64,000 nt of DNA from Verrucomicrobiota bacterium (GTDB lineage Bacteria > Verrucomicrobiota > Verrucomicrobiia > Opitutales > UBA953). Within the stretch, counting starts at the first letter, position 1. Every line of letters begins with the position of its first letter. Under the pieces are notes generated by a model. It was not told where the DNA came from. It worked only from the letters and a program-made list of their open reading frames with translations, and did not search any database. The DNA is taken from contig SUVQ01000008.1 in NCBI GenBank assembly GCA_015061905.1, positions 25,867-89,866 on the forward strand, written 5' to 3'. Positions 1-64,000 of this stretch are shown here, in pieces. The position numbers were made by a program, and so were the translations under genes.

Positions 1-2
1 CC

Positions 3-479
3 GTGCGGGAGCTTTACGCCTACGGTGAAGCGAACGCGTGGAAACCGGAGGTGATTTTTCATGCGTCGGGAACGGGTTCGACGCAGGCGGGAATTTTGGT
101 CGGCTTGGAAAAAGTCGGCTGGGGCGATGTCAAGGTCGTCGGCGTCTCCGTGGCACGCCAGCGTGAACGCGGTGCGCAGGTCGTTGCCGAATTTACGAAA
201 AAGCTCGCTGTTGCGCATGGAATTTCTCCGAAAATTTTTGACGATCGTATTCACTTTTGCGCGGATTTTCTCTGCGGCGGATACGAGAAATTTTCCGGGG
301 AGATGAAAACTTTTTTGGAGAAAACGATACGCGAAACGGGAATCGTTTTCGATACGACGTATTCCGGAAAAGCACTCTTCGGCATGAGCAAGATTCTCGA
401 AGGAAACACCCGCTACGGGAACGTGCTTTTCTGGCACACCGGCGGAATTATGAACTTTTTAGCGAGCGGGGAAAAATAA
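3..479 (+). CDS. PLP-dependent D-cysteine desulfhydrase/ACC deaminase family protein (5' partial)
   Basis: Family motifs ASGTGSTQAG, DTTYSGKA and LFWHTGG; ORF runs off the window start. Confidence 0.85.
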   Translation: MRELYAYGEANAWKPEVIFHASGTGSTQAGILVGLEKVGWGDVKVVGVSVARQRERGAQVVAEFTKKLAVAHGISPKIFDDRIHFCADFLCGGYEKFSGEMKTFLEKTIRETGIVFDTTYSGKALFGMSKILEGNTRYGNVLFWHTGGIMNFLASGEK

Positions 480-480
480 A

Positions 481-1503
481 ATGAACCTACTTTTTTCATG
501 TGCGGGAAGGCGCGCGTATTTATTGAAATATTTTAGAGATGCGCTTGACGAAGTCGGCGGCGGAAAAATTTTTGCGACGGATATGTCGCTTGCCGCACCC
601 GCGCTTGCGTTTGCGGATGTGCCGTTGCGCGTTCCCGCCGTTTATGCGGAAAATTATTTGGATGTGGTCGAAACGATTTGCCGTGAAAACAAAATTGATG
701 CGCTGATTTCTTTGAACGACTTGGAGTTGCCGATTTTGTCGGCGGCGCGGGAACGTTTTGAAAAAATCGGAACTCGGCTTATCGTGTCATCGCCGGAAGT
801 GATTGACGTTTGTTTCGATAAATTAAAAACGGCGCGTTTTGTTGAATCGCTCGGGTTGAATACTCCGAAAACTTTTGTGGTGTTGAGTGATGCGCTTTTA
901 GCACTTGAATGCGGAGAACTTGCGTTCCCGCTCATTTTGAAGCCGCGGTGGGGCTCCGGCTCCATTGGGATTGAGCTCGTGCGCGATAGGGAAGAACTTC
1001 TTGAAACTTATGAAATCGTCCGCCGAAAAGTGGCGCGCTCGATTTTGGCAAAGGCTTCGGCTCCGAAAGAAGAAATCTTGATTCAGGAGGCAATCACCGA
1101 TGCCGAATACGGTTTGGACGTGATGAACGATTTGGGCGGGAACACGATCGCCGTTTCCGTAAAACGAAAACTCGCCATGCGTGCGGGAGAAACGGACAAA
1201 GCGGTTACGGTCGATAAACCGGAAATTCGCGAAATCGGCTTCGCAATCGGACGCGCGTTGCGTCATGTTGCCAACTTGGATTGCGACGTGCTTGAGCGCG
1301 CTGGAAAATATTACGTTTTGGAGCTTAATCCGCGCTTCGGTGGCGGCTATCCGTTTTCGCAGGAAGCAGGTGTGAATCTTCCGTTGGCGATTTTGAAATG
1401 GCTACGCAACGAAAGCGTTCCCGCCGAGTTGCTTGTAGCCAAACCGAATGTCGCTTCGGCAAAATGTGATATTTTAGTTTCTACCCCCCCCCCCCGATCG
1501 TAG
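481..1503 (+). CDS. ATP-grasp protein (carbamoyl-phosphate synthase-like, polysaccharide locus type)
   Basis: N-terminal LFSCAGRR, CFDKLKT, LKPRWGSGS, ELNPRFGGGY. Confidence 0.85.
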   Translation: MNLLFSCAGRRAYLLKYFRDALDEVGGGKIFATDMSLAAPALAFADVPLRVPAVYAENYLDVVETICRENKIDALISLNDLELPILSAARERFEKIGTRLIVSSPEVIDVCFDKLKTARFVESLGLNTPKTFVVLSDALLALECGELAFPLILKPRWGSGSIGIELVRDREELLETYEIVRRKVARSILAKASAPKEEILIQEAITDAEYGLDVMNDLGGNTIAVSVKRKLAMRAGETDKAVTVDKPEIREIGFAIGRALRHVANLDCDVLERAGKYYVLELNPRFGGGYPFSQEAGVNLPLAILKWLRNESVPAELLVAKPNVASAKCDILVSTPPPRS

Positions 1504-1579
1504 GTTAGGGCGAAGCGTTGCGTTCCCGGCGGGTTTTTGTCGCGGGAAAGCGTATTTAAATTTCGGGATACAAAATTGC

Positions 1580-1849
1580 TCAGCGAAAAAGGTCGCTGTG
1601 CGTTCCCGTGCGGTAGAGAAGCAAGGTGCCAGCTTCCGCTTTGTAAATCAAAAGCCAGTCGGGGCGAATGTGGCATTCGCGAAATCCTCGCCAATTTCCG
1701 GCGAGTGCGTGGTCGTGAAATTTTTCGGGAAGCGGAACTTCCCGGGCAAGAAGCGCAATGGCTTCTTGAAGGAGCCCAATTTCAAGCCCTCGTTTTTGAA
1801 TGAGTTTGAAGTCGCGCTTAAAGCGAGTTGCGTATTCGAGAGACAACAT
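1580..1849 (-). CDS. yafQ: Type II toxin, YafQ family mRNA interferase
   Basis: 89 aa; FKRDFK, DHALAGNWRGFRECHIRPDWLLIY, RTGTHSDLF. Confidence 0.92.
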   Translation of the reverse strand: MLSLEYATRFKRDFKLIQKRGLEIGLLQEAIALLAREVPLPEKFHDHALAGNWRGFRECHIRPDWLLIYKAEAGTLLLYRTGTHSDLFR

Positions 1850-1852
1850 ATT

Positions 1853-2149
1853 TTAGGTTTCCAAATCTGCAAAAAGCTCTTCAACGGTGTTGAAGCGCGG
1901 GATGCGTTTTCCGGTTTTGATTTCTTCAAGGAGCCTGTCTCCTTCCGCCATTGCGGCGAGTGTTTCGTCGTTGGGGATTTCCGGGCGCCCGAGGTGCGGC
2001 CGAAAAGGAAGCGCGCGGTCGTTGACGCACTGATGCAGAAACAGGCTCATCGCTTCGGACATCGAGATGCCGAGATGCGCGAAAAGCTTTTCCGCCTGCG
2101 ATTTGATTTTGGGTTCAATGCGAATACTGAGGGTTGCGGTTTTTGCCAT
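1853..2149 (-). CDS. dinJ: Type II antitoxin, RelB/DinJ family
   Basis: LSIRIEPKIK...GISMSEAMSLFL...LPF, PNDETLAAM; 3 nt upstream of the toxin. Confidence 0.9.
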   Translation of the reverse strand: MAKTATLSIRIEPKIKSQAEKLFAHLGISMSEAMSLFLHQCVNDRALPFRPHLGRPEIPNDETLAAMAEGDRLLEEIKTGKRIPRFNTVEELFADLET

Positions 2150-2238
2150 GATAATGTTCTCCGATTTGATTTTTTCGAATTGTCATACAATAAAAAGGCA
2201 ATCGCAACACGTTTTTCATCCAAAGAAAGGCTTTCCGC

Positions 2239-3864
2239 ATGAGCACGAGAACGCGAAATAACATTCTGATTTCTTCGGCGGGAAAGCGCGTTTCGCTGGT
2301 GCGCGAATTTCGGTCCGAGCTCAAAAAAGTTTTTCCGGACGGGAACGTTTTTACCACGGAAATGAATCCGGCAATGTCGCCGGCGGCGCAGGTTTCCGAC
2401 GCTTGTTTTCGCGTGCCGCGCGTGACGGAGCCCGGATACATCGACGCGCTTTTTGAAATCTGCAAGGAAAACGGCGTTCGCATGGTTGTTCCGACGATTG
2501 ATACGGAACTGCTTGTGTTGGCGCGGGCGAAAAAACGCTTCTCCGATGCCGGGATTTTCCTGCTTGTTGCGGATGAAGATTTCATCGCAACGTGCCGTGA
2601 CAAGCGCAATACAGGTGCGTTTTTTGAATCGCGAGGGATTCGCGTTCCCGCGGCGATTGACAAATCTGATCCGACGTTTCCGCTTTTTGCGAAGCCTTAC
2701 GACGGCTCGTTGAGCAAGGATTTGTTTGTCGTGCGTTCCCGTGAAGAGCTGACGCCGGAAATTCTCAATCACCCGAAGCTTATGTTCATGGAATACATCG
2801 ATAAATGTATTTATAAAGAATATACGGTTGATATGTATTTCGGGCGAGACAACAGGATTAAAGCGGCTGTGCCTCGGGAACGCATTGAAATCCGCGCCGG
2901 AGAAATCAACAAAGGTCGCACACGGAAAAATGTAATTGAAAAAACATTACGTGAAAACTTTTCGGAAATTCCGGGTGTCGTCGGTTGTATTTGTGCGCAG
3001 TTTTTTCTGAATGAAAAAACGGGCGACCTTGTCGGGATCGAAATCAATCCGCGCTTCGGCGGCGGCTATCCGCTGAGCTACGGCGCGGGGGCAAACTTCC
3101 CGCAAAATATTGTCCGGGAATATTTGCTCGGCGAAACTGTCGATTTCTCGGACGCGTGGCGCGATAACACGCTGATGCTACGCTATGATGCGGAAATTAT
3201 CGTTCCCGAAAAGCGCCGCGTCGTCGTTTTTGATTTGGATGATACGCTTTGCAAGGAAACGGATTTTCTGAAATCGGCATTTCGCGAAATTGCGGAATCG
3301 TTGGCGGGAACGCGCGGGGACGTTGCCGCCGAAAACCTTTTCGCGGAAATGCTCGAAATGCGTTCCCGCGGAGAAAATGTTTTTGAAAATCTTTCGCAAA
3401 AATACGGTGTTTCCGTGGCAAATTTGCTCGCGCGCTATCGCTCGCATTTTCCGCTCGGAATGAAATTGCCGGCGAAAACGCGCGCGGTTTTGGAAACGCT
3501 GAAAAATTGCGGCGCGGTTCTCGGAATCATCACGGACGGACGCTCGCTGACGCAACGCAACAAGATACGCGCGCTCGGCTTGAGCGAATTTTTTGAAGAC
3601 GCAAACATCGTTGTTTCCGAGGAATTCGGCTCCGAAAAACCGTCGCCGGAAAATTACGAATTTTTTATGAAAAAATACCCGGATGCGGAATTTTGCTACG
3701 TTGGGGACAATCCGAAAAAAGACTTTATCGCGCCGAACGCGCTGGGCTGGGAAACCGTTTGCCTTCTCGACGACGGCGGGAACGTCCACCCGCAGGATTT
3801 TTCCGCCGTTCCCGCCGCCGCGCTCCCGCGCCGAAAAGTGAAAACTCTTTGTATGCTTATTTAA
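2239..3864 (+). CDS. ATP-grasp + HAD-family hydrolase fusion
   Basis: N-terminal ~320 aa ATP-grasp (ISSAGKR, AKPYDGSLS, EINPRFGGGY); C-terminal HAD motifs VFDLDDTL, ITDG, KP, YVGDN. Confidence 0.85.
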   Translation: MSTRTRNNILISSAGKRVSLVREFRSELKKVFPDGNVFTTEMNPAMSPAAQVSDACFRVPRVTEPGYIDALFEICKENGVRMVVPTIDTELLVLARAKKRFSDAGIFLLVADEDFIATCRDKRNTGAFFESRGIRVPAAIDKSDPTFPLFAKPYDGSLSKDLFVVRSREELTPEILNHPKLMFMEYIDKCIYKEYTVDMYFGRDNRIKAAVPRERIEIRAGEINKGRTRKNVIEKTLRENFSEIPGVVGCICAQFFLNEKTGDLVGIEINPRFGGGYPLSYGAGANFPQNIVREYLLGETVDFSDAWRDNTLMLRYDAEIIVPEKRRVVVFDLDDTLCKETDFLKSAFREIAESLAGTRGDVAAENLFAEMLEMRSRGENVFENLSQKYGVSVANLLARYRSHFPLGMKLPAKTRAVLETLKNCGAVLGIITDGRSLTQRNKIRALGLSEFFEDANIVVSEEFGSEKPSPENYEFFMKKYPDAEFCYVGDNPKKDFIAPNALGWETVCLLDDGGNVHPQDFSAVPAAALPRRKVKTLCMLI

Positions 3865-3865
3865 A

Positions 3866-4603
3866 ATGGATAACGATAATCGATATGGAATATTGCAGGC
3901 TCATAAAGAGCTACTGTCGATGATGAAAATTCTTCATGACTTTTTAGAGCGGGAGAAAATCACGTATTGTCTCGCATATGGTTCTCTGCTGGGGGCGGTT
4001 CGACACCAAGGTTTTATTCCTTGGGACGACGATATGGATATCATGGTTGATCGTGAAAATTATGAGAAAATATTAAAAAAGTATCAGTCGTGTCCTGATT
4101 TAAAATTCAGAAAAATCTTATGGACGCTTCGGGTAGAAAAGGCTGGAGATGAAAAATCCCCGATGATTGATATTTTCGTTTGGGACAGTGTTCCGAAGAG
4201 TTCTTTTGTCCGAAATTTTAAGTTGCTTTTGATTAAGATGTTACAAGGAATGCTAAAAGAGAGGCTTTCTTTATCCGGAAATTCTGCAATTTATAAGTTT
4301 TGCTCGGCAGGAACGTTTGTTTTCGGACGTATATTTTCAACGTCAATCAAACAGAAAATGTATGAGGCTGTATCAAGACTTGGTAAGAAAAGCGGGCTAA
4401 TCTGTTCTTATAACTCGGATTTTAGAGATATTCACACCGTGCTTCCGGAGAGCTTAATGAAAGATTTTGTTAAGAAAAAATTTGAAGATGCCGAGTTTTT
4501 TGTGCCACGGGATTATGATCGTTTTTTAACGGCATTCTACGGCGACTATATGGTTTTGCCTGAAGAAAGAAAAAGAGTCCCTGTGCACGGGAACGGCGAG
4601 TAG
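3866..4603 (+). CDS. LicD family phosphotransferase
   Basis: GSLLGAVRHQGFIPWDDDMD and YDRFLTAFYGDYM motifs. Confidence 0.9.
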   Translation: MDNDNRYGILQAHKELLSMMKILHDFLEREKITYCLAYGSLLGAVRHQGFIPWDDDMDIMVDRENYEKILKKYQSCPDLKFRKILWTLRVEKAGDEKSPMIDIFVWDSVPKSSFVRNFKLLLIKMLQGMLKERLSLSGNSAIYKFCSAGTFVFGRIFSTSIKQKMYEAVSRLGKKSGLICSYNSDFRDIHTVLPESLMKDFVKKKFEDAEFFVPRDYDRFLTAFYGDYMVLPEERKRVPVHGNGE

Positions 4604-4701
4604 CTTCTTTTTTACCGAAAATATTTATGCAGAGAGCTTATGCGTTTTGTTCCGTCTGAGAAATAGAAATTTTGAGTATTGAAACTAAAGGCTAAATTTT
4701 T

Positions 4702-5784
4702 ATGAGAAACTTTACAGTAGGTCCTGTGGCAATGAGCCAAGATATATTAAATATTGGTTCGGAGCAGATTCCGTATTTTCGAACGGCGGAATTTTCAAAA
4801 TTAATGCTTGAAAATGAAGCGATGATTTTGCGCGCGGCAAATGCTCCCGCAGGAAGTCGAGCCGTGTTTTTGACCGGCTCGGGGACGTCCGGAATGGAAG
4901 CGGCGGTTGTGAATTTGTTTGATGAGGACGACAAAGTTCTCGTTGTAAACGGCGGGAGCTTTGGGGCGCGTTTTGCAGAGATTTGCCGTGTTTATGGTAT
5001 TCCGCACGAAGAAGTGAAATTGTCTTTCGGAAAACAAATTACAGCGAATGATCTCGCTCCGTTTGAGAATCAGGGTTTTACGGGCTTGTTGGTGAATATT
5101 CACGAAACGTCGACCGGAGTTCTTTATGATGCCGAGTTATTGTCGGCGTTTTGTCGTCGGAATAATCTTAAATTTGTTGTCGATGCGATAAGCTCTTTTC
5201 TTGCGGATCCGTTTGATATGTCGAAGATAGGAGCGGATGCGGTAATTGTCGGTTCTCAGAAAGCGATTGCGCTTCCTCCGGGGATTTCCGCAGTGTTACT
5301 TTCTTCCCGTGCATGCGAAGTGATTTCTTTGCGGGAACGTATTCGGTGTTTCTATCTGAATTTAAAAGAGGCGTTGAAAAACGGAGAGCGTGGGCAAACA
5401 CCGTTCACTCCGGCTGTCGGAATCTTGCTTCAAATGCACAAACGACTCTCGGGAATTTTGACAAGAGGTGTTGCCGAGGAAATTCGAAAAGCAAAGCGAT
5501 TAGCACAATATTTTCGGGAACGTATCGCCAATTTCCCTTTTGTCGTCGCATCCGAATCTTGTTCGAACGCAGTAACGTCGTTGCGCGTTTTGCCGGAATG
5601 TAAAAGTACTGCGTTTGAAATTTTTGAAATCTTGAAAAACGAATACGGGATTTTTGTTTGTCCGAATGGCGGCGACTTGCGCGATAGCGTTTTTCGCGTG
5701 GGGCATATCGGAGAATTAACGGCAAATGATTACGAGGCATTGTTCTCCGCATTTGAGGATATGAAATCTTCCGGAAAAATTTAG
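4702..5784 (+). CDS. Class V PLP-dependent aminotransferase/decarboxylase
   Basis: FTVGP, TGSGTSGMEAA, HETSTG, VDAISS, GSQKAIALPPG, FRVGHIG. Confidence 0.88.
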   Translation: MRNFTVGPVAMSQDILNIGSEQIPYFRTAEFSKLMLENEAMILRAANAPAGSRAVFLTGSGTSGMEAAVVNLFDEDDKVLVVNGGSFGARFAEICRVYGIPHEEVKLSFGKQITANDLAPFENQGFTGLLVNIHETSTGVLYDAELLSAFCRRNNLKFVVDAISSFLADPFDMSKIGADAVIVGSQKAIALPPGISAVLLSSRACEVISLRERIRCFYLNLKEALKNGERGQTPFTPAVGILLQMHKRLSGILTRGVAEEIRKAKRLAQYFRERIANFPFVVASESCSNAVTSLRVLPECKSTAFEIFEILKNEYGIFVCPNGGDLRDSVFRVGHIGELTANDYEALFSAFEDMKSSGKI

Positions 5785-5798
5785 AGCGAGGGAAACAA

Positions 5799-6275
5799 AT
5801 GATTAACGGGAAAACAGTAGTTTATACGTCGGGGACGTTTGATATGTTACATATCAATCATTTGAAAATGATTGAGTACGCGCGTTCGCTTGGAGACATT
5901 TTAATCGTTGGAGTGAATACGGACGAATTGGTTGAAAGCTACAAATCACAGCCGATTATTCCGTTTGAAGAGAGAATCGGCTTGATGAAGGCAATCAAAG
6001 GTCCGGATATTGTGATTCCTCAGCGGAGCTTGGATCACACGGACAAGGTGAAGAAACTTCATTTTGATGTCTTTGTCGTGGGCGACGATTGGGTCGGGAA
6101 ATATGACTACTTAGAAAAACTTGGCGTTACTGTTATTTATTTTCCATATGGGGCGGGAATTAGTTCTTCGTCGCTGAAAAAACGCATTTACGAAAATTAT
6201 GAGAAGTTGAAGGCGAAGGCGGACGGGCATTTGCCGATGGACGCAGATACGGGCGCGGGAACGCAAGGTGCGTAA
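5799..6275 (+). CDS. Cytidylyltransferase (TagD/glycerol-3-phosphate CTase-like)
   Basis: YTSGTFDMLHINH (HxGH-like), VGVNTD, VVGDDW, ISSSSLK. Confidence 0.88.
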   Translation: MINGKTVVYTSGTFDMLHINHLKMIEYARSLGDILIVGVNTDELVESYKSQPIIPFEERIGLMKAIKGPDIVIPQRSLDHTDKVKKLHFDVFVVGDDWVGKYDYLEKLGVTVIYFPYGAGISSSSLKKRIYENYEKLKAKADGHLPMDADTGAGTQGA

Positions 6276-6900
6276 AATGGACGGGGAGCTTGAAATAAGA
6301 TTTTGCGACGAGGTTTTTCTGCGTGAGCACGCGAAAGAATTTGCGGTACTTTGTCGGGAGGCGTTTTGTTCTCTTTTGCGCGAGAATATACGAGTTGCTG
6401 ACGGTTTCATTACCACCGATGAAATGTGCGCTCGCGTGAGAGGAAAGGAGCTATTGGGTGCTTATCTTGGCACTAAGTTGTGCGGTTTTCTCATTTTCAC
6501 GGAACTTACGAAAGTAAAGATAAAGGGCGGGCATATTGATTTGGTTGCCGTTTCTCCGGCGTGTCAGGGGAGAGGGATTGGCAAGTCGTTGTTAGAGACA
6601 GCAGAAAATTATTTGCGGGAACGCGGAATAGGGAACGTTACGGTCTGCACACCGGAAGTTGCGGCGAAAAATGTCCGGTGGTATTGCCGCTTAGGTTATG
6701 AGCCGCTTTGGCTTGGTCGCGGTAGTGGTAATTATCGGAGTATAGGATTCTATAAGGCACTTTTTCCCGATTTGAAAATGCGAAAATGGAGAGTAAAGAA
6801 AAGTTTTTGGGTTTCATCTTTTGTTTGCCGGTTGAGACTTCGAAGAGACGGCTCGGAGCGCCTTCCGGGAAAAATACTTAAGATTTTGTTGAGGAAATAA
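6268..6900 (+). CDS. GNAT family N-acetyltransferase
   Basis: Motif A VAVSPACQGRGIGKSLL; WYCRLGY. Confidence 0.8.
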   Translation: MRKMDGELEIRFCDEVFLREHAKEFAVLCREAFCSLLRENIRVADGFITTDEMCARVRGKELLGAYLGTKLCGFLIFTELTKVKIKGGHIDLVAVSPACQGRGIGKSLLETAENYLRERGIGNVTVCTPEVAAKNVRWYCRLGYEPLWLGRGSGNYRSIGFYKALFPDLKMRKWRVKKSFWVSSFVCRLRLRRDGSERLPGKILKILLRK

Positions 6901-7040
6901 AGGCAATTTTAACTGTCGGAAAGGGTTTCGCAAATATCGCAGTAGGAAGAGGCGGAGACTCATCTTGTCGTTCTTGCAGATATTGCTCCGTTTGCGTGCA
7001 GGAAATTTTAGGCAAAATCCGGATTTTTGAAGGGGCGTAA

Positions 7041-7140
7041 TTTAGTAGGTTTTAGGAACTTTTAGGTGGTTTTAGTGGGTTTTAGGTGATTTTTGCTAAA
7101 ACCGCCTAAAACTTGCTAAAACTGTCTAAAACTTGTTAAA
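7041..7140. repeat. 10-bp-periodic inverted array (5x TTTAG units then 5x CTAAA-like units), copy 1
   Basis: tttagtaggt tttaggaact tttaggtggt tttagtgggt tttaggtgat / ttttgctaaa accgcctaaa acttgctaaa actgtctaaa acttgttaaa. Confidence 0.95.
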
Positions 7141-7170
7141 TCTCCTGCAGTAACCCTTATTTGTTTAACT

Positions 7171-8367
7171 ATGGATCCTGTACGCAATCCCTTTTCCCCG
7201 GGCGCGGGAACGCCTCCGCCGATGCTTGTCGGGCGGGAAGAAATCTTAATGCAGGGCGATATTTTATTTCGTCGTATTTTAGACGGGCGCTCGGAAAAAA
7301 GCATGATGCTAACGGGATTGAGAGGCGTAGGAAAAACGGTTTTGCTGGGTGTGCTTGAGCGGCAGGCGAAAGAGCTTGGGTTTATGACGATATTTCACGA
7401 GGCGGGTGAGGATAGCCGTGTGGGAGTATTTCTTGCTCAGGGGTTGAGAAAGATTCTTTTGACGTTGGATTCGGCGGCTTCGATGAAGAAACGCGCGAGG
7501 AAGGCGTTGCTTGCGCTTAGAAATTTTGTGGGAACGCTTCGCGTGAATGTCGGGGAGTTCGGGATAAGTGCAGAGCCGCTTTTGGGATATGCGGATAGCG
7601 GGAACTTAGAGGCGGATTTGACGGAACTTCTTGTTTTAGTCGGGGAAGCGGCACAAGAACAGCGAAAGGCTGTAGCAATCTTCATCGATGAAATTCAGTA
7701 TTTTGAGAAAGAGGAGTTCGGCGCACTAATTATGGCGTTTCATCGAATACAGCAACGGAATTTGCCGATGGTATTGGTCGGTGCCGGGCTTCCGATTCTT
7801 CCCGCTCTTGCGGGGGAACTGAAGTCTTATGCAGAGCGTCTTTTTGCGTTCCCGAATGTCGGAACGTTGACACGGGAGGATGCGGTAAAAGCACTTGTTG
7901 TTCCGATTCAAAAAGAATCGGCCGAAATTACGTTTGAGGCGGCAGAGGTTATTTATGAGAAAACGAGCGGGTATCCGTATTTTATTCAAGAATGGGGCTC
8001 TCGCGTTTGGATAATGACTCCGAATGGCGAAAAGATCTCTTCTGATATCGTTGAGCAGGCAACGGAAAGTGTAATTGTTCGGCTGGACGAAAGTTTTTTT
8101 CGAGTCCGTTACGATCGTTTGACGTCCGGCGAAAAGGTATTTTTGAGATATATGGCTGAAATATATCAAGGAGTTCCGATAAAAATGGAAGAGATGGTCA
8201 AAATTGCGGGGAAAAAGTCGGGAACCCTGTCGCAAGTAAAAAGATTGCTGGAAAAAAAAGGTGTAATTTATGCCCCGCGTTACGGCGTGTTTGATTTTAC
8301 TGTGCCGCTTTTTGATGCTTTCATGCGGAGAGTGGTGCCGAAGCTTCCCGAAAATAGGAAGTTTTAG
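7171..8367 (+). CDS. AAA+ ATPase (ATP-binding protein, probable C-terminal winged helix)
   Basis: NPFSPGAG...GRE N-terminus, Walker A GLRGVGKT, Walker B IFIDEIQ, GYPYFIQ, FTVPLF. Confidence 0.85.
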   Translation: MDPVRNPFSPGAGTPPPMLVGREEILMQGDILFRRILDGRSEKSMMLTGLRGVGKTVLLGVLERQAKELGFMTIFHEAGEDSRVGVFLAQGLRKILLTLDSAASMKKRARKALLALRNFVGTLRVNVGEFGISAEPLLGYADSGNLEADLTELLVLVGEAAQEQRKAVAIFIDEIQYFEKEEFGALIMAFHRIQQRNLPMVLVGAGLPILPALAGELKSYAERLFAFPNVGTLTREDAVKALVVPIQKESAEITFEAAEVIYEKTSGYPYFIQEWGSRVWIMTPNGEKISSDIVEQATESVIVRLDESFFRVRYDRLTSGEKVFLRYMAEIYQGVPIKMEEMVKIAGKKSGTLSQVKRLLEKKGVIYAPRYGVFDFTVPLFDAFMRRVVPKLPENRKF

Positions 8368-8441
8368 GGACTTTTAGGTGGTTTTAGTGGGTTTTAGGTG
8401 ATTTTTGCTAAAACCACCTAAAACTTGCTAAAACTGTCTAA
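8361..8441. repeat. 10-bp-periodic inverted array, copy 2 (direct repeat of 7049-7129)
   Basis: 81 bp with 2 mismatches to 7049-7129; contains the ATPase TAG stop (8365-8367). Confidence 0.95.
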
Positions 8442-8544
8442 GCCCTGATAAAAGCGGAAAGTATTTCTCGGTTTGTTCGAGGCGCGATTTTTTTTCGCCG
8501 AGTTTTTAGACAAAAGCGGCGGGGCGTTGCGCTTTCGGGGTGCT

Positions 8545-8727
8545 ATGAAATATCGGTGCAGTGTATGTAAATTTGTTTTTGATGAGGAAAAAGAGGGCGT
8601 GAAGTGGCACGAGCTTCGCGAGGAATGGTGTTGCCCGCGTTGCCGCGCCCGAAAGTGCTCGTGCGTTCCCGTGCGCGCGCCGGCTTCCGATGCGTCTCCT
8701 CCACCGAAATGTTCCGGCGGGAGGTAA
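8545..8727 (+). CDS. Rubredoxin-like protein
   Basis: MKYRCSVCKFVFDE...WCCPRC; two CxxC pairs with rubredoxin spacing; ATG at 8545. Confidence 0.8.
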   Translation: MKYRCSVCKFVFDEEKEGVKWHELREEWCCPRCRARKCSCVPVRAPASDASPPPKCSGGR

Positions 8728-8780
8728 CGCCGCTCCCGCAGGGATTTTAAAGCGGAATAGGGCGGCTCTCCTTTGAAAAC

Positions 8781-10013
8781 TCAAAGTTCTTTCATGATTT
8801 CGGCGGGAGCGCGTCCTTGGTCGAGAAGTGTTTTCATGCGACTCATTGTCGGACCGACGTGCGTGAAAAACTTTTTGTAGGCGGCGCAGAAATAGTTGAG
8901 TCCGGGTTCGCCTTCGGGAGAATACAAAAAGCGGTGTTTCGGGCATTCGCCGTGGCAGGCGAAACGCACGCCGCATTTCCGGCAGACGCGGGGAAGCGAG
9001 GAAGCTTTGAGCTCGCCGAATTTTTTTTGCTGCGGGAGAGAGGCGAGTTTGGCGAGGGAATCCGTTTGCACGTTTCCGAGTTTGTATTTCGGGTAAACAA
9101 AGTGGTCGCAGGAAAAAACGTCGCCGTTGTGTTCGAGCGCGAGCGCGCTTCCGCATTTTTCGCGAAAAACGCAGAGCGGCGCGGGAACGCCCGCCCAGGC
9201 GCAAAGCGCGACATCGAAGAGTTGCACAAAGGTTTGCCCGACATCGCGGCGCACCCACACATCGTAAATTTTACAGAGAAAATCGCCGTAATCGTTCGGT
9301 TTGACGGACCACGGCGTAACGAGCGGATCTCCGAGCGTTCCCGTTTCCAAATCCGGCGGTCCGGCAAAGCGCATCGGAGCGTCGGCGGCAGTCGCCGGGC
9401 GTTCTACCAGCGGGATGAATTGAATAAAACCGGAGCCGCTTTCGCGCAAAAATTCGTAGACTTCGAGCGCGTGGCGGACGTTGTGCTCGCCGACGACGGT
9501 GAGCGTGTTGAACTCGACGCCGAATCTTTTGAGTTGTTGCATACCTGCAAAAACAAGGTCGAAGCTCGGCGTTCCCGCCCGCGTAACGCGGCGTGCGTCG
9601 TGCAGTTCGCGCGGACCGTCGATACTGAGCCCGACGAGGAAGCGGTTGTCGGCAAGAAACGCGGCCCAGTCTTCGTTGATGAGCGTGCCGTTGGTCTGGA
9701 ATGCGTTTTCGATTTTTTTCCCGTCGGCGTATTTTTTTTCGAGTTCGAGGACTTTTTTGAAGAAATCTATTCCGAGTAGCGTGGGTTCGCCGCCTTGCCA
9801 AACGAATTGCACCTCGGGAACGTCTTGCGCTCCGATATAATCGCGGATGAAACGTTCGAGCACTTCGTCGCTCATGCGCGGCATTTTCGTTCCCGCGTAA
9901 AGCCCGTGTTTTTCAAGGTAGTAGCAGTAGGTGCAGTTGAGGTTGCACAGCGCGCCGATGGGCTTGGTCATTACGTTAAATGCGCGCGGAGCTTTTGTTT
10001 TTTCGGGCTTCAT
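8781..10013 (-). CDS. Anaerobic sulfatase maturase (radical SAM/SPASM, AslB/AtsB family)
   Basis: KPIGALCNLNCTYCYY, WQGGEPTL, CDHFVY, CHGECPKHR; start set to MKPEK at 10013. Confidence 0.92.
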   Translation of the reverse strand: MKPEKTKAPRAFNVMTKPIGALCNLNCTYCYYLEKHGLYAGTKMPRMSDEVLERFIRDYIGAQDVPEVQFVWQGGEPTLLGIDFFKKVLELEKKYADGKKIENAFQTNGTLINEDWAAFLADNRFLVGLSIDGPRELHDARRVTRAGTPSFDLVFAGMQQLKRFGVEFNTLTVVGEHNVRHALEVYEFLRESGSGFIQFIPLVERPATAADAPMRFAGPPDLETGTLGDPLVTPWSVKPNDYGDFLCKIYDVWVRRDVGQTFVQLFDVALCAWAGVPAPLCVFREKCGSALALEHNGDVFSCDHFVYPKYKLGNVQTDSLAKLASLPQQKKFGELKASSLPRVCRKCGVRFACHGECPKHRFLYSPEGEPGLNYFCAAYKKFFTHVGPTMSRMKTLLDQGRAPAEIMKEL

Positions 10014-10097
10014 GGTTGAAAAGGGAGCAGGAATTTCCGCATTAGTCTGAAATGCGGATTGCGTTCCCGCAAATTGAAATTTGTATTTTCGGGAGAC

Positions 10098-10134
10098 AAA
10101 AAACACGCGCCCCCTGCGGGAACGCGTGTTTTTG
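10098..10134 (-). terminator. Rho-independent terminator of the 10157-11047 gene
   Basis: aaaaaacacgcg...cgcgtgttttt hairpin containing one CGGGAACG. Confidence 0.65.
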
Positions 10135-10156
10135 TTCGCGATAAAAGCGAAGCGGA

Positions 10157-11047
10157 TTATTGTTTGGCTTCTTCGATAACGGCTTTCGCGTCGGCGGCGA
10201 GGGAAGCGTCTTCCGCGGCTTTTTCAGCTTTGAGGAATTCTTCTTCGTTGACCTGCGTGTAAAGCTTGGATTCTTCGACTTCCATAAGGTAGTCGCGAGC
10301 GAGGGAGAAGCCGTAGCGTTTCGTCATTTCTTCGTTGTTTTTGACGAGCACTTCTTCGGCTTTCTTCATATCTTCTTCGATTTTGGCTTTTTGTTCGCCG
10401 GAGGAAGCTTCAGCCGCCTGTTTCATTTGAACGAGCTGGTTGCGTTGCGCCTGAACGAGCTGGACGTTGCGGCGGAAATCGTTGTTCGCTTCAATCGTCG
10501 GGATGACGGCGATGAGGCGGAACTTGTCGTCGCCCTTAACGAGCAGATCTTCCGGCTTGGTTTCCGGATCGTCTTTCGCTTTTTTGTATTCTTCGTCCGT
10601 GAGTTTGATGAAGACGCGGGTTTTGACGATTGCGTGGATGTATTTGCGGTCGAGAGAGTAGCCGTAGCTCTTCGCCATCGTCGTATTGTTTTCACTCAGC
10701 TTCTTGGCGGCATTTTCGATTTCCTTGGCGAGAGCGTCCTGAGCTTCCTTGGTGGAAACGAGCTTGCGGGCTTCGTCGAGAATCGAGATTTGGCGGCGTT
10801 GCTGGTTCACGAGATTAACGTTCTGCATGAACTGGCGGTTGGCGTCGACCGTTCCGATGGTGGAAACGTGGATGAATTTCTGTCCGTTTTGTTCGATAAA
10901 ATCGAGCTTGGAAGTGGTGTTTGACATAGTGTTGTTATTATCGTTTTGGGAAATTTTTTCCGTTTCGGGAGCCGGTGCTTCGTCCGCGGCGAACGCGGAA
11001 ACGACGAAAGAAGCAACGGCGAGGAATGAAAGTAATTTTTTGCTCAT
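10157..11047 (-). CDS. Secreted hypothetical protein with an internal tandem domain duplication
   Basis: Signal peptide MSKKLLSFLAVASFVVSAFA; two similar ~110 aa units each ending YGY/FSLxRxY. Confidence 0.8.
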   Translation of the reverse strand: MSKKLLSFLAVASFVVSAFAADEAPAPETEKISQNDNNNTMSNTTSKLDFIEQNGQKFIHVSTIGTVDANRQFMQNVNLVNQQRRQISILDEARKLVSTKEAQDALAKEIENAAKKLSENNTTMAKSYGYSLDRKYIHAIVKTRVFIKLTDEEYKKAKDDPETKPEDLLVKGDDKFRLIAVIPTIEANNDFRRNVQLVQAQRNQLVQMKQAAEASSGEQKAKIEEDMKKAEEVLVKNNEEMTKRYGFSLARDYLMEVEESKLYTQVNEEEFLKAEKAAEDASLAADAKAVIEEAKQ

Positions 11048-11223
11048 AAAGGTTTCAGATGTTCGAAAGCAAAAATCATGCGTTCCCGAAGCTCAAAAGA
11101 CAAGAGAAATTAAAGCTTTTTGCCGCGCACCGTGCCGCCGAAAAGCGAGTTCTCCGCCGCCGACTCGATTTTTGAATCGCGAAGCGGGGCGGCGCGCTTC
11201 AAACTCTGCAAAACTTTTTTCCT

Positions 11224-12525
11224 ATGGACGTTTTAAGAATCAGAGGCGGGAACGCTTTGCACGGCGAAGTTACGGTCGGCGGGGCAAAAAATGCATGTTT
11301 GCCGCTTTTGGCGGCGACGCTTTTGACGGACAAACCCTGCGTGTTGCGCAACGTTCCCGATTTGAGCGACTCCCGCTTTATGATTGAGATTTTGCGCCAT
11401 CAGGGCGCAACCGTCGAGCCGCTCGGCGGGAACGCTTGGCGGATTACCGCGACGGAGGTTCAGCCGAAAACGCCTTATGAGCTGGTGCGGAAAATGCGCG
11501 CGTCCATTTGCGTCATGGGCGCGCTGGTCGGTCGGCTCAGCCACGCGGAAATTCCGCTCCCCGGCGGTTGCGTCATCGGGCAGCGTCCGATCGACTTGCA
11601 CATTAAGGGGCTGAAAAAACTCGGCTGTTCCATCGAAAACCACGCGGGCATGATGCGCATTGACGCATCGAAGTTGCGCGGTGCTTACGTTTTTCTCGGC
11701 GGTCGCTACGGAAGCACCGTCACGGGAACGGCGAACATTTTGATGGCGGCGGTGCGCGCTCCCGGAATTACGCATATTGACTGTGCCGCGTGCGAGCCGG
11801 AAGTGCAGGACCTTTGCCGAATGCTCGTTAAAATGGGCGCAAAAATTTCCGGAATCGGTTCTCCGATGCTCGAAATCGAAGGTGTGGAAAAACTTCACGG
11901 ATGCGAATATACCGTGATTCCGGACCGCATCGAAGCGGGAACGCATTTGCTTTGCGGCGCGATTACGCGCGGCGATGTTACCGTGCACGGAGCCGTCGCC
12001 GCGCACCTCGGCGCATTTTTGGACAAAATGGACGAAGCGGGAATCCCCTTCGAAACGCTTTCCCCGAGCGATATCCGCGTGCGCGGAGATATGATTAAAA
12101 CCCTTCGCCCGATTGACATTGTTACGCTCCCGCATCCGGGCTTCCCGACGGATTTGCAGGCGCAATTCTCCGCCGTGCTCGCGTTGACGCCGGGGCTCAG
12201 TATTATCACGGAGCGCATTTATCCGAACCGCTTCATGCACGTTCCCGAGCTTTTGCGCATGGGCGCGGATATCGCAATCGAAGGTCCGAGCGCAATCATC
12301 AAAGGCGTTCCCGCGCTGTCGGGTGCGCCGGTAATGGCTTCGGACTTGCGTGCTTCGGCGGCGCTCGTGCTCGCCGGGCTCGCCGCAGAGGGCGAAACGT
12401 GGGTGCAACGCATTTACCACCTCGATCGCGGCTACGAAAAATTCGAAGTGCAGCTCGCGCACTTGGGCGCAGACATCGTGCGACTCAAGCACACCGACAT
12501 GCCTTCGGAGTTTTTGGGCGAATAA
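11224..12525 (+). CDS. murA: UDP-N-acetylglucosamine 1-carboxyvinyltransferase
   Basis: [52 protein letters not shown]. Confidence 0.98.
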
Positions 12526-12564
12526 AATTTGCCGCACATCGTTCGAAGTGTTAGCGTTCCCGCC

Positions 12565-13233
12565 ATGGTTTTTTCAAAATTTTTCAAAAAACTTTTCGCG
12601 GGAACGCTGTTCGGATGCGTCGCTGTTTTAGCGGCTTGCCATTTCCTCGGAAGCACGAACGACGTTTCCGATGCAGAAAAAAATATTCGCAAAGAAAATC
12701 AACCAACAATGAACAAAAATATGACGGAAGTTGCAGTAATCAACACAACGGAAGGCGCGATGACGGTCGAATTTTGGCCGGATGTCGCCCCCAAAACGGT
12801 CGAAAACTTCAAAAAACTTGCCCAAAGCGGTTTTTATAACGGCACCTGCTTTCACCGCATTATCAGCGGCTTTATGATTCAGGGCGGCGACCCGAAAACC
12901 AAGGACAAGGCTCTCGAAGCCGAATGGGGAACGGGCGGTCCCGGCTATACGATTAAGGCGGAATTTAACAAAAAACAGCATGTGCGCGGCGTGCTCTCGA
13001 TGGCGCGCGCCATGCATCCGGACAGCGCGGGAAGCCAGTTCTTTATTTGCCACGGCGACGCACGCTTCCTCGACGGGCAATACACGGCGTTCGGAAAAGT
13101 AATCAAGGGCGACGATGTTTTGGAAAAAATCGCCACGACGCCTTGCGTTTCCTCCGGACGCGAAAAAAGCAAGCCGGTCAAACGCATCGAAGTTTTGAGC
13201 GTCGAAATCGTCCCCGCCGATTCCGCAAAATAA
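12565..13233 (+). CDS. Cyclophilin-type peptidyl-prolyl cis-trans isomerase, possibly exported
   Basis: APKTVENF, FHRIISGFMIQGGDP, SMARA, SAGSQFFI, LDGQYTAFG; start uncertain (12565 with lipoprotein-like LAAC, or a later ATG). Confidence 0.92.
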   Translation: MVFSKFFKKLFAGTLFGCVAVLAACHFLGSTNDVSDAEKNIRKENQPTMNKNMTEVAVINTTEGAMTVEFWPDVAPKTVENFKKLAQSGFYNGTCFHRIISGFMIQGGDPKTKDKALEAEWGTGGPGYTIKAEFNKKQHVRGVLSMARAMHPDSAGSQFFICHGDARFLDGQYTAFGKVIKGDDVLEKIATTPCVSSGREKSKPVKRIEVLSVEIVPADSAK

Positions 13234-13341
13234 TCACGCATCTTTCGGGGAAGCCCGCCGCGCTCGGCGTTGCGCCGTTGCTTCCCTTAAAAGTTCTCCG
13301 GTGCTCTTCTGTTCGGAAGAGCACTTTTTTTGCGGCAATCT

Positions 13342-13378
13342 AAAACCGGATTCCCGGCTTTCCGGGTTTTCCGGTTTT
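13342..13378. terminator. Bidirectional terminator-like hairpin between convergent PPIase and mnmA
   Basis: aaaaccgga-tt-cccgg-cttt-ccggg-tt-tccggtttt. Confidence 0.6.
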
Positions 13379-13379
13379 C

Positions 13380-14456
13380 TCACAAATATACGCCGCCGCC
13401 GAGAAGCACGTTCCCGTCGTAGAGCGCGAGAATTTGCCCCGAGGCGATTGCGCGTTGCGTGTGTTTGTAAGCAACATGCGCGCCGCCGTTCCCGTCGGGC
13501 GTGAAAACAATCGGCGTGGAGGCATCGCGGTAGCGCACGCGGGCGAGCAATTCGCATTTTTCCGTAACGGGCTTGTTTACCCACGAAAGATTGTTCACGA
13601 AAGATTCGTCCGTATAAAGCCCGGGAACGCCGGGGTGATCAAACGCGACGACGAGTTCGTTTTCCTCAAAACGTTTCGCAACAACGACGTAGTATTCATT
13701 GTCGGTGTTCGACGGAATGTTGATGCCGCGCCGTTGCCCGATCGTGTAGCGGTGCAAGCCTTTGTGCTCGCCGAGAATTTTTCCTGCGGTGTTGACGATT
13801 TTTCCCGGCTTTTCGGGAATGTATTGTTCGAGAAATTCGTTGATGCGGATTTTTCCGATAAAGCAAATCCCTTGGCTGTCTTTGCGCTTGGCGTTGGGAA
13901 GCCCGGCTTCTTCGGCGATTTTGCGCAATTCCGGTTTCAGCAGATGCCCGACGGGAAAAAGCGCGCGCCGGACTTGCTCCTGTTTGAGCAGGGCAAGAAA
14001 ATAGCTTTGGTCCTTGTTCGGGTCGTTCCCGCAAAGAATATCCGCCGAGCCGTCGGCGTTCCCGCGCCGTTGCGCGTAATGCCCGGTGGCGACAAATTCA
14101 AACCCGTCGGCAAAAGCTTTTCGCGCGAATACGCCGAATTTCATTTCGCGGTTGCAGAGCACGTCCGGATTCGGTGTTACGCCGTTTTTGTATCCGTCCA
14201 CAAGATACGAAACGATGTGTTCGCGGTAATCGTTGATTAAATCGACGACTTTGAACGGAATCTCCAGTTTTTCGGCAACGGCGCGCGCGTTAGCGACATC
14301 GTCTTCCCAGGGACATTCGCCGTAAAATTTTCCGCCTTCTTCGTTCATCCACGTGCGCATGTAGGCGGCGTGAACGTCGTGCCCTTCGCGCTTGAGAAGA
14401 AGTGCGGCGACGGCGCTGTCCACACCTCCGGAAAGAGCTACCAAAACTTTTGCCAT
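13380..14456 (-). CDS. mnmA: tRNA 2-thiouridylase MnmA
   Basis: [45 protein letters not shown]. Confidence 0.97.
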
Positions 14457-14463
14457 AGCGGGA

Positions 14464-14512
14464 AAGATTAAATGCGAACGGTTAAAGGTGAAAGATTAAA
14501 GAACGAAGAACG
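14464..14512. repeat. Degenerate 7-bp tandem repeat (GATTAAA-type)
   Basis: gattaaa...ggttaaa ggtgaaa gattaaa gaacgaa gaacg. Confidence 0.55.
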
Positions 14513-14534
14513 CCGGGCGTTTGTTTCGCTTTTT

Positions 14535-15878
14535 TTAGCCCAGGAAGATTTTCGGGCGCGGCAGAATCGCGTAGAGCGCGCGCACGGCAAGGTAGGCGGC
14601 GGCAAACGCGAACACGGCGGAAACGGGAATTTGCAACTCGAGCGGCACGCCGATTTTAACGGCAAGCACATAGCCCGGACCTACAAAAAAGTAGTGCGCG
14701 AGGTAAACGCCGAAGCCGAGTTTTCCGAGCGTAGCGAGAAAGCCGGAAAAACGCCCGGGCGTAATTTTGATTTTGGAAATCAGCAAAAACAGAGCCGCGC
14801 TCGAGAGCACGACATTAAGAGAGCAATACGTCCAGAAAAGTTCCACCATCGGTTCGGCTTGAAACATTTTGGCGGTGGCGGAAATTTGTTCCGGAGACGT
14901 TCCCGCGAGGGCACGCGCGGCATCGGCGAGAAGGGCGGCGAGGCTTCCGCCGTTTGCAAGCGCGTCAAAAACCGCCGGAGAATCGAGGCTTCCCATGAGG
15001 CGCACCCAGAAAAAGCCGAGATAAGTCAAAAGCGTTCCCGCGGCGAGTAGCGGAAGCCCGACGGCGAGCGCTTTTTTCAGGCTGATGGCGGGAGCCGCCT
15101 GCGCGAGAACGTGCCCGAGGAGCAGGTAGCCGTTAAATCCCGCAAAAGCGTAGAATGTGCCGAAGGCGTTCCACGAGCAGGTGCCGAAAAGGTAGCCGCT
15201 TCCGAAAGGCAGGTGCGGCGTGAGGAAAACATCCGCGTAAGGAATGAGTAGCGTTCCCGCCCAAATGCCGAGAAAAGCCCACTTGGTTTTCATTGAAACT
15301 TTTTCCACCCAAGCGGAGAAAATAGGCAGATAAAGATACAGCCCGATCAGCATGTAAACATACCACATGTGAACGGTAAAATAGTTGAACGAAAACGGCA
15401 CGGTCGCCAGCGTTTCAAGCGCGGCGGAAAGTGTGGTTTCCGGACCGTTCCCGCCGTTCATAAATCCCGCGTAGGGAAAAAACGTAAGGACGAGTTCCTT
15501 CGCCGCTTCGGGTGTTGACGAAATCAATCCCGCAAACCACGGGAACAGCGTATAAACAACGGACCAAATCAGAAACGGAAACAGCACGCGCGGAATGCGT
15601 TTTTTGTAAAAACCTCCGAGAGAAGTTTCGCGAATCGGCAACAAAAGCGCGCCCGTAATCATTACGAAAAGCGGAACGCTCGGACGTAGCATGGAGCCCC
15701 AAAACGCGCCCCAGCGCAGAAATTCCGGATTGCTCGTCGACTCCGGACTGCAGTTGAACGGATCGCAGGCGTGGCAGGCGATGACAAGAAACATCGCAAT
15801 CCAGCGGGCACAATCAATCCACGCCAAGCGGGAACGGCTTTCCGCGAGCGGAAAAAGTTTATCGGTTTCTGAAAGCAT
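14535..15878 (-). CDS. Acyltransferase family 3 membrane protein
   Basis: WIDCARWIAMFLVIACH, VPLFVMITG, HMWYVYMLIGLY, FGVYLAH; many TM segments. Confidence 0.88.
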   Translation of the reverse strand: MLSETDKLFPLAESRSRLAWIDCARWIAMFLVIACHACDPFNCSPESTSNPEFLRWGAFWGSMLRPSVPLFVMITGALLLPIRETSLGGFYKKRIPRVLFPFLIWSVVYTLFPWFAGLISSTPEAAKELVLTFFPYAGFMNGGNGPETTLSAALETLATVPFSFNYFTVHMWYVYMLIGLYLYLPIFSAWVEKVSMKTKWAFLGIWAGTLLIPYADVFLTPHLPFGSGYLFGTCSWNAFGTFYAFAGFNGYLLLGHVLAQAAPAISLKKALAVGLPLLAAGTLLTYLGFFWVRLMGSLDSPAVFDALANGGSLAALLADAARALAGTSPEQISATAKMFQAEPMVELFWTYCSLNVVLSSAALFLLISKIKITPGRFSGFLATLGKLGFGVYLAHYFFVGPGYVLAVKIGVPLELQIPVSAVFAFAAAYLAVRALYAILPRPKIFLG

Positions 15879-15881
15879 GTT

Positions 15882-16718
15882 TTAGTCCAGAGTTTCGGCT
15901 TGTTGCAAGGCTTCGGCGGACATTCCGAGGCGCGTGTAACAAAAGTTTCTCATGTCGTCGGGAAGAGGGGCGAAAAAAGTGCGTTGGAATTCCGGGCTTT
16001 TAAAAATGAGGCGCGCGGCATGCAAGGCTTGGCGCGGGAGCGCGAGTTCGGCATCGTGGCGCGCGGTCCAGCCTTTTTCGCAAAAATCCAGGTAAAGGCG
16101 TTCGTTGTGCCCGTAAAGTTTGTCTCCGACAACGCAGTGCCCGATGTGCTGCGCGTGGGCGCGGATTTGATGTTTTCTTCCCGTGTGAAGCTCTACGCGC
16201 GCGAGTGTGTATCCGTTTCCGCGATACAGCGGTTCGAAAAATGTAACGGCGGTTTGTGCGTCCGGACCTTCGCCCACGCATTGTTTGACGAGAACGGGGC
16301 TTGCGGTGTCCGGGCGCAGCGGCGCATCGACGAGTTGCGGCTCGCTCATTTCTCCTTCAAGAATGGCGAGATAGGTTTTGGAAACCCAGCGTCGTTCGAC
16401 GGCTTTTTGGCTTTTGCTTGCGGCTTCGCGGTTGAGCGCGATGAGAATGATTCCGCTGGTCTCGCGATCAAGGCGCGAAACAAGGTGCATGGTTTCTCCG
16501 CCGCGCCACTCGCGCACGGCTCCGACGAGGCTCGACCACGGTCCGTTTTTTGACGGATGGCAAACGACCCAGCCCGGTTTGTTAAACGCGAGGAAATCCG
16601 CGTCTTCCTCAATAATCCATGTCGGCAATTCTTCCGGCTTTATCAGCGGCGCGTTTTTTGCCTGCGCTCCCGGCGGCGGGAACGCGCAACAATCGGGATT
16701 GCGTTTCGGAGAAAACAT
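15882..16718 (-). CDS. RluA family RNA pseudouridine synthase
   Basis: NKPGW, VSRLDRETSG, TGRKHQIR, VGDKLYG, QALHA. Confidence 0.93.
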   Translation of the reverse strand: MFSPKRNPDCCAFPPPGAQAKNAPLIKPEELPTWIIEEDADFLAFNKPGWVVCHPSKNGPWSSLVGAVREWRGGETMHLVSRLDRETSGIILIALNREAASKSQKAVERRWVSKTYLAILEGEMSEPQLVDAPLRPDTASPVLVKQCVGEGPDAQTAVTFFEPLYRGNGYTLARVELHTGRKHQIRAHAQHIGHCVVGDKLYGHNERLYLDFCEKGWTARHDAELALPRQALHAARLIFKSPEFQRTFFAPLPDDMRNFCYTRLGMSAEALQQAETLD

Positions 16719-16804
16719 TTTGAGAAAAAGAAACCGGAAAAGATGAATCGGAAAACGGTGTTCCCGGGTTTCTTTTTTCCGGCTTTCGGCTTAACGCCGG
16801 CGGG

Positions 16805-17914
16805 TTAATTCACCTTGCGGCAAAGATAAATCGCGTAGGCGAACATGAGCAAATTCGGAGCCCAAGCGGCGACAACCGGCGGCAACCATTGGCTCGCTCC
16901 GAGCATGTTAAAAATATTGGTCAGCAAATAATACGCGGCAAAAAGTCCGATGGATTTGGAAACCCCGACCATCGGATTGACGCGCACTCCGGCGACGGCA
17001 AACGGGATCGCAATCCCGACGACGATAAGGCAACAAAACGGGCTCGCCAAAACCGAGTTGTAGTAAACTTCGTATTCGGAAATGCGCGGATTGCTTTGCG
17101 CGTCGGTTTCGTTGAGAATTTGGCGGATTTCGGGAAGCGAAAGGTCGCTCGTCTTGCGTCCGATGAGTGCCATGAGCGAAGGATTTTCCGAAAATTCGGA
17201 TTCTTTGCGCTCGGAAAACTTCGGTTGACGCAGGAGTTGCCCGTTTTCGTAAAAAAGTTCCTTGCCGTTTTTCAGCGTCCACGTGCGTGTGGCTTCGTCA
17301 AACGAGGCGGTTTCGGAAACGAGCGCGTGAGAGATGCGCCCGCGCTCGTCGTAAGTGTAAACATTCATCCCGTAGGCTTTGTGCGTGTAGGGATTGTAGT
17401 TGGCGATATACCAGTTGCGGCGCGCGGAAGCGTTGTTGAAAAAAAGCGTTTCCCCGCGAACGCTGGCGCGGTTGAAGTCGCCTTTGCTTTCGCGGTATTT
17501 GAGTTCGCCTTCGGAAAGAATCGTCGCGGCGCGTTCCGTGGCGTAGGGCACGAGAGAGGCGTTTAGCGCAAGCATCAGAAAGGAGAGCGCGGCACCGGCA
17601 ATCCAAAGGGCGCGCGTGATGCGGAAAATCCCGAGCCCGGCGGCGCGCATCGCCGTCAGTTCCTGGTTTTTGTGTAAATGCCCGAGGGCAAACAAAAGGG
17701 AAACGAGAAGCGAAACCGGAATGACGATCGGCAGGAAGCCCATCGCAATCATCGCGAAAAACTCGACGGATTCCGCCGTGGACACGCCCCAAGTCAACAA
17801 ATCCTCAAGGTTGTTGTAAATTGCGGAAATGAGCAACATGCCAATCATCGCAATGAGTGCCATTGCAAAAATTTTCAGCCACTCCCAAAGAATATGTCGG
17901 TCGATTAGAGGCAT
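16805..17914 (-). CDS. LptF/LptG family LPS export permease
   Basis: Three N-terminal TMs, ELTAMRAAGLG, periplasmic beta domain, C-terminal AAWAPN. Confidence 0.9.
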   Translation of the reverse strand: MPLIDRHILWEWLKIFAMALIAMIGMLLISAIYNNLEDLLTWGVSTAESVEFFAMIAMGFLPIVIPVSLLVSLLFALGHLHKNQELTAMRAAGLGIFRITRALWIAGAALSFLMLALNASLVPYATERAATILSEGELKYRESKGDFNRASVRGETLFFNNASARRNWYIANYNPYTHKAYGMNVYTYDERGRISHALVSETASFDEATRTWTLKNGKELFYENGQLLRQPKFSERKESEFSENPSLMALIGRKTSDLSLPEIRQILNETDAQSNPRISEYEVYYNSVLASPFCCLIVVGIAIPFAVAGVRVNPMVGVSKSIGLFAAYYLLTNIFNMLGASQWLPPVVAAWAPNLLMFAYAIYLCRKVN

Positions 17915-18083
17915 TCCGAAATGATGAATAACACCGGCATATTTAGAAAGATTTTTTTTGCGGAAAAATTCACGCGCGGCGCGAAAAGCATTAAAAAATG
18001 CGTTCCCGCCGGAAATTTTCCGCGTTCCCGAACGTCTGTGCCAAAACGGGCGAACGGCTCGAACTTTTTTGCTCGCGCCGCAA

Positions 18084-19433
18084 TCAGAACGGAAACTTGC
18101 CGCCCATGCCGGGAAGTTTGCCGCCGAGACCGCGCATGAGCGCCTTCATTTTGCCGCCTTTGAGCATTTTCATCATCTGGCGCATTTGTGAAAATTGCTT
18201 AAGAAGCGCGTTCACGTCCGAAACCTTCGTTCCCGAGCCTTTCGCGATGCGCGCGCGGCGGGAGCCGTTCAGGATTTCCGGACGGGCGCGTTCTTTTTTC
18301 GTCATGGACTGAATTATCGCTTCGGTGCGTTTCAGCTTCTTTTCTTCTTTTTCTCCGACTTGGAGCCCGCTCATGCCCGGCATCATTTTCATGATGCTGC
18401 CGAGCGGCCCCATTTTTTTCATTTGCTGAAGTTGGGCGAGAAAATCTTCGAGGTCGAAATCCGCCTTCTTCATTTTCTCGGCAAGGCGCTCGGCTTCTTT
18501 TTGGTCGATGGTTTCCTGGGCTTTTTCGACGAGTGAAACGACGTCGCCCATGCCGAGAATGCGTTGCGCCATGCGGTCCGGATGGAAAGGCGAAAAATCT
18601 TCGAGCTTTTCGCCCGTGCCCATGAACTTAATCGGCACGCCCGTAATCGTTTTCATCGAGAGCGCCGCGCCGCCGCGCGCGTCGCCGTCGAGCTTCGTGA
18701 GCACGATGCCGGTGAGGTTGACGGCTTCATGAAAATGCTTGGCGACATTCACGGCTTCTTGCCCGAGCGCAGAGTCGGCAACGAGCAAAACTTCGTCCGG
18801 CTGAATGCGTTCCCGCAGGCGTTTGATTTCCTCGATTAAATTTTCGTCGATTTGGAGCCGCCCGGCGGTATCGAAAATAATCAGGTCGGCGGAGTTGTTG
18901 ACGGCTTCGCGTAAAAATTTTTCGCCGATGGCGGGAACGTCTTTCGAATCGCGGTCGCAGTAAAACGGCGTTCCCGTGGCGGCGGCGAGCGTTTCAAGCT
19001 GGTCGATGGCGGCAGGGCGGTAAACGTCGCAGGCAACGAGCGCGGGGCGGTAGTTGCCGTGAGAGCGCAGGTAGCGCGCAAGCTTTCCGGCGGAAGTCGT
19101 TTTCCCGCTCCCGTGAAGCCCGACGAGCATGACTTTGAGCGGGCGAACCTGTGAAAACTGCGTGGAATTTTCGCCGAGAAGCTTGACCAATTCGTCGTGA
19201 ATGATTTTCACCGCCATTTGCCCCGGCGCGACTCCGGCGAGAACGTTTTGCCCGAGGCAGGTTTCTTTGACGCGGTCGCAAAATTCGCGCGCAACGCGGA
19301 AATGCACATCGGCGGAGAGAAGCGCGGTGCGCACGTCGGCGAGAGCATCGGCGATATTCGATTCGGAAATTTTGCCGAGTCCGCGCAGATTGCGCAGGGC
19401 GTTAGTCATGCGATCGGTCAGATTTTCAAACAT
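18084..19433 (-). CDS. ffh: Signal recognition particle protein Ffh
   Basis: MFENLTDRM start at 19433; [31 protein letters not shown]. Confidence 0.98.
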
Positions 19434-19594
19434 GAGCGCAAATAAAACAGATTTCCGCCTCTTCCCGCAACTCACTATTGGCGAGTATTTTTCGCGTCGC
19501 GTCTCCGCGTTCCCGCGAAACAAATCTCATCTGTGTCGCTCTCAAAAAAAATCGTGGCGTTTTGCGGAATTTTTTTTGTATCGTAGCGGCGTTT

Positions 19595-20467
19595 ATGAGG
19601 AAATTTCTGGTGCGACTGGTGGTTGTCGGCGGGTTCGCTGTGCTTTGCGCTCTCGCGCTTCTTGCATGGGCGCGTTTTGTCGAACCGGCGATGCTGACGG
19701 TTACGGAGATTGAGGTTCCCGTCAGGCAGTGGGCGGGAACGCAGATGAATATACGCGCCGTGGCACTTTCGGATTTGCATTTGGGGCGCGGAAAAGGAGA
19801 GGAAAAACGCCTTGCCCGCATTGTGAAAAAGGTGCTTTCGCTGAATCCGGACGTTGTCTTTTTGCTTGGAGATTACGTTAAGGGAACGAAAAAAGAGGAA
19901 ATGATGTCGCCGGAGGAAATCGCGCGCGGCTTGCGTCCGCTTTCCGCGTGCGTTCCCGTATTGGGCTGCTTGGGCAACCACGATGCGTTTGGCGGAAATC
20001 ATGCGTTAATGAAAGCTTTCAGGGCGCAGGATATTCACGTATTTCGAAAAAAAGTGATTTCTTTCGGAGCACCGCGCACGGGAGCGCAAATGCAGGTGGC
20101 GGTAACCTTGGATCCGGATTCTTTCGGTGCCGTTCCCGATATTTTCCCGGAGTTCGAAGCGCAGGAGAAAATGCCGACGGTCGTGCTTACGCATTCGCCG
20201 GATGTTTATCCCGTGCTCTCCGGGAAAAGTGCGGTGGATTTCACGCTGTGCGGGCATACGCACGGCGGGCAGATTTGCTTGCCGGGCGGGTTCGCTCTGG
20301 TCAGCTCCACGCGCCGCGTCGGAACGGATTTCGCCTACGGGCTCAAAGACGTTCCCGGGAGCGGGCGCATGTTTGTTTCCCGCGGCTTGGGAACGAGCAT
20401 TCTGCCGATGCGCCTGTTTTGTCCGCCGGAAATTCTCGTCGTAGACTTCGTCGCCTCGAAGCCGTGA
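19595..20467 (+). CDS. Membrane-anchored metallophosphoesterase (YkuE-like)
   Basis: SDLH, GDY, GNHD, HSP, GHTHGGQ, SRGLG. Confidence 0.9.
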   Translation: MRKFLVRLVVVGGFAVLCALALLAWARFVEPAMLTVTEIEVPVRQWAGTQMNIRAVALSDLHLGRGKGEEKRLARIVKKVLSLNPDVVFLLGDYVKGTKKEEMMSPEEIARGLRPLSACVPVLGCLGNHDAFGGNHALMKAFRAQDIHVFRKKVISFGAPRTGAQMQVAVTLDPDSFGAVPDIFPEFEAQEKMPTVVLTHSPDVYPVLSGKSAVDFTLCGHTHGGQICLPGGFALVSSTRRVGTDFAYGLKDVPGSGRMFVSRGLGTSILPMRLFCPPEILVVDFVASKP

Positions 20468-20540
20468 GACCAAATTTCAATTTGCGGGAACGCAAAGCGG
20501 ACTTTATCTTCTTCGAAATTTTTTATCGTATTTTTTATTC

Positions 20541-23045
20541 ATGAACGCCCGCTACGTTTCTTTCGCTTTTTTTTGCGCCGCCGCATGGCTGTCGGCAACG
20601 CCGGCTTTTGCCGTTACGGAAATTTCGATAAATAATCTCGGCGGGAACGGGCTTCGGGAAGTGAAGTCCGACGAGCGGCTTGTCGTCGACCAGCAAATAA
20701 ACGATACGTTTTCCGGAGATTTGACGGGCGGCGGCTCTCTTGTTAAAACCGGAAGTGCCGGGCTGACACTCGACGGCGGCATTGAGCTCTCCCGAATCGA
20801 GGTGCTCGACGGCACGCTTACGCTCGGAAGCAACATCACGTTTTCCGGAACCGCAAACCCGACGATTTCCAATAAAGCGACGGTCGCGCTCGGTTTTTCC
20901 TCTGCGGATTCGAACCTGACAATTGAGGACTCGGAGCGCGTCGGCACGGTCGTTTCGACGGGAACGCTGACGGCGACGCGGCTCGCCGGGAATCTCTTAA
21001 ACGTGAACGCGGGAACGCTGACCGTGGAGATGGACGCGGCATTTAAGCAAATAAACGTGCTTTCCGGCGCGGCTTTGCAAATCGGCACCGGCGAAACCGG
21101 CTCGCTTGCGACGCTTGCCGGGAACGTGAATCTCGAAGATTCCGCGAAATTGATTTTCAACAGAAAAGCAACTTCCGGCGCGGATAAAATTGATTATTCC
21201 GGAAAAATTTCCGGCAACGGAGAACTCGTTTTTAACGGCTCGGCAATCACGTATTTTAAAAAAGGTATAGACCAAACGTATACGGGAAAAACCACCGTCA
21301 ATGCGGGCGGAATGCTCTTTGTCCGCGATACGGTAACCGGTTCTGACGGGCGGGAATACTACAATCCCGAGGCAAAGGCCGCCGAGCTCGCCTCTCCGGA
21401 AATACAGGTTAATCCCGGCGCGCATTTCGGCGGGCACACCACTGTCGCCGGGAACGTGAACGTTGCCGGAACCGCGTTTTCTTCCGTGGCGGATTGGAAC
21501 GCAAAAGTCGGGCAAAATACTTTCGGCGCATGGCAACTCGGCGCGGGAACGCTTTACGCGACAAGCGGGGACACGCTCACCGTCAACGGAAATCTCAAAA
21601 TTGCGAAAACCGAATACGGCGTCTATTTCCCGACGGAAACAAGTTTTGATTACGCCGGTAATTCCGGCGGCGCGCTCCGCGTCGATGTCGATGTCGTTGC
21701 CGGAGCCGTGCGTGCGGGAAATGTCGTCGCCAACGGGAACGTTGAGCTGGGCGGAACGCTGATTCTCGCCGGCGGGCAAAATCTTCCCGCCGGGCATCGT
21801 TTCGTTATTTTTGAATCCGATCCGGAAAAGACGACGGGTGCTTTTGAGCAAGTCGCTTACTACTCGGATAACGTTACGCTGTTGTTGCCGGGCGTGGGCG
21901 GAATCGCCGAAGGGCAATACGGCGCGGCGACCGTCGAAAACCGGAATGTGCGCAAGCGCGCTTCGTTTGACGAACACGACGGAATTTCGAGTTTCGTCGA
22001 TTATCTCGTCGGGCAATCGAACGAAATGAACAAAATTGCGCAAGCCGTTGCGCTTTCCGATGCGGCTTCCGTGTCGGATACGGTAAATAATTTTTCCGCG
22101 CTCCCGTATTGTTCCCTCGCCGAAATGGCGATTCGGCAGTCCGGCGCGGAACTCGATATGGTTTTGCTCGAAATCTCCCGCGCGCGCCGAACGCCGCCTC
22201 CGTCCTCGGACGGCGTCCGCGTTCCCGCAAATTTCACGTTTTTTTCCGGGCTGATTACGGATTTTGTCGACCACGAAAAAAAGAACGACAATCCGGTTTA
22301 TGATTTTGATAATCTCGGTGCGTATTTGGGCGGGCACAGTTGGTTGGATGACGAGCGCATCGCGGGTTTTTCCGTCGGGCTTCATCACGGTTCCGCAAAT
22401 CCGCACGGGAACGGCGGCACGCTTGAAGATATTGCGGCTCGCGCCAAAATTTTTGCGGTGTTCACTCCGAAGTTTTCCAATTGGTTTTTGACGGTCGGCG
22501 CTTCCGTCGGCGTGCATCATTACGATATTAATCGAAAAACTGCGCTCGGAGAAAATTTCGGAAATACCGACGGCGTCGACGCCGGGCTTTTTGTCGCCTA
22601 CAACTATCGCGCGGAGATTGAAAAGGATTTGTATTTCACGCCGTATTTGCGTTTTGAATACAATTTTTCCTATGCCGGCGGATTGACGGAATCCGGCTCC
22701 GCGAGCCGCTTGGATTTGAGCCGTCTGATTTATAACAATTACCGCTTGCGTGTCGGTTCCGGTTTTGAATATTTCGCGGGCGAGGGAAAAGTTTTCGGAA
22801 TTGATTTCGGCTTTGTCGGCTCGTTCGGGGAACGCCCGGAAATTACTTCGGAATTTGTGGAATATCGGGGCTCCCGCAATAAAATCCGCGGAACGGTCGA
22901 TGAGCCGATGTCTTTTGAAATCGCTCCGCGCGTCGGTTTGATGCTCGGCGACGATTGGACGGCGGACGCCGTTTACCGCGTTCAGACTTCGTTTTCCGGA
23001 AGCCTCAGCCACATGTTCGGAATCGGCTTAAGTAAGGAATTTTAA
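20541..23045 (+). CDS. Autotransporter outer-membrane protein
   Basis: Signal peptide, autotransporter-associated beta-strand repeats (LVKTGSAGLTL; YTGKTTVNAG), C-terminal beta-barrel ending IGLSKEF. Confidence 0.88.
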   Translation: MNARYVSFAFFCAAAWLSATPAFAVTEISINNLGGNGLREVKSDERLVVDQQINDTFSGDLTGGGSLVKTGSAGLTLDGGIELSRIEVLDGTLTLGSNITFSGTANPTISNKATVALGFSSADSNLTIEDSERVGTVVSTGTLTATRLAGNLLNVNAGTLTVEMDAAFKQINVLSGAALQIGTGETGSLATLAGNVNLEDSAKLIFNRKATSGADKIDYSGKISGNGELVFNGSAITYFKKGIDQTYTGKTTVNAGGMLFVRDTVTGSDGREYYNPEAKAAELASPEIQVNPGAHFGGHTTVAGNVNVAGTAFSSVADWNAKVGQNTFGAWQLGAGTLYATSGDTLTVNGNLKIAKTEYGVYFPTETSFDYAGNSGGALRVDVDVVAGAVRAGNVVANGNVELGGTLILAGGQNLPAGHRFVIFESDPEKTTGAFEQVAYYSDNVTLLLPGVGGIAEGQYGAATVENRNVRKRASFDEHDGISSFVDYLVGQSNEMNKIAQAVALSDAASVSDTVNNFSALPYCSLAEMAIRQSGAELDMVLLEISRARRTPPPSSDGVRVPANFTFFSGLITDFVDHEKKNDNPVYDFDNLGAYLGGHSWLDDERIAGFSVGLHHGSANPHGNGGTLEDIAARAKIFAVFTPKFSNWFLTVGASVGVHHYDINRKTALGENFGNTDGVDAGLFVAYNYRAEIEKDLYFTPYLRFEYNFSYAGGLTESGSASRLDLSRLIYNNYRLRVGSGFEYFAGEGKVFGIDFGFVGSFGERPEITSEFVEYRGSRNKIRGTVDEPMSFEIAPRVGLMLGDDWTADAVYRVQTSFSGSLSHMFGIGLSKEF

Positions 23046-23047
23046 CG

Positions 23048-23266
23048 ATGGATTATTCGGAATCCACGCGGGAACGCTTGCGGGAGCTTGAAATTAAGCT
23101 GACGTATCTCGACGATTACGTTTCCAAGCAAAACCAAACACTGGTCGAGCTTTCGCGTGAAGTGGACAGGTTGCGCCGCGCGCTACGCTCCCTCGCGGAA
23201 AAAACGGAAACGCTCGGCGGCGACGGGAACGTCCCGCCCGCCAACGAGAAGCCGCCCCACTGGTAG
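23048..23266 (+). CDS. slyX: SlyX family protein
   Basis: RLRELEIKLTY...QNQTL...EKPPHW. Confidence 0.9.
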   Translation: MDYSESTRERLRELEIKLTYLDDYVSKQNQTLVELSREVDRLRRALRSLAEKTETLGGDGNVPPANEKPPHW

Positions 23267-23306
23267 GCTTCCCGTTTTGCGGAAAGAAAAGCGCTTTCGC
23301 AATCGC

Positions 23307-24815
23307 TTACGCGATGCGGTGCGTTTGCAGGGCGAGCAATTTTTGAACGACGGCTTTGTCGTCGAACGGGAGCGTAATGTCCGCAAATTCCTGATACGTT
23401 TCGTGTCCTTTTCCGGCGATGAGCACGCAGTCGCCTTCGCGTGCGGCGTCCAGCGCGAGCCCGATGGCGCGGCGGCGATCCGGCTCGAATGCGATTTTTT
23501 CGGGAAAAATAACGCCGCGCTTCATGTCGTCAAAAATTTGCTCGACGGGCTCTTTTCTGGGATTGTCGGAAGTTGCCCAAGCGAAATCCGCAAAATTTTG
23601 AACGGCGCGCACCATTTTCGGGCGTTTTTCGCGATCCCGGTTTCCGCCGCATCCGAAAACGGCGAGCACGCGTCCGCGCGTGATTTTTTTCAGCATGCCG
23701 AGCGCGTTTGAGAGCGCGTCGTCCGTGTGCGCATAATCTACAAAAACATCGAAGGGGAACGGGTTTTCGGGAACGCGTTCCATGCGCCCGGGAACGCCGG
23801 GAAATGCGGCAATGTTCGCCGCCGCCTGCCGCACGTCGCCGCCGACGGCGCCGACTAACGCGAGCGCGCACAGCACGTTGCTGACGTTGTAATCTCCGGG
23901 AAGTTGTGTTTTCACCGCGAGCTTTCCCGCCGGGCAATTCAGCGTAAACTCGCTTCCGTTAGAAGAGAGCGAAATTTTTTCCGCCCAAAAACCGTCGCCC
24001 GCTTCTGTGTTTTTTTCGTTTAAGCCGAACGGGAACGCGCGCGTTTGCGGAGGCAGTTTTTTCAAAAGTTCCCGCCCGCGGGCATCGTCGGCATTGATGA
24101 CGGCGGCGCGCGGGAACGCGCCTTGCGAGCCGTCGAAGAGGCGGCTTTTTACGGCGAAATAATTTTCCATGTCGCCGTGGTAATCGATGTGATCCTGAGT
24201 GAGATTCGTGAACGCGACGACGGAGAAGGGCAGGGCGAAAACGCGTTTTTGGTCAATCGCGTGGGAGCTGACTTCCATTGCCGCACCGGCGCAATTCGCG
24301 TCGCGCATTTCCGCAAAAAGAGCCATCAGATCGAGCGATTCCGGCGTGGTTTTGTAGGAAGGAATGCTTCGCCGCCCGAGTTCGTAGCGCACGGTGCCGA
24401 TGAGCCCCCACGGCGCGCGGGTTTGCTTTGCCATCAGAAAGCGCACAATCGAAGTAACGCTCGTTTTCCCGTTCGTGCCCGTTACGCCGATCAGCGGGAA
24501 CGCATTGACGGGATCATCGAAAAATTCCCTTGCGGCGACGGCGACGGCTTCGGCAACGCTCGGCACAATAATTTGCGCGACACTTTTCGGGAGCGGCAGG
24601 CGTTCCCTTGTCGCTACGGCGATTGCTCCGCGCCGGACGGCATCTTCCGCGAAGTCCCGCCCGTTTGTCCGCAAGCCGTCCATCGCAAAAAAAAGTGCTC
24701 CCGGAACAACGCGCCGCGAATCCGTAATCAGCGTTTCCGGGCGGCAGGTTTCCGGAGCCGTTCCCGCAAACTGCGCGTTCGGGATTTTTGCAAAAAGTTC
24801 TCTGAGCGTTTTCAT
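23307..24815 (-). CDS. murE: UDP-MurNAc-tripeptide synthetase MurE
   Basis: GVTGTNGKTS, MEVSSHA, FTNLTQDHIDYH, DYAHT, SDNPR, AGKGHE; start MKTLREL at 24815. Confidence 0.97.
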   Translation of the reverse strand: MKTLRELFAKIPNAQFAGTAPETCRPETLITDSRRVVPGALFFAMDGLRTNGRDFAEDAVRRGAIAVATRERLPLPKSVAQIIVPSVAEAVAVAAREFFDDPVNAFPLIGVTGTNGKTSVTSIVRFLMAKQTRAPWGLIGTVRYELGRRSIPSYKTTPESLDLMALFAEMRDANCAGAAMEVSSHAIDQKRVFALPFSVVAFTNLTQDHIDYHGDMENYFAVKSRLFDGSQGAFPRAAVINADDARGRELLKKLPPQTRAFPFGLNEKNTEAGDGFWAEKISLSSNGSEFTLNCPAGKLAVKTQLPGDYNVSNVLCALALVGAVGGDVRQAAANIAAFPGVPGRMERVPENPFPFDVFVDYAHTDDALSNALGMLKKITRGRVLAVFGCGGNRDREKRPKMVRAVQNFADFAWATSDNPRKEPVEQIFDDMKRGVIFPEKIAFEPDRRRAIGLALDAAREGDCVLIAGKGHETYQEFADITLPFDDKAVVQKLLALQTHRIA

Positions 24816-24897
24816 TTTTTTTTTGATGCGATTGCGAAAAAAGGAGACGACGCGTGCTTTGCGCGTTCTCCTTTTCTCGGCGGATATTGCGCTTCGG

Positions 24898-26463
24898 TTA
24901 TTTTTGCTCCGGCGCGAAAGCGGAATCCGCGTCGAACGCGATATCGGAAATCTCGGCGTCGACGGCGTAAGCGTTCCCGATGTCGCCGATGAGGAAACTG
25001 TTTTTATACGCATCGACAACGGCGGGATTCGTCGTTCCCGACAAAGCTTCTCCGACGAGCTGGTCTCCGAGCCAAACGTAAAATCCGCCGGCGGTTTCGC
25101 CTTTCGGTTTCCATACGATGCGGATTTCCGCCGGGTTTTTTACAAAAATTTTCTTTTCCCGCACACCCGGTTTTGAGCCGTAGAGAAGCGTGTTTGTATC
25201 GTTCCAGTAAATACCGCTTTCGCTGACGAAAAGTTGCCCGACTTCGTTCGCGCCGTTCCCGCAGAAAACGCCGAGCACGTTGTCCGGGCGACCGGTTTCC
25301 TTCATTTTAAATTTAAACGAGAACGTAAACGGATGCGCGTTCCCGTTTTTCGCGTCGGACCAAGTTTGGCGAAAATCGCTTCCGCCCGGAAGTTGCGTGG
25401 CAAGAACGAGGCGTTTCCGGTTGTCGAGCTTCCAGCCGGCGGGCTTTTTTACGGAAGCGAGATCCTGCTGCGTTTCAAGTTTTTCGGCGTCGAGCCGTTT
25501 TAATCCGGCGTTGCGTTGCCCGACGCCGAGCACGCGCGCGATATTGCCGCCGACGATGAGCTCTCCCTGCGCGTTCGGGTGCGCCCCGCGCGCGGTGTCG
25601 ACCATCGAGCCGTCTTCCGCGAAAAATCCCTGCGCAATATTGTCGCAGGAAACAACGGATTTACCTTTGCTCCATTGGGCGGCGACGCTTCGCAAATGCG
25701 CGTTGTAAGCATCGTAATTGTTTTTCCCGTGTGTTCCCGTGCCGTTGTGTCCCGCCGTCGGGAGAAGTTCAAAAACGTGAACGCGCACCGCCGGATTGTG
25801 CTTCTGGTAGGCGAGAACGATGTTTTTGACGTGTCCGGCGATTTTTTCGTCGGATTCCCACGCGTCGTAAAGGTCGTTGATACCGATGAGAATGCAGAGC
25901 GTGTCGACTTTCTTGTTGCCGTAGAGCGATTTGTAGGTATCGCCGGTGTATTTTTTTAATTTCGTGCCGTCAAAAAAAGAATCGCGGGCGGCTTTTTTAT
26001 CTTTGATAAACGGGTTCGGTTGACCGAGTTTGAGCGTGACGGGACCGCGGTTTCGGGGCGGGTGCGCGGTGCCGGGATCAGCTTTGTAATCGCGTCCGCT
26101 TTCCGTTTTTTCGTTGCCGTGTCCGGCATATTGATAGGCGCGCCCGCTGGCGGCGGCTTCCGAAACGTTTTCGAATTTTTTTCCGCGATAATCCGGCGTG
26201 AGCGCGGAAACGTCGGTTTTCCACGCCGCGCCGCGTGTCATTCCCATGGGGGAAAATTTGACGTCGTTGTCGACAAAGGCTTTGAAAAGCTGATAGCGGT
26301 AGCTCGGCACGGGTCCGGCGAGATATTTTCCGCCGTTGGTGATGGAATCTCCGATGAAAACGATGTTCCCGGGATCGGATTTTTCGGGAGCGGCAAAAAT
26401 CGGCGCGGCACACGCACAAAGGGAACCGAGAAGAAGGGGGATTTTTTTCTGCAGGAGTTTCAT
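24898..26463 (-). CDS. Secreted SGNH/GDSL hydrolase with C-terminal beta-rich domain
   Basis: Signal peptide; VFIGDSIT, LIGINDL, GAHPNAQG; start MKLLQKK at 26463. Confidence 0.75.
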   Translation of the reverse strand: MKLLQKKIPLLLGSLCACAAPIFAAPEKSDPGNIVFIGDSITNGGKYLAGPVPSYRYQLFKAFVDNDVKFSPMGMTRGAAWKTDVSALTPDYRGKKFENVSEAAASGRAYQYAGHGNEKTESGRDYKADPGTAHPPRNRGPVTLKLGQPNPFIKDKKAARDSFFDGTKLKKYTGDTYKSLYGNKKVDTLCILIGINDLYDAWESDEKIAGHVKNIVLAYQKHNPAVRVHVFELLPTAGHNGTGTHGKNNYDAYNAHLRSVAAQWSKGKSVVSCDNIAQGFFAEDGSMVDTARGAHPNAQGELIVGGNIARVLGVGQRNAGLKRLDAEKLETQQDLASVKKPAGWKLDNRKRLVLATQLPGGSDFRQTWSDAKNGNAHPFTFSFKFKMKETGRPDNVLGVFCGNGANEVGQLFVSESGIYWNDTNTLLYGSKPGVREKKIFVKNPAEIRIVWKPKGETAGGFYVWLGDQLVGEALSGTTNPAVVDAYKNSFLIGDIGNAYAVDAEISDIAFDADSAFAPEQK

Positions 26464-26513
26464 GAGCGCAGATTTTTTTATAAAAATACGAAGAACGCAA
26501 CGCGGGAAAAATA

Positions 26514-26762
26514 AAGAACCACGGAAGAACGCGGATTTTTTACAGCAAAGAATTTCGCGCCAAGCCGCCAAGCCGCGAAATTAAAAAAAAGAAACCACGA
26601 ATAACCACGAATTTTCACGAATGATTTTAACGCAAAGAAGAAATCAGGGCATCTGCGGAAATCTATTTTATCCGTGGGAAAAATAAACCGCAAAAAACTT
26701 TTGCGTCTTCGCGTCTTTGCGTTTTCGCGCGAGAGCCTTTTGTGTAATTGGTGAAATTTGCG
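26514..26762. repeat. Mosaic of 8/9-bp periodic repeat elements upstream of PEP-CTERM gene
   Basis: ccacggaagaacgcgga; cgccaagccgccaagccgcgaa; ccacgaataaccacgaattttcacgaa; gcgtcttcgcgtctttgcg. Confidence 0.75.
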
Positions 26763-26787
26763 GTTTTTTTTTTCAAAAAAAAAATGC

Positions 26788-26818
26788 TTGACGGAGACGT
26801 TTTTTTTTTTGCGACAAT
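26788..26818 (+). promoter_or_regulatory. Putative sigma70 promoter with T11 tract in the spacer
   Basis: TTGACG (26788) - gagacg T11 gc - GACAAT (26813); same layout as 32641-32668. Confidence 0.45.
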
Positions 26819-26918
26819 CCGCAACAAGAATTGGGACAAATCGGCGGGAACGCCGCATGTGTCTCGGTTTTTACCCGCAAAATACTTTTTAACACTCACA
26901 ATTAAACTTAATCATTAT

Positions 26919-27557
26919 ATGAAAAAATATATAACACTCGCGGCTCTCCTCGCCGCCGGAACCGCCTGCGCTAACGCGGCAAAAGAAGAACTCACGCTGA
27001 CCTCGCCGACAGACGGCTCGCTCACGAGCAGCAATGCCGCTATTGCATGGGAAGACGCAGAAGTCACAGGAGCCCTTCAAAGCTGGGAAGTTACGTTTAC
27101 TGTGGCTTCGCAACGGTCGACACTTGCCGATACAGATCTTGTTTCAATCTGCGGCAAGTGGAAATTTGCTTTCAATGCTGATGGTTCTATTGAATTTTAT
27201 TCTGGTGTCGGTCAAAGCAACTATAGCGACGCCGGGTGGGTTTCTGTAGAGCCTGTTACCATTACCGTTTCGTTTGTCGGCGACTATGATATGAATGGAG
27301 TTTTCCAAGACAAAGGGGAGCTTTCCGCAACAATCGGTGAAAATACATATGCTTTGAAGGTAACTGACAATCTTGCAATTACTAGCGGTAACGTCGATAC
27401 CGGATTTCGTCTTTGGACTAATAATAAAAACGAACATTACTCGGGCATTTCGGTCGCGAAGTTAGACAACCATATCGTTCCCGAGCCGTCGGCGTTCGGA
27501 ATGCTTGCGGGACTTGGTGCGCTTGCGCTCGTGGCATCGCGTCGCCGCCGCAAATAA
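26919..27557 (+). CDS. PEP-CTERM sorting domain protein (212 aa)
   Basis: Signal peptide MKKYITLAALLAAGTACANA; C-terminal IVPEPSAFGMLAGLGALALVASRRRRK. Confidence 0.93.
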   Translation: MKKYITLAALLAAGTACANAAKEELTLTSPTDGSLTSSNAAIAWEDAEVTGALQSWEVTFTVASQRSTLADTDLVSICGKWKFAFNADGSIEFYSGVGQSNYSDAGWVSVEPVTITVSFVGDYDMNGVFQDKGELSATIGENTYALKVTDNLAITSGNVDTGFRLWTNNKNEHYSGISVAKLDNHIVPEPSAFGMLAGLGALALVASRRRRK

Positions 27558-27594
27558 TTTTTTGATGTATTAATTCATACGTTATTAAGTGTGG

Positions 27595-27630
27595 CGTTCC
27601 CGCGGCTTCGGTCGCGGGAACGTTTTTTTT
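27595..27630 (+). terminator. Rho-independent terminator whose stem is an inverted CGTTCCCG/CGGGAACG pair
   Basis: cgttcccgcg-gc-ttcg-gt-cgcgggaacg followed by a T-run. Confidence 0.85.
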
Positions 27631-27732
27631 TCGCGCAAAGCCGCAAAGTCTTTTAAGAAGTTCTCACGGATTCGCAGAGACACAGAGCTTTTTTTGAGTG
27701 CTTAGCGTCTTCGCGTCTTTGCGCGAGAATCT

Positions 27733-28953
27733 TTACTCTGCCAGCGAAAGAAGATTTTGCTTCGCGCGCAAAACGTTTTGCGGCAAGAGTTTTCCGTCGA
27801 GGCGGAAATGCCCGGCGTTCCCGAGCGGCGAGAGCGTTCCCGCGAGTGCGGCGAGGTCTCCGCGCTCCCATTCTGCGGCGATTTTTTTGACTTCGCTTTT
27901 GGAAAGCCCGCGTGTCGGGATTTCGACGGATTTTTTTTCTCCGGCGGGATTTATTCCGGTAAAGCGCAGGCAGGTTTTAGTTGCTTCCAAAGGCGAGACC
28001 AAGCGCAAAAGCTCTGTGGCTCCGGCGGGAATGTCGAAACGTTTTCCCGGTTTTTTCCCGAATGCGCTCCATGCAAATTTCAGGCAGGAAATATCGCGGA
28101 AAAGCGTGCGGTTGAGAAATTCCAGCGTTTCCGGCGGAGACCATTTGCGCACTTCGTGTTCCCAAAAAATGCCTTCGCGAAGGAGCGGGCAGGCGTGGTT
28201 TCCGAGTTCCGGCGCAAGGCGGAAAAACGGGGTTCCGGGGTTTTGTGCGACAGTGTCGCTTGCCCGGCGCAGGCGTTCTGCCGTGAGCTTCAGCGCGGGC
28301 TCGAGAACGACAATCGCACCGTTTTTCGAGAGGAGCGGCGCGAGGTTTTTTAAAAACGGGAACGCGTCTTCGCTTGCGGGAACGGCTTCGTTCAAGCTCC
28401 AGCCGAGCAGAATTAGATCCTGGGGCGGAAGCCCGAGCTTTGCGGGAACGAGTTTTTTCAAATCGCCGACAAGCGTTTCGACGGAAACTTGCGGGCTCTT
28501 CCCGCTTCCGGCGTTCTGCGCGATTTCTCGGGCTGCTTGGACGGCGGCGCGGGAACGGTCAAAAGCGGTAATGACGATTTTTCTTTCGGGGAATTTTTCC
28601 CGGAAAATTTCGGCGGCGGCAAAACCGCAGGGCGAGGCTCCGCTTCCGAGGTCGAGAATGCGAAGCGGCTCCGCGTCGCTTCCGAGCGGATTCCACGCGT
28701 AAATGTCAAGAAGCCGGCGAACGGCGAAACTTGCGCGCGCGAAACTTTGCGGAAAAAAGAAAAGCCCGTAGGCGGCAAGCAGTTTCGGGGCGCTCATATA
28801 ATCGCGGAATTTTCCGTTGACCGGGCGCTCTGTGGTAAAAAGGTCGCTCAAAGCTTCGACGGCGGGTCGCACTTTTTCGAGCAAAGTTCTGTCCGGAGTT
28901 TCGGCGGGAACGCTCCATGCTTCGCGTGCTTTTTTCAGCCAAAATTTTTCCAT
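27733..28953 (-). CDS. Class I SAM methyltransferase, Rsm22-like
   Basis: YGLFFFPQS, ILDLGSGASP, VVLEPAL. Confidence 0.65.
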   Translation of the reverse strand: MEKFWLKKAREAWSVPAETPDRTLLEKVRPAVEALSDLFTTERPVNGKFRDYMSAPKLLAAYGLFFFPQSFARASFAVRRLLDIYAWNPLGSDAEPLRILDLGSGASPCGFAAAEIFREKFPERKIVITAFDRSRAAVQAAREIAQNAGSGKSPQVSVETLVGDLKKLVPAKLGLPPQDLILLGWSLNEAVPASEDAFPFLKNLAPLLSKNGAIVVLEPALKLTAERLRRASDTVAQNPGTPFFRLAPELGNHACPLLREGIFWEHEVRKWSPPETLEFLNRTLFRDISCLKFAWSAFGKKPGKRFDIPAGATELLRLVSPLEATKTCLRFTGINPAGEKKSVEIPTRGLSKSEVKKIAAEWERGDLAALAGTLSPLGNAGHFRLDGKLLPQNVLRAKQNLLSLAE

Positions 28954-28973
28954 GATTCGGGGGTTTTGCCGGG

Positions 28974-29645
28974 TTATGCGTAGACGGTCGGGTCGGGAAG
29001 CCCGGCTTCGCGAAATGCGGCGGCGCGCTCAATGCAGGTTGCGCATTTTCCGCAATGCGCGTTCCCGCCGTTGTAGCAGGACCAAGTGAGATGAAGCGGC
29101 GCGCCGAGCTTTGCACCGAGAGCTACGATTTCGCCTTTGTTCATACCGACAAACGGGCGTTCAAGGCACACGGGATGCCAATCCGAAATGCGGACGACGG
29201 CATCGAGTTTTTCCGCAAATTCCTCGCGGCAATCCGGATAAATCGCGTGATCTCCGCCGTGCGCGGCGTAGGCGATCGTGTCGCATTTTTCGGAAATCGC
29301 CCAAGCCGTGGCGAGCGAGATGAGTAAAAGATTGCGGGCGGGAACGACGGTGTTTTTCATGCCGTCTTCGTTGTAGGCGCCTTCGTAAACGGGAACGTCG
29401 CCGTCGGTGAGGCTGTTTTTTCCGAAAAAAGCGGAAACGGCGCGTAAATCGGCGAGGCGGTATTCTACGCCGTAGTGAGCGCAAACGGCGCGCGCCGCGT
29501 CAATTTCCCGGGCGTGTCGCTGTCCGTAGTGGATGCCCAAGGCGAGCACGCGGCGCTTTTCTGCAACGAGTTTTGCCAAAAGCACCGTCGAGTCCAAACC
29601 TCCGGACAAAAGAACGATGCTGCTTTGCGGATTTTCCAAACTCAT
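28974..29645 (-). CDS. queC: 7-cyano-7-deazaguanine synthase
   Basis: SGGLDST, YGQRH, VPARN, YPDCR, TWSCY, CGKCATC. Confidence 0.97.
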   Translation of the reverse strand: MSLENPQSSIVLLSGGLDSTVLLAKLVAEKRRVLALGIHYGQRHAREIDAARAVCAHYGVEYRLADLRAVSAFFGKNSLTDGDVPVYEGAYNEDGMKNTVVPARNLLLISLATAWAISEKCDTIAYAAHGGDHAIYPDCREEFAEKLDAVVRISDWHPVCLERPFVGMNKGEIVALGAKLGAPLHLTWSCYNGGNAHCGKCATCIERAAAFREAGLPDPTVYA

Positions 29646-29683
29646 AATTGTATCAATTTATTTTTTACACGCCGTTTCGGCAA

Positions 29684-29819
29684 GAGTGGAGGTGTGGAAA
29701 AGTGGAAGAGTGGAAGAGTGGAGGAGTGGAAGAGTGGAGGAGTGGAAGAGTGGAGGAGTGGAAGAGTGGAAGAGTGGAAGAGTGGAGGTGTGGAAAAGCT
29801 TAAGAGCTTAAAAGTTTAG
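29684..29819. repeat. 8-bp tandem repeat (GAGTGGAR x14) followed by 3 AAGCTTAA-like units
   Basis: 14 in-phase units 29684-29795 in the divergent queC/plsY spacer. Confidence 0.97.
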
Positions 29820-29993
29820 TTGTTTCGCAAAGGAAACAAGGAAAAGAATCCTTTTTTTTATTTTATAAAAGTAAAACCCTCGGCTCCGTCGATTAAACAT
29901 TTCAGCTTCTCAGCTCTTAAACATTTGCCGAAGCGTGCTTCGGCAAATTTCAATTTGCGGAAACGCGGGCGGCTCGCGTAGAATTTGCCCGTT

Positions 29994-30656
29994 ATGACAG
30001 AAGTTTTCTTTTCGGCGGCAGCTCTGATTATCGGATATTTTCTCGGCGCGATCCCGTTTGCGGTCATCGTCGCAAAACGCTACGGCGTAAATATTTTGAC
30101 GGCGGGAAGCGGTAATCCCGGCGCGACCAACGTGAAGCGCACTTGCGGGAAATTTGCCGGCAATCTCGTTTTCATTCTCGATATGCTCAAAGGCTTTGTC
30201 GCGGCGTTTTGGCCGTGGTTGCTGATGGGCGCGCTGGAGCCGACCGATCCCGCCGCCGCGCAAAACTGGCCGCACGCGATCGCCGTCGCGCAGCTCTGCG
30301 GCTTTGCGGGAGCGCTTCTCGGGCATTGCTTCTCGATTTTCCTGAAATTTAAAGGCGGGAAGGGCGTTTCGACGACTATCGGCGGGCTTCTCGGCGCGAT
30401 GCCGATTGCCGTGCTCGTCGGCATTGTCGTTTGGCTTGCGGTTTATTTCCCGACGCGCATCGTCGCTGTCGCTTCAATGGTTTTCGGGCTTTCTCTGCCA
30501 CTGACATCGATGATTTTGGCGAAATTTTTCCCGTCGCTCGGCTATACGACGATTCATGTCGGCTTCTGCCTCGTGATTGCGGTTTTCATCATCATCATGC
30601 ATCGTTCGAACATTGTTCGTTTGATGCGCGGCGAAGAAAATTCGTTTAAGAAATAG
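29994..30656 (+). CDS. plsY: Glycerol-3-phosphate acyltransferase PlsY
   Basis: GYFLGAIP, GSGNPGATN, DMLKG, GHCFS, FKGGKGVST, HRSNIVRL. Confidence 0.96.
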   Translation: MTEVFFSAAALIIGYFLGAIPFAVIVAKRYGVNILTAGSGNPGATNVKRTCGKFAGNLVFILDMLKGFVAAFWPWLLMGALEPTDPAAAQNWPHAIAVAQLCGFAGALLGHCFSIFLKFKGGKGVSTTIGGLLGAMPIAVLVGIVVWLAVYFPTRIVAVASMVFGLSLPLTSMILAKFFPSLGYTTIHVGFCLVIAVFIIIMHRSNIVRLMRGEENSFKK

Positions 30657-30691
30657 GATTAAAGTTTAAAGATTAAAGCTTAAAGATTAAA
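30657..30691. repeat. 7-bp tandem repeat (GATTAAA-type x5)
   Basis: gattaaa gtttaaa gattaaa gcttaaa gattaaa directly after the plsY stop. Confidence 0.85.
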
Positions 30692-30797
30692 GAATAGGCG
30701 AAAGATAAGAGCTTAGGAGTGATAGGAATTTGCTGATTTATTTCCCGAAAATACCTGTAAGCACTCATCTATCCTCCATTACCTAAAATAATTAGCT

Positions 30798-32129
30798 ATG
30801 AATAAAACAAAAATCGGTATCGGATTTATCGGCTTCGGCACGGTCGGGCAGGGCGTTTGGAAGCACCTGCAATCACAACGCGAAGAACTCGAAGAACGCC
30901 TTGGCGTTTCGATCGCGTTCCCGAAAATCGCCGTGCGCGATCTCAAGCGCGAACGCGGCGTGAGCGTTCCCGCGGAAGTTTTGACGCTTGACCCGACGGA
31001 AGTCGTCAACCACCCGGATGTGAACATCGTTTGCGAACTCATGGGCGGCACGACGAAGGCGAAAGATTACACGCTCGCCGCACTCAAGCTCGGCAAAGTC
31101 GTCGTTTCCGCGAACAAAGCGCTTATTTACGAATTCGGGCGCGAAGTTTTCGACGCAGTCAAGGCGCACGGCGGGCATTACTACTTTGAAGCATCCGTTG
31201 CCGGCGGGATCCCGATTATCAAAACCCTGCGCGAAGGCTTAGTCGCCAACCGCTTTGAATCCATCGCGGGTATCATCAACGGCACCTGCAATTACATTCT
31301 TTCCCGCATGGAAGCGGAGGGAAAATCCTACGAGGAAATTTTGCAGGACGCGAAAAAACTCGGCTACGTCGAAGCGGACGACCGCCTTGACCTCGACGGC
31401 TGGGACGCGTTTCACAAAGCCGTCATTCTCGCGTTCCTCGCTCACGGGAAATGGGTTTCCGAGCGCGACGCACTCGTCGAAGGCATTCGCAACGTTACGC
31501 TCGAAGACATGCACCGCGCGCGCGACTTCGGCTATCGCATCAAGCTGCTCGGCATGATTCGCCGCAATTTCAAAACCGGCGCGCTCTCGCTCGGCGTTTA
31601 TCCCGCGCTCATTCCGCTCGACAAGACACTCGCACGCGTCGACGGCGTTTACAACGCGATTAAACTTTCCGGCGACGTCGCGGGAACGACAATTCTCATC
31701 GGGCGCGGCGCCGGGCAGGACGCCACTTCCTCCGCCGTCATCAGCGACATCGTCGACGCGATGATCGGCATTCGCGACGACGCGCACAAATTCCTCACAC
31801 CCAGCGACATCGACGCCTGCTACCGCCTCGGCGAAAGCGCGCGCATGGCAACGATGGACGAAATCCGCTCGAAGTTTTACCTGCGCATTTCGATTTTGGA
31901 CGAGCCGGGAACGCTCGTCGGATTCTATTCCGTGCTCGCCAAACACGGCGTTTCCGTCGCCCGCGTCGTTACTTACGAACATCCGGGCGAACGCCGCGGC
32001 ACGATTACGCTCGCGACGTATCCGACCTCGGAAGCCGTCATGGAACGCGTTGTCGACGAGCTTAAAACGCTCCCGCAAATTCTCACCGCGCCGCTTCTGC
32101 TCCGCATCTACGAGCCGACCCGCGAGTAA
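30798..32129 (+). CDS. hom: Homoserine dehydrogenase with ACT domain
   Basis: GFGTVGQG, VVSANK, FEASVAGGIPII, GIINGTCNYIL, GRGAG; C-terminal ACT. Confidence 0.96.
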   Translation: MNKTKIGIGFIGFGTVGQGVWKHLQSQREELEERLGVSIAFPKIAVRDLKRERGVSVPAEVLTLDPTEVVNHPDVNIVCELMGGTTKAKDYTLAALKLGKVVVSANKALIYEFGREVFDAVKAHGGHYYFEASVAGGIPIIKTLREGLVANRFESIAGIINGTCNYILSRMEAEGKSYEEILQDAKKLGYVEADDRLDLDGWDAFHKAVILAFLAHGKWVSERDALVEGIRNVTLEDMHRARDFGYRIKLLGMIRRNFKTGALSLGVYPALIPLDKTLARVDGVYNAIKLSGDVAGTTILIGRGAGQDATSSAVISDIVDAMIGIRDDAHKFLTPSDIDACYRLGESARMATMDEIRSKFYLRISILDEPGTLVGFYSVLAKHGVSVARVVTYEHPGERRGTITLATYPTSEAVMERVVDELKTLPQILTAPLLLRIYEPTRE

Positions 32130-32180
32130 GACACTTTTTTACGGAAGCGACACAGAAACAGGAAGCCGCTTTTTCATAGG

Positions 32181-32212
32181 AGAACAGCCGTCCCCGGCTG
32201 TTCTTTTTTTTT
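32181..32212 (+). terminator. Rho-independent terminator after hom
   Basis: agaacagccg-tccc-cggctgttct + T-run. Confidence 0.85.
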
Positions 32213-32235
32213 GTCTAAAATACCTGCGGAGTCAT

Positions 32236-32389
32236 CGTTCCATTGCGCCGCGGGAACCTCGGGGCGCGAATGCGTTCCCGTCGCGGCGCGCTTCTATATT
32301 CCTTTTACCCGGGGCGGCGACTCGCTTCGCTCGCCTGCCCCGGGTTGATTTCTTACGCCCCGTTGGGGCTTGTTTTTACCTTAAAAAAA
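32236..32389. repeat. ~154-bp REP-like multi-hairpin element, copy 1
   Basis: Direct repeat of 35764-35917; hairpins gcgccgcgggaac..gttcccgtcgcggcgc and cccggggc..gccccggg. Confidence 0.9.
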
Positions 32390-32395
32390 TAAAAA

Positions 32396-32448
32396 AGCTC
32401 CTCCCCTTGATAAGGGGAGGGGGCGCCGCAGGCGTGGCGGAGGAGTCA
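32396..32448. repeat. CTCCCCTT..AAGGGGAG hairpin repeat element
   Basis: Near-identical to 35542-35598. Confidence 0.85.
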
Positions 32449-32640
32449 AAAATTAACTTCGCGACCTTGCGTGAAATGTTTTTTTGAAATCTCGCGCCAA
32501 GCCGCCAAGCGTTTGGAAGATTTTTAATAAAAACTCTGTGGCTCTGTGTCTCCGTGAGAACTTCTTAAAAAAACTTCGCGACCTTGCGTCTTTGCGCGAA
32601 CTTCTCCTCAAAAAAAACACGTTCCCGCCGCAAATTTCCC

Positions 32641-32668
32641 TTGCGTCCGTTTTTTTTTTTCATAAAAT
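32641..32668 (+). promoter_or_regulatory. Putative sigma70 promoter with T11 tract in the spacer
   Basis: TTGCGT (32641) - ccg T11 ca - TAAAAT (32663). Confidence 0.55.
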
Positions 32669-32748
32669 CCAAAAAATAAAAGGGACAAATATGCCATGTC
32701 CCTTTTCCCAATTTAACAATACTACACACCACTTAATCATTACAAGCT

Positions 32749-35394
32749 ATGAAGACCTCAAAATTCTTCTTTTCTACCCTCATTGCAGCCTCCGCAATGA
32801 CCGCCACCGCGTATGCGGGATATGTATGGAATGGAGGCGAAACAATCACGCAGGATCTCTGGCAAGCTCAAGATAGTTGGTCTTTGACTGATAGCTCTAC
32901 TTGGACCGGTTCAGGGACCGGTCCGGGAACACCAGACTCTAACATGTGGGAACTGATTAGCATTTCTAACTCCAAGGGTGAAATTAGCGTGTTGGAGGGC
33001 TGGAATCTTCGACTTTCTCTTGTCGGGAGTGAGCTTACGGTTGATTCGTTGAAAAAATTCCAAGGCGGCTCCTGTTCCGTTAGTTTGGATGCGGACTCCG
33101 TCCTTACAATCAGCAATTTTAATGGAGGAAATGACGGCGGTTCAATTACCTTAGATAACGAAGGCATTTTTAATCTTGCTTACGGCAAAAGCCAAGGGGG
33201 AGAAGGATTTGTTGCAGATCTTGGAGAGACGGGGATTATGAAACTCACGTCTGTGAGTGGTTCGTACACGGCGAAGATTAAGAGCCTTTCTGCGGTGTTG
33301 GGGACAACAGAAGAAACTGAAACTAAAGGGGGAGTTGTTCTTTCGAATTATCGTAATTTGATTACGCTTGGCTCAGGAATGTCGTTTGATAACACCGTAA
33401 CAACATTTTCTTTCACAAATGCCGATGGCGCAGATATTACGGTGAGGGATTTATCGGAGATTTTTGAAGCCGGAATTTCTAAAAACGACGACGGAACCTA
33501 CGGAATGAAGGTCGAAGAAGGATGGTTTCTACTAAAAGACACCTCTGGCTATTCCGTGGGGTATACAGCAGGCGATTCGGTACTCGCTTTGATTTGGAAC
33601 GGTGTAGATGGATCTACATGGAATACGACGGATGCTAATTGGACAGAATCCGAAGGAGGGGAATCTAAGGTTTTTGCTAATGGCGGGAACGTTGTCTTTG
33701 ATAAAGATGCAAATGTTGTGGTAGATTCCGCAGGTGTATCTACTACTTGTGTCGGCGTGTTTGGCGGTACGGTAACGTTGTCTGGCGGTAAAGTAACGAC
33801 TCAATATATTTCTATCGAAGAAGGTGCTACATTAAAACTTGGTGGTGAAGAAGTCGTTTCCGGAACGATTGTTGTGAAAACCGGAGGAACGTTTGACTTG
33901 AATGGTTCCTCTAACGGATTTTCGTATGCAGGAGGATCTGTTGTTCTTGACGGAGGATTTTTGACAAATACGGGAGACTCTGTTGGAATCGGGGACAGGC
34001 AATTGTATACGCTTGTTTTGACGGCTGATTCGACGATTGGCGGTGGAAACGAGTTTGGTATTGTCGGGAGTGGTCATGGGGTAACGACTGCAAGCCTCGG
34101 AGGTTTCACACTGACAAAAGTCGGTTCAGGAACGGTATTATTTGCGAACAATACACTTTCAAACGGCGTTTTGGATGTCGCAGAAGGTGTCATCTCCGAT
34201 GGAGGAAAAGGGCTGACGATTGCGAACGATGCGACGTTGAAAGTGTCTGGTGGCTCCCTGAATATTACCGGTGGTTTCACGAATAACGGAACGTTGGAGT
34301 TTGCTGCGGATTATACCTATTCAGGATCAACACTTTCCGGTGGAACCCTTAAGGTTACTGGTGGAACGGCAGAGATTGCCGGAACAGCAAGTGTCAAAGT
34401 TGTGAATATCTCCGGCGGAACATTGAATGTCGGAGACGGTGGTATTCTAACGGTTAATGATAACACTAGCCTGTCCGGTGGGGATGCCGTAATCGGAACG
34501 ATTAATGTTCTGGCAGGCGGTACTGCCAAATTTTCTGGGCACGACCTCATGGGTTGGAGCCGACGAGACAATGTGATTGCTAGCTTGACTGGTTCTGAAG
34601 CGAAGACAGCGACGCTCATGCTCAACGATACGGGAAATCTTACGTTCACTTCTGATATTGAGCTGAACGGGAATGCGCGCGTTACGACAGATCGAGCCGA
34701 AGGTTCGATGTTGAATACCTTGGGCGGTCGGTTTATTGCAACCGGAACAAACAATGAAATTTCATCTATTGAGATTCAATTAAGAAATGCAGACCTCGAA
34801 GTGAAGGTTACTGACCGAGGTGATGAATTGAAAATCTCCAGCGCGATTGTAAATCACGCCGAAGGTTCTTCCGGCTTGAAAAAGACTGGCAGCGGGACAT
34901 TGGTTTTGTCCGGAGAAAATACATATACGCGTGCAACGGTCGTTGAAGCGGGAACGTTGGTTGCGGCAAGCACAAGTGCGCTTGGTAGCGGAACCGTTTC
35001 TGTGGCGAATGGTGCTAAGTTGCAGATTTCGGTTGAAAACGTTGATGCGGGAACAATCAATTTGGCTTCCGGCGCAACGCTTGTTGTCGACTTGGCTGAT
35101 TTTGCGGATGTGCTTGATGCAGACAATGAAATGCTGACGATTCTGACGGGAACGACTTTGTCCTTTGGAGATGTCGCTGCGGCATCGGACACGCTGACGA
35201 CGGAGCAATTGGGTTATTTGTCGGTTACGGACAGCTCCGGGGCATTTTCCAAATATGTAAATAAGGAATGGTCGTATGCCGGAAATACGCTTTCGCTCAC
35301 ACTTACGATTCCCGAGCCGTCGGCGTTCGGATTGTTGGCGGGCGTGGGCGCGTTGGCGTTGGTGGCGTCGCGTCGTCGGCGTTCCCGTCGCTAA
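32749..35394 (+). CDS. Large PEP-CTERM protein with autotransporter-associated beta-strand repeats
   Basis: Signal peptide; LTKVGSGT and LKKTGSGTLVLSGENTYTRATVVEAGTL; C-terminal IPEPSAFGLLAGVGALALVASRRRRSRR. Confidence 0.93.
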   Translation: MKTSKFFFSTLIAASAMTATAYAGYVWNGGETITQDLWQAQDSWSLTDSSTWTGSGTGPGTPDSNMWELISISNSKGEISVLEGWNLRLSLVGSELTVDSLKKFQGGSCSVSLDADSVLTISNFNGGNDGGSITLDNEGIFNLAYGKSQGGEGFVADLGETGIMKLTSVSGSYTAKIKSLSAVLGTTEETETKGGVVLSNYRNLITLGSGMSFDNTVTTFSFTNADGADITVRDLSEIFEAGISKNDDGTYGMKVEEGWFLLKDTSGYSVGYTAGDSVLALIWNGVDGSTWNTTDANWTESEGGESKVFANGGNVVFDKDANVVVDSAGVSTTCVGVFGGTVTLSGGKVTTQYISIEEGATLKLGGEEVVSGTIVVKTGGTFDLNGSSNGFSYAGGSVVLDGGFLTNTGDSVGIGDRQLYTLVLTADSTIGGGNEFGIVGSGHGVTTASLGGFTLTKVGSGTVLFANNTLSNGVLDVAEGVISDGGKGLTIANDATLKVSGGSLNITGGFTNNGTLEFAADYTYSGSTLSGGTLKVTGGTAEIAGTASVKVVNISGGTLNVGDGGILTVNDNTSLSGGDAVIGTINVLAGGTAKFSGHDLMGWSRRDNVIASLTGSEAKTATLMLNDTGNLTFTSDIELNGNARVTTDRAEGSMLNTLGGRFIATGTNNEISSIEIQLRNADLEVKVTDRGDELKISSAIVNHAEGSSGLKKTGSGTLVLSGENTYTRATVVEAGTLVAASTSALGSGTVSVANGAKLQISVENVDAGTINLASGATLVVDLADFADVLDADNEMLTILTGTTLSFGDVAAASDTLTTEQLGYLSVTDSSGAFSKYVNKEWSYAGNTLSLTLTIPEPSAFGLLAGVGALALVASRRRRSRR

Positions 35395-35395
35395 A

Positions 35396-35598
35396 GAACG
35401 CCCTCACCATGCTTCGCATGGACCCCTCCCTCTTAGCAAAAGGGAGAGCTTCTGATAATCCTTAAAAATAAAACAAAAAACTAAAGCTTCTCCCTTGGTA
35501 AGAGGGAGTGCTTTTTAAAAAATCTAAAAAAGGAAATCAGAAGCTCCTCCCCTTGGTAAGGGGAGGGGGACCGCGCCGAAGGCGTGGTGGAGGAGTCA
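35396..35598. repeat. Cluster of CCCTCACC..CCCTC..GAGGGAG hairpin repeats (3 copies, mixed orientation)
   Basis: 35396-35451, ~35484-35512 and 35542-35598; related copies at 36078-36138 and 32396-32448. Confidence 0.8.
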
Positions 35599-35763
35599 GA
35601 AAGACTTTTCGGAGCGGGGCTTAGCCTTGCTTCGGATACATAGATTAATGAAGTTAGTTGTGGCGTTCCCGTCTGTTTGGCGGGAGCGCTTTTTTTTTTA
35701 TCCACAAATTTTCACAAAGTTCACGAATTTTTTTTTGTGGTTTTATCGGGAGAAAAAACTCGC

Positions 35764-35917
35764 CGTTCTATTGCGCCGCGGGAGCGTCGGGGAGCGAATG
35801 CGTTCCCGTCGCGGCGCGGTTTTTTTTATTCTGTTACCCGGGGCGGCGACTCGCTACGCTCGCTTGCCCCGGGCTATTTTCTTTCGCCCCGTTTCGGCTT
35901 GTTTTTACCTTAAAAAA
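35764..35917. repeat. ~154-bp REP-like multi-hairpin element, copy 2
   Basis: Aligns end to end with 32236-32389, both ending cttgtttttaccttaaaaaaa. Confidence 0.9.
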
Positions 35918-36329
35918 ACAGGCGGGACGCCTGTTCTCCTTTAAATAGCGGGTTGCTCCTCCGGTGAAAAAATCAAAAGAAAAACAAATTTCCGTGCGGG
36001 TCCGTGTTTTCCGTGGTTCATAAAAAAAACTCTGCGTTTCTCTACGTGTTCTGCGAGAGATTTTTTGTTTTTCTTCCGAACGCCCTCACCGCTGCGCTAC
36101 GCTTGCGGTCCCCTCCCTCTTACTAAGAGGGAGAGCTTTTTTTTTTGTCCGAAATGTAATTTATTTTTATATACACATTTCCGCGGCTGATTTTTTTTTC
36201 AAAAAAATACGTTCCGGCATAAAGTCTCTTGCGTTCTCTTCGTTTTACGTTTTAATCAATGCGGTAGCCCGAGGATGCGCATTGCTCCGACGGTGAAAAT
36301 TTTCTATTTCAATCGATTTACCAAAATAT

Positions 36330-39300
36330 ATGGCAAAAAAAGCTCCGGCCGAAAAAAGCACGAAATTCGTTTACGAATTCGGCAAAAAGACTGACGGGAA
36401 CGCGCAAATGCGCAATTTACTTGGCGGGAAAGGCGCCAACCTCGCTGAAATGGCGCGCATCGGCTTGCCGGTGCCTCCGGGTTTCACAATCAGCACGGAA
36501 GTCTGCACGTATTATTACGAAAACAAAAAGACTTATCCGAAAACGCTCATGGCGGACGTGCGCGATGCCGTTGCCAACATTGAAAAGCAGCTCGGCAAAA
36601 AATTCGGCGATGCTACCGGGTTCCCGCTGCTTGTTGCCGTGCGTTCCGGTGCCCGCGAGTCGATGCCGGGCATGATGGACACGATTTTGAACCTCGGTTT
36701 GAACGACGAAACCGTTGAGGCTCTTGCCCGCGTTACGAACAACGAGCGTTTTGCTTGGGACTGCTACCGTCGCTTCGTCCAGATGTATGGCGACGTCGTT
36801 CTCGGTGTGCAAAAACTTCCGAACGAAGATCACGAACCGTTTGAAAGCGTTATCGAAGCCGTTAAAACGGAAATGCTCGAAAACCCGAACGCGAGCGATA
36901 CGGAACTCGGCGTTGTCGAACTCCGCGAACTCGTTTTCCGCTTCAAAAAATTAATCAAAGACCGCACGGGAAGTGATTTCCCGACGGATCCGTGGAAGCA
37001 ACTTGAAGGCGCAATCGGTGCGGTTTTCGGCTCGTGGATGAATGAGCGTGCGATTATTTACCGCCAGAAATATCACATTCCGTCCAGCTGGGGCACGGCG
37101 GTCAATGTTCAGTCCATGGTTTTTGGGAACACGGGCGACAAGTCCGGCTCCGGCGTGGCGTTCACGCGCGACCCGGCGAGCGGAGAAAAAGTTTTCTACG
37201 GAGAATTTTTGATGAATGCGCAGGGCGAAGACGTGGTTGCCGGCGTGCGCACGCCCGATCCCGTCGCGCATCTTGCGAGTGTAATGCCTTCCGCGCACAA
37301 GCAGTTGCTCGGCATTTGCAAAACGCTGGAAAATCACTTCCGCGACATGCAGGACTTTGAATTTACGATTGAAGATTCCAAGGTTTTCATGCTTCAAACC
37401 CGCAACGGCAAGCGCACGGGCGTGGCAGCGATTCGTATTGCCTGCGAAATGGTTCGCGAAAAGCTTATTGACTGGAAAACGGCAGTGCGCCGCGTTCCCG
37501 CCGATCAGCTCGACCAGGTTTTGGCTCCCGTGTTTGACCGCAAGGCACTCAAGGGCGCAACGTCTATCGCGCACGGGCTTCCCGCCGGACCGGGTGCTGC
37601 CTCCGGAAAAGTTTATTTCAATGCGGAGCGCGCGGAAGCGGCTGCCGCCAACGGCGAAAAAGTTTTGCTCGTTCGCCTCGAAACCTCGCCGGAAGATTTG
37701 CGCGGCATGATCGCGGCGGAAGGGATTTTGACGGCGCGCGGAGGCGTTTCCTCGCACGCGGCACTTGTTGCCCGCCAAATGGGTAAGGTTTGCGTCAGCG
37801 GCGCGTCTGCAATCGATATCGACTACGCGAACCGCGCGCTTTCCGTCGGCGACGTTTCCGTCAAGGAAGGCGAATGGATGAGTATCGACGGCACGACCGG
37901 AGATGTTTATCTCGGGCAAATCGCCACGGCTCCGAGCGACGTTATTCTCGGTGTCGTTCGCGGGAACGAAGAGGCGAAAAAATCCGCCACTTACAAAAAT
38001 TTCGCTCAGTTGATGGCGTGGTGTAAAAAGGTAACGCGCCTCGGTGTCCGCACGAACGCGGACGCACCGTCGCAAACGGCTGTCGCGGTTGCTTTCGGCG
38101 CGCAGGGGATCGGTCTTACCCGCACGGAACACATGTTCTTCGAGGGCGATCGTATCGACTCCGTGCGCGAGATGATTCTCGCGACGGATTTGGAAGGGCG
38201 TCGCACCGCCGTCAACAAGTTGCTTCCGTATCAGCGCGGCGACTTTGAAGGCATTTTCCGTGAACTGAAAGGCTTGCCGGCAACGATTCGCCTGCTCGAC
38301 CCGCCGTTGCACGAATTCCTTCCGCAAACGAAAGAGCAGCAGCTTGACCTTGCGAAAAAGCTCGGCGTTCCCGTCGAACACATTCAGCGTCGCGTAGCCG
38401 AGCTTCATGAATTCAATCCGATGCTCGGGCATCGCGGTTGCCGCCTCGGAATTTCCTATCCGGAAATTACGGAAATGCAGGCGCGCGCGATTTTTGAAGC
38501 GGCGGCAAATTGCATTAAGGAAAAAATTCGCGTTGCTCCGGAAGTGATGATCCCGCTCGTCGGTTTTGCGGCGGAATTTAAAAATCAGGCGGCAGTCGTT
38601 CGCCGCGTCGCCGCCGAAGTCATGGCGGAAAAGAAGGTGAAAATTTCTTACAAGGTCGGCACGATGATTGAAATTCCGCGCGCTTGCGCGACGGCGGACA
38701 AGATTGCCGAAGATGCGGAATTTTTCTCCTTCGGAACGAACGACCTGACGCAAACCTCGCTCGGTATGAGCCGCGACGACTCCGGCTCGTTCCTCGGTGA
38801 TTACACGCGCTTGGAAATCGTGAAGCGCAATCCGTTTGCGTCTATCGACCAGGAAGGCGTCGGCGCGATGATGAAGCTCGGCGTTTCGCTCGGGCGCCAA
38901 TCGCGTCCGGACATCAAGCTTGGTATTTGCGGCGAACACGGCGGCGATCCCGAATCCGTGAAATTCTGCCATCGCATCGGTTTAACCTATGTCAGTTGCT
39001 CTCCTTACCGTGTGCCGACGGCTCGCCTCGCGGCGGCTCAGGCGGCGATTGAGGAGGAAATTTCGTTAACCCAACCCCAAACTAATACTATGGCTACAGC
39101 AAAAACCACGAAGAAACCGGCTGCCAAAGCGGCTCCGGCGAAAAAAGCTCCGGCTAAGAAGGCGGCTCCCGCCAAGAAACCGGCAGCGAAGAAGGCGGCT
39201 CCGGCGAAGAAACCGGCTCCTGCCAAAAAACCGGTTGCCAAAAAGGCTCCTGCCAAAGCGGCTCCGGCGAAGAAAGCTCCGGCTAAGAAAGCGGCTCCCG

Positions 39301-39440
39301 CCAAGAAGCCGGTAGCGAAGAAAGCGGCGCCTGCGAAAAAAGCTCCGGCTAAAAAAGCAGTGGCTGTAAAGAAAGCTCCCGCTAAGGCGGCTCCGGCGAA
39401 AAAGGCTTGCTGCAAAAAATCCTGCGCAAAGAAAAAATAA
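36330..39440 (+). CDS. ppdK: Pyruvate phosphate dikinase with in-frame C-terminal Lys/Ala/Pro-rich histone H1-like extension
   Basis: [53 protein letters not shown]; then ~116 aa of PAKKA repeats from an in-frame ATG at 39090. Confidence 0.93.
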
Positions 39441-39455
39441 CTCTTCGCGCTGAAT

Positions 39456-39493
39456 AAAAAACGGCTTCGGGAACGTTCCCGGAGCCGTTTTTT
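39456..39493. terminator. Bidirectional terminator centred on the palindrome CGGGAACGTTCCCG
   Basis: aaaaaacggcttcgggaac|gttcccggagccgtttttt. Confidence 0.85.
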
Positions 39494-39525
39494 ATTTGAG
39501 AGATAAGAGGCGTTCCCGACCACCG

Positions 39526-39581
39526 GCTCCCAGCTCCCAGCTCCCAGTTACCAGTTCCCAGTTCCCAGTTCCCAGTTCCCG
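39526..39581. repeat. 7-bp tandem repeat (GYTCCCA x8)
   Basis: gctccca x3, gttacca, gttccca x3, gttcccg. Confidence 0.95.
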
Positions 39582-39604
39582 GAACCTCTATTGCAGGGCT
39601 TGCT

Positions 39605-41041
39605 TCAGGCTTTTTTCTTATCCCAAGGAAGTTTTACGTTTACGGGAACGCAATCCCAAACATTGAAGGGGAAAAACATTTTTCCGCGACCGAGAATATT
39701 GTTCGGGTCGAGGGCTTTTTTTACGGCAAGCATCGCGGAAATCTCGCCGGGAGAATGCTGGATTTCGAGAAACGGAGATTTTGCCAAGCCGATTCCGTGT
39801 TCGCCCGTGATGACGCCGTCGAGTGAGACGACGGTTTCCATCACGCGCCTTATTGCCGTTTGCGCGGCTTCGCGTTCCCGTGTCTCGTTGCGGTTAAACA
39901 TCACGTGAACATGCAAATTTCCGTCGGCGGCGTGACCGAAAACCGGAGTCGCCAAGCCGGTTTCTTCGGTGATTCTTCGCAATGTTTTCAAAAGCGGCAC
40001 AAAATTTTTGGCGGGAACGGCGATGTCTTCGTTTAATTTTGAATCCGCAATCAGGAACATGGATTGTGAGCAAATGCGCCGCACTTCCCACAGCGATTCC
40101 GCTTCTTCCGCCTCAGCCGTTTCCCGGAAATCCGTTGCGCGGGAACGCGCCCAGTTGCGCACGCGCTCCGCCTGCGCGGGAACGCTGAGGGCGTCGCCGT
40201 CGACTTCGACCAGCAAGACCGCCGATTTTTTTTCGAAAAAACATTTTCCGCTGTAGCGTTGTGCGCACGAAACGGAAAGTGTATCCAAAAATTCACATAC
40301 AGAGGGAACGATGCGAGCCTTTATCAGCTCCTGCGCCGCGAGCAGGGCCGCTTCGTCGTCGGAAAACGCACACAAAAACGTGTGTTTCGCTTCGGGCTTC
40401 GGAACGAGGCGGAGCGTCGCTTGAGTGATCACGCCGAGCATACCTTCCGAGCCGACCCACAAATCGCGCAGGTTGTAACCGCTCACATACTTTTTTACGG
40501 GAGCTCCCCAGCGCACTTTTTCCCCGGTCGGCAAAAATCCTTCGAGTGCGAGCACATAATCGCGCGTAACGCCGTATTTTGCCGCGTGCAAGCCTCCTGC
40601 GTTCGTCGCGATATTGCCTCCGATTGTGCAGTGTTTCACGCTCGCGGGATCCGGCGGATAAAAAAGCCCGCATTTAGCCGCTTCGTCGTTAATTTTTTGA
40701 GTAATCACGCCCGGCTGGGCGATGGCGATTCCGGCATCGGCGTCGATTTTAAGCTCCGTCCAATGAGCGAGTGAAATCACCCAGCCGCCGCAAACGGGCG
40801 CCGCCGCCCCGGTCGTTCCCGTTCCCGCGCCGCGCACCGTCACGGGAACGTCGTTTTTGTTGGCGAGGCGAAGGGCGGATGCGAGGTCCGATTCATCTTT
40901 CGGGAAAATCACGGCTTCCGGCAAAAAGGAAAGCTTCGTGTTGTCGAACGAGGCGGCGAAGCAGGCTTCGGTGTCCGTGCGCACTGCGTTGTCTCCAAGT
41001 TCTTTTTTTAATATAGCCGTTGCCTCCGTGAATTTCCGCAT
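39605..41041 (-). CDS. FAD-linked oxidase (GlcD/D-lactate dehydrogenase family)
   Basis: RGAGTGTTG, YPPDPAS, GGNIATNAGG, GSEGMLG, GHAADGNLH, TGEHGIG; start MRKF at 41041. Confidence 0.93.
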   Translation of the reverse strand: MRKFTEATAILKKELGDNAVRTDTEACFAASFDNTKLSFLPEAVIFPKDESDLASALRLANKNDVPVTVRGAGTGTTGAAAPVCGGWVISLAHWTELKIDADAGIAIAQPGVITQKINDEAAKCGLFYPPDPASVKHCTIGGNIATNAGGLHAAKYGVTRDYVLALEGFLPTGEKVRWGAPVKKYVSGYNLRDLWVGSEGMLGVITQATLRLVPKPEAKHTFLCAFSDDEAALLAAQELIKARIVPSVCEFLDTLSVSCAQRYSGKCFFEKKSAVLLVEVDGDALSVPAQAERVRNWARSRATDFRETAEAEEAESLWEVRRICSQSMFLIADSKLNEDIAVPAKNFVPLLKTLRRITEETGLATPVFGHAADGNLHVHVMFNRNETREREAAQTAIRRVMETVVSLDGVITGEHGIGLAKSPFLEIQHSPGEISAMLAVKKALDPNNILGRGKMFFPFNVWDCVPVNVKLPWDKKKA

Positions 41042-41151
41042 AGCCGAAAAAATGCGATTCGTTGCGGAAAACGTCAATCGTATGTTGCGGCAGATTCCCG
41101 GGTTTTTCTCATTGCGGGATGATGCGGGAACGCTCATCTTGTGCGTCGCGT

Positions 41152-42057
41152 ATGGAATCCGAAAAAATCAGTGCCCGGCAAGCCGATATGCGTTTGGCGA
41201 AGAGCGAGGGGCACGTTGCCATTTGGGGCAACGTTGTTCTTGCCGCGTTCAAGTTTGCCGTCGGTTTTTTCACGGGATCGCTCGCCGTGATTGCCGACGC
41301 TTGGCACACGCTTTCCGACAGCCTTTCGTCCGTCATTATGATTATCGGGTTGAAGATTTCGGAGAAACCGGCGGATGCGGAACATCCGTTCGGCCACGGC
41401 AGGGCGGAGCTCATTACTTCCGTTGTCATCGGGATGATGCTCGCCGGGGTCGGCGTTGAGTTTACACGTAGCGGAATCGAAAAAATCATCGATCACAAAA
41501 CCGCCGCGTTCGGTTGGCTCGGCTACTCGGCAATGATACTAACCATCGTCGTCAAGGAAGCCATGGCGCAATACGCGTTTTATACGTCAAGAAAAACCGG
41601 AATGATTTCCCTGCGGGCGGACGGCTATCATCACCGAAGCGACGCGCTCAGCTCCGTCGTTATTCTCGCCGGAATGATTTTGACGGACGTTTTCGGGGCG
41701 GACGCTTTTTGGTGGATGGACGGCGCGCTCGGTGCTCTCGTCGGGCTTATGCTACTACACATTGCATGGACCGTGCTTCGCGATGCGGGAAACAAGTTGC
41801 TCGGCGAAGCCGCTCCTGCGGAAATGAAAGCGCAAATTCGCGAAATCGCCCGCCGGGTTAGCGGGAACGATGATTTGCGCCTGCACCACATTCACCTGCA
41901 CGCCTACGGTGCGCACAGGGAAGTTACATTTCACATTCGCCTTGCGCCGGAAACCACTTTGCTTGAGGCGCATCGCTGCGGCACGCGCATTGAAAAAGCC
42001 ATTCTCGAAGAACTCGGCATCGATGCGACAATTCACATTGAGCCGAAAAAGGCTTGA
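41152..42057 (+). CDS. Cation diffusion facilitator family transporter
   Basis: ADAWHTLSD, HPFGHGRAE, ADGYHHRSD; C-terminal IHIEP. Confidence 0.93.
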   Translation: MESEKISARQADMRLAKSEGHVAIWGNVVLAAFKFAVGFFTGSLAVIADAWHTLSDSLSSVIMIIGLKISEKPADAEHPFGHGRAELITSVVIGMMLAGVGVEFTRSGIEKIIDHKTAAFGWLGYSAMILTIVVKEAMAQYAFYTSRKTGMISLRADGYHHRSDALSSVVILAGMILTDVFGADAFWWMDGALGALVGLMLLHIAWTVLRDAGNKLLGEAAPAEMKAQIREIARRVSGNDDLRLHHIHLHAYGAHREVTFHIRLAPETTLLEAHRCGTRIEKAILEELGIDATIHIEPKKA

Positions 42058-42112
42058 AAACTTCCTTGCGCGCGTAGCTTTTCCCGAAAAGCGGGGCGCG
42101 TTCGCGAAAGCA

Positions 42113-42883
42113 CTATTTAACGCAGGAAAATCCGGCGGCGGAAAAAATCGCCTTTGCGTGAGCAACCGCTTCGGATGTCGGCTCCGGCGTTCCCGCCAAA
42201 GGATCTTTTAAGCCGAGTTCCTTCCACTTGTAGGCACCGATTTTATGGAACGGCAGAACATCCACACGCTCGATATTTCCGAGCGCGGACGCAAATTCGG
42301 CAACGCGCTTCACGTTTTCCTCGCTGTCTGTCAGCGCGGGAACGAGCACATAGCGCAACCAAACTTTTTTGTTTAGTTTTGCGAGCCGCTGCGAAAATTC
42401 CAAGGTCGGATCAAGGTCTCCGCCCGTCGTTGCGCGATATGTCGCGGGAACGCCGGCTTTAATGTCGAGCAAAACCAAATCAACGAGAGACAAATACGCA
42501 TCGTCCGCGTCCGCGCCCAGCGCGCCGGACGTATCGAGTGCCGTGTGTAAGCCGAGTTTTTTGCAACCGTCCAAAATCGCCCTTGAAAATTCGATTTGAA
42601 AAAGCGGATCTCCGCCCGAAAGGGTTACGCCGCCGCCGCTTCCTTTTAAAAATCCGGCGTAGCGCTCAATGTCGGCAAGCACTTCCTCCGCCGTCATCTC
42701 CTTGCCGCGCCGCACAAACGACGTGTCCGGATTATGACAATATTTGCATCGCAAACTGCACCCGGAGAGAAAAACGATGTAGCGGATTCCGGGTCCGTCC
42801 ACCGTTCCGCAGGTTTCCACGGAATGAACGAGCCCCTTGGCGGGAACGCCGATTTCAAGCGAATTTAACGACATAAAATCCAT
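42113..42883 (-). CDS. pflA: Pyruvate formate-lyase activating enzyme
   Basis: CGTVDGPGIR, GCSLRCKYCHNPDT, SGGDPL, LPFHKIG. Confidence 0.93.
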   Translation of the reverse strand: MDFMSLNSLEIGVPAKGLVHSVETCGTVDGPGIRYIVFLSGCSLRCKYCHNPDTSFVRRGKEMTAEEVLADIERYAGFLKGSGGGVTLSGGDPLFQIEFSRAILDGCKKLGLHTALDTSGALGADADDAYLSLVDLVLLDIKAGVPATYRATTGGDLDPTLEFSQRLAKLNKKVWLRYVLVPALTDSEENVKRVAEFASALGNIERVDVLPFHKIGAYKWKELGLKDPLAGTPEPTSEAVAHAKAIFSAAGFSCVK

Positions 42884-42984
42884 TACACGCAGAAAAAAAA
42901 ATATTGCGAATAAAAAAAAAAAAAAAACGCTTGCGCTCGACGCAATAAAAATTTTTATTGGACTCTCTTTAAATTAATTCGGAA

Positions 42985-43416
42985 ATGAAAACAACTTTAG
43001 CGAAGACATCCAACGCCGCCGATAAGACTTGGTTCGTAGTGGACGCAACCGACCAGCCGGTCGGTCGCCTTGCCGTCAAAATCGCAACGATCCTGCGCGG
43101 ACGTCATAAGCCGACTTACACGCCCCACGTTGACACGGGCGATTTCGTCGTCGTCATCAACGCCGACAAAGCGAAATTCACGGGCAACAAAGAAACCGAC
43201 AAGACCTATATGTTCTACACGGGCTGGGTCGGAACCGCTTATCGCCGCACGGCTGAATTTATGCGCGGACACAAACCGGCGTTCATTATTGAACACGCGG
43301 TAAAAGGTATGCTCCCGAAAAACCGCCTCGCTAATGCGATGATGAAGAAACTCAAAGTTTATGCCGGAGCCGAGCACCCGCACGCCGCGCAAAATCCGGT
43401 TGAGTATAAAATCTAA
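42985..43416 (+). CDS. rplM: 50S ribosomal protein L13
   Basis: WFVVDA, GRLA, HKPTYTPHVDTGD, KGMLPKN. Confidence 0.99.
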   Translation: MKTTLAKTSNAADKTWFVVDATDQPVGRLAVKIATILRGRHKPTYTPHVDTGDFVVVINADKAKFTGNKETDKTYMFYTGWVGTAYRRTAEFMRGHKPAFIIEHAVKGMLPKNRLANAMMKKLKVYAGAEHPHAAQNPVEYKI

Positions 43417-43434
43417 TCTCAGTTTTTTCAGAAT

Positions 43435-43833
43435 ATGAATAAAGACGTTCCTGTTTTTGTCGCCGTCGGGCGCCGTAAAACTTCCACCGCACGCGTTCGC
43501 GTTGCCAGCGGCTCCGGCAAGATTCTGGTTAACGACAAGCCGGTTGAAGAATACTGCTTCACGGAAGCACTCGCCAAAACGGCGACGCTTCCGGTTTCGG
43601 TTGCCGGGCTCGAAGGCTCTCTCGATATTGAAGTTCGCGTGAACGGCGGCGGTTGCAACAGCCAAGCGGGTGCTATCTCCCACGGCGTTGCTCGCGCGAT
43701 TGAAAAATACAATCCGGAGCTTCGCACGGTTTTGAAAAAAGCCGGGTTGCTCACACGCGACGGTCGTTCCAAAGAACGTAAGAAAAGCGGTCAGCCGGGC
43801 GCGCGCAAGCGCTTCCAGTTCTCGAAACGTTAA
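43435..43833 (+). CDS. rpsI: 30S ribosomal protein S9
   Basis: GRRKTS, GGGxxxQAGAI, ERKKSGQPGARKRFQFSKR. Confidence 0.99.
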   Translation: MNKDVPVFVAVGRRKTSTARVRVASGSGKILVNDKPVEEYCFTEALAKTATLPVSVAGLEGSLDIEVRVNGGGCNSQAGAISHGVARAIEKYNPELRTVLKKAGLLTRDGRSKERKKSGQPGARKRFQFSKR

Positions 43834-43853
43834 TCGCGTTTCGCGCTTTTATC

Positions 43854-43892
43854 AAAAAAACCGCGTTCCCGCACGGAGCGCGGTTTTTTTTT
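43854..43892 (+). terminator. Terminator after rpsI containing one CGTTCCCG
   Basis: aaaaaaaccgcgttcc-cgcac-ggagcgcggttttttt. Confidence 0.8.
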
Positions 43893-43943
43893 GTGTATTA
43901 ATTTTGTTTCGCCGGGTTCCGTTTCTCTTTAGTCTCTTTATTT

Positions 43944-44729
43944 ATGTTTTCCGAGGATTTTTGTTCCCGCTTTGCCGGCGTTGCCCGGCTTTACGGAGAG
44001 GAAGCTTTTGAAAAAATTGTGCGTTCCCGCGTGTGTCTTGTCGGGCTCGGCGGAGTGGGTTCGTGGACTTGTGAAGCACTCGCCCGTAGCGGTGTTTGTG
44101 ATTTGACGCTTGTCGATATGGACGATGTTTGTGCGACAAATACCAATCGTCAACTTCATGCGCTAAGCGGAAATTACGGGCGCTCCAAGGCAAAAGTTCT
44201 TTCCGAGCGCGTGCGCGCCATCAATCCGGAGTGCGGCGTTTCCGTTCATCAAATATTTGTTACCCGGGAAAGCGCGGCATTATTTTTTGAAGAAAATAAA
44301 GGGCGTTTTGATTTTGTTGTCGACGCAATCGACGGCGCGATGAACAAGGCGGCTCTTATTGCCGCTTGCGTTGCGGCGGGACTTCCGATTATTTCCTCCG
44401 GCGGTTGTGCGGGCAAGCGCGACGGCACGCGCGTCGAATACGGAGATCTTTCGAATGTTGAAGGCGATTCGCTCTTGAAGTTTGTCCGCAAAGAATTGCG
44501 TTCCCGATACGGATTTCCTAAAGGAAATTCCGGAAAAGAAATGGGCGTTCCCGTTGTTTTTTCACGGGAAATTTCGAGCCCGCCGGAAGCACTCGGCGAT
44601 GCGTTCCCGCAAATGATTTCACCCGCAGGCGGAAAGCCTCGTCCGGGAACGGTCGCGTTTACGACGGGCGCATTCGGGCTCGCTCTTGCGCAACTTGCGA
44701 TCGAGCAGATAATCCGGAGTCGAAGTTGA
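43944..44729 (+). CDS. tcdA: tRNA threonylcarbamoyladenosine dehydratase (ThiF family)
   Basis: GLGGVGSW, EALARSG, TNTNRQ, VVDAID, VVFSRE. Confidence 0.88.
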   Translation: MFSEDFCSRFAGVARLYGEEAFEKIVRSRVCLVGLGGVGSWTCEALARSGVCDLTLVDMDDVCATNTNRQLHALSGNYGRSKAKVLSERVRAINPECGVSVHQIFVTRESAALFFEENKGRFDFVVDAIDGAMNKAALIAACVAAGLPIISSGGCAGKRDGTRVEYGDLSNVEGDSLLKFVRKELRSRYGFPKGNSGKEMGVPVVFSREISSPPEALGDAFPQMISPAGGKPRPGTVAFTTGAFGLALAQLAIEQIIRSRS

Positions 44730-44792
44730 AAAAACAAAGCGGGCGACTCCGTAAAACACGAAATCGCCCGATATTGAAAAAAGAATCTTTTT

Positions 44793-45695
44793 CTACGCGT
44801 TTTTCAAATACGCGTCCATTGCCGCGCCGAGAATTTCTCCGTTTGTCGCAGAAATTTCAACGAGTGGCAACCGCACTTCGGGCGACTCGATGATGCCGGC
44901 ACGCGCAAGAGCGAATTTTGCGGGAACGGGATTCGGCTCAATAAAGAATTTTTTGAATAAATCCGCCATCGCGTTGTGAAGTTTTTGCGCTCCCGCTAAA
45001 TCTCCGCTCCGCATTTTCGCAACCATTTCCGTTACTTGCGCCGGAAGCCAGTTTGATGCGACGGAAATCACGCCTTTCGCGCCAAGCGCGATAAACGGAA
45101 GTGTCAGTGAATCATCTCCGCTCGTTACGATAAATTCCGGATCGAGCGCACGGACGAGCTTTGAAACCTTATCGCAGGAGCCGCCCGCTTCCTTAATCCC
45201 GACAATATTCGGGAACGCGTTTCGGAGCCGCACCACGGTTTCGACGGCAATTTCAATGCCGCAACGTCCGGGAATAGAGTAGAGCATAATCGGTTTATCC
45301 GTCGCGGATGCGATTTCGGCGTAGTGGCGATAAACGCCTTCCTGATTCGGCTTGTTGTAATACGGAGCGACGTGCAGAAACGCCTGTGCGCCGAGCTTTT
45401 CGGCCTCTTTGGTGAGCGAAACCGCTTCATGCGTAGAATTTGCACCCGTTCCCGCGATGACGGGAACGCGCCCGGCAGAAAATTCGATTGTTTTCGCAAT
45501 CACTTCGAGGTGCTCGCTATGCGTCAGCGTCGGCGATTCTCCGGAGGTGCCGACGGAAAGGATTCCGTCAATTCCGCCTGCAACTTGGTATTCCACCAGT
45601 TTTTTTAAATCGGAATAATTGACTTCGCCGTTTTTCATCGGCGTAACCAGTGCCGTCCACGCACCCGCATAAATGGAAGAGTCTGCAATGCTCAT
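44793..45695 (-). CDS. dapA: 4-hydroxy-tetrahydrodipicolinate synthase
   Basis: GTSGES, PYYNKP, LYSIPGR, GIKEA, SGDD, PNPVPAK. Confidence 0.97.
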   Translation of the reverse strand: MSIADSSIYAGAWTALVTPMKNGEVNYSDLKKLVEYQVAGGIDGILSVGTSGESPTLTHSEHLEVIAKTIEFSAGRVPVIAGTGANSTHEAVSLTKEAEKLGAQAFLHVAPYYNKPNQEGVYRHYAEIASATDKPIMLYSIPGRCGIEIAVETVVRLRNAFPNIVGIKEAGGSCDKVSKLVRALDPEFIVTSGDDSLTLPFIALGAKGVISVASNWLPAQVTEMVAKMRSGDLAGAQKLHNAMADLFKKFFIEPNPVPAKFALARAGIIESPEVRLPLVEISATNGEILGAAMDAYLKNA

Positions 45696-45814
45696 AATCA
45701 GCTTCCAATCAAACGCTTTTTTGCTCCGAAACGCAAAATAGAAATTCAGGAAATGTTTTTTTTGAAAGCTCCTTGAACAAAAAAACAGGGCATCAGTCGT
45801 TGGCTTCGGCGGCG

Positions 45815-45857
45815 AAAAAAAAACGTTCCCGCGACTCTCGCCACGGGAACGCTTTTG
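45815..45857 (-). terminator. Terminator after gap built from an inverted motif pair
   Basis: A-run-cgttcccg (45824)...cgggaacg (45844). Confidence 0.75.
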
Positions 45858-45876
45858 TATAACGATTAATTACCGC

Positions 45877-47082
<1,206 letters not shown>

Positions 47083-47113
47083 TTATCGCCGATAAATTAA
47101 TCCTACGAAAACG

Positions 47114-48010
47114 ATGAAAAATAAAAATACACTCCTGAGCAGTCTCTTCGCCGCATTCGTTCTCGCGGCAACGCCCGCTTGTGCGGCGACGGAAATTCCG
47201 GTTAACGGACATCCGGAAAGCGTAGCGGAAGACGATGATATCTTCTACATCACCTGTATCGGACAGGAAATGAAGCCGACGGAAAAAGACGGGGACGGTT
47301 TTATCGTTTCTGTCAGCCCGCGCGGGCGTATTATTTCCGCCAACGCGTTCCCGGGCGTCAAGCTTGATGCGCCGAAAGGTATTCTTGTCGAGGACGACAC
47401 GCTTTACGTAGCCGACGTGGATCGCATTGTCGGAATTAATCCCCAAGCCGGCATCGTAACCCAAATTTTTGATCTTTCGAAAGAGGGCACGAAATATCTC
47501 AACGACATCGTTGAAAGCAACGGATTTCTTTATGTTTCCGCCACGGATATTAACAAGATTTTCCGCATCAATTTGCGAAACGGCACCTACGAAGAAATTC
47601 TGACTGCCGAACCGTTGAATGCTCCCAACGGGCTTGATATCGAGGACGGCATTCTCTATGTCGCCGAATATGCAACGGATGCGCAGGGCAATCCTTCGGG
47701 AAAAATAAAAGCAATTCCGGTCAACGGCACCAGCCCGCGCCCGGTTTCCGTTATTTACAACGTTCCCGGGCTTTATGACGGGATTTTGGTCAAAGAAGAA
47801 GAGGATCTTTTCGATAACGAAACCACCTATTTGTATTTCTCTGATTGGGCGGCAAACGGAAAACCGGGTGTCATTAAAAAATTAAACCTGCGCACCCGGG
47901 AAGTGGAAAATGCTACGCGCGTTCCCGCCAACGGACCTGCGGATTTTTTCATCGAAGACGGTGATATTTGGATTCCCGCGATGATTGACCGAAAAGTTTA
48001 CATCGATTAA
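47114..48010 (+). CDS. Secreted beta-propeller protein (SMP-30/gluconolactonase-like)
   Basis: Signal peptide; HPESV, APKGI..LYVAD, LNDI, APNGL, GPADF blade repeats. Confidence 0.7.
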   Translation: MKNKNTLLSSLFAAFVLAATPACAATEIPVNGHPESVAEDDDIFYITCIGQEMKPTEKDGDGFIVSVSPRGRIISANAFPGVKLDAPKGILVEDDTLYVADVDRIVGINPQAGIVTQIFDLSKEGTKYLNDIVESNGFLYVSATDINKIFRINLRNGTYEEILTAEPLNAPNGLDIEDGILYVAEYATDAQGNPSGKIKAIPVNGTSPRPVSVIYNVPGLYDGILVKEEEDLFDNETTYLYFSDWAANGKPGVIKKLNLRTREVENATRVPANGPADFFIEDGDIWIPAMIDRKVYID

Positions 48011-48030
48011 AACGCGTTTTTAGAAAAACA

Positions 48031-48066
48031 AAAAAGCGTTCCGGGATTTCGGAACGCTTTTTTTTT
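48031..48066. terminator. Bidirectional terminator with degenerate motif arms
   Basis: aaaaagcgttccg-ggattt-cggaacgctttttt. Confidence 0.8.
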
Positions 48067-48084
48067 GCTTTGGGTGAAACTCAA

Positions 48085-48336
48085 TTATGCTTCAACCGGA
48101 GCAATCGAGACTTTGCGATGTGCTTTGTCCCAGACAACCGTGCCGTCCTTGAGTGCGAACAGCGTGTAGTCGCGACCCATTCCGACGTTTTGACCCGGAT
48201 GCATTTTTGTGCCGCATTGACGGATCAGGATGCTACCGGCGCGAGCAAACTGCCCGCCGTAAAGTTTAACACCGCGGCGCTGTGCATTCGAGTCGCGCCC
48301 GTTGGAAGAAGTTCCTCCGCCCTTATGATGTGCCAT
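48085..48336 (-). CDS. rpmA: 50S ribosomal protein L27
   Basis: [24 protein letters not shown]. Confidence 0.99.
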
Positions 48337-48366
48337 TTTTTATCCTTCTGTTAAATTTTAAATCGC

Positions 48367-48681
48367 TTACGCGTTGATGGATTCGATCTTGATAACCGAG
48401 AGTTCCTGGCGATGACCGCGCGTGCGGCGATAGCCTTTGCGGCGCTTCATTTTGAAGATGATAATCTTGTTCCCGCGCTTGTTTTCAAGAATTTTAGCCG
48501 TAACGCTTGCGCCCGGAATCGTCGGCGTGCCGACCTTGGCGTTTTCGCCTTCGCCTGCGAAGATGACCTGATCAATCGTGACGGTGTCTCCCGCTTGTGT
48601 TTCGGGATAGCGGTTGACGGAAAGAATATCGCCTTCCTTAACGGTGAATTGGCGTCCTTGCGTGATGATTGTCGCTTTCAT
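48367..48681 (-). CDS. rplU: 50S ribosomal protein L21
   Basis: [24 protein letters not shown]. Confidence 0.98.
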
Positions 48682-48808
48682 TGTTGCTGAAAAATGTGAA
48701 TAGCAAAAAAACAGTTTTCGTTGCCGCTTGGCAAGCGTTTTTTTGAAAAATGAGAAAAACGCTTTGATTTATCGGCAGAGGTGATCGGGCGATTCCCGGA
48801 AACTCTGT

Positions 48809-49648
48809 TTACGGAGATTCCTTCAATTCGTAGACGACGGGAACGACGAAGGCGGCGGGAAGCGCGGAGCGCAGCTCGGCGGGAACGCAAAAATCGGCGG
48901 CGACGCGACGAAGCGTTTCCTCCGCTCCGGAAACAAGCGATCGGTGCGCTCCGGATTTTTCAGTCTCGATACTTTTGATTTTCCCGCAAATACCGATTGA
49001 AACGCGAAGAAAAACCGTTCCCGAGCGTCCGTTGCGTCGTGCCGCCTTCGGATAGAATTTTTTGCGGGAGACGGCTTCGGCAAGTGCGCCGTAAATGGTT
49101 TGCTCGGCGGCGGCACGTGCGGCTTCGTCAACTGCGGGAACGCTTTCGGGCGGCGGCTGACAAGCCTGCTTTGTTTGCGGTTGCGGCGCCGGCGGCGGGA
49201 TTTTTTCCTCCGGGCTTTCCGTCTCTTCCGGCATTTCTTCTGCCGTTTTTTCCTGTTGGATTTCCGCTTTCGGCACTTCTTCCGCAACAGTTTCGCGCAA
49301 GGCGGATTCGTCAATTTTTTCAAATCCAGCTTCCGGCGGCTCCGGTTTTTGCGAAACTTCCGGTTCGGGCTTCGCAGGTGAAGATTCCGCTTCGACGGGA
49401 GGCTCTTCCGGCGCGGTTTCGATTTCTTCGGCAACAGGCGTGGGAACGTAATTTTGAAAACGCACGGCGATGCGCGCGGGAACGTATTGCGCCGTTTCTG
49501 CGGCTTCATTTTCCGCTTCCGCGCTTTTTTCGGCAACCAAAGCGAGCGTTCCCGCAAACAAAAGCGTGCAGACGGCAACGGAGCCCAGAGAACTCAGGCG
49601 CTCCGCGTCTTCAGTCGTTTTTTTCAACCATGAAAAGCAGATTTTCAT
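48809..49648 (-). CDS. tonB: TonB family energy transducer
   Basis: N-terminal TM, Pro/Glu-rich linker, C-terminal YPKAARRNGRSGTVFL. Confidence 0.85.
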   Translation of the reverse strand: MKICFSWLKKTTEDAERLSSLGSVAVCTLLFAGTLALVAEKSAEAENEAAETAQYVPARIAVRFQNYVPTPVAEEIETAPEEPPVEAESSPAKPEPEVSQKPEPPEAGFEKIDESALRETVAEEVPKAEIQQEKTAEEMPEETESPEEKIPPPAPQPQTKQACQPPPESVPAVDEAARAAAEQTIYGALAEAVSRKKFYPKAARRNGRSGTVFLRVSIGICGKIKSIETEKSGAHRSLVSGAEETLRRVAADFCVPAELRSALPAAFVVPVVYELKESP

Positions 49649-50021
49649 TTCCCTGTTTTTTAGCTTCGTCCATCAGGTTCATCACGGAGCCGAACGGCGC
49701 GGTTTTATCGGAAAAAACTTCAAAAATTTTTCCGGCGTTTTCCCGAAGGGCAGTTTCCAAGTCGACGGGCGGCGTTTCGACTCCGTCGAAAAAAATCGTT
49801 CCCGCGGCATCAATCGTAATCGTGCAAACGGGTGTTTTTTCTTTTTCGTCAACGTGCTTGGCACTTTCGGCGTCGGGCAAAAGCACGTCAAATGCGGGCT
49901 TGGCGAAAGTCGTTGCGACGATGAAAAAAATTAAAAGCATGAAAATGACGTCGATGAGCGGCGTCAGCTCGATGCTGATTTCGTCGTCGATTTCAAAATC
50001 GTTTATTTCGTGGCAATGCAT
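49611..50021 (-). CDS. exbD: Biopolymer transport protein ExbD
   Basis: LTPLIDVIFMLLIFFIV; start MHCHE at 50021. Confidence 0.92.
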   Translation of the reverse strand: MHCHEINDFEIDDEISIELTPLIDVIFMLLIFFIVATTFAKPAFDVLLPDAESAKHVDEKEKTPVCTITIDAAGTIFFDGVETPPVDLETALRENAGKIFEVFSDKTAPFGSVMNLMDEAKKQGNENLLFMVEKND

Positions 50022-50031
50022 CTTTTTATAA

Positions 50032-50179
50032 GTGATAGGGGATGGTTGATAACGGATAGGTAAAAACTGATAACTGATAGCTGATAAGTAATACCGAAAG
50101 CTCATCAAAATGATTACGACTTTTCACCTGCCGGTTATCAGCTTTCCCCTATCCGTTATCAGTTTTTACTTATCAGTTG
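50032..50179. repeat. 7-bp-periodic inverted element (TGATAAC-type) at exbB/exbD junction
   Basis: tgataacggatagg (50047) pairs with cctatccgttatca (50148); supplies the exbB stop. Confidence 0.85.
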
Positions 50180-50803
50180 TTCCTTATCATTTTTCTTATT
50201 TTTCGCGATGGCGGCGGCGCGGTAAGAAAATTCGACGGCGACAATCATGTAGCCGAACAATTTGTTGCGCAGGTAAAACAAAACGGCGAGCGTGGGCACG
50301 GCGATAACGATGCCGAGCACGGTCGTCCAAAGTGCTTGCCCGATACCGAGCGCGAGGCGCGCGCTGTCCGTAGCGGCGTTCCCGCCGGAGCCGAGCACTT
50401 CGAAAACTTGGATAATTCCGAGCACCGTTCCCAGCAAGCCGAGCAGCGGAGCCGTTGCCGTAATCAGGCGCAAGGTTGTGAAGCTCCGTTTGGTTTTGTA
50501 AAAGTATCGATGAAAAAGATACGCGGATTCGGCGCGCAAATCGTCGGAATGGTGACGGTGTTTCGTTGCAATGTCTCGCACAACGCACACGAGCGGATTG
50601 TTCGGCAAAACGGACTCGTCAAAAAGCAAATCGGCGTTCCCGTCTTCGACGTTTTTGAAAAATCGGCGAAACTGAAAATCGACGAGGCAAAGTTGCAGAT
50701 AAATTTTTACCGAAAGAAAAACGGCAAGCAAAAGCGCAGCGGCAAGCGGGATTCCCACAGGACCGAGCTTTTCGTAATATTCGGCGCAGTAGTGTTGTAT
50801 CAT
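50159..50803 (-). CDS. exbB: MotA/TolQ/ExbB proton channel protein
   Basis: APLLGLLGTVLGII..F, GIGQALWTTVLGIVIAVP. Confidence 0.92.
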   Translation of the reverse strand: MIQHYCAEYYEKLGPVGIPLAAALLLAVFLSVKIYLQLCLVDFQFRRFFKNVEDGNADLLFDESVLPNNPLVCVVRDIATKHRHHSDDLRAESAYLFHRYFYKTKRSFTTLRLITATAPLLGLLGTVLGIIQVFEVLGSGGNAATDSARLALGIGQALWTTVLGIVIAVPTLAVLFYLRNKLFGYMIVAVEFSYRAAAIAKNKKNDKEQLISKN

Positions 50804-50833
50804 TGGGTTTTGTAAGTTGAAGATCGGTTTATG

Positions 50834-50911
50834 GAACCACGGAATACACGGAATTCACGGAAAGATTTTTTTTGTTCGGAGTTTCCGTGTTTTCCGTGCA
50901 TTCCGTGGTTC
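50834..50911. repeat. 9-bp-periodic inverted element (CACGGAA-type)
   Basis: gaaccacggaatacacggaattcacggaaa ... tttccgtgttttccgtgcattccgtggttc. Confidence 0.9.
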
Positions 50912-50920
50912 TTTTTTTCA

Positions 50921-52330
50921 TTAAATTTCAATTTTGTAGGTGGCAAGTAACGACAAAAATTCGAGGTCGTGCGTGATGAGTAGCACTGTGTTCCCGCGTT
51001 CGGCGTAGGTGTGAAGCATGCGCGCGATGATGCGCATATTGCGCCCGTCGAGCCCGCTGGTCGGTTCGTCGAGCACGAGCAGCGACGGTTTTTTCATCAA
51101 AACAGAGGCGATGACGAGGCGTTGTTTTTCGCCGCCGGAAAGCGATTGCGGGTGGCGTTCCCGTTTGTCGTCGAGCCCGATTTCGCGGAGCAAATCAAGA
51201 GCCTCGCGCTCGGCTTCCTTTTCCGGAAGCGGCGAAGCGGAAACGAGCTCCTCAAGCACGTTGCGCATGTAAAGCTGAATGTCGGTGTTTTGCATAACGA
51301 AGCCGCCGTCGTCGAGCAGGCTCGCGGCTTTCGCGGGAACGCCGTTTCGGAGAATCGTGCCGCCGTTTTTGCGCGGAAGCTTCAGAAGCCCCGTAATGAT
51401 TTTTGCAAAAGTCGTTTTCCCTGCACCGTTTTTTCCGACAACGGCGGTAATCGCGCCGTGCGGAATCCGAAAATCCCGCGTGCCGTCAAAAATCGCTTTT
51501 TCCGTGTTCGGGTATTTGAAAAAAAGATTTTTGCAAACCAACGCGGCGGGAACGCTTTCCGGAATTTCTTTGAGCGGCGGATTGGCGGAAACGCGCACGT
51601 CGCGCAAACCCAAGGACGCATCGCCGTTGTTTTCAAGCTCGTCGAGTGCGTTCCCGCCGGGTGCTTCGAGGCGGCGCACGATTTTCCCTTCGTTCAAAAT
51701 CAGAATTTTGTCCGGCACGCCGCGAAGCCAGTAAATGCGGTGATCGACAACGACGATGGTGAATCCTTCGCGCTTAAGTTCGCGGCAGAGCGCGGCGAGC
51801 TCTTCCGTCGCTTCGGGCGAAAGATTCGCCGTCGGCTCATCAAAAACAAGCACGCACGGGCGCATCGCGATAGCCGTAGCGATGACGGTTTTTTGCTTTT
51901 CGCCGGACGAAAGCCCGAAAAGGCTGCGGGAACGCAAATGCTTGAGCCCGAGGCGCTCAATCGCTGCGTCCGTGCGGCGCAAAATTTCTTCGCGGGAAGC
52001 AAGCCGCCATTCGAGGCTTCCGGCAACTTCGCTTTCGACGGTCATCGACAGAAACTGGCTATCCGGATTTTGAAAAACGGAACCGACGATGCCGGAAACT
52101 TCTTCGAGCGAAGCGGGCGCGTTCCCGCCGATTTTGACGGTCCCGCGGAGCTCGCCGCGAAAATGAAACGGAATCAGCCCGTTGAGCACGCGCAACAGCG
52201 TGGATTTTCCGCAACCGGACGGACCGGAAATCAGCAACACTTCGCCCGCGCCGAGCGAAAAGGAAATGTCCGTCAGCGCGTCTTTTTTCGCGAACGGATA
52301 ACGGTAAGAAAGGTTTTCAATCAAAAGCAT
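50921..52330 (-). CDS. ECF-type transporter ATPase with two ABC domains (A-A' fusion)
   Basis: GPSGCGKST / LSSGEKQK / DEPT and GKNGAGKT / LSGGEKQR / LDEPTSGLD; start MLLIE at 52330. Confidence 0.92.
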   Translation of the reverse strand: MLLIENLSYRYPFAKKDALTDISFSLGAGEVLLISGPSGCGKSTLLRVLNGLIPFHFRGELRGTVKIGGNAPASLEEVSGIVGSVFQNPDSQFLSMTVESEVAGSLEWRLASREEILRRTDAAIERLGLKHLRSRSLFGLSSGEKQKTVIATAIAMRPCVLVFDEPTANLSPEATEELAALCRELKREGFTIVVVDHRIYWLRGVPDKILILNEGKIVRRLEAPGGNALDELENNGDASLGLRDVRVSANPPLKEIPESVPAALVCKNLFFKYPNTEKAIFDGTRDFRIPHGAITAVVGKNGAGKTTFAKIITGLLKLPRKNGGTILRNGVPAKAASLLDDGGFVMQNTDIQLYMRNVLEELVSASPLPEKEAEREALDLLREIGLDDKRERHPQSLSGGEKQRLVIASVLMKKPSLLVLDEPTSGLDGRNMRIIARMLHTYAERGNTVLLITHDLEFLSLLATYKIEI

Positions 52331-52344
52331 GGGAAAAAAGTCGG

Positions 52345-52436
52345 AACCGCGAATGAACACGAATTTTCACAAATTGTTTTTGAAGTATGTATTTTCAAAG
52401 ATGTTTCATTTAAAAACTTCGCGTTCATTCGCGGTT
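52345..52436. repeat. 9-bp-periodic inverted element (CGCGAATGAA-type)
   Basis: aaccgcgaatgaacacgaa ... ttcgcgttcattcgcggtt. Confidence 0.85.
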
Positions 52437-52441
52437 TCTTT

Positions 52442-53281
52442 TTAGTGAAGAAAAGTCGTTGCGGGAACGGGCAGCATGAATTTTAAGGTTAAAACGGCTA
52501 CAGCGGCGGAAGTCGCGAACGCGAGCACGCACCAATCGCGGGAACGCATCCGGTGCTCTGCCGCACAAATACAACGCTCGCTGCAACCGACGCGCCGCAC
52601 TTCGCACATCAGCACAAGATTGTCCGCGATGCGCAAAGTGCGCACGCATACGGGAACGACAACATAACGCAAAAAGCTCAGCGGCGACGCGACGAGCGAG
52701 AAGAAATTCATCTTCCGCCGCCGCACGCGCAGGCTTTCGTAAAGTTGGCGAATGTCGTCGACAAAGCTCGGCACAAAACGGCAACACACCGTCAGCGGAA
52801 TAAAAATGATGCGCGGCAGGCGCATTTTCCGCATTACGGAAATAAATTCCTGATTGTCAAACGTCAACCCGAGCGCGAGAAAAACATTCATGCTTACCGA
52901 AATCCGCAGAAACGGAAGAAGCACGGTCGCGAAACCTTGGTCGCCGAGCACAGAAGCTAAGCGCAGAAAGCTTTCCCGCGTGCTTTCCTCCGGCAAAAGC
53001 GGCGCGCATTCCCGCAAAATCCAAACAAAAGCGGGAATGAAACAATACGCCATTCCGAGCATGAGAAACGTTGCCGCATACATCGCGAAAACGGGCTTGA
53101 AGCGACGCAAATTCAGCACGTAAACAAAGGTCAGAAAATTGACGGCAACAAGCAGACGCCAATCATTCAGCGCGACCGAGCAACACGACGCAAGCAGGGA
53201 AACGACAAGCTTAGTGCGCATGTCGAGCGTCGCGACAAAAGGCTTTTTTGTATTTTCGGAATCAATACGTTTGGGCTTCAT
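52442..53281 (-). CDS. ECF transporter transmembrane component T
   Basis: LDMRTKL, hydrophobic segments, RFVP..DDIRQLYESLRVR; start MKPKR at 53281. Confidence 0.82.
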   Translation of the reverse strand: MKPKRIDSENTKKPFVATLDMRTKLVVSLLASCCSVALNDWRLLVAVNFLTFVYVLNLRRFKPVFAMYAATFLMLGMAYCFIPAFVWILRECAPLLPEESTRESFLRLASVLGDQGFATVLLPFLRISVSMNVFLALGLTFDNQEFISVMRKMRLPRIIFIPLTVCCRFVPSFVDDIRQLYESLRVRRRKMNFFSLVASPLSFLRYVVVPVCVRTLRIADNLVLMCEVRRVGCSERCICAAEHRMRSRDWCVLAFATSAAVAVLTLKFMLPVPATTFLH

Positions 53282-53334
53282 CTGATTTTTTGAAAGAAAA
53301 ATTAACGAACAGTGAATAACGCATTCTTCAAAAT

Positions 53335-53913
53335 TCATCGTTCCCGGATGAGCCCGGCATGACGAAGTTCCTTCACGAATTTGTAGCCGGCGGGAAGCCC
53401 GACGAGCACGCTCCCGCAATAGCCGAGCGCAATCATGAACGCTCCCGCCGCAAAAAGTTGCGCATTTTCCCGCAGGAAAACAAAGCTCATGCCGAGCGCG
53501 ATCCCGCGGGAAAACAAATCATACATCGCCACGCCGACCAAGACACTCAAGGTGTTTTTGTAGCCGCCCGTCGCCGCAATGATCCAATCACTTAAAATCG
53601 CCGCGAGCAAATTCGCGGGAGCGAGAACAATCATCAGCGAACCCGACATAAAAAACGAAATCACGACGTTGATCAGGCAATACAGGCAAAGCACGCCGAA
53701 TTTGCGCACGCGGCAAACCAGCACGACGAGTAGCGCCGTCGTCAACCCGTTGCGGATAAAAAGCGCAATCGGATTCGGACCGCCGCCGACGAGGCTGACG
53801 GCAAGCCCGGAAATGCGAATGAGCGCGGAAAAAATCCCGACGAGCACGAGATGCTCCGTCGTCCAATAAAATTTTTTCAACGCGGGAACCGTTTTGGCGG
53901 GAACGTCGCTCAT
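53335..53913 (-). CDS. MptD-family putative ECF S component
   Basis: WTTEHLVLVGIFSA, RVRKFG, FVKELRHAG; ~6 TMs. Confidence 0.78.
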   Translation of the reverse strand: MSDVPAKTVPALKKFYWTTEHLVLVGIFSALIRISGLAVSLVGGGPNPIALFIRNGLTTALLVVLVCRVRKFGVLCLYCLINVVISFFMSGSLMIVLAPANLLAAILSDWIIAATGGYKNTLSVLVGVAMYDLFSRGIALGMSFVFLRENAQLFAAGAFMIALGYCGSVLVGLPAGYKFVKELRHAGLIRER

Positions 53914-55349
53914 GCGTTTGCCGCCTCCGCCGGAAGCATTCGCGGGCGATTATGCCCGCCGTGCGAGCCGCGCCCGAGCGGATTTGCGTTCCCGTGCGGC
54001 GGCGTTGCGCTTCCGGTCGCGTTCCCGCATTTTCCGAAAAGGATTTTTGCGATCATTCCCATGACGAGCGAAATCAGCGTCACGTGCCAGTATTCGCCGA
54101 GCGGAGAAAGCTTGTAGCGGTTTTCTCCGTCGGGAACGAGAATACCGGCGCGTATCCAGTTTTTCCATACAGCTTGCGCTTCTCCGGAAAGCAGTTCCGC
54201 CGAAATTTTCCCGGGCTCGAGAAATCCGAGTTCGAGCTGATGCGTAACAACGTTTTTGAAACGGATTCCCGGATTGTCGGGAACGGCGACCATCAGACCT
54301 TTTTTCCCTGCGGCGACGGTTTCCGTATATTTTTTCAAATCCGGAATCTGCATAAAACTGTAGCCGCCGAGGAAGCCGCCCGCGCGCGAGCCGAACGGCA
54401 CGAGCTCCATGCCGGTTTTCGTCCCGTGGTTATACCAATTGCGTTCGAGCGGCGTGCGTCCCCAGTGCGTCATCGAAAGGCGCTTCCAACCGAGGCGCGT
54501 CAGGCGTTCCCGCGCCGTCATAAAAAGCGCGTAGCGTTCGTCATAGCTCAAATCTTTTCCCGCGCGCGCAAGGCTCGTTCCCGGGAGCAGTTTTAGCTGG
54601 TAAAGGTCTGCGCCGTCCACGGGAACGACTTCCGTAATCATGCGCAAATCCTCGTCCCAAAGTGCCGGCGTTTGTCCGGGAAGCCCGTAAATAAAATCGA
54701 GCATGAGCGCAATTTTTTCTCCGCCGATTTTTTTGACGAGCGAAAGGCGATCGACGAGTTCTTCCTTCGACATGATTCTGCCGAGCTTGCGGCGCAGCTC
54801 CGTGTCGAAAGTTTGCACGCCGAAGGAAAAGCGGTTCACGCCGTTGTCGACGCAGGCGCGGATTTTTTCTTCGCCGAAATCGCTCGTGCGCCCTTCGACG
54901 GTAAACTCGTAATCCGGCGCGATGCGGAAATTTTTATGAATAAACGAAACGAGCGCGGCGAGGTTTTTGGCGGAAAGATCGGTCGGCGTTCCTCCGCCGA
55001 AATAAACGACGTCGATCGTTTCTTCGGCAAGCTGCGGCGTTCCCGCGAGCGCGTTTTTCATTTCCGCAAGCACGCTTGTCGTGTAGCCGTCGAGATCGGA
55101 AGTGCGCGTTGCGTTGGAATAAAAACTGCAAAACGAGCAGCGATGCAGGCAAAACGGCACGTGCAGATAAATCGCGCGGCGTACGGTGCGTTTGGGTGAC
55201 GCGGCGGCTTGCGCCCACGCTTCCTGCGGGTCCGGCGGCGGCGCGTTCCCGTGGCGGCGGAAATTCTCCGTGTGATTGAAATGCTTTTTTTCTTCAAGCC
55301 GCGCAATCACGTCTGCCGGAGCTTCGGGAAAAAGAAAATCTTCAAACAT
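53910..55349 (-). CDS. HemN-like radical SAM protein, HutW/ChuW-like (heme processing)
   Basis: YLHVPFCLHRCSFC, YFGGGTPT, GVNRFSFGVQTF, YGLPGQT; operon context with TonB receptor and flavodoxin. Confidence 0.8.
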   Translation of the reverse strand: MFEDFLFPEAPADVIARLEEKKHFNHTENFRRHGNAPPPDPQEAWAQAAASPKRTVRRAIYLHVPFCLHRCSFCSFYSNATRTSDLDGYTTSVLAEMKNALAGTPQLAEETIDVVYFGGGTPTDLSAKNLAALVSFIHKNFRIAPDYEFTVEGRTSDFGEEKIRACVDNGVNRFSFGVQTFDTELRRKLGRIMSKEELVDRLSLVKKIGGEKIALMLDFIYGLPGQTPALWDEDLRMITEVVPVDGADLYQLKLLPGTSLARAGKDLSYDERYALFMTARERLTRLGWKRLSMTHWGRTPLERNWYNHGTKTGMELVPFGSRAGGFLGGYSFMQIPDLKKYTETVAAGKKGLMVAVPDNPGIRFKNVVTHQLELGFLEPGKISAELLSGEAQAVWKNWIRAGILVPDGENRYKLSPLGEYWHVTLISLVMGMIAKILFGKCGNATGSATPPHGNANPLGRGSHGGHNRPRMLPAEAANA

Positions 55350-55370
55350 AAGAAGCTTGGTCGAGGGATG

Positions 55371-55477
55371 GTGAATAATGAATAACGAATTGAATTCGGC
55401 TTCCGCCGAAAAAAGTTCTAAAAGTTTTCGCGAAGCGAACGCACTGCGTTATTCGTTATTCACTATTCATTATTCAC
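55371..55477. repeat. 7-bp-periodic inverted element (TGAATAA-type)
   Basis: gtgaataatgaataacgaa ... ttattcgttattcactattcattattcac. Confidence 0.9.
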
Positions 55478-55974
55478 TAAAAAAGATTTCTGAAAGCGGA
55501 CTGAGCGGCTTCAAGATCGGCGGCATCGGGATGCTTCGCGGCTTCTTCCCAGCGGCGTAAGCGTTCCGGGTTCGGCGAATGCGGATGCTCGGCGGGAAGT
55601 TTCGACATCCACGAAGTCAGCTTCGGATCAATCGCGCCCTGACACCAGAATTTGGCGACGACTTCGCAGCCTTCGCCGAGCAATTTCGTTCCCGCCTCGA
55701 ACGAATCCGTCGCATGTTGCGAATGCGGATACGCTCCGAGCGTGAAGAAAATGCCGACTTTTTTTCCTCGAATTTTCGGCATGTAAGCCGCCATTTCCGT
55801 GTTCGCCGTGCCGCGATCCACCCAGTAGCCGACGACGACGAAATCGTAGGCGTCGGGCTCCGGTGCTTCGCTCACGGGAAAAATGTCCGTTCCCGCGGGA
55901 AGGACGGCGTGAATGGCTTCCGCGATTTTGCGCGTGTTGCCCGTTTTTGAAGAATAAACGATGAGGGTTTTCAT
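55477..55974 (-). CDS. Flavodoxin family protein
   Basis: IVYSSKTGNTRKIAEAI, GYWVDRG, FFTLGA. Confidence 0.9.
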   Translation of the reverse strand: MKTLIVYSSKTGNTRKIAEAIHAVLPAGTDIFPVSEAPEPDAYDFVVVGYWVDRGTANTEMAAYMPKIRGKKVGIFFTLGAYPHSQHATDSFEAGTKLLGEGCEVVAKFWCQGAIDPKLTSWMSKLPAEHPHSPNPERLRRWEEAAKHPDAADLEAAQSAFRNLF

Positions 55975-55980
55975 GTTTTT

Positions 55981-56020
55981 TGGGTAACTGGGAACTGGTA
56001 ATTAGTGGTTGGGAATTGGG
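55981..56020. repeat. 7-bp repeat (reverse complement of GTTCCCA/GTTACCA family)
   Basis: tgggtaactgggaactggtaattagtggttgggaattggg. Confidence 0.7.
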
Positions 56021-58231
56021 TTAAAATTCATATTTGAGCGACGCCCAAAAGCTGCGCCCGGGCTGAAGGTAATCGAGGTGCGGGAGCTCGTAGCGTTTGT
56101 CCAAAATATTGTCGATGCCGACTGCGAGCGTAAGCTTTTCAAAAAATGCGCTGTCGCTTTTGTCAAAAACATCGAGCCCGATTGCAAAATTAAGCGTTGC
56201 CCAGCCGGGCTTGCGCTGAGTTTTTGAGCCGCCGGGCGCACTGACATCGGAGATTTTCTCTTCGGCGGCGGCGTTCCCGCGCAGATTAAAATCCGCCCAC
56301 CAGTTGCGATTGCTTTCGGTGTAAGTCGCAAGCACGCCGGCTTTTCCGAAAATTTCCGGCTGCCCGGTGTCGTAAGTCGAGCCGGAAGCGTTGTCGAAGC
56401 GGCGGCGCAAAAACGTGGCAACGGCGTAGGGTTTTATCGCGGCATCTTTCCCGAGTTCGAAAAGATAAGCCGTCGAAAGTTCCGCACCGAAGCTTTTTGC
56501 GGAATCGTAATTGACGAACCAAACGGACGTTGCGCCCGTTCCCGCGACGGCTCTGGTTTCCGTGCCGATGTAATCGTCGGAATCCGTGTAAAAAACGGTC
56601 GCGTCGAGGCTGAAGTTTCCGTTGTCGTAGCGTGTTCCGAGTTCGTAGCTGATGCTTTTTTCCGGCTCGAGATTCGGGTTCGCGTGTGTTTCCGTGCTTG
56701 CCATCGCGGAGCCGATATAAAGCTCATTAATCGAAGCGTAGCGATAGCCTTGCGAGACGGTTCCGCGAAACGTCCAATTCTCGATTTGCGAGTTTACGAG
56801 CGAGAGCGAAAATGTCGCGTCCGCGTCTTCCTTGCTTTGTTGCGGGAGCGTTTCAACGGTCGTTCCCGCGTTTGTTCCCGCGCGGCGGACGACGTGCGAC
56901 GTGCCTTCGTCGAACTCGTTTTTGACGTAAGTGCCGCGCGCACCGAGAACAAGATTCCAGCCTTCGGCAAAATTCCATTCGTCCTGCGCAAAAAGCGCGG
57001 CGGTCAAAATGTCCGCGTCGTAATCATTCGTGCGCGTCATATCGACGACGTAACGCGTTCCCATCGGGAGCGTCATCCAATTTTGGGTGGTCGTTTCTTC
57101 GTGCGAATCTAATTTTACGTAATCAATTTGCGCGCCGACGATGAGATAGTGCGTGTCCGCAATCGAAAAATCCGCCTGTATTTCCGCTCCGTAGGCGTCG
57201 TGGAGGTTGCGGCGATCTGCGTTCACGTTAATCGTCATCGGCGCGACCGTCTGCGTAATGTCTTGGACAAAATGTTTGTCCGTTTTTTGAAAATAAGCGT
57301 CTGCGCGGAATTTCACGAAAGTTTCGGAAATATCTTTTACTTCAAGAAAAAGTCCGATTTTTTCGCGGTCCCAGCGCGGGAGCTCCATGAATAGTAAGTC
57401 GTCGCCGGAAGCGACTTCCGAGCGACCGGCGAAAGATTCGATTTTTAATCCGAAGCTCGCATTTTCCGAAATGTCGTAGGCGAGATAAGCACTTGTGTTT
57501 TGAAAACGATAGGACGTGCGGTCCACGCGCCCGTCGGGCGATTCGATGTCGCCGTGGTCTTCGTCGGAAAACGAAACGCGCGCGGAGAAATCGCCGTAGC
57601 GCGCATTCAAATCGTAGTATTGATCAAGCCCGCGCGTTCCCGTGTCGCCGCGCACGCTCGCGCTCCCGTGAACGCCTTCTTTCCCGGATTTCTTCGTGAT
57701 AATATTAACAACGCCGCCGATCGCCTCCGAGCCGTAAAGCACCGATGCCGGACCTTTGATGACTTCGACGCGCTCAACGTCCTGAACCGACATTAAAAGC
57801 GGCGCGCCGTTCATGCCTTTGGTTTCCGAAATTCTTTGCCCGTCGACAAGAATCAGCACGCGCTGATTGCTTTCGCCGCGAATATTCACCTGCTTAAAAC
57901 CGGGCGTTCCATTGGCTTCGACCTGCACGCCGGGGACGTCGTCGAGCAAATCTGCGACCGTCGCGGCGGAACTTTTCGTGATTTCATCTCCGCTGACAAC
58001 GGCAACGCTCATTGGCACGTCCGCCATTTCCATTTCGTGCTTGGCGGCAGTAACGCGCACCGCTTTTCCGGTGATTGCTTTTTGCGCGGGAACGTTTTCC
58101 GCCTCCGCTGCTTCGACGCTTTCATTCGCCGAATTTTCCGGCGGCGTTCCTGCCGATTCCTGCGCCCAAAGCGCAACGCAGGGTAGCCACGCTACGCCCG
58201 CGAAGATTAAAAAAGAAGGGTTGATTTTCAT
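56021..58231 (-). CDS. TonB-dependent receptor, probably heme
   Basis: Signal peptide, plug LILVDG..VERVEVIKGPASVLYGSEAIGGVVNIIT, HANPNLEPEKS, C-terminal PGRSFWASLKYEF. Confidence 0.92.
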   Translation of the reverse strand: MKINPSFLIFAGVAWLPCVALWAQESAGTPPENSANESVEAAEAENVPAQKAITGKAVRVTAAKHEMEMADVPMSVAVVSGDEITKSSAATVADLLDDVPGVQVEANGTPGFKQVNIRGESNQRVLILVDGQRISETKGMNGAPLLMSVQDVERVEVIKGPASVLYGSEAIGGVVNIITKKSGKEGVHGSASVRGDTGTRGLDQYYDLNARYGDFSARVSFSDEDHGDIESPDGRVDRTSYRFQNTSAYLAYDISENASFGLKIESFAGRSEVASGDDLLFMELPRWDREKIGLFLEVKDISETFVKFRADAYFQKTDKHFVQDITQTVAPMTINVNADRRNLHDAYGAEIQADFSIADTHYLIVGAQIDYVKLDSHEETTTQNWMTLPMGTRYVVDMTRTNDYDADILTAALFAQDEWNFAEGWNLVLGARGTYVKNEFDEGTSHVVRRAGTNAGTTVETLPQQSKEDADATFSLSLVNSQIENWTFRGTVSQGYRYASINELYIGSAMASTETHANPNLEPEKSISYELGTRYDNGNFSLDATVFYTDSDDYIGTETRAVAGTGATSVWFVNYDSAKSFGAELSTAYLFELGKDAAIKPYAVATFLRRRFDNASGSTYDTGQPEIFGKAGVLATYTESNRNWWADFNLRGNAAAEEKISDVSAPGGSKTQRKPGWATLNFAIGLDVFDKSDSAFFEKLTLAVGIDNILDKRYELPHLDYLQPGRSFWASLKYEF

Positions 58232-58315
58232 GTTTTTCTCGTCGTGTCGCGCACTCCGGTCTGTCCGGTCGCGGGCGAGAAAGTTGTTTTTGAGTCGCTC
58301 CGTGTTTCGGTCGCG

Positions 58316-58456
58316 TTATTGAGTGAGTCGGATTTTTTCCTTCACTTCGATTTGAACGACCTTCCCGTCGTGAACCACCACGGTCAGTTCGCCGAACTTC
58401 AGCGAAGCGAGCTGATCCGCAATTTTTTTCATAACTTCCTGCGAAAGCGTTTTCAT
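58316..58456 (-). CDS. YezD/DUF2292 family small protein (46 aa, absent from ORF track)
   Basis: Hand translation MKTLSQEVMKKIADQLASLKFGELTVVVHDGKVVQIEVKEKIRLTQ. Confidence 0.85.
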   Translation of the reverse strand: MKTLSQEVMKKIADQLASLKFGELTVVVHDGKVVQIEVKEKIRLTQ

Positions 58457-58479
58457 CGTAAAGAGCTTTCTATTAATAA

Positions 58480-58494
58480 TGAGACTAAGTCTCA
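58480..58494. promoter_or_regulatory. Putative Fur-like 7-1-7 operator upstream of heme operon
   Basis: Perfect inverted repeat TGAGACT-A-AGTCTCA abutting a minus-strand TTGACG (58500-58495). Confidence 0.6.
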
Positions 58495-58702
58495 CGTCAA
58501 GATGTAAATCGCAACCGTTTTGGTTTGTTTTTTTGTCGCTCTACGGTTCTCGCGGGAAAAATTTTCATTTTTTCTTTCGGAAATCTCTATCCCTCCTCAA
58601 TTTTTACGCTAAAAAAAACGCGCTCCGCTACAAAGACGCGAAGCGGAAAAACTTAGCGAATTTGCGGCGGGAGCGCGCCGGGGAAAAGGAATGATTTCCC
58701 GT

Positions 58703-60376
58703 TTATTGCTCCAGAATTTCGAGGATTTGCGGGAGCGATTTTTTGCCGAAGGCGATAATTTTGCCGTTTACGGCGATCGCGGGAACGCTCATGACGTTGT
58801 AGCGTTCGCGGATTGCGGGGAAATGCGCGATGTCGAGAACATCGGTCGAAATTTCCGGATTTTCCAGCGCGATGCGTTGCGTCGCGACGACGACTTCCGG
58901 GCATTGCGTGCAGGAAAGCGAAACGAGCACTTCGATTTTGCGCGGCGCGAGCGCGCGGATGCGTTCCCGCGTGGCGTCGTCGAGTGCTTGCCCCGGTCCG
59001 GCGGCGTTATAAAGAGCGATGATGAAGGAGTTGATTTCGTGTCCGCCGGGAACGCCGTGGAAACTTGCTCCGAGCGATTTTCCGTCGGCATCGCAAATCG
59101 TGACGCAAGGGCGAAGCGCAGTCGCGTCCGTTCCCGCGGGAGTGCCGAAGCGTAATTCGATTTTGTCGGAAAGTTCGGTGATTTCTTCGAGGAAATTTTT
59201 CAGCTCGTCGGAAACGGCGTTGTTGTCGTCGAGTTCCGCCGCGAGGACGATTTTATTTTCGAAGCGGGCGAAAACACCTTGAAGTTGGGCGCGTGCGGCT
59301 TCGTCGAAGAATTTTCCGTCGCTGTCGGCGTTTTCGGAATCTTTTGCGGGAACATTTTCCGTTACAGTCTGCTTTTCGTCGGCGGCGGGCTTGCGGATTT
59401 CGCGGGAAGCGCGAGTCGTAATGCCGGCAAGTTTGCGTGCGTCGGACAAATATTTTTCGAGCGCGGTGGCGGAAGTCGCACCGTCGGCAACGGCGGTAAC
59501 GACTTGGCGCAAGCGTTTGCGGCGCAAATCGCCTGCGACGTAAACGCCGTCGATTCCGGTTTTTCCTTCTTCGTCGCAAATCGCGAATCCGTCCTTGTCG
59601 ATTCCGATTTTATCTTTGATTAAGTCGCTCGCGGGAGCGTAGCCGACGAAGACGAAAACGCCGAAAGAGTCGCCGTTTTCCGCGCGGTATTCCTCCGTTT
59701 GCCCGGTTTTGTTATTTTTCAAAATCGCGCTTTCGGGAGCGGCGTTCCCGCGAATTTCCAAGAGTTCCGTGTTGAAGCGCACCGAAATTTTCGGATTTGC
59801 CAAAACTTCCTCCGCGACGCTTTGCGCGCAGGAAAATTCGTCGCGACGCACGAGCATCGTAATTTTTTTCGCGTAGCGCGTGAGGAATATTGCTTCTTCG
59901 CACGCGGAAAATCCGCCGCCGATGACGAAGAGCTCTTTTCCCGCGAAAAATTCTCCGTCGCAGGTCGCGCAGTAGGCGACACCGCGCCCGCGAAATTCAG
60001 CTTCCCCTTTGAAACCGACCGCGCGCGGACGCGCTCCCGCCGCGATTACAACGCCGAGCGCGCGAATGTCTCCGCGCGTCGTTTTGACGGTTTTGACCGT
60101 TCCCGTGAAATCGAGTTCCCGCGCTTCGGCGGCGAGAAATTCCGCGCCGAAATTTTCCGCCTGCTGCCGCATCGTTTCCGTGAGCGCCTTGCCGGAAGTG
60201 CGCAAAACGCCGGGATAATTGACGACCTCGTCGGTGATGGTGATTTGCCCGCCGATGTTTTCGCGCTCGAGCACGAGCACGCTAAAACGCGCGCGGGAAA
60301 GGTAAATTGCGGCGGAGAGCCCGGCGGGACCGGCGCCGATAATGACGGCATCGTAGATGGAATCGGAAAAATTCAT
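58703..60376 (-). CDS. Thioredoxin reductase fused to C-terminal thioredoxin-like domains (AhpF homolog, TIGR03143-type architecture)
   Basis: GAGPAGLSA, YCATCDG, GVYVAGD; C-terminal SCTQCP; downstream of ahpC. Confidence 0.88.
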   Translation of the reverse strand: MNFSDSIYDAVIIGAGPAGLSAAIYLSRARFSVLVLERENIGGQITITDEVVNYPGVLRTSGKALTETMRQQAENFGAEFLAAEARELDFTGTVKTVKTTRGDIRALGVVIAAGARPRAVGFKGEAEFRGRGVAYCATCDGEFFAGKELFVIGGGFSACEEAIFLTRYAKKITMLVRRDEFSCAQSVAEEVLANPKISVRFNTELLEIRGNAAPESAILKNNKTGQTEEYRAENGDSFGVFVFVGYAPASDLIKDKIGIDKDGFAICDEEGKTGIDGVYVAGDLRRKRLRQVVTAVADGATSATALEKYLSDARKLAGITTRASREIRKPAADEKQTVTENVPAKDSENADSDGKFFDEAARAQLQGVFARFENKIVLAAELDDNNAVSDELKNFLEEITELSDKIELRFGTPAGTDATALRPCVTICDADGKSLGASFHGVPGGHEINSFIIALYNAAGPGQALDDATRERIRALAPRKIEVLVSLSCTQCPEVVVATQRIALENPEISTDVLDIAHFPAIRERYNVMSVPAIAVNGKIIAFGKKSLPQILEILEQ

Positions 60377-60407
60377 CACGTTTTTCGGAGAGAAAATTGA
60401 GAGAGGT

Positions 60408-60526
60408 ATAACGAACAGTGAATAATGAATAGTGAATAATGAACAACGCGGTGCTTAAAATTTTTGCCCTCGAAAGGGCAAAAATCTTCGCAATAAACTA
60501 TTCGTTATTCATTACTCACTATTCGT
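60408..60526. repeat. 7-bp-periodic inverted element (TGAATAA-type) at ahpC/ahpF-like junction
   Basis: gtgaataatgaatagtgaataatgaa ... ttcgttattcattactcactattcg; central hairpin tttttgccc-tcgaaa-gggcaaaaa. Confidence 0.88.
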
Positions 60527-60531
60527 TGATT

Positions 60532-61095
60532 TTACAAAGCACCGACGAGGTCGAGGCTCGGCTTCAGCGTTTTGGCGCCGGGTTGCCATTTCGCCGGGCA
60601 AACTTCATCGCCGTGTTCGGCAACGAATTGCAAGGCCTGCACGCGGCGGAAAAGTTCGTCCGCATTGCGCCCGATATTGCCGGCAACGACTTCGTAGGAA
60701 ACGATTTTGCCTTCCGGATTGACGATGAAGGTTCCGCGTTCGGCGAGCCCGACGCTTTCAATCATCACGTCGAAATCGCGGGCGAGCGCGGCGGTCGGAT
60801 CCGCGAGCATCGGATACTGGATTTTTTTGATGATTTTGGAAGCATCGTGCCACGCTTTGTGAACGAAGTGCGTGTCGCAGGAAACGGAGTAAATTTCGCA
60901 ACCGATTTTCTTAAATTCTTCGTATTTGTTTGCGAGGTCTTCGAGCTCGGTCGGGCAGACGAAAGTGAAGTCCGCCGGATAGAAGAAAAACACGCTCCAT
61001 TTGCCGAGAACGTCTTTCTTGGAGACGGGAACGAACTTGTTGTTCTGGTAGGATTGGACGGTGAAGTCCGCGATTTCTTTATTAATCAATGACAT
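60532..61095 (-). CDS. ahpC: Alkyl hydroperoxide reductase C (peroxiredoxin)
   Basis: FYPADFTFVCPTE, HKAWH, GEVCPAKW. Confidence 0.98.
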   Translation of the reverse strand: MSLINKEIADFTVQSYQNNKFVPVSKKDVLGKWSVFFFYPADFTFVCPTELEDLANKYEEFKKIGCEIYSVSCDTHFVHKAWHDASKIIKKIQYPMLADPTAALARDFDVMIESVGLAERGTFIVNPEGKIVSYEVVAGNIGRNADELFRRVQALQFVAEHGDEVCPAKWQPGAKTLKPSLDLVGAL

Positions 61096-61155
61096 GATTT
61101 TATGACTTTCTATTTATTTTTTGCTGGTTGTAATGAAATTTAAGATGTTTGAAAT

Positions 61156-61170
61156 TTGTAATAACTACAA
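61156..61170. promoter_or_regulatory. Putative PerR-like box 1
   Basis: TTGTAAT-A-ACTACAA, next to a minus-strand TTGACA (61181-61176). Confidence 0.55.
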
Positions 61171-61189
61171 AATAATGTCAACGAGAAAT

Positions 61190-61204
61190 TTGTAATTATT
61201 ACAA
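61190..61204. promoter_or_regulatory. Putative PerR-like box 2
   Basis: Perfect 7-1-7 palindrome TTGTAAT-T-ATTACAA. Confidence 0.6.
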
Positions 61205-61333
61205 TTTTTCTTGCAAAGTCTTAAATTTTGTCAAAAATAAAGCGGCATCGGCGGGAACGCTTTTACGTTCCCGTGCATTTTTAAACAAAAAACGATTACG
61301 AAACGCTTAAACTAAACAGAAAGAAATAAAGTT

Positions 61334-62038
61334 ATGAAAAAATACGAACAAAAACCCCTGAACTACGCCTTGGACGCGCTCGAGCCGAACATGCAGAAGT
61401 GCACGCTCGAATTTCACTACGGAAAGCACCACGCGGCGTATGTTGCGAACCTGAATGCCGCGCTGGAAAAAGCACCGGAGTTTGAAGCACCGGAGTGTCC
61501 GGCACGCTTGATTCACCACTTGCACCACGTTCCCGAAGCGATTCGCACGGCGGTGCGCAACAACGGCGGTGGGCACGTCAACCACGCGTTTTTCTGGAAA
61601 AGCCTTACGCCGAACGGGCAGGGCGCGCCGGTCGGCGAACTCGCAAAGGCGATAGAAAAAGATTTCGGCTCGTTCGATGCTTTCCGCGAACAGTTTGAAG
61701 CGAAAGCGATGTCGCATTTCGGCGCGGGCTGGGCGTGGCTCATTCTGAAAAAAGACGGTTCGCTCGCCGTTTGTTCGACGCCGAATCAGGATAATCCGCT
61801 CATGCCGGAAAGCGTCGTTCCCGGAATTGAGCGCGGACGCCCGATTCTCGCGCTCGACCTTTGGGAGCATTCCTACTATCTGCAGTATCAGAACCGCAAG
61901 GCGGAATACGTTAAATCGTATTGGAATATTGTGGATTGGGAACAAGCGGAAAAGGTTTATCAAAAGGCACTTGAGCACCGCCGCGCGAAGGCGGAGGGCG
62001 GCTCCTGCGGATGCTCCGGAAAAAGCTGCATGATTTAA
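61334..62038 (+). CDS. sodA: Superoxide dismutase, Mn-type signature
   Basis: HYGKHHAAY, NNGGGHVNH, TPNQDNP, DLWEHSYY; Cys-rich tail. Confidence 0.93.
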   Translation: MKKYEQKPLNYALDALEPNMQKCTLEFHYGKHHAAYVANLNAALEKAPEFEAPECPARLIHHLHHVPEAIRTAVRNNGGGHVNHAFFWKSLTPNGQGAPVGELAKAIEKDFGSFDAFREQFEAKAMSHFGAGWAWLILKKDGSLAVCSTPNQDNPLMPESVVPGIERGRPILALDLWEHSYYLQYQNRKAEYVKSYWNIVDWEQAEKVYQKALEHRRAKAEGGSCGCSGKSCMI

Positions 62039-62068
62039 ACCCGAAATTTCTTAAAAATAAACGCATGG

Positions 62069-62108
62069 CGTTCCCGCGGGGAGATTCCTCGCGGGAACGT
62101 TTTTTTTT
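62069..62108 (+). terminator. Terminator after sodA built from an inverted motif pair
   Basis: cgttcccgcg-gggagattcct-cgcgggaacg + T-run. Confidence 0.85.
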
Positions 62109-62120
62109 ATGTGAATTTCG

Positions 62121-62291
62121 CGCGAGAAAATAAAAACTTTCCTCCTCGCGCAAAGACGCAAAACTGCAAAGCCCTTTGTTTTAACCAAAACAAACCAACC
62201 TAATCTTAAAAAATCTTCGCGCCTTCGCGTCTTCGCGGCTTCGCGCGAAAACAAAAACTTCTCCTCGCGCAAAGACGCAAAAATCGCAAAG
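62121..62291. repeat. Left tandem repeat flank of GxxExxY gene
   Basis: 62142-62221 nearly identical to 62864-62942; 62243-62282 matches 62846-62885. Confidence 0.92.
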
Positions 62292-62292
62292 T

Positions 62293-62682
62293 TCATTCCT
62301 CCAATTCGTTCACAAGGCGAGAAACCGCCTCTTTAAAATACCCTTCACCGAAATTGATTAGAAAACCAAGCTTTAAGCCTGTTAGTTTCAAATAAGTTTG
62401 AAGCTGTTTTTTGTGAGAACGATTTATTTTTTCCACCGATTTAAGTTCGACGATTACACGATTCTCAACAATCAAATCCGCGCGAAACGCATTTTCAAAG
62501 CGCAATTCTTCAAATTCAATTGCAACAGGAACTTGCCGCTCCACCTGAAGCCCTTGTGCTTTAAGGCGTTCATACAAAACCGCTTCATAAACGTTTTCCA
62601 AAAGCCCGACTCCCAATCCCCGGTGGATATCAAATGCCGTATTTACGATTATTTTTCCGATTTCGTTTTCTGTTTTATTCAT
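62293..62682 (-). CDS. GxxExxY family protein (PD-(D/E)XK-like fold)
   Basis: GLLENVY motif, RADLIVE..ELKSVE, QLQTYLK, GFLINFG. Confidence 0.93.
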   Translation of the reverse strand: MNKTENEIGKIIVNTAFDIHRGLGVGLLENVYEAVLYERLKAQGLQVERQVPVAIEFEELRFENAFRADLIVENRVIVELKSVEKINRSHKKQLQTYLKLTGLKLGFLINFGEGYFKEAVSRLVNELEE

Positions 62683-62754
62683 AGCGTAAAGATGAGACGA
62701 AAAGGAGTAGACACGTTCCCGTATCCTTTCGCGAGTCCTTTTTTAAGTTTTCAC

Positions 62755-62955
62755 ATCGCGCAAAGACGCTAAAACGCAAAGCATTTTATTTTAACCAAAA
62801 CAAACTAACCCAACCTCAAAAAAAACTTCGCGACTTCGCGGCTTAGCGCGAAAACAAAAACTTCTCCTCGCGCAAAGACGCAAAACTGCAAAGCCCTTTG
62901 TTTTAACCAAAACAAACCAACCAATCTCAAAAAATCTTCGCGGCTTTGCGCGAGA
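62755..62955. repeat. Right tandem repeat flank of GxxExxY gene (~2 units of ~110 bp)
   Basis: Each unit: tcgcgcaaagacgc...ttaaccaaaacaaac...aaaaaa(t/c)cttcgcg. Confidence 0.92.
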
Positions 62956-63074
62956 TTTTTCGGAACGTTCTCCCTTCGCGCGCAAGAGGGTGCACCTTTA
63001 AGAATCCGTGTTTATCCGTGAAAATCCGTGGTTTTTGTTGCGGATAAATTTCCGCAGAAGTAAAATGTTTCGCG

Positions 63075-64000
63075 ATGGAAGAAATTCTCGTTATTAAACC
63101 CTCTTCACTCGGCGATATTATCCACGCGCTTGTCGTGGTGGAAACTCTGCGTCGCCGGCGCGGGAACGCAGTGCGTGTAACCTGGCTTGTCCGTGATATT
63201 TTTGCGCAGGTTTTGGAAGTTTGTCCGACGGTGGACCGCGTTATTACTTACAATCGAGGCGGAGGCGTGAAGGAGATTTTTCGCGTGGGAAAACAGCTCC
63301 GGCGGGAACGCTTTGATTTGGTGTTGGACTTGCAGGGACTGGCGCGCTCGGCGTTTTGGTCACTTTGCGCTCGCGCGCCCCGGAAAATCGGGCGCGGCGA
63401 CGGACGGGAATTTTCCCGATTCGCATTCCGGGAACTTGCGCCCGCTCCGGCTAAAGGTTTTAAAAAGGCGCACGCCATCGACATTCTTTTGCAGTTCTTA
63501 AAACCGCTCGGGCTTGAGCCGGAAGTTTGCGGGAACGTGGAATTTTCACGTGCGCAGCTTTCGCCGAAAATTCGTGAAATCCTCGCCCCGGACGGCGGGG
63601 AATTTGCGGCTCCGATTTTGCTTTTCCCGGATTCCCGCCGCGCGGAAAAGGAGTGGAAGGGTTTTAAGGCGTTGACGGCGTTGCTGTTGGCAAAATCTCA
63701 GGGCACGCCGATTGTTTGGGTCGGCGGCGGGGATCTCGCTCCCGACGCTTCTTGGGACGCCGTTTACACGGATTTTTATTCGCTGATGGGAAAAACTTCC
63801 CTCATTGACGTGCTGGCATTGATTTCGCGCGCAAAATTTTGCGTAACGAACGACAGCGGACCGATGCACATTGCGGCGGCGATGGGCGTTCCCGTGCTCG
63901 GCGTGTTTGGTCCGACTTCGCCGGAACTCTACGGACCGTTCCCGCCGTCTTCCCCGAAAAACCAAGTGATTTGCGCTCCCGGCGGCGATCTTTCCAAGTT
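63075..64000 (+). CDS. Glycosyltransferase family 9 (heptosyltransferase-like), 3' partial
   Basis: Hand translation MEEILVIKPSSLGDIIH, FDLVLDLQGLARSA, TNDSGPMHIAAAMG..FGPT; no stop before the window end. Confidence 0.92.
   Translation, partial: MEEILVIKPSSLGDIIHALVVVETLRRRRGNAVRVTWLVRDIFAQVLEVCPTVDRVITYNRGGGVKEIFRVGKQLRRERFDLVLDLQGLARSAFWSLCARAPRKIGRGDGREFSRFAFRELAPAPAKGFKKAHAIDILLQFLKPLGLEPEVCGNVEFSRAQLSPKIREILAPDGGEFAAPILLFPDSRRAEKEWKGFKALTALLLAKSQGTPIVWVGGGDLAPDASWDAVYTDFYSLMGKTSLIDVLALISRAKFCVTNDSGPMHIAAAMGVPVLGVFGPTSPELYGPFPPSSPKNQVICAPGGDLSK

Follow-up and report, generated by a model that had tools for sequence, protein, structure and literature searches.

Pyruvate, phosphate dikinase (PPDK) of Candidatus Spyradosoma, a gut genus of the Verrucomicrobiota (Opitutia), carries a histone H1-like module at its C-terminus, and this fusion is genuine and conserved throughout the genus. 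In the window, that is, the entire 64,000-nucleotide stretch of DNA analyzed here, a single fused ORF (36330..39440, + strand, ending with the TAA stop codon at 39438-39440) encodes a protein of 1036 residues (112 kDa, pI 9.5) composed of PPDK, a linker, and the H1-like module. The PPDK core (residues 12-908; 36363..39053, +), as delimited by profile matches and the alignment to PDB 1KBL, runs without a stop into a 12-residue linker (39054..39089, +). The in-frame ATG of Met921 (39090..39092, +) then opens a 116-residue stretch of PAKKA repeats (39090..39437, +), exactly as the preliminary description had read the sequence. The linker, which was called AT-rich in that description, is actually C/A-rich and G-poor, with a single G among the 25 nt preceding the ATG.

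Judged by profiles and alignments, the PPDK part is intact and possesses all hallmarks of the pyruvate, phosphate dikinase family (EC 2.7.9.1; TIGR01828). The three-domain architecture is complete, comprising PPDK_N (PF01326, 1.3e-56), the PEP-utilizers mobile domain (PF00391, 2e-18), and PEP-utilizers_C (PF02896, 8.5e-78), all of which score above the cut-offs. TIGR01828 matched with 1279.9 bits against a cut-off of 843.45, residues 12-907 covering positions 2-865 of the 865-position model, and the core aligns to residues 2-871 of the 873 residues of 1KBL. The catalytic-histidine motif of the GG(M/V)(T/S)SHAA type aligns with RGGMTSHAAVVAR of the solved enzyme 9PZL, and 1KBL and 1DIK match the same span; the cysteine-bearing GICGEHGG motif is also present. 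The Clostridium symbiosum PPDK (1KBL/1DIK) thereby has the three domains, the catalytic His and Cys motifs, and a full-length alignment over residues 12-908 in common with the Spyradosoma enzyme. Whereas the solved PPDK enzymes stop two residues past AAQAA, the Spyradosoma PPDK runs 128 residues further, with a net charge of +39 in this extension.

The H1-like module has a net charge of +40 and is encoded by imperfect DNA repeats of 33 and 129 nt. Its 116 residues include 45 Ala, 41 Lys, and 18 Pro (90% Lys+Ala+Pro), and seven PAKKA and 14 AKK[AP] motifs place it among the PAKKA-type H1-like tails. An antisense ORF of 161 residues (39038..39523) mirrors the repeat composition of the tail and was not counted as a gene. 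The likeness to chlamydial Hc1/Hc2 suggested previously holds for the composition but does not extend to the Hc2 profiles. Lys/Ala-rich repetitive sequence is common to the tail, chlamydial Hc2, and the Burkholderia-type histone H1-like protein, and the tail alone produced weak matches to the latter two (E-values of 6e-7 and 1e-7). However, all scores fell below the curated cut-offs: 30.1 bits against 40 for Pfam HC2 (PF07382), 24.3 against 135 for NCBIfam Hc2 (NF038052), and 32.3 against 80 for the Burkholderia-type protein (NF038053). Spyradosoma also differs from the carriers of Hc2 in being non-chlamydial and without a known developmental cycle. A low-confidence, single-sequence AF2 model of residues 850-1036 (mean pLDDT of 52) predicts no secondary structure in the tail, with pLDDT values of about 50 also over the folded part. 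At the very C-terminus, a Cys-Lys motif (39405..39437, +) is conserved in the genus fusions, the last 14 residues of every one holding two or three cysteines, and it also occurs on the stand-alone H1-like proteins of two relatives without the fusion, G008 and G026. One may speculate that this end binds metal or cross-links tails.

The preliminary description had cautioned that removing one base would create a normal stop after PPDK. In that case, there would be two ordinary genes, separated by a stop that was lost to an indel during sequencing or assembly, e.g., one extra base near GAAATTTCGTTAA. A +1-frame TAA indeed sits at 39067..39069 (+), and the PPDK of other genera in the family ends a few residues past AAQAAIEE, which would fit such a pair of genes. 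We nevertheless consider this explanation extremely improbable. Among species-level genomes of the genus (PPDK identity 84-99%), the junction between PPDK and the tail is open in 13/13 complete junctions, despite independent assembly and differing linker sequences and lengths; two fragmented genus assemblies are consistent with an open junction. The orthologs examined within the genus provided no instance of the stop after PPDK that would have indicated separate genes. The +1 TAA is missing from several of the 13 species, which have TCAAC or TTATCC at this place. The linker-length classes differ by whole codons only, with the Met lying 12, 13, 16, or 17 residues downstream of the AAQ in the last conserved core motif, and the one lineage without this Met is still fused. 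Full-length fused ORFs are also found on many metagenome contigs, accounting for most of the members listed in the two genus protein clusters examined (one seen on 29 contigs), and the RefSeq entry WP_427766585.1 has 1035 residues. A programmed frameshift to the +1 TAA was considered and rejected, as a canonical slippery site is lacking and the TAA shows no conservation. Since the same open junction is common to the relatives within the genus, we conclude that the in-frame fusion is real and that the indel caveat can be dismissed. In the linkers of the 13 species, the PPDK frame is free of stops, whereas the two alternative frames contain 10 and 11, counts that are not independent trials because the species are phylogenetically related; selection evidently holds the linker reading frame open.

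According to the sequence comparisons, the tail derives from a separate, free-standing H1-like gene. Such stand-alone genes are present in G008 (MATPKK...ACGCKKACAKK) and G026 (...ACAKKCACKK). The 5'UTR of the stand-alone gene in G020, caaccccaacccataaataccATG, resembles the fusion linker, taacccaaccccaaactaatactATG, as does the corresponding 5'UTR in G008; the captured gene appears to have contributed its 5'UTR as the linker and its start codon as the ATG at 39090. PPDK in other genera of the family ends with ...AAIEEKRAAKRK followed by a stop codon. We propose that a free H1-like gene was placed behind ppdK, bringing along its ATG and the adjoining part of the 5'UTR. Loss of the ppdK stop would then have let the ribosome read an intact PPDK, a linker of 7-12 residues, and a polycationic tail of 100-140 residues. 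Within the genus, all relatives with PPDK carry the fusion. Three relatives (G008, G009, and G014) are without PPDK and either keep or lack the free H1-like gene, so that neither function strictly requires the fusion. The free gene of G008 does not qualify as a remnant of a PPDK deletion because it resides at a different locus from ppdK. Its upstream flanking genes map to C10:319621-322493 of G000, a site with no H1-like gene, and its downstream neighbor maps elsewhere (C12). Unfused adjacency of ppdK and an H1-like gene is not common, as none of 74 diverse PPDK loci had a separate Lys-rich ORF within 1.5 kb downstream of PPDK. Evolutionarily, the case is unusually clean, since all its elements can be seen: the donor gene, the linker made from its 5'UTR, the start codon that was retained, and an unfused sister species.

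Co-transcription of the PPDK core and the tail is supported by the position of the sole strong terminator 3' of the tail. This intrinsic terminator hairpin with a U-tract (39452..39497, +; -31.9 kcal/mol, z = -7.2) was the only terminator-like hairpin found 3' of the fused ORF, and no terminator-like site was reported on the + strand within 36330-39440, including the boundary between core and tail. We found no internal sigma-70-type promoter between 35900 and 39700, a weak negative because Verrucomicrobial promoters may differ.

The retained ATG at 39090 is also a candidate second initiation site, from which a second product had been suggested. The window of -30..+30 around it has an MFE of -1.4 kcal/mol and the upstream sequence a G content of 4%, a context matched by only 0.1% of the control internal ATGs (n=1039). 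Shine-Dalgarno enrichment is not seen across the genome, and an unstructured, G-poor context is like that of real starts in this genome. The start-like context is kept in 12/12 Met-bearing species and was lost along with the Met in L011. With so little structure and so few G residues around the ATG, a second, free product is plausible, and we are slightly inclined to believe that a free H1-like protein of 11.4 kDa is still started at 39090 in most species. The conserved context, together with its loss along with the Met in one lineage, lends this suggestion indirect support. The ATG could owe its start-like surroundings to inheritance instead of selection. Given the internal start, a small nucleoid protein may go unnoticed by annotation pipelines.

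Taken further, the continuous ORF might yield the fusion protein only as a tolerated by-product, with PPDK activity and a free H1-like protein, released by internal initiation or by proteolysis in the linker, being what matters, and the tail having no role on PPDK. The conservation of the ATG and its context in 12/13 species, the poor conservation of the linker sequence, and the stand-alone function of the homologues in G008 and G026 would agree with this explanation, which we regard as unlikely. The linker frame and its stop-free state have survived at least four indel events. Moreover, the Met-less lineage, G001, has kept the fusion and has no other detectable H1-like copy; there, fusion is the only form in which the tail can be made. 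In other phyla, PPDK has also acquired Lys-rich tails many times, and many of these lack a Met altogether.

We rather favor the interpretation that, in this genuine fusion of a captured gene, the tail serves as a non-specific polyanion handle by which PPDK is parked on nucleic acid, with the nucleoid as the most likely site. We infer nucleoid tethering from the composition of the tail and from precedents of PAKKA tails, which bind DNA in MLDS (PMC5504291); PhaM, PhaF, and AlgP are likewise tethered to the nucleoid by H1-like tails (PMC13052382, PMC11894788). As the solved bacterial PPDK structures are dimers, two tails would be present per enzyme and could bridge DNA. The reaction PEP + AMP + PPi -> pyruvate + ATP + Pi would thereby be placed beside PPi-releasing polymerases, in a genus in which pyruvate kinase was detected in none of 19 genomes. 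PPDK is not the sole PPi sink, as the genome also encodes a membrane H+-PPase and a DHHA2-domain protein, perhaps a family II PPase; a family I PPase is absent from the genome. The fused gene holds the only H1-like module detected in the genome. If the tethering is true, this PPi-recycling glycolytic enzyme would physically join energy metabolism to chromatin, in a field where the spatial organization of bacterial central metabolism is poorly understood.

The handle might instead be meant for another polyanion, such as ribosomes or RNA, anionic membrane lipids, or polyphosphate, or the tail might drive condensates, which we deem improbable. Lys-rich disordered tails bind any polyanion, and AMP and PPi also arise from tRNA charging, which feeds translation. 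AlgP has been found with polyphosphate granules (PMC11894788); however, neither PPK1 nor PPK2 was found in the 98% complete Spyradosoma genome, which makes polyphosphate an unlikely partner. The PAKKA tails tested so far bind DNA (PMC5504291), and the module descends from a free small protein of the nucleoid-protein type, both of which argue for the nucleoid.

Long Lys-rich tails are present on over 100 PPDK clusters from various phyla, including those from Treponema (among them T. rectale), Anaerorhabdus furcosa, Fibrobacteres, Ignavibacteria, and other Verrucomicrobia. On a tree of 190 PPDK cores, gain and loss of the tail required at least 14 state changes. These proteins share with the Spyradosoma fusion the same enzyme, the same end, and the same kind of tail, and several have a Met exactly at the start of the Lys-rich run. 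They differ in their unrelated repeats and linkers and in forming separate clades on the PPDK tree. The Cys-Lys end was not seen among them, except for a Planctomycetaceae PPDK ending in CQCQCGCKK without repeats. Given the recurrence across phyla, a benefit of the tail specific to PPDK is probable. Databases label the tailed proteins (1000-1100 residues) as plain PPDK, and our literature search on PPDK with histone-like or lysine-rich tails returned nothing relevant; an architecture recurring in at least six phyla has thus gone unremarked. A bolder and rather doubtful scenario is that PPDK has repeatedly been parked on nucleic acid by adding H1-like modules at least a dozen times, sometimes through capture of a whole gene, to convert AMP and PPi into ATP near polymerases or the translation machinery. 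The Spyradosoma ORF would then produce both a 224-kDa dimeric, two-tailed, DNA-bridging enzyme and a free 11-kDa H1-like protein, with the Cys-Lys ends acting as metal or redox cross-links as in protamines.

The closest known layouts, a functional N-terminal part followed by a Lys/Ala/Pro repeat tail, are those of MLDS from Rhodococcus lipid droplets, PhaM and PhaF from PHB granules, AlgP from polyphosphate granules, and mycobacterial Hlp/HupB. The tails of these proteins bind DNA non-specifically (PMC5504291, PMC13052382, PMC11894788), and the Spyradosoma tail resembles them in layout and repeats. Unlike in these systems, the tail in Spyradosoma is attached to a soluble enzyme of central metabolism instead of HU or a protein of granules or droplets; it arose by capture of an entire gene, whose start codon is retained, and has a Cys-Lys end.

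The plus-strand stretch 36330-39440 constitutes a single uninterrupted ORF of 1036 amino acids, in which residues 12-908 form a complete PPDK core as delineated by Pfam, TIGR01828, and structure alignment. The three PPDK Pfam domains all score far above their cut-offs, the NCBIfam equivalog TIGR01828 reaches 1279.9 bits (cut-off 843), and residues 2-871 of 873 of the solved PPDK from Clostridium symbiosum (1KBL) align end to end with the core, which contains both the catalytic-His motif and the GICGEHGG motif. All sequence criteria tested identify residues 1-908 as a PPDK. Whereas the solved enzymes end two residues after ...AAQAA, the Spyradosoma frame runs on through a 12-residue linker (39054-39089, +) to the in-frame Met921 (ATG at 39090, +), the first of 116 residues of an H1-like tail closed by a TAA at 39438. 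The tail, which includes 45 Ala, 41 Lys, and 18 Pro, contains the PAKKA motif seven times and has a net charge of +40, and the pI is 9.5 for the full protein versus 7.5 for the core. At the DNA level, the tail is encoded by imperfect tandem repeats with 33-nt and 129-nt periods. An AF2 model covering residues 850-1036, of low confidence throughout, assigns the tail no secondary structure. The fused ORF is followed by a strong hairpin and U-tract (39452-39497; -31.9 kcal/mol, z = -7.2), and the search of the plus strand from the PPDK core to the tail reported no terminator-like site. Directly past this terminator resides a 7-nt tandem repeat, TCCCAGT (39528-39580; 7.6 copies, 93% matches). The antisense ORF at 39038-39523 (-, 161 residues) mirrors the Lys/Ala/Pro repeat and almost certainly does not represent a gene.

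The sequence elements that the preliminary description recorded all proved correct, including the out-of-frame stop, which is a TAA at 39067-39069 in the +1 frame; it had also cautioned that an indel error might have produced the fusion. The source genome (2.08 Mb) is 98% complete, and its genus is identified as Candidatus Spyradosoma (Verrucomicrobiota, Opitutia) by the names attached to almost identical members of protein clusters. The search for the fusion took in 19 species-level genomes of the genus. All 13 genomes with a complete junction are open from PPDK into the Lys-rich tail; of the others, two are fragmented but consistent, one has a contig ending before the junction, and three lack any PPDK. 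The PPDK cores share 84-99% identity across the genus, and the linkers vary in sequence and length, with the Met located 12, 13, 16, or 17 residues past the AAQ of the last conserved core motif (…ARLAAAQ). The length differences, taken from genome loci and metagenome clusters, are whole codons in all cases. Over the 13 linkers, which come from related species and are not independent trials, the PPDK frame contains no stop and the other two frames contain 10 and 11, each in 8 of 13 species, as selection for an open frame predicts. In two protein clusters of the genus, most listed members represent the fused ORF in full length and stem from numerous distinct metagenome contigs, with one exact fused sequence present on 29 contigs; a 1035-residue member is labeled plainly as "pyruvate, phosphate dikinase" in RefSeq. 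The +1-frame TAA is not conserved among relatives. The open junctions in 13 species, the whole-codon linkers, and the many fused contigs lead us to reject a sequencing error and to support the in-frame fusion.

The tail scores below all curated cut-offs against the chlamydial Hc2 and Burkholderia-type H1-like models, which rejects membership in either family; judged by its sequence, it belongs only to a loose functional class of PAKKA-type tails. Where it came from is unusually legible in the evolutionary record. A tree built from 190 PPDK cores places the genus as a single tailed clade nested among tail-less relatives. PPDKs from other genera of the family end shortly after the core, and no Lys-rich sequence was found downstream of PPDK in these genera. 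A genus member without PPDK (G008) encodes a free-standing 102-residue protein, MATPKKPTAKK...KKACGCKKACAKK, whose gene has its own AT-rich upstream region and terminator and occupies another locus. The genes flanking it upstream also lie side by side in the source genome, at 319621-322493 of contig C10, but are not followed there by an H1-like gene. A genome from another family of the order (G026) carries a stand-alone MAVKK...KKACAKKCACKK, unlinked to its tail-less PPDK. The stand-alone gene in another genus of the family (G020) has a 5'UTR, caaccccaacccataaataccATG, resembling the fusion linker, taacccaaccccaaactaatactATG. Gene capture with loss of the ppdK stop would be the simplest history: a small H1-like gene presumably landed behind ppdK, bringing along its ATG and the final ~25 nt of its leader, and the ppdK stop was lost, opening read-through. 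The linker would thus represent the translated former 5'UTR, and both the N-terminal MAT(A)K and the Cys-Lys end of the tail would derive from the free protein.

The preliminary description had also suggested a second product from the ATG at 39090. Shine-Dalgarno enrichment is absent genome-wide (15.5% of starts, 13.5% background), and real starts lie in A/T-rich, G-poor, weakly folded RNA contexts with a mean MFE (-30..+30) of -6.8 kcal/mol versus -14.3 for internal ATGs. Of 1039 control internal in-frame ATGs, just 0.1% match the context of the ATG at 39090 (-1.4 kcal/mol, upstream G 4%), which is stronger than that of most annotated starts and comparable to that of the PPDK start itself. 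All 12 Met-bearing species keep such a context (-1.4 to -9.3 kcal/mol; G 0-16%), and it is gone in the lineage without the Met (-18.9 kcal/mol; G 32%). The start-like context strengthens the suggestion, and we lean slightly towards a retained initiation site yielding a free 11.4-kDa protein, even though the same context could simply have been inherited with the former 5'UTR.

Three observations indicate that the fused protein itself is the point: the frame stayed open through several indels, the Met-less lineage keeps the tail, and in the source genome the fusion holds the only detectable copy of the module. The Met-less lineage, which consists of G001 and three metagenome clusters, has lost the Met together with the sequence around it (...IEEAAANAAAKAPAKK...), yet its tail remains in frame; the G001 genome showed no second detectable copy of the H1-like module. 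The fusion is likewise the only protein with this module in the source genome, where scanning all proteins for Lys/Ala/Pro-rich stretches turned up just one other, an unrelated RHH-like protein. This small protein with a K/A/P-rich C-terminal tail is encoded at C5:178352-178897 (+), with further loci at L102 2131-3018 and L104 2887-3522; in G020, the stand-alone H1-like gene is immediately preceded by the gene of its homologue. The PPDK-query search also matched the Lys-rich N-terminus of RpoD, the primary sigma factor, which carries a Lys/Ala/Pro/Ser-rich extension of ~150 residues (MAEKKKNKATPEKKLPAKKASKSVPVKK...) there; RpoD is encoded at C16:59342-61708 (-), outside the window, and in G008 at L107 2810-4972.

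Searching a large protein collection with the last 187 residues of the fusion identified >100 PPDK clusters of 930-1130 residues whose Lys/Ala(/Pro) tails span 30-247 residues; named sources include Treponema (including T. rectale), Anaerorhabdus furcosa, Fibrobacteres, Ignavibacteria, Planctomycetota, and other Verrucomicrobia. The long-tail state changed at least 14 times on the core tree, which denotes recurrence, not rate, as the set was enriched for tailed sequences. In several independent clades, a Met sits exactly at the onset of the Lys-rich run (RMAEKK, KMAVTSAK, SMSDVAKK, TNTMAKKAAKK), hinting that whole-gene capture may be a common route to PPDK tails. A second verrucomicrobial clade (P0048, P0069, P0023, and relatives) has a ~35-residue non-basic linker ending in ...NKQRTNTM and followed by AKKAAKK repeats; its TNTM junction resembles the QTNTM of the Spyradosoma fusion and suggests a similar but separate gene capture. 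Our literature search for Lys-rich or histone-like tailed PPDKs found no paper describing this architecture.

Several proteins of the source genome have Cys-rich C-terminal tails, including GAPDH (...DGGCCCCK), SodA (...GGSCGCSGKSCMI), and others ending in ...SGCSCGGDCGGDCDCGGDCDCGCK and ...HGCKGDGSCGHCTCGRH; they are encoded at 45877-47025 (-) and 61334-62038 (+) in the window and at C10:231629-232219, C12:4129-4719, and C11:25633-27042. Of 1554 ORFs, 16 carry at least three Cys in their last 15 residues, compared with 8 for internal windows chosen at random. With its Cys-Lys end, the PPDK tail may follow this habit of the lineage, possibly to bind metal. A Planctomycetaceae MAG (L080, JAISJZ010000357.1) has a PPDK ending in ...GVVKTQCQCQCGCKK; this Cys-Lys end has no Lys/Ala repeats and recalls the motif closing the Spyradosoma tail.

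Pyruvate kinase is found in 0 of 19 genus genomes (control, 14/14 genomes positive), and the source genome has three PFK-family genes and one membrane pyrophosphatase; therefore, PPDK probably carries out the PEP-to-pyruvate step in a glycolysis that uses PPi. G008, G009, and G014 have neither pyruvate kinase (PF00224) nor PPDK. The membrane pyrophosphatase, together with a DHHA2 protein that is a possible family II pyrophosphatase, counters the idea of PPDK as the exclusive PPi sink. Nucleic-acid polymerases are a major source of PPi, and the metabolic context would fit loosely with a PPDK held on nucleic acid by its tail. PPDK is a dimer in solved bacterial structures, which would give each enzyme two tails. 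The source genome contains one HU gene, and the H1-like module is therefore not the sole nucleoid protein. Neither PPK1 nor PPK2 is present in the source genome, which counts against polyphosphate as the tail partner.

Tails with a similar make-up are non-specific DNA binders that anchor other machinery at the nucleoid (PMC5504291, PMC13052382, PMC11894788), making nucleoid tethering of PPDK plausible by analogy. In MLDS, PAKKA motifs are required for DNA binding and attachment of lipid droplets to the chromosome (PMC5504291), and the tails of PhaM and PhaF tether PHB granules to the nucleoid, as AlgP does for polyphosphate granules (PMC13052382, PMC11894788). Compared with these systems, the Spyradosoma fusion would represent an H1-like tether on a new partner, acquired via whole-gene capture.

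Follow-up and report, generated by a model that had tools for sequence, protein, structure and literature searches.

Operon layout and upstream regulatory region

The locus was analysed within a 64,000-nucleotide stretch of the genome of a gut Verrucomicrobiota bacterium (GCA_015061905.1), referred to below as the window. ORF calling and searches against Pfam and NCBIfam confirmed ten of ten co-oriented minus-strand genes at 48809–58456 (Table 1), and all ten lie where the preliminary description had placed them and belong to the families it had named. The genes form an operon with a single promoter region and short intergenic gaps. Inspection of the sequence revealed ATGA overlaps at the junction of the radical SAM and S-component genes and at that of the S-component and EcfT genes, which implies translational coupling at both. 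The same ten-gene order is present in five further Opitutales assemblies (L008 and L010–L013), with protein identities of 43–99%, and in a sixth, L009, which bears the title Candidatus Spyradenecus sp. Its recurrence in six assemblies is well beyond chance expectation.

Table 1. Features of the operon and its flanks, in the direction of transcription.
Feature	Coordinates	Strand	Basis
Promoter-like site	58472..58500	-	Read from sequence
YezD/DUF2292 mini-protein (46 aa), encoded first in the operon	58316..58456	-	PF10055, 60.4 bits
Leader RNA element, between YezD and receptor genes	58237..58312	-	RNA fold and conservation
TonB-dependent outer-membrane receptor, heme-type, 736 aa, signal peptide	56021..58231	-	Plug and barrel domains (Pfam)
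HmuF/FldH-type flavodoxin, 165 aa	55477..55974	-	Flavodoxin_3, 179 bits
ChuW/HutW-clade class C radical SAM methyltransferase, 479 aa	53910..55349	-	TIGR04107, tree, motifs
ECF S component, 192 aa, MptD/Trep_Strep-related 'KELRHAG' subfamily	53335..53913	-	PF09605, 37.1 bits
EcfT transmembrane coupling subunit; start ATG 53338, overlapping S-component stop	52442..53338	-	PF02361 CbiQ
Fused EcfA-EcfA' double ATPase, 479 aa; likely start ATG near 52330	50921..52360	-	Two ABC_tran stretches
ExbB proton-channel subunit	50159..50803	-	PF01618
ExbD; likely true start ATG near 50021	49611..50108	-	PF02472; N-terminus read
TonB, N-terminal membrane anchor and TonB_C domain	48809..49648	-	PF03544
Hairpins resembling a terminator in the tonB–rplU gap; probable operon end	48700..48765	-	Hairpin at 48733-48764 and gap sequence

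The promoter-like site consists of TTGACG (58500–58495) and ATTAAT (58477–58472) separated by a 17-nt spacer, which is occupied by a 7-1-7 palindrome, TGAGACTtAGTCTCA (58494–58480). This palindrome, which occurs once in the genome, looks like an operator. The Opitutales relatives (L008 and L010–L013) retain the TTGAC element, the A/T-rich -10 region and, of the palindrome, the right arm (GTCTCATT). The palindrome does not match the canonical Fur box (12/19 in our own alignment), and no Fur box was recognised at the operon.

The YezD gene is present in one copy in the genome, and its homologs, named YezD family, are 46–47 aa long. It was found in all six loci with the ten-gene order (five titled Opitutales or Candidatus Spyradosoma, one Candidatus Spyradenecus) and is absent from all other loci searched (L004–L087). 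The leader RNA that follows contains two GACCG-loop-CGGAG hairpins (58298–58312 and 58254–58270) and an outer stem in which UUCUCG pairs with CGAGAA immediately 5' of the receptor AUG. It folds at -23.1 kcal/mol (z-score -2.29), has no match in Rfam, and includes a 45-nt block that is near-invariant among relatives whose proteins share just 63–80% identity. A leading YezD/DUF2292 gene followed by this hairpin leader, the operator-like promoter palindrome, and the absence of HutX are traits specific to Opitutales. The YezD-like gene and the conserved hairpins look like a regulatory front end rather than a transport component. We hypothesize that transcription begins at a promoter probably controlled by a repressor through the palindrome within its spacer, and that the mini-protein and the hairpins 5' of the receptor gene probably form a second checkpoint on expression.

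The receptor and the ECF transporter

The best NCBIfam family of the receptor is TIGR01785 (TonB-hemin), with a score of 205.3 bits that is below the 316.85-bit cut-off; the receptor of a typical cassette from another genome (L046) scores alike (221 bits). Its best solved relatives are PhuR (PDB: 8THE) and ShuA (PDB: 3FHH). The NPNL loop with a histidine noted earlier is present in a box, YRYA...TH-A-NPNL-EPE, that aligns with the FRAP/NPNL box of ChuA. At the position of the plug-region histidine of ChuA (TGHLNG), the receptor has Met140, which counts against heme as the substrate. No other Plug-domain gene, and hence no other TonB-dependent receptor, occurs in the genome, and the TonB of the operon is the only one detected there by tblastn.

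The S component scores above the PF09605 cut-off of 28.7 bits and reaches 38.6 bits on TIGR02185 (cut-off 76.45). It belongs to a divergent MptD/Trep_Strep subfamily, and its close homologs carry the NCBI name 'MptD family putative ECF transporter S component'. An AF2 model (pLDDT 87) has six helices, and Foldseek matched it to ECF S components (5EDL, 3RLB, 4MUU and 5KBW, with ThiT/RibU among the top matches) with probabilities of 0.99–1.0 and TM scores of 0.52–0.58, at weak E-values from 0.018 upward. The adjoining EcfT is the sole EcfT-like match in the genome, and the best NCBIfam families of the double ATPase are both ECF ATPases (TIGR04520, 284 bits; TIGR04521, 258 bits). With a six-helix S fold, an adjoining EcfT and two EcfA domains, the operon encodes a transporter of the dedicated (group I) ECF type. 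We propose that the S component is the heme-binding subunit; counting against this, the family alignment (A1) combined with the AF2 topology places no invariant His, Tyr, Cys or Met on its periplasmic face.

The preliminary description had remarked that the operon lacks a periplasmic binding protein and an HmuUV-type permease, and the same is true of the entire genome (98.3% complete), which contains zero matches to the class-2 binding protein family Peripla_BP_2 (PF01497) and zero to FecCD (PF01032). The pair of components that defines canonical diderm heme uptake (ChuA-ChuTUV/HmuTUV) is thus missing here. An ECF-type transporter in place of a binding-protein-dependent ABC pump at the inner membrane is unusual for a two-membrane bacterium, and we found no published description of such an arrangement in the literature.

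The radical SAM enzyme and the flavodoxin

The radical SAM protein matches the ChuW/HutW family TIGR04107 over model positions 14–418 of 419 with 383.0 bits, a near miss of the 400-bit equivalog cut-off. No other family reaches half of this score, the next being HemW (157 bits). The protein shares 35% identity with ChuW of E. coli O157 across 396 residues, and its CxxxCxxC (PFCLHRCSFCSF) and GGGTP (YFGGGTPT) motifs both align with those of ChuW. In a tree of 90 rows (IQ-TREE quick, LG+G4), it falls in a single clade with ChuW of E. coli O157 (SH-aLRT 100, stem length 1.2), to the exclusion of E. coli HemN and HemW and of the genome's two own paralogs. The check by HMM and phylogeny proposed beforehand has thus placed the enzyme among ChuW proteins, not with the non-heme clades named there as the refuting outcome. 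The Opitutales branch is long (0.88), so that an altered activity is possible. In four other cluster-bearing genomes (Parasutterella, Turicimonas, Desulfobaculum and Pseudodesulfovibrio), the radical SAM proteins exceed the 400-bit cut-off, with 473–512 bits. Taken together, these comparisons suggest that the enzyme is a probable anaerobilin synthase.

The product of the neighboring gene, previously listed as a flavodoxin that supplies electrons, does belong to that family, yet is better described as a heme-binding, anaerobilin-reductase protein of the HmuF/FldH type than as a mere electron donor. It matches Fusobacterium nucleatum FldH (PDB: 8G64) over residues 1–154 (E = 1.2e-17), and its His132 occupies the alignment position of His134, the heme ligand of FldH (chain residue 137; numbering from PMC10404700). 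The ligand histidine is kept in 22 of the 36 ECF-linked flavodoxin homologs, an incomplete retention that counts against the heme reading. The functions described for HmuF/FldH, including the handling of anaerobilin in a degradative pathway (PMC10404700), point to a probable dual role here as cytoplasmic heme carrier and anaerobilin reductase.

We also considered whether heme could be taken up whole to serve as a cofactor, in which case the operon would salvage heme rather than release iron, and the radical SAM protein would be a HemW-like chaperone or have some other function that leaves heme undegraded. The sub-threshold TIGR04107 score and long branch, HemW as the second-best family, and the absence of ChuX and ChuY from the genome (in which ChuS was not found either) are compatible with such a role. 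However, the enzyme clusters with ChuW and not with HemW at full branch support, and its HmuF/FldH partner belongs to the degradative pathway. The genome moreover encodes a ferrochelatase and a HemN ortholog and so probably makes its own heme; given the ferrochelatase, imported heme is likelier to be an iron source than a required cofactor. We regard salvage of intact heme as improbable, and the release of iron from heme remains the preferred reading.

Conservation of the cassette and a proposed pathway

The 'KELRHAG' S-component subfamily is small and was retrieved solely from diderm anaerobes, of eight phyla. We counted neighboring genes at 54 S-component loci flanked by 5 kb or more of sequence. 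A ChuW-like gene lies near the S component in 51 of these and an HmuF/FldH-type flavodoxin in 48, while ChuX/HutX is found in 30, ExbBD in about 30 (with ExbB at the same cassette place in 29), and a PNPOx gene with a HutZ-like fold in nine. In 36 loci, drawn from six of these phyla, a co-oriented gene for a TonB-dependent receptor lies within 8 kb, in most cases immediately upstream of the S gene.

These counts bear on whether the operon could be a chance or merely co-regulated assembly, in which a TonB-dependent siderophore or metal uptake set adjoins an unrelated ECF micronutrient importer. Most loci of Kiritimatiellia and Lentisphaeria do have the ECF-ChuW core without an adjoining receptor, and the receptor studied here scores under the heme-family cut-off. 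Against two separate systems stand the receptor linkage in two-thirds of the loci, the operon's one promoter region, closely spaced genes and ATGA overlaps, and the fact that it encodes the sole receptor and sole EcfT of the genome as well as the one TonB detected there. We therefore give this explanation very little weight, the least among the alternatives.

Further ties between the ECF module and heme come from its partners. The HutX of a related cluster passes its equivalog cut-off (138.7 versus 110 bits). In metagenomes, ChuW-like enzymes occur naturally fused to distantly related S components. One such protein (P0203) joins a ChuW-like domain to an S-component domain; the fusion gene is followed by EcfT and ATPase genes and preceded by a gene for a ChaN-type heme-binding protein, with hemP close by. 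The S domain of P0203 matches the S-component family of the operon over its whole length (hhalign probability 95.8%), as a distant relative only, with no significant pairwise BLAST match.

The alternative that we rank next to the heme reading, while still considering it unlikely, is that the operon handles another tetrapyrrole, for example a free porphyrin, a metalloporphyrin other than heme, or a corrinoid or B12 precursor, with the ChuW-like enzyme altering or salvaging it rather than freeing iron from heme. In favor of this, the receptor has matches to BtuB models too (95–111 bits, NCBIfam), all key proteins fall under their equivalog cut-offs, and ChuW, like HutW, also accepts metal-free porphyrins (PMC10114669). 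BtuB together with the S-component-like BtuM is, in addition, a known diderm route for B12 (PMC6072759). On the other hand, heme-receptor models score about twice as high as the B12 models, and an Rfam search of the window returned no cobalamin riboswitch and no other element. The radical SAM enzyme falls within the ChuW clade, and the related clusters pair with HutX equivalogs and FldH/HmuF-type flavoproteins, and with ChaN and HemP at the fusion locus.

The assignment of heme is, as far as computation goes, strongly supported, and we consider it likely that this is a self-contained, oxygen-independent operon for heme (porphyrin) acquisition and iron release that uses an ECF transporter as its inner-membrane step. 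That step, suggested for a diderm heme pathway from the operon alone, has gained support from the synteny across eight phyla, the HutX and HmuF/FldH partners, the fusions of ChuW-like and S domains, and the lack of an alternative importer. The ECF module is not generally the sole option for heme import, since a FecCD permease is encoded in four of five other cassette-bearing genomes examined.

In the pathway that we propose, the receptor would move heme across the outer membrane, powered by the operon-encoded ExbB-ExbD-TonB, and periplasmic heme would be caught directly by the membrane-embedded S component without a soluble binding protein. The dedicated EcfT-EcfAA' module would then deliver heme to the cytoplasmic side of the membrane at the expense of ATP, where the HmuF/FldH-type flavoprotein would accept it and hand it over to the ChuW-clade methyltransferase. 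Opening of the ring by this enzyme would free the iron, and the flavoprotein would then probably reduce the toxic anaerobilin product. By carrying heme and reducing anaerobilin, it would cover the roles of both ChuX and ChuY of E. coli.

The closest described counterpart, hmuTRUVWF of F. nucleatum (HmuW anaerobilin synthase and HmuF/FldH; PMC10404700, PDB: 8G64), is likewise a single locus in an anaerobe. Both comprise a TonB-dependent heme receptor, an ATP-driven inner-membrane importer, a ChuW-clade radical SAM enzyme and an HmuF/FldH-type flavodoxin. In hmuTRUVWF, however, heme crosses the inner membrane through HmuT-HmuUV, which pairs a binding protein with a permease of the FecCD type, whereas here that step is assigned to ECF S, T and AA', and the present operon adds its own ExbBD-TonB and the YezD front end. 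With chuA/chuTWXYUV of E. coli O157:H7 and hutWXZ of Vibrio, it shares the ChuA-type receptor logic and a radical SAM enzyme of the ChuW clade. Unlike the E. coli system, this genome has no ChuT, ChuUV, ChuX, ChuY or ChuS, and the HmuF-like flavoprotein probably fills in for ChuX and ChuY.

Among ECF transporters, LhaSTA of Staphylococcus lugdunensis is an ECF-type heme importer (PMC7299338); it is alike in being a dedicated S-T-A transporter with a proposed role in heme import for iron, and LhaS was assigned to no family in that work. Systems of the LhaSTA type belong to monoderms, which have no outer membrane to cross, and are associated with surface systems (Isd or Sia) and with oxygen-dependent degradation, whereas the ECF module here appears to act behind a TonB-dependent receptor and to be coupled to anaerobic ring opening. 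A Lactobacillus sakei system is similar to LhaSTA, and SiaFGH of GAS also resembles it. In BtuB-BtuM of Thiobacillus denitrificans (PMC6072759), as in the pathway proposed here, a receptor for a tetrapyrrole-type cofactor feeds a protein with the S-component fold without a periplasmic binding protein. BtuM differs in working alone without EcfT or ATPases and in binding cobalamin via a cysteine, and its sequence is unrelated to that of the S component described here.

Gene content, borders and leader of the operon

Pfam and NCBIfam matches for ten co-oriented minus-strand ORFs at 48809–58456 bore out all the gene families named in the preliminary description, from the YezD-like gene and the TonB-dependent receptor to the ECF module and ExbB, ExbD and TonB. 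The translated receptor carries the motif YRYA...TH-A-NPNL-EPE. ATGA overlaps occur at both the radical SAM/S and the S/EcfT junctions, and the true starts of EcfAA' and ExbD are likely some codons downstream of the starts of the longest ORFs.

Genes and other features of the operon and its surroundings (positions in the window)
Feature	Position	Strand	Assignment
AhpF-like flavoprotein disulfide reductase, directly upstream of the operon	58703–60379	−	C-terminal thioredoxin domain
Opposite-strand ORF near the operon	61334–62038	+	
DUF2292/YezD, first of the ten genes		−	Pfam/NCBIfam
TonB-dependent receptor	56021–58231	−	Plug and barrel domains; best family TIGR01785 (TonB-hemin), 205 bits, below the 317-bit cut-off
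Flavodoxin_3 protein	55477–55974	−	Pfam/NCBIfam
Flavodoxin/radical SAM gap	55350–55476		Long hairpin
Radical SAM protein	53910–55349	−	TIGR04107 (ChuW/HutW), 383 bits (cut-off 400); HemW next, 157
Trep_Strep/MptD S component	53335–53913	−	Pfam/NCBIfam
EcfT		−	Pfam/NCBIfam
Fused double ECF ATPase (EcfAA')		−	Pfam/NCBIfam
EcfAA'/ExbB gap	50804–50920		Long hairpin
ExbB, ExbD, TonB, last three genes		−	Pfam/NCBIfam

The AhpF-like gene is followed by a terminator, and the YezD gene has a promoter-like site ahead of it; at the other end, terminator-like hairpins lie 3' of tonB. With the AhpF-like gene next to it, the operon may lie in an oxidative-stress neighbourhood. A scan for consensus promoters and terminators found nothing above chance inside the operon. 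The arms of the long hairpins in the two intergenic gaps consist of short periodic units, such as TGAATAA-type and CACGGAA-type repeats, and these hairpins may be mRNA-stabilising or processing elements.

The spacer of the promoter-like site (TTGACG-17-ATTAAT) holds the palindrome TGAGACTtAGTCTCA. The TTGAC, the right arm of the palindrome and the −10 region are kept in Opitutales relatives, the palindrome occurs only once in the genome, and relaxed motif scans with it found no regulon there. Two Fur-family genes are present in the genome; a canonical Fur box was considered and rejected, as only 12 of 19 positions match in a manual alignment. The genome's only near copy of the palindrome (G000:C10:164800–164850 in the host genome, at C10:164818; L112:4300–4345) was likewise rejected as an operator: it is the loop region of a terminator hairpin, rich in GC, that lies where two convergent genes meet.

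Between the YezD and receptor genes lies a 45-nt block that is nearly invariant among relatives whose proteins are only 63–80% identical. It is predicted to fold into two GACCG-loop-CGGAG hairpins (z-score −2.29), with the outer stem covering the purine-rich stretch ahead of the receptor AUG, and has no match in Rfam. The YezD gene and the leader hairpins co-occur and are conserved. A YezD homolog search and a PDB sequence search returned close Opitutales relatives only, and we found no literature on YezD function.

Radical SAM enzyme, flavodoxin and S component

The radical SAM protein was placed in a tree of 90 rows that included ChuW, HemN and HemW of E. coli O157 (Sakai chromosome), the two paralogs encoded by the genome itself and cluster-linked enzymes. 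All ECF-linked enzymes, including that of the window, form one clade with ChuW (SH-aLRT 100), with HemN and HemW outside. The tree speaks against a non-degradative, HemW-like role of the protein. The window enzyme shares 35% identity with ChuW across 396 residues and retains both the CxxxCxxC and GGGTP motifs. Its near-miss TIGR04107 score is explained by the long Opitutales branch (length 0.88); the enzymes from four genomes that carry the cluster (Parasutterella, Turicimonas, Desulfobaculum and Pseudodesulfovibrio) pass the cut-off with 473–512 bits. The branch length may leave some room for a changed activity. No solved structure of ChuW itself was found.

Among solved structures, the sole strong match of the flavodoxin is the heme-bound FldH of F. 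nucleatum (8G64, E 1.2e-17). The flavodoxin His132 aligns to the FldH heme ligand His134, and its equivalent is kept in 22 of 36 ECF-linked homologs. Both FMN and heme are bound by FldH and HmuF, which deliver heme to HmuW and act as anaerobilin reductases (PMC10404700). Given these functions and the match to FldH, the operon flavodoxin would be more than an electron donor, and by analogy it could stand in for both ChuX and ChuY, which are absent from the genome.

For the S component, no solved structure was found; its AF2 model (pLDDT 87) is a six-helix bundle with ECF S components as the best PDB folds. Its homologs fall into three sets, comprising close Opitutales sequences, sequences of ~55% identity and sequences of 35–48% identity, and GGGxNP, RE and the C-terminal KELRHAG are invariant in an alignment of 20 sequences. 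When 1.84 billion cluster representatives were searched with a profile, only 141 had E up to 0.001, and the family is therefore compact.

The weak full-length profile matches include P0203, a metagenome protein of 647 aa (three member sequences) that bears the JGI name 'anaerobilin synthase'. Its residues 29–425 are ChuW/HutW-like (302.6 bits), and residues 463–645 match the S profile along its entire length (hhalign probability 95.8%). On its contig (JGI metagenome 3300077524, L115:5630–10471), EcfT and ATPase genes lie downstream, a gene for a ChaN-type heme-binding protein upstream, and hemP nearby. A second fusion, P0213, is partial. Pairwise BLAST between the window S component and P0203 was not significant, the two being linked by profile methods only; the fused domain is a distant relative of the window protein and no more. 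The fusions link S components of the wider family to the ChuW reaction.

Spread of the cassette and genome context

The host is a gut Opitutales bacterium, and 99% identical loci occur in MAGs, from sheep rectum and elsewhere, named Opitutales, Candidatus Spyradosoma and Candidatus Spyradenecus. Relatives of the locus were also found in Sutterella/Parasutterella, Desulfovibrio/Mailhella, Geobacter, Deferribacteres, Kiritimatiellia, Lentisphaeria and spirochaetes. Scanning species-representative genomes with the KELRHAG motif as the pattern, which restricts the result to the KELRHAG subfamily, gave 106 S-component relatives; 80 of these were kept. All titled loci are from diderms (Verrucomicrobiota, Kiritimatiellota, Lentisphaerota, Thermodesulfobacteriota, Pseudomonadota, Deferribacterota, Spirochaetota and Cloacimonadota), with two records lacking a phylum name; the Pseudomonadota carriers are Sutterellaceae and Succinatimonas. 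In a 401-genome sample of the host's phylum, 15 genomes carry the S component and represent 5 of the 184 genera, a patchy, cassette-like distribution.

The cassette was mapped by tblastn with the window proteins and the partner proteins of three first loci as queries. The recurring order is radical SAM, receptor, S, T, AA', ChuX/HutX, flavodoxin, ExbB, ExbD and sometimes TonB. In the 54 loci that have 5 kb or more on both sides, which are mutually related so that the counts are not independent, a ChuW-like radical SAM gene is present in 51, a flavodoxin in 48, a TonB-dependent receptor in 36, ChuX/HutX and ExbD in 30 each, and ExbB in 29. Both this conserved synteny and the translational coupling speak against an accidental juxtaposition of genes. 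The cassette HutX scores above its equivalog cut-off. Among the loci compared, HutX is never found in the PVC-group version (Opitutales, Kiritimatiellia and Lentisphaeria), and the YezD gene is added in Opitutales loci alone.

Two further genes accompany some cassettes. In nine loci of the Desulfovibrionaceae type (L043:13752–14240 and eight more), a gene with the PNPOx fold, which is that of HutZ-type heme enzymes, lies between the flavodoxin gene and exbB; it has no match in NCBIfam and may encode a second heme-handling enzyme. In seven Kiritimatiellia and Lentisphaeraceae loci (L006, L015, L016, L020, L025, L029 and L031), an ABC exporter (ABC_membrane and ABC_tran) lies 3' of the ECF genes at the usual place of the flavodoxin, and it may export heme or anaerobilin. 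An exporter is also paired with an ECF system in mycobacteria (mpt locus) and streptococci (sia locus).

The host genome (2.08 Mb, 98.3% complete) contains no FecCD permease, class-2 periplasmic binding protein or ChuX/HutX. It encodes one YezD and one FldH-like gene, and it is the cleanest natural case, because the operon holds its sole TonB-dependent receptor (the only Plug-domain protein), sole EcfT and sole detected TonB. A complementary distribution of ECF and FecCD systems was considered and rejected: FecCD was found in four of the five other cassette-bearing genomes of the phylum, a congener included. Since ferrochelatase and a HemN ortholog are present in the host genome, it is more likely that heme provides iron than that it is required as a cofactor.

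A proposed route for heme

In textbook diderm heme uptake, a receptor passes heme to a periplasmic binding protein and a FecCD-type ABC permease. Together with its relatives, the locus points to a third route, not described before, in which the receptor would deliver heme directly to an ECF S component and which would be wired to oxygen-free heme breakdown. While the parts, their relatedness and their conserved linkage are observed directly, every biochemical step is modelled on characterised homologs (ChuW/HutW/HmuW, HmuF/FldH, LhaSTA and BtuB/BtuM). Heme would cross the outer membrane via the receptor, powered by the operon's ExbBD-TonB, and be captured by the S component in the periplasmic leaflet. 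The ECF module would translocate it, the FldH-like protein would carry it to the ChuW-like enzyme for iron release, and the flavoprotein would then reduce anaerobilin. Another tetrapyrrole as substrate is less likely, as Rfam detects no B12 riboswitch in the window and the cassette partners are heme-specific.

A more specific and rather doubtful version is a channelled relay in which no binding protein takes part and free heme is never present. The S component would receive heme directly from the TonB-dependent receptor side and hand it over at the cytoplasmic face to a ChuW/HmuF pair docked at the membrane; in Opitutales, a switch not yet described, formed by the YezD protein and the RNA hairpins, would gate the entire relay. 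Such direct hand-over would explain both the translational coupling of the radical SAM and S genes and the metagenome fusions.

ECF heme import has been described only for monoderms/Gram-positives (PMC7299338), and our full-text literature search found no description of an ECF, TonB receptor and ChuW-type heme arrangement. The window contributes the Opitutales variant with a YezD and hairpin front end and without HutX, a genome that has no TonB-dependent or ECF system other than the cassette, and the ChuW~S fusions. Many of the carriers live as anaerobes in the gut, and the route would therefore matter for which organisms win heme iron in the colon. The Trep_Strep/TIGR02185 family is mentioned in the literature searched only as an unexplained feature: in one meta-analysis, 'Integral membrane protein TIGR02185' ranked first among the eggNOG features that set colorectal-cancer fecal metagenomes apart, and the authors gave no interpretation (PMC8748837). 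Ex vivo gut communities showed a bloom of Parasutterella, one of the cassette carriers, with hemin (PMC12702856). Both observations fit a heme-uptake role circumstantially.

Some carriers are available in culture, namely P. excrementihominis YIT 11859, Turicimonas muris YL45 and Mesosutterella multiformis, so the hypothesis can be put to a direct test. In T. muris YL45, a mouse-gut strain, the ChuW-like cassette gene (L079/L096, G002:C15:133542–134798) contains one in-frame TGA, which could reflect a pseudogene, a selenocysteine codon or an assembly error.

Follow-up and report, generated by a model that had tools for sequence, protein, structure and literature searches.

In many bacterial genomes no long simple repeats are as over-represented as heptamers. 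Arrays of TAACTGA have been described in Beggiatoaceae, Cyanobacteria and Bacteroidetes (MacGregor 2015, PMC4679880), arrays of GGGAATC/GGGGAYT in Xanthomonas and Nostoc (Rehm et al. 2015, PMC4692102); in Xanthomonas they lie much closer to the upstream ORF (28 versus 160 nt), and form 70–75 convergent, that is inverted, pairs (PMC4692102). The location of heptamer arrays near gene 3' ends is a published observation, as is their property of carrying stop codons in all frames, noted by MacGregor (PMC4679880). Their excess has been ascribed to slippage (Mrazek 2007, as cited in PMC4679880 and PMC4692102), and G-quadruplexes or translational regulators have been proposed for them (PMC4679880, PMC4692102). 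A link of the arrays to PF05635 or GxxExxY genes is not made in these two reports (PMC4679880, PMC4692102; verified in the former).

ORF-bearing IVSs are known from the 23S rRNA of Coxiella burnetii (PMC4990558), and also from CPR rRNA genes (PMC11270868): their terminal inverted repeats form a stem around a small PF05635 ORF, ORF-less versions occur, and they are regarded as selfish and horizontally acquired. REP/BIME and REPIN-RAYT sequences (PMC3116915) are extragenic palindromes, dispersed at gene 3' ends and between cistrons, where mRNA hairpins are possible. Ssn proteins, GIY-YIG ssDNA nucleases with NTS/SRM repeats (Chenal et al. 2025, PMC11893778), set a precedent for a sequence-specific nuclease-repeat partnership: a small nuclease family is tied to its own dispersed, gene-surrounding repeat.

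The window, namely the whole 64,000-nt stretch of DNA analysed here, belongs to a 2.08-Mb Opitutales MAG (phylum Verrucomicrobiota) and holds a heme-uptake operon, whose junctions carry elements sharing features with all of these systems. Like the published heptamer SSRs and the cyanobacterial STRRs, arrays of tandem 7-nt units are strongly intergenic, lie mostly between co-oriented genes and show 7-nt indels in close strains; the unit TAACTGA (= TGATAAC) recurs. Here, in contrast, they are mostly paired into long hairpins, whose loop contains a conserved core or a cargo gene, many unit sequences coexist in one genome, and the phylum is a different one. As in IVSs, terminal inverted repeats may surround a small PF05635 ORF; the host, however, is a protein-coding operon junction and not an rRNA helix, the five elements of the operon contain no ORF, and the arms are periodic; IVS excision, moreover, depends on RNase III, which is not detected in this genus. 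The dispersed location at gene 3' ends and between cistrons is that of REPs, but no single conserved palindrome is found, the arms are made of tandem units, and 4HB or GxxExxY genes take the place of the Y1 transposase, the Y1 genes of this genome being flanked by other hairpins. Ssn nucleases differ in fold, GIY-YIG versus a PD-(D/E)XK-like GxxExxY protein or a non-enzymatic four-helix bundle, and in the abstract of PMC11893778 neither periodic arms nor a placement at stop/start junctions is described.

The operon is reported in Table 1. Pfam and NCBIfam scans agree with the gene names given in an earlier, sequence-only reading of the window, and gene order is identical in five related genomes. 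The eight junctions hold five elements and the relic of a sixth. The five had been noticed in that reading as periodic repeats close to stop codons: all were found at the reported positions, and every one starts 0–12 nt past the upstream stop or includes it.

Table 1. Genes and repeat elements of the heme-uptake operon, with one related hairpin outside it (window positions).
Feature	Position	Strand	Description
Host heme-uptake operon	48809..58231	-	Pfam + NCBIfam scans
TonB-dependent heme-type receptor gene	56021-58231	-	Pfam/NCBIfam scans
Element 1, receptor/flavodoxin junction	55975..56020	-	One-armed array, ~6 imperfect heptamers, fills junction
Flavodoxin gene (BilS-like)	55477-55974	-	Pfam/NCBIfam scans
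Element 2, flavodoxin/rSAM junction	55350..55479	-	TGAATAR-armed hairpin (TGAATAA-type inverted arrays); sense orientation, 5' arm 55451-55476, 3' arm 55371-55390
HutW/ChuW-like radical SAM (rSAM) gene	53910-55349	-	Pfam/NCBIfam scans
ECF S component gene	53335-53913	-	Pfam/NCBIfam scans
Half-relic, TGAATAR family, S-component/ecfT junction	53282..53334	-	GAAGAATGCGTTATTCACTGTTCGTTA
EcfT gene	52442-53281	-	Pfam/NCBIfam scans
Element 3, ecfT/ATPase junction	52331..52441	-	Hairpin, arms 52414-52436 and 52345-52367
Double ABC ATPase gene	50921-52330	-	Pfam/NCBIfam scans
Element 4, ATPase/exbB junction	50804..50920	-	Hairpin, arms 50882-50911 and 50834-50863
ExbB gene	50159-50803	-	Pfam/NCBIfam scans
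Element 5, exbB/exbD junction	50022..50195	-	TGATAAC (=TAACTGA)-armed hairpin; TGATAAC-type arms at 50030-50195
ExbD gene	49611-50021	-	Pfam/NCBIfam scans
TonB gene	48809-49648	-	Pfam/NCBIfam scans
TGAATAR-armed hairpin outside the operon, after thioredoxin-reductase-like gene	60408..60527	-	C14_86276; -55.5 kcal/mol

Four junctions contain long hairpins, with arms of tandem 7-, 9- or 10-nt units, while the fifth contains a one-armed heptamer array. When folded as sense RNA, the four hairpins score between -36 and -52 kcal/mol (z -4.6 to -10), and for each of them none of 200 shuffles folds as well as the native sequence. Element 2 (-37.9 kcal/mol, z -4.6) has arms of 19–20 nt with 90–95% complementarity; the flavodoxin stop TAG (55477-55479) adjoins its first unit. 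Element 3 (-35.9 kcal/mol, z -5.9) starts 5 nt past the ecfT stop and has 23-nt arms at 91%, composed of 10-nt units CGCGAATGAA/CACGAATTTT/CACAAATTGT, with CACAAAT also present. Element 4 (-46.2 kcal/mol, z -10), 9 nt past the ATPase stop, has 30-nt arms at 90%, made of 9-nt units CACGGAATN. In element 5 (-51.7 kcal/mol, z -6.7) 30 nt at 90% are included within a 60-nt pair at 73%, and the 5' arm encodes the last ~12 codons of exbB together with its stop TGA (50159-50161): one element, as previously suggested, does supply the stop codon. Element 1, which reads on the sense strand TAA followed by CCCAATT CCCAACC ACTAATT ACCAGTT CCCAGTT ACCC, with units CCCAGTT/CCCAATT/ACCAGTT, has no predicted RNA fold (0 kcal/mol) and looks like a solo 3' (pyrimidine-rich) arm. 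If heptamer SSRs are strictly defined by at least three tandem 7-nt units, elements 1, 2 and 5 (3–6 units) belong to them; elements 3 and 4 are outside the class, because their units are of 10 and 9 nt. The intergenic location, nearer to the upstream ORF, and the copy-number variation in close relatives are those of heptamer SSRs.

The class is spread over the whole genome. Period-7 arrays are found in 76 intergenic and 6 coding positions, versus none in shuffled sequences; 33 arrays have period 8 and 9 have period 10. Inverted repeats with arms of at least 16 nt number 243 in intergenic sequences, which make up 13.5% of the genome, and 92 in coding ones. The positional bias relative to stop codons, suggested as a check by the sequence-only reading, is present genome-wide: 21 of the 25 heptamer hairpins located between co-directional genes start from -20 to +12 nt relative to the stop end (median -3), 13 of them overlapping the stop. 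In 22 of the 25 the upstream stop is closer than the next start (p=1.6e-4). The median of -3 nt from the stop compares with 24 nt to the next start; start positions are approximate, since gene calls come from a crude caller.

TGAATAR copies at many loci have in common a non-repetitive core of about 50 nt, GTGCTAAGGnTTTTGCC-loop-GGCAAAAnCTTTGAAG, and an inner-arm motif, AACGCAGTG. About 20 TGAATAR arrays are present in this genome, none clearly arming a 4HB gene. Half of the species of the genus (4 of 8) have such arrays, as do 2 of the 6 genomes sampled from one genus in another family, with 73 matches in G187 and 7 in G135; G187 contains at least eight copies of one element of ~290 nt with TGAATAA-array ends, and an Rfam scan of its 230-nt core and of related loci gave no significant match. 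A MITE would combine terminal inverted repeats with a target-site duplication and with a related autonomous element encoding a transposase. Terminal inverted repeats are present here; among about 12 TGAATAR copies, no common target sequence, target-site duplication or shared flank was consistently found.

The comparison of junctions among relatives, also suggested by the earlier reading, shows elements that are absent, replaced or different at corresponding junctions, the proteins of these relatives being 84–99% identical. Presence, family and size vary at every junction among relatives having the same operon, some junctions being empty (2–24 nt) in some relatives and occupied by other element families in others. 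Element 1 is two units (14 nt) shorter in L001 and L005. At the site of element 2, L005 has a different unit number, and L001 and L004 contain an unrelated TTAGAGC-type element instead. The S-component/ecfT junction holds a full TGAATAR hairpin in L003 and an unrelated 46-nt spacer in L004; the ecfT/ATPase junction is reduced to 18 nt in L004 and features other element types in L003 and L002. At the ATPase/exbB junction, which measures 2 nt in L002 and 18 nt in the case of L004, element 4 has one 9-nt unit fewer in L001 and L005, and in L003 a TGAATAR element is nested inside the loop of a hairpin homologous to it. The inner ~80 nt of element 5 are inverted in the window relative to L005 and L001; in L002 the exbB/exbD junction is 24 nt long, and the match between its exbB and the window protein ends at residue 207 of 214.

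Whole elements are also exchanged. L001 shares a junction element with L004 at 95–100% identity, while the flanking genes are 72–87% identical; conversely, L001 and L005 have unrelated junctions between flanks 97–100% identical. Exchanged elements are bounded by the stop codon on one side and by codon 3 of the following gene on the other. In L003 two ~98% identical copies lie in opposite orientation on either side of exbB. In the alignment with the 93%-identical relative G001, extending over about 36 kb (window 27782-64000), in-place indels of 7, 9, 14 and 49 nt are found; no clean insertions occur, only unit indels and the known replacement. No transposition event, target-site duplication or excision scar was seen.

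Elements of this kind also carry genes. Two protein families, PF05635/TIGR02436 and GxxExxY, both very large, are concerned; "full" versions of the elements, bounded by terminal inverted repeats, contain one small gene of either type (4HB or GxxExxY) and no known transposase, and are placed between the stop of one gene and the next start. All three PF05635 genes of this genome, and all of the ~21 intact copies in eight related genomes, lie between inverted arrays of 6–8-nt units starting at the upstream stop. In a phylum sample, where PF05635 is found in 47 of 81 genomes, periodic inverted flanks are present at 17 of 28 PF05635 genes versus 2 of 231 size-matched control genes (Mann-Whitney p=6e-13). 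Arms of 8–10-nt units wrap the nuclease-like (PD-(D/E)XK-like) GxxExxY genes, whose flanks, in 6 cases out of 6, have inverted-repeat scores of 12–25, the control 95th percentile being 12.75. This link between arrays and cassettes was not found in the literature searched.

Each of the five junction elements matches the arms of some gene-bearing cassette, and two sub-classes may be distinguished: elements 1, 2 and 5 match 4HB cassettes, elements 3 and 4 belong to the GxxExxY sub-class. Element 1 agrees at 39 of 48 positions, the trailing CAAAAAAC among them, with the 3' arm of one 4HB cassette of G064. Element 2 matches the atpD/atpC 4HB cassette of G087 (26/26 in the 5' arm, 21/23 in the 3' arm), and element 5 resembles that of G000 (5' arm 27/32; CTATCAGTTATCAGTTTTTACCT shared in the 3' arm). 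The arm start of element 3, AAAAAGAAACCGCGAATGA, corresponds to the 5' arm AAAAAGAAACCACGAATGA of a GxxExxY cassette (G000, C6:77640-78032), and the arms of element 4 are related to GxxExxY cassette arms. No PF05635/TIGR02436 ORF is present in the loops of the five elements; as matching arms elsewhere do contain genes, the five are at most gene-less derivatives.

At atpD/atpC, 4HB cassettes of different species have different arms and encode proteins 53–56% identical, while atpA/atpG cassette proteins are 96–98% identical among the same species. At lolE/lolD the cassette is of the GxxExxY type in this genome and of the 4HB type in G064. Inheritance within the genus is mostly vertical, with cassettes at fixed sites, and movement is therefore rare. 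The idea that TGAATAR arrays always require PF05635 was considered and discarded: G187, with its 73 matches and multi-copy element, has arrays without the gene, showing that arrays can do without a resident copy of it, and in G147 and G165 the gene is present without TGAATAR arrays.

As one explanation, the sequence-only reading had proposed that the hairpins are mRNA stem-loops adjusting the stability and stoichiometry of transcript segments, as REP elements do; they would then be retained as 3'-exonuclease barriers or processing sites. Stems of this stability would form in the transcript; their position between cistrons is that of REP/BIME, they are dense in this operon, and heptamer-bearing junctions cluster in few operons (of 65, 33 are at most 3 junctions away from another one, versus 14.4 +/- 4.5 expected). 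Against such a role stand the turnover at every junction and the presence of the same elements in unrelated operons, such as atp and lol. On the sense strand, stem mismatches show no excess of G:U over A:C (50 versus 61, p=0.34), unlike the real terminator hairpins of the genome (14 versus 4, p=0.03). A terminator scan found no sense-strand U-tract at the four hairpins, and on the sense strand of the junctions no Rho-independent terminator, for which a U-tract should come after a G+C-rich stem in the transcribed orientation; terminator-like matches occur only on the + (antisense) strand, at 52419-52434 (element 3) and 50894-50908 (element 4). RNase III (PF14622) was detected by profile in none of 19 genomes of the genus, this one included, and tblastn with an approximate E. 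coli Rnc query returned only a weak match, corresponding to LeuA. Since neither a G:U bias nor an RNase III gene is found, a selected role in mRNA stability is not supported, and this explanation is regarded as improbable. RNase III loss was also rejected as the cause of hairpin accumulation: G187 combines RNase III with many arrays, and in this genus, where RNase III is not detected, half of the species are without TGAATAR arrays. The loss across the genus is a separate lead on how a lineage may cope with long double-stranded stems in essential mRNAs.

A purely local origin would imply that stop-proximal heptamers slipped in place and acquired the second arm by template switching, the cargo being coincidental and nothing having moved. 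The unit-number polymorphisms among close relatives do indicate active slippage, in line with the explanation of heptamer excess attributed to Mrazek in the later reports. Yet the core and inner-arm motif common to TGAATAR copies at many loci, the near-identical and nested copies of L003, the element shared by L001 and L004 despite diverged flanks, the multiple copies in G187 and the association with cargo genes make this very improbable. It is hardly credible, too, that the hairpins are REPINs moved in trans by resident Y1 (IS200/RAYT-like) transposases. The genome does contain a Y1_Tnp gene (C5:41765-42217, 77.6 bits) and an ORF with the HUH/Y motif near C5:81.3 kb, and REPs likewise lie at gene 3' ends; both Y1 genes, however, have non-periodic hairpins of their own, of other sequence, on their flanks (CCGTAGGTAAC..GTTACCTACGG, with practically no further copy in the genome, and GGAGAACAGGCGTC..), no heptamer arrays are found beside either, and the many unrelated arm sequences yield no single REP consensus. 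RAYT/IS200 is not supported as the mobiliser.

The five elements probably belong, as members without a gene, to a class of palindromic intercistronic cassettes dispersed in the genome; they are not an operon-specific control device. Members of this class share an architecture of inverted arrays of short tandem units, with a purine/A-rich 5' arm and a T-rich 3' arm on either strand; gene-bearing cassettes and empty hairpins alike have the orientation of the host operon, and reach from the upstream stop to about 10–30 nt short of the next start. Among relatives, members are acquired, lost, exchanged or nested at the same junctions, and later evolve in place by unit slippage and loop inversion. 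Most of the five would be decayed or non-autonomous copies, one being a solo arm. The second explanation offered by the sequence-only reading, a putative insertion mechanism common to the elements and targeting stop codons, fits much better than the REP-like one, given the genome-wide positional bias, the same architecture around cargo genes and the exchange boundaries at stop and codon 3.

Such cassettes may persist as selfish or near-neutral inserts, riding on the transcription of the host operon. The stop-rich 5' arm would end upstream translation cleanly, all three frames being closed because TGA, TAA or TAG recurs every 7 nt, and pairing of the arms would loop the insert out, so that stop and next start stay close. 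Stop/start junctions could thereby come to tolerate such inserts, or to be targeted by them. The mRNA of the heme operon would be affected, if at all, as a by-product, and not by conserved design.

A further, tentative possibility, of rather low probability, is that the periodic arms serve the small proteins encoded between them as specific recognition arrays. Cargo cassettes would act in trans on gene-less hairpins with the same units, the two making up an undescribed system of protein plus repeat, by which inserts precisely at stop/start junctions are created, renewed or exchanged, the 23S rRNA IVS being its rRNA-borne branch. One unit might correspond to one subunit of an Avd-like four-helix-bundle oligomer, or the units might be phased GxxExxY nuclease sites. 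Protein clade covaries with arm unit, and both cargo classes interchange at one junction: these observations are compatible with recognition arrays, and do not show them. If the repeats are the arms of cassettes carrying PF05635 or GxxExxY genes, two puzzles, that of the heptamers and that of the protein families, merge into the question whether the protein binds or cuts its own arms.

For annotation, long hairpins at operon junctions should not be taken as operon-specific regulators, and an insert can supply the C-terminal tail and stop codon of a host gene, as in exbB. Two observations may be added. Two of the copies in L003 have the same CTAAAAC left flank, and the unit ACTGGGG, found at C14:91531, is presumably the STRR1 unit (CCCCAGT).

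The repeat elements at the junctions of a heme-type uptake and degradation operon, formed by nine genes on the - strand of the window, are probably gene-less members of a class of repeat-armed intercistronic cassettes. The host genome (2.08 Mb, 52% G+C, 17 contigs, 98% complete) has its closest public relatives among Opitutales MAGs from ruminant rectum, one of them labelled 'Candidatus Spyradenecus'. All five elements noticed in the sequence-only reading are present, and each starts at the upstream stop, 0-12 nt past the stop codon; as also proposed there, one of them supplies a stop codon, the exbB TGA lying with the last ~12 codons inside the 5' arm of element 5. The arm units of the four long hairpins measure 7 nt (TGAATAA and TGATAAC types), 9 nt (CACGGAATN) and 10 nt (CGCGAATGAA/CACGAATTTT); their predicted RNA folding energies range from -36 to -52 kcal/mol (z -4.6 to -10), and zero shuffled sequences were equally stable. 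Element 1 consists of one arm of about six imperfect heptamers, without a fold. A sixth junction, S component-ecfT, carries half of a TGAATAR-type element. A small conserved ORF lies in the spacer 5' of the receptor; it is also found in L001, the locus of a related genome, and is absent from the ORF listing, where the minimum was 60 aa.

Features of the operon, the window and its genome (C, contigs of that genome; other positions refer to the window unless prefixed)
Feature	Location	Strand	Description
TonB-dependent receptor		-	best NCBIfam match heme/hemoglobin receptor subfamily, score below cut-off
Flavodoxin		-	BilS-like
Radical SAM enzyme (rSAM)		-	HutW/ChuW-like, 383 bits vs cut-off 400
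ECF S component		-	Trep_Strep
EcfT; double ABC ATPase		-	heme operon
ExbB, ExbD, TonB		-	heme operon
Receptor 5' spacer	58232-58702	-	471 nt; small ORF (MKTLSQEVMKKIADQLASLKFGELTVVVHDGKVVQIEVKEKIRLTQ)
Element 1	55975-56020		receptor-flavodoxin
Element 2	55371-55477		flavodoxin-rSAM
Element 3	52345-52436		ecfT-ATPase
Element 4	50834-50911		ATPase-exbB
Element 5	50030-50195		exbB-exbD; inner ~80 nt at 50095-50178
L001 flavodoxin-rSAM junction	L001:9786-10009		holds a ~215-nt element
PF05635 cassette 1	atpA-atpG		arms TTAGAGC/TTAAAGC
PF05635 cassette 2	atpD-atpC		arms TGATAAC
PF05635 cassette 3	third junction		arms GCTGAAG/AGCTTAAG
GxxExxY cassette	C6:77640-78032		lolE-lolD-like junction; arms CACGAAT
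Array-rich operon	C6:187.7-192.2 kb
Array-rich atp region	C10:333.9-342.3 kb
204-aa ORF	C3:108194-108808	-	sub-threshold PF05635 match, 26.6 bits
152-aa gene	C3:22661-23253		TTAGAGC/TTAAAGC arrays on its flanks
GTTCCCG/CGGGAAC hairpins	e.g. 39453-39496, 43854-43890		flanking A/T runs
CGGGAAC heptamer array	C11:77414
Y1 transposase gene 1	C5:41765-42217		IS200/RAYT-like
Y1 transposase gene 2	C5:~81150-81950		IS200/RAYT-like; hairpins GGAGAACAGGCGTCYCGCCTGTTC

Similar arrays are dispersed across the window and the genome. With genes delimited by our own simple caller (1607 genes, 86.5% coding), 76 period-7 arrays are intergenic and 6 coding, against 0 in shuffled intergenic sequence; period-8 and period-10 arrays number 33 and 9, and the remaining periods are close to background. 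The recurrent units are TGAATAR, TGATAAC (a rotation of TAACTGA), TTAAAGA/TTAGAGC, CTGGGAA/CTGGTAA and TTAGGAA, along with the longer 8-mer CGCAAAG and 10-mer CACGAAT families. Their position is biased towards stop codons: at co-directional junctions, taking the end of the upstream stop as zero, 21 out of 25 heptamer hairpins start at -20 to +12 nt; the median is -3, and 13 hairpins overlap the stop codon. The median distance to the next start is 24 nt, the upstream distance being the shorter one in 22 out of 25 (p=1.6e-4). No heptamer hairpin was found between divergent genes of this genome, where divergent regions make up 22% of intergenic bases. Heptamer junctions are clustered, 33 out of 65 having a neighbour at most three junctions away (14.4 +/- 4.5 expected); the load is not peculiar to the heme operon, being equalled in two other operons. 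In all families, and on both strands, the 5' arm is purine/A-rich and the 3' arm T-rich. Each 5' arm heptamer contains TGA, TAA or TAG, which, repeated with period 7, closes all three frames.

Arrays of this type also enclose genes. The three PF05635 genes of the host (four-helix-bundle proteins, TIGR02436) all lie between inverted arrays, extending from the upstream stop to shortly before the next start; the same arrangement surrounds all ~21 intact PF05635 copies in eight genomes from two genera, with a unit sequence specific to each locus. At atpD-atpC of one of the other genomes, G087, a 127-aa ORF is enclosed by TGAATAR arrays. Across the phylum, 17 of 28 sampled PF05635 loci feature periodic inverted flanks, versus 2 of 231 size-matched control genes from the host genome (Mann-Whitney p=6e-13). 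The control outliers include small genes of the PD-(D/E)XK-like GxxExxY family, inside arms of 8-10-nt units: flank inverted-repeat scores are 12-25 in 6 out of 6 host GxxExxY genes, the control 95th percentile being 12.75. In G187, a genome from another family of the order, inverted TGAATAA arrays bound a multi-copy element of ~290 nt, which has a conserved ~230-nt core (GGGGTTTGCTCCGCTTTGCGGGCAAACCC...) and occurs in both orientations; this element has no Rfam match, and a PF05635 gene is absent from G187. On contig C3, a TGAATAR-like array lies just past the stop of the 204-aa ORF; the TGAATAR family, otherwise an orphan in the host, may have a diverged partner in this ORF. The 152-aa gene belongs to a run of small same-strand genes, which may be a prophage module; cassette cargo may not be limited to PF05635 and GxxExxY.

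All five heme-operon elements match the arms of gene-bearing cassettes. Identity between element 2 and the 5' arm of the atpD-atpC cassette of G087 extends to 26 of 26 positions, and between element 1 and the 3' arm of a cassette from another genome, G064, to 39 of 48. Element 5 is akin to the arms of the host atpD-atpC cassette; elements 3 and 4 share with the GxxExxY cassette the start AAAAAGAAACC(A/G)CG(G)AATG. Gene-less TGAATAR copies and the gene-bearing form have in common the inner-arm motif AACGCAGTG...CACTGCGTT. Protein clades track locus and arm type. The atpD-atpC proteins of TGATAAC-armed (host, G064) and TGAATAR-armed (G087, G129) cassettes are only 53-56% identical, while atpA-atpG proteins are 96-98% identical among the host, G064 and G087, indicating that gene and arms were swapped at one site. 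The lolE-lolD-like junction is occupied by the GxxExxY cassette in the host; its orthologue in the congener G064 (L038) carries a four-helix-bundle cassette with CTGGGAG/CTGGTAA arms: two unrelated cargo families thus use one site and one architecture.

The heme operon is retained in five related genomes (loci L001 to L005; rSAM proteins 84-99% identical), and its junctions differ among them. ATPase-exbB measures 117 nt in the window, 100 nt in L001 and L005, whose 9-nt units are one short of the window, 18 nt in L004 and 2 nt in L002; the L003 junction extends to 251 nt, with a TGAATAR element nested inside the CACGRAA hairpin loop. In L003, exbB is bracketed by two TGAATAR elements, ~98% identical and in opposite orientation; ecfT-ATPase exists in four different states. 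The inner part of the exbB-exbD hairpin is the reverse complement, with one mismatch, of that in the 98%-identical relatives L005 and L001; the loop was flipped between inverted arms. Relative to a 93%-identical genome, arrays show indels of 7, 9, 14 and 49 nt. L001 and L005 have unrelated flavodoxin-rSAM junctions between genes 97-100% identical; the L001 element matches its L004 counterpart at 95-100% identity, against only 72-87% for the flanking genes of these two loci. The sequence switches at the stop codon and at rSAM codon 3, and ordinary homologous recombination would need longer flanking tracts than these. TGAATAR arrays have a patchy distribution across the order: 13-79 hits in 4 out of 8 species of the genus and zero in the other 4; in a genus of another family, 73 hits in one and 7 in another of six sampled genomes.

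The sequence-only reading had offered two explanations, REP-like mRNA stem-loops with a tuning role or a shared insertion mechanism targeting stop codons. Stems kept for structure in the sense RNA should favour G:U over A:C among arm mismatches. In 69 periodic or other non-terminator hairpins at co-directional junctions, G:U mismatches are 50 and A:C 61 (p=0.34): a selected function as stem-loop is not supported. The 18 GTTCCCG-motif hairpins, with 14 G:U and 4 A:C (p=0.03), look like real terminators. The four operon hairpins lack a sense-strand U-tract, elements 3 and 4 being terminator-like on the antisense strand only. Shared insertion, by a putative stop-linked mechanism, is the better reading, given the stop-bounded swaps and the positional bias.

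The GTTCCCG/CGGGAAC motif is hyper-abundant, and its hairpins occur window-wide; the CGGGAAC array hints at a link between this motif and the heptamer families. An RNase III gene (PF14622) was found neither in the host nor in any of 19 genomes of the genus, and is also absent from two sister genera; a tblastn query of E. coli Rnc gave no match either. Among the other families of the order, 13 of 16 have RNase III, as does G187. Its loss as the condition permitting arrays is ruled out, since G187 possesses both.

The heme-operon elements are a variant of published heptamer-repeat phenomena. Heptamers are the dominant long simple repeats, intergenic, close to the upstream ORF and polymorphic by 7 nt (PMC4692102; Mrazek 2007 on heptamer repeats, as cited in PMC4692102 and PMC4679880); convergent pairs are published for Xanthomonas (PMC4692102). 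The TAACTGA unit is known from Beggiatoaceae, Cyanobacteria and Bacteroidetes, where direct repeats in front of starts predominate; its stop codons in all frames have been remarked (PMC4679880). Intervening sequences of 23S rRNA are hairpin-bounded inserts with PF05635 ORFs, regarded as selfish and excised by RNase III (PMC4990558); the PF05635 domain is called functionally uncharacterised (PMC11270868). Added to these is a tie of repeats to two uncharacterised gene families: in the searched literature, no link was found of heptamer arrays to PF05635 genes, or of periodic arms to GxxExxY genes.

Two Y1 transposase genes are present in the host, each lying between inverted, non-periodic hairpins of its own. 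The hairpin type of the second recurs at other loci, and possibly constitutes with its gene a small REP-RAYT system.
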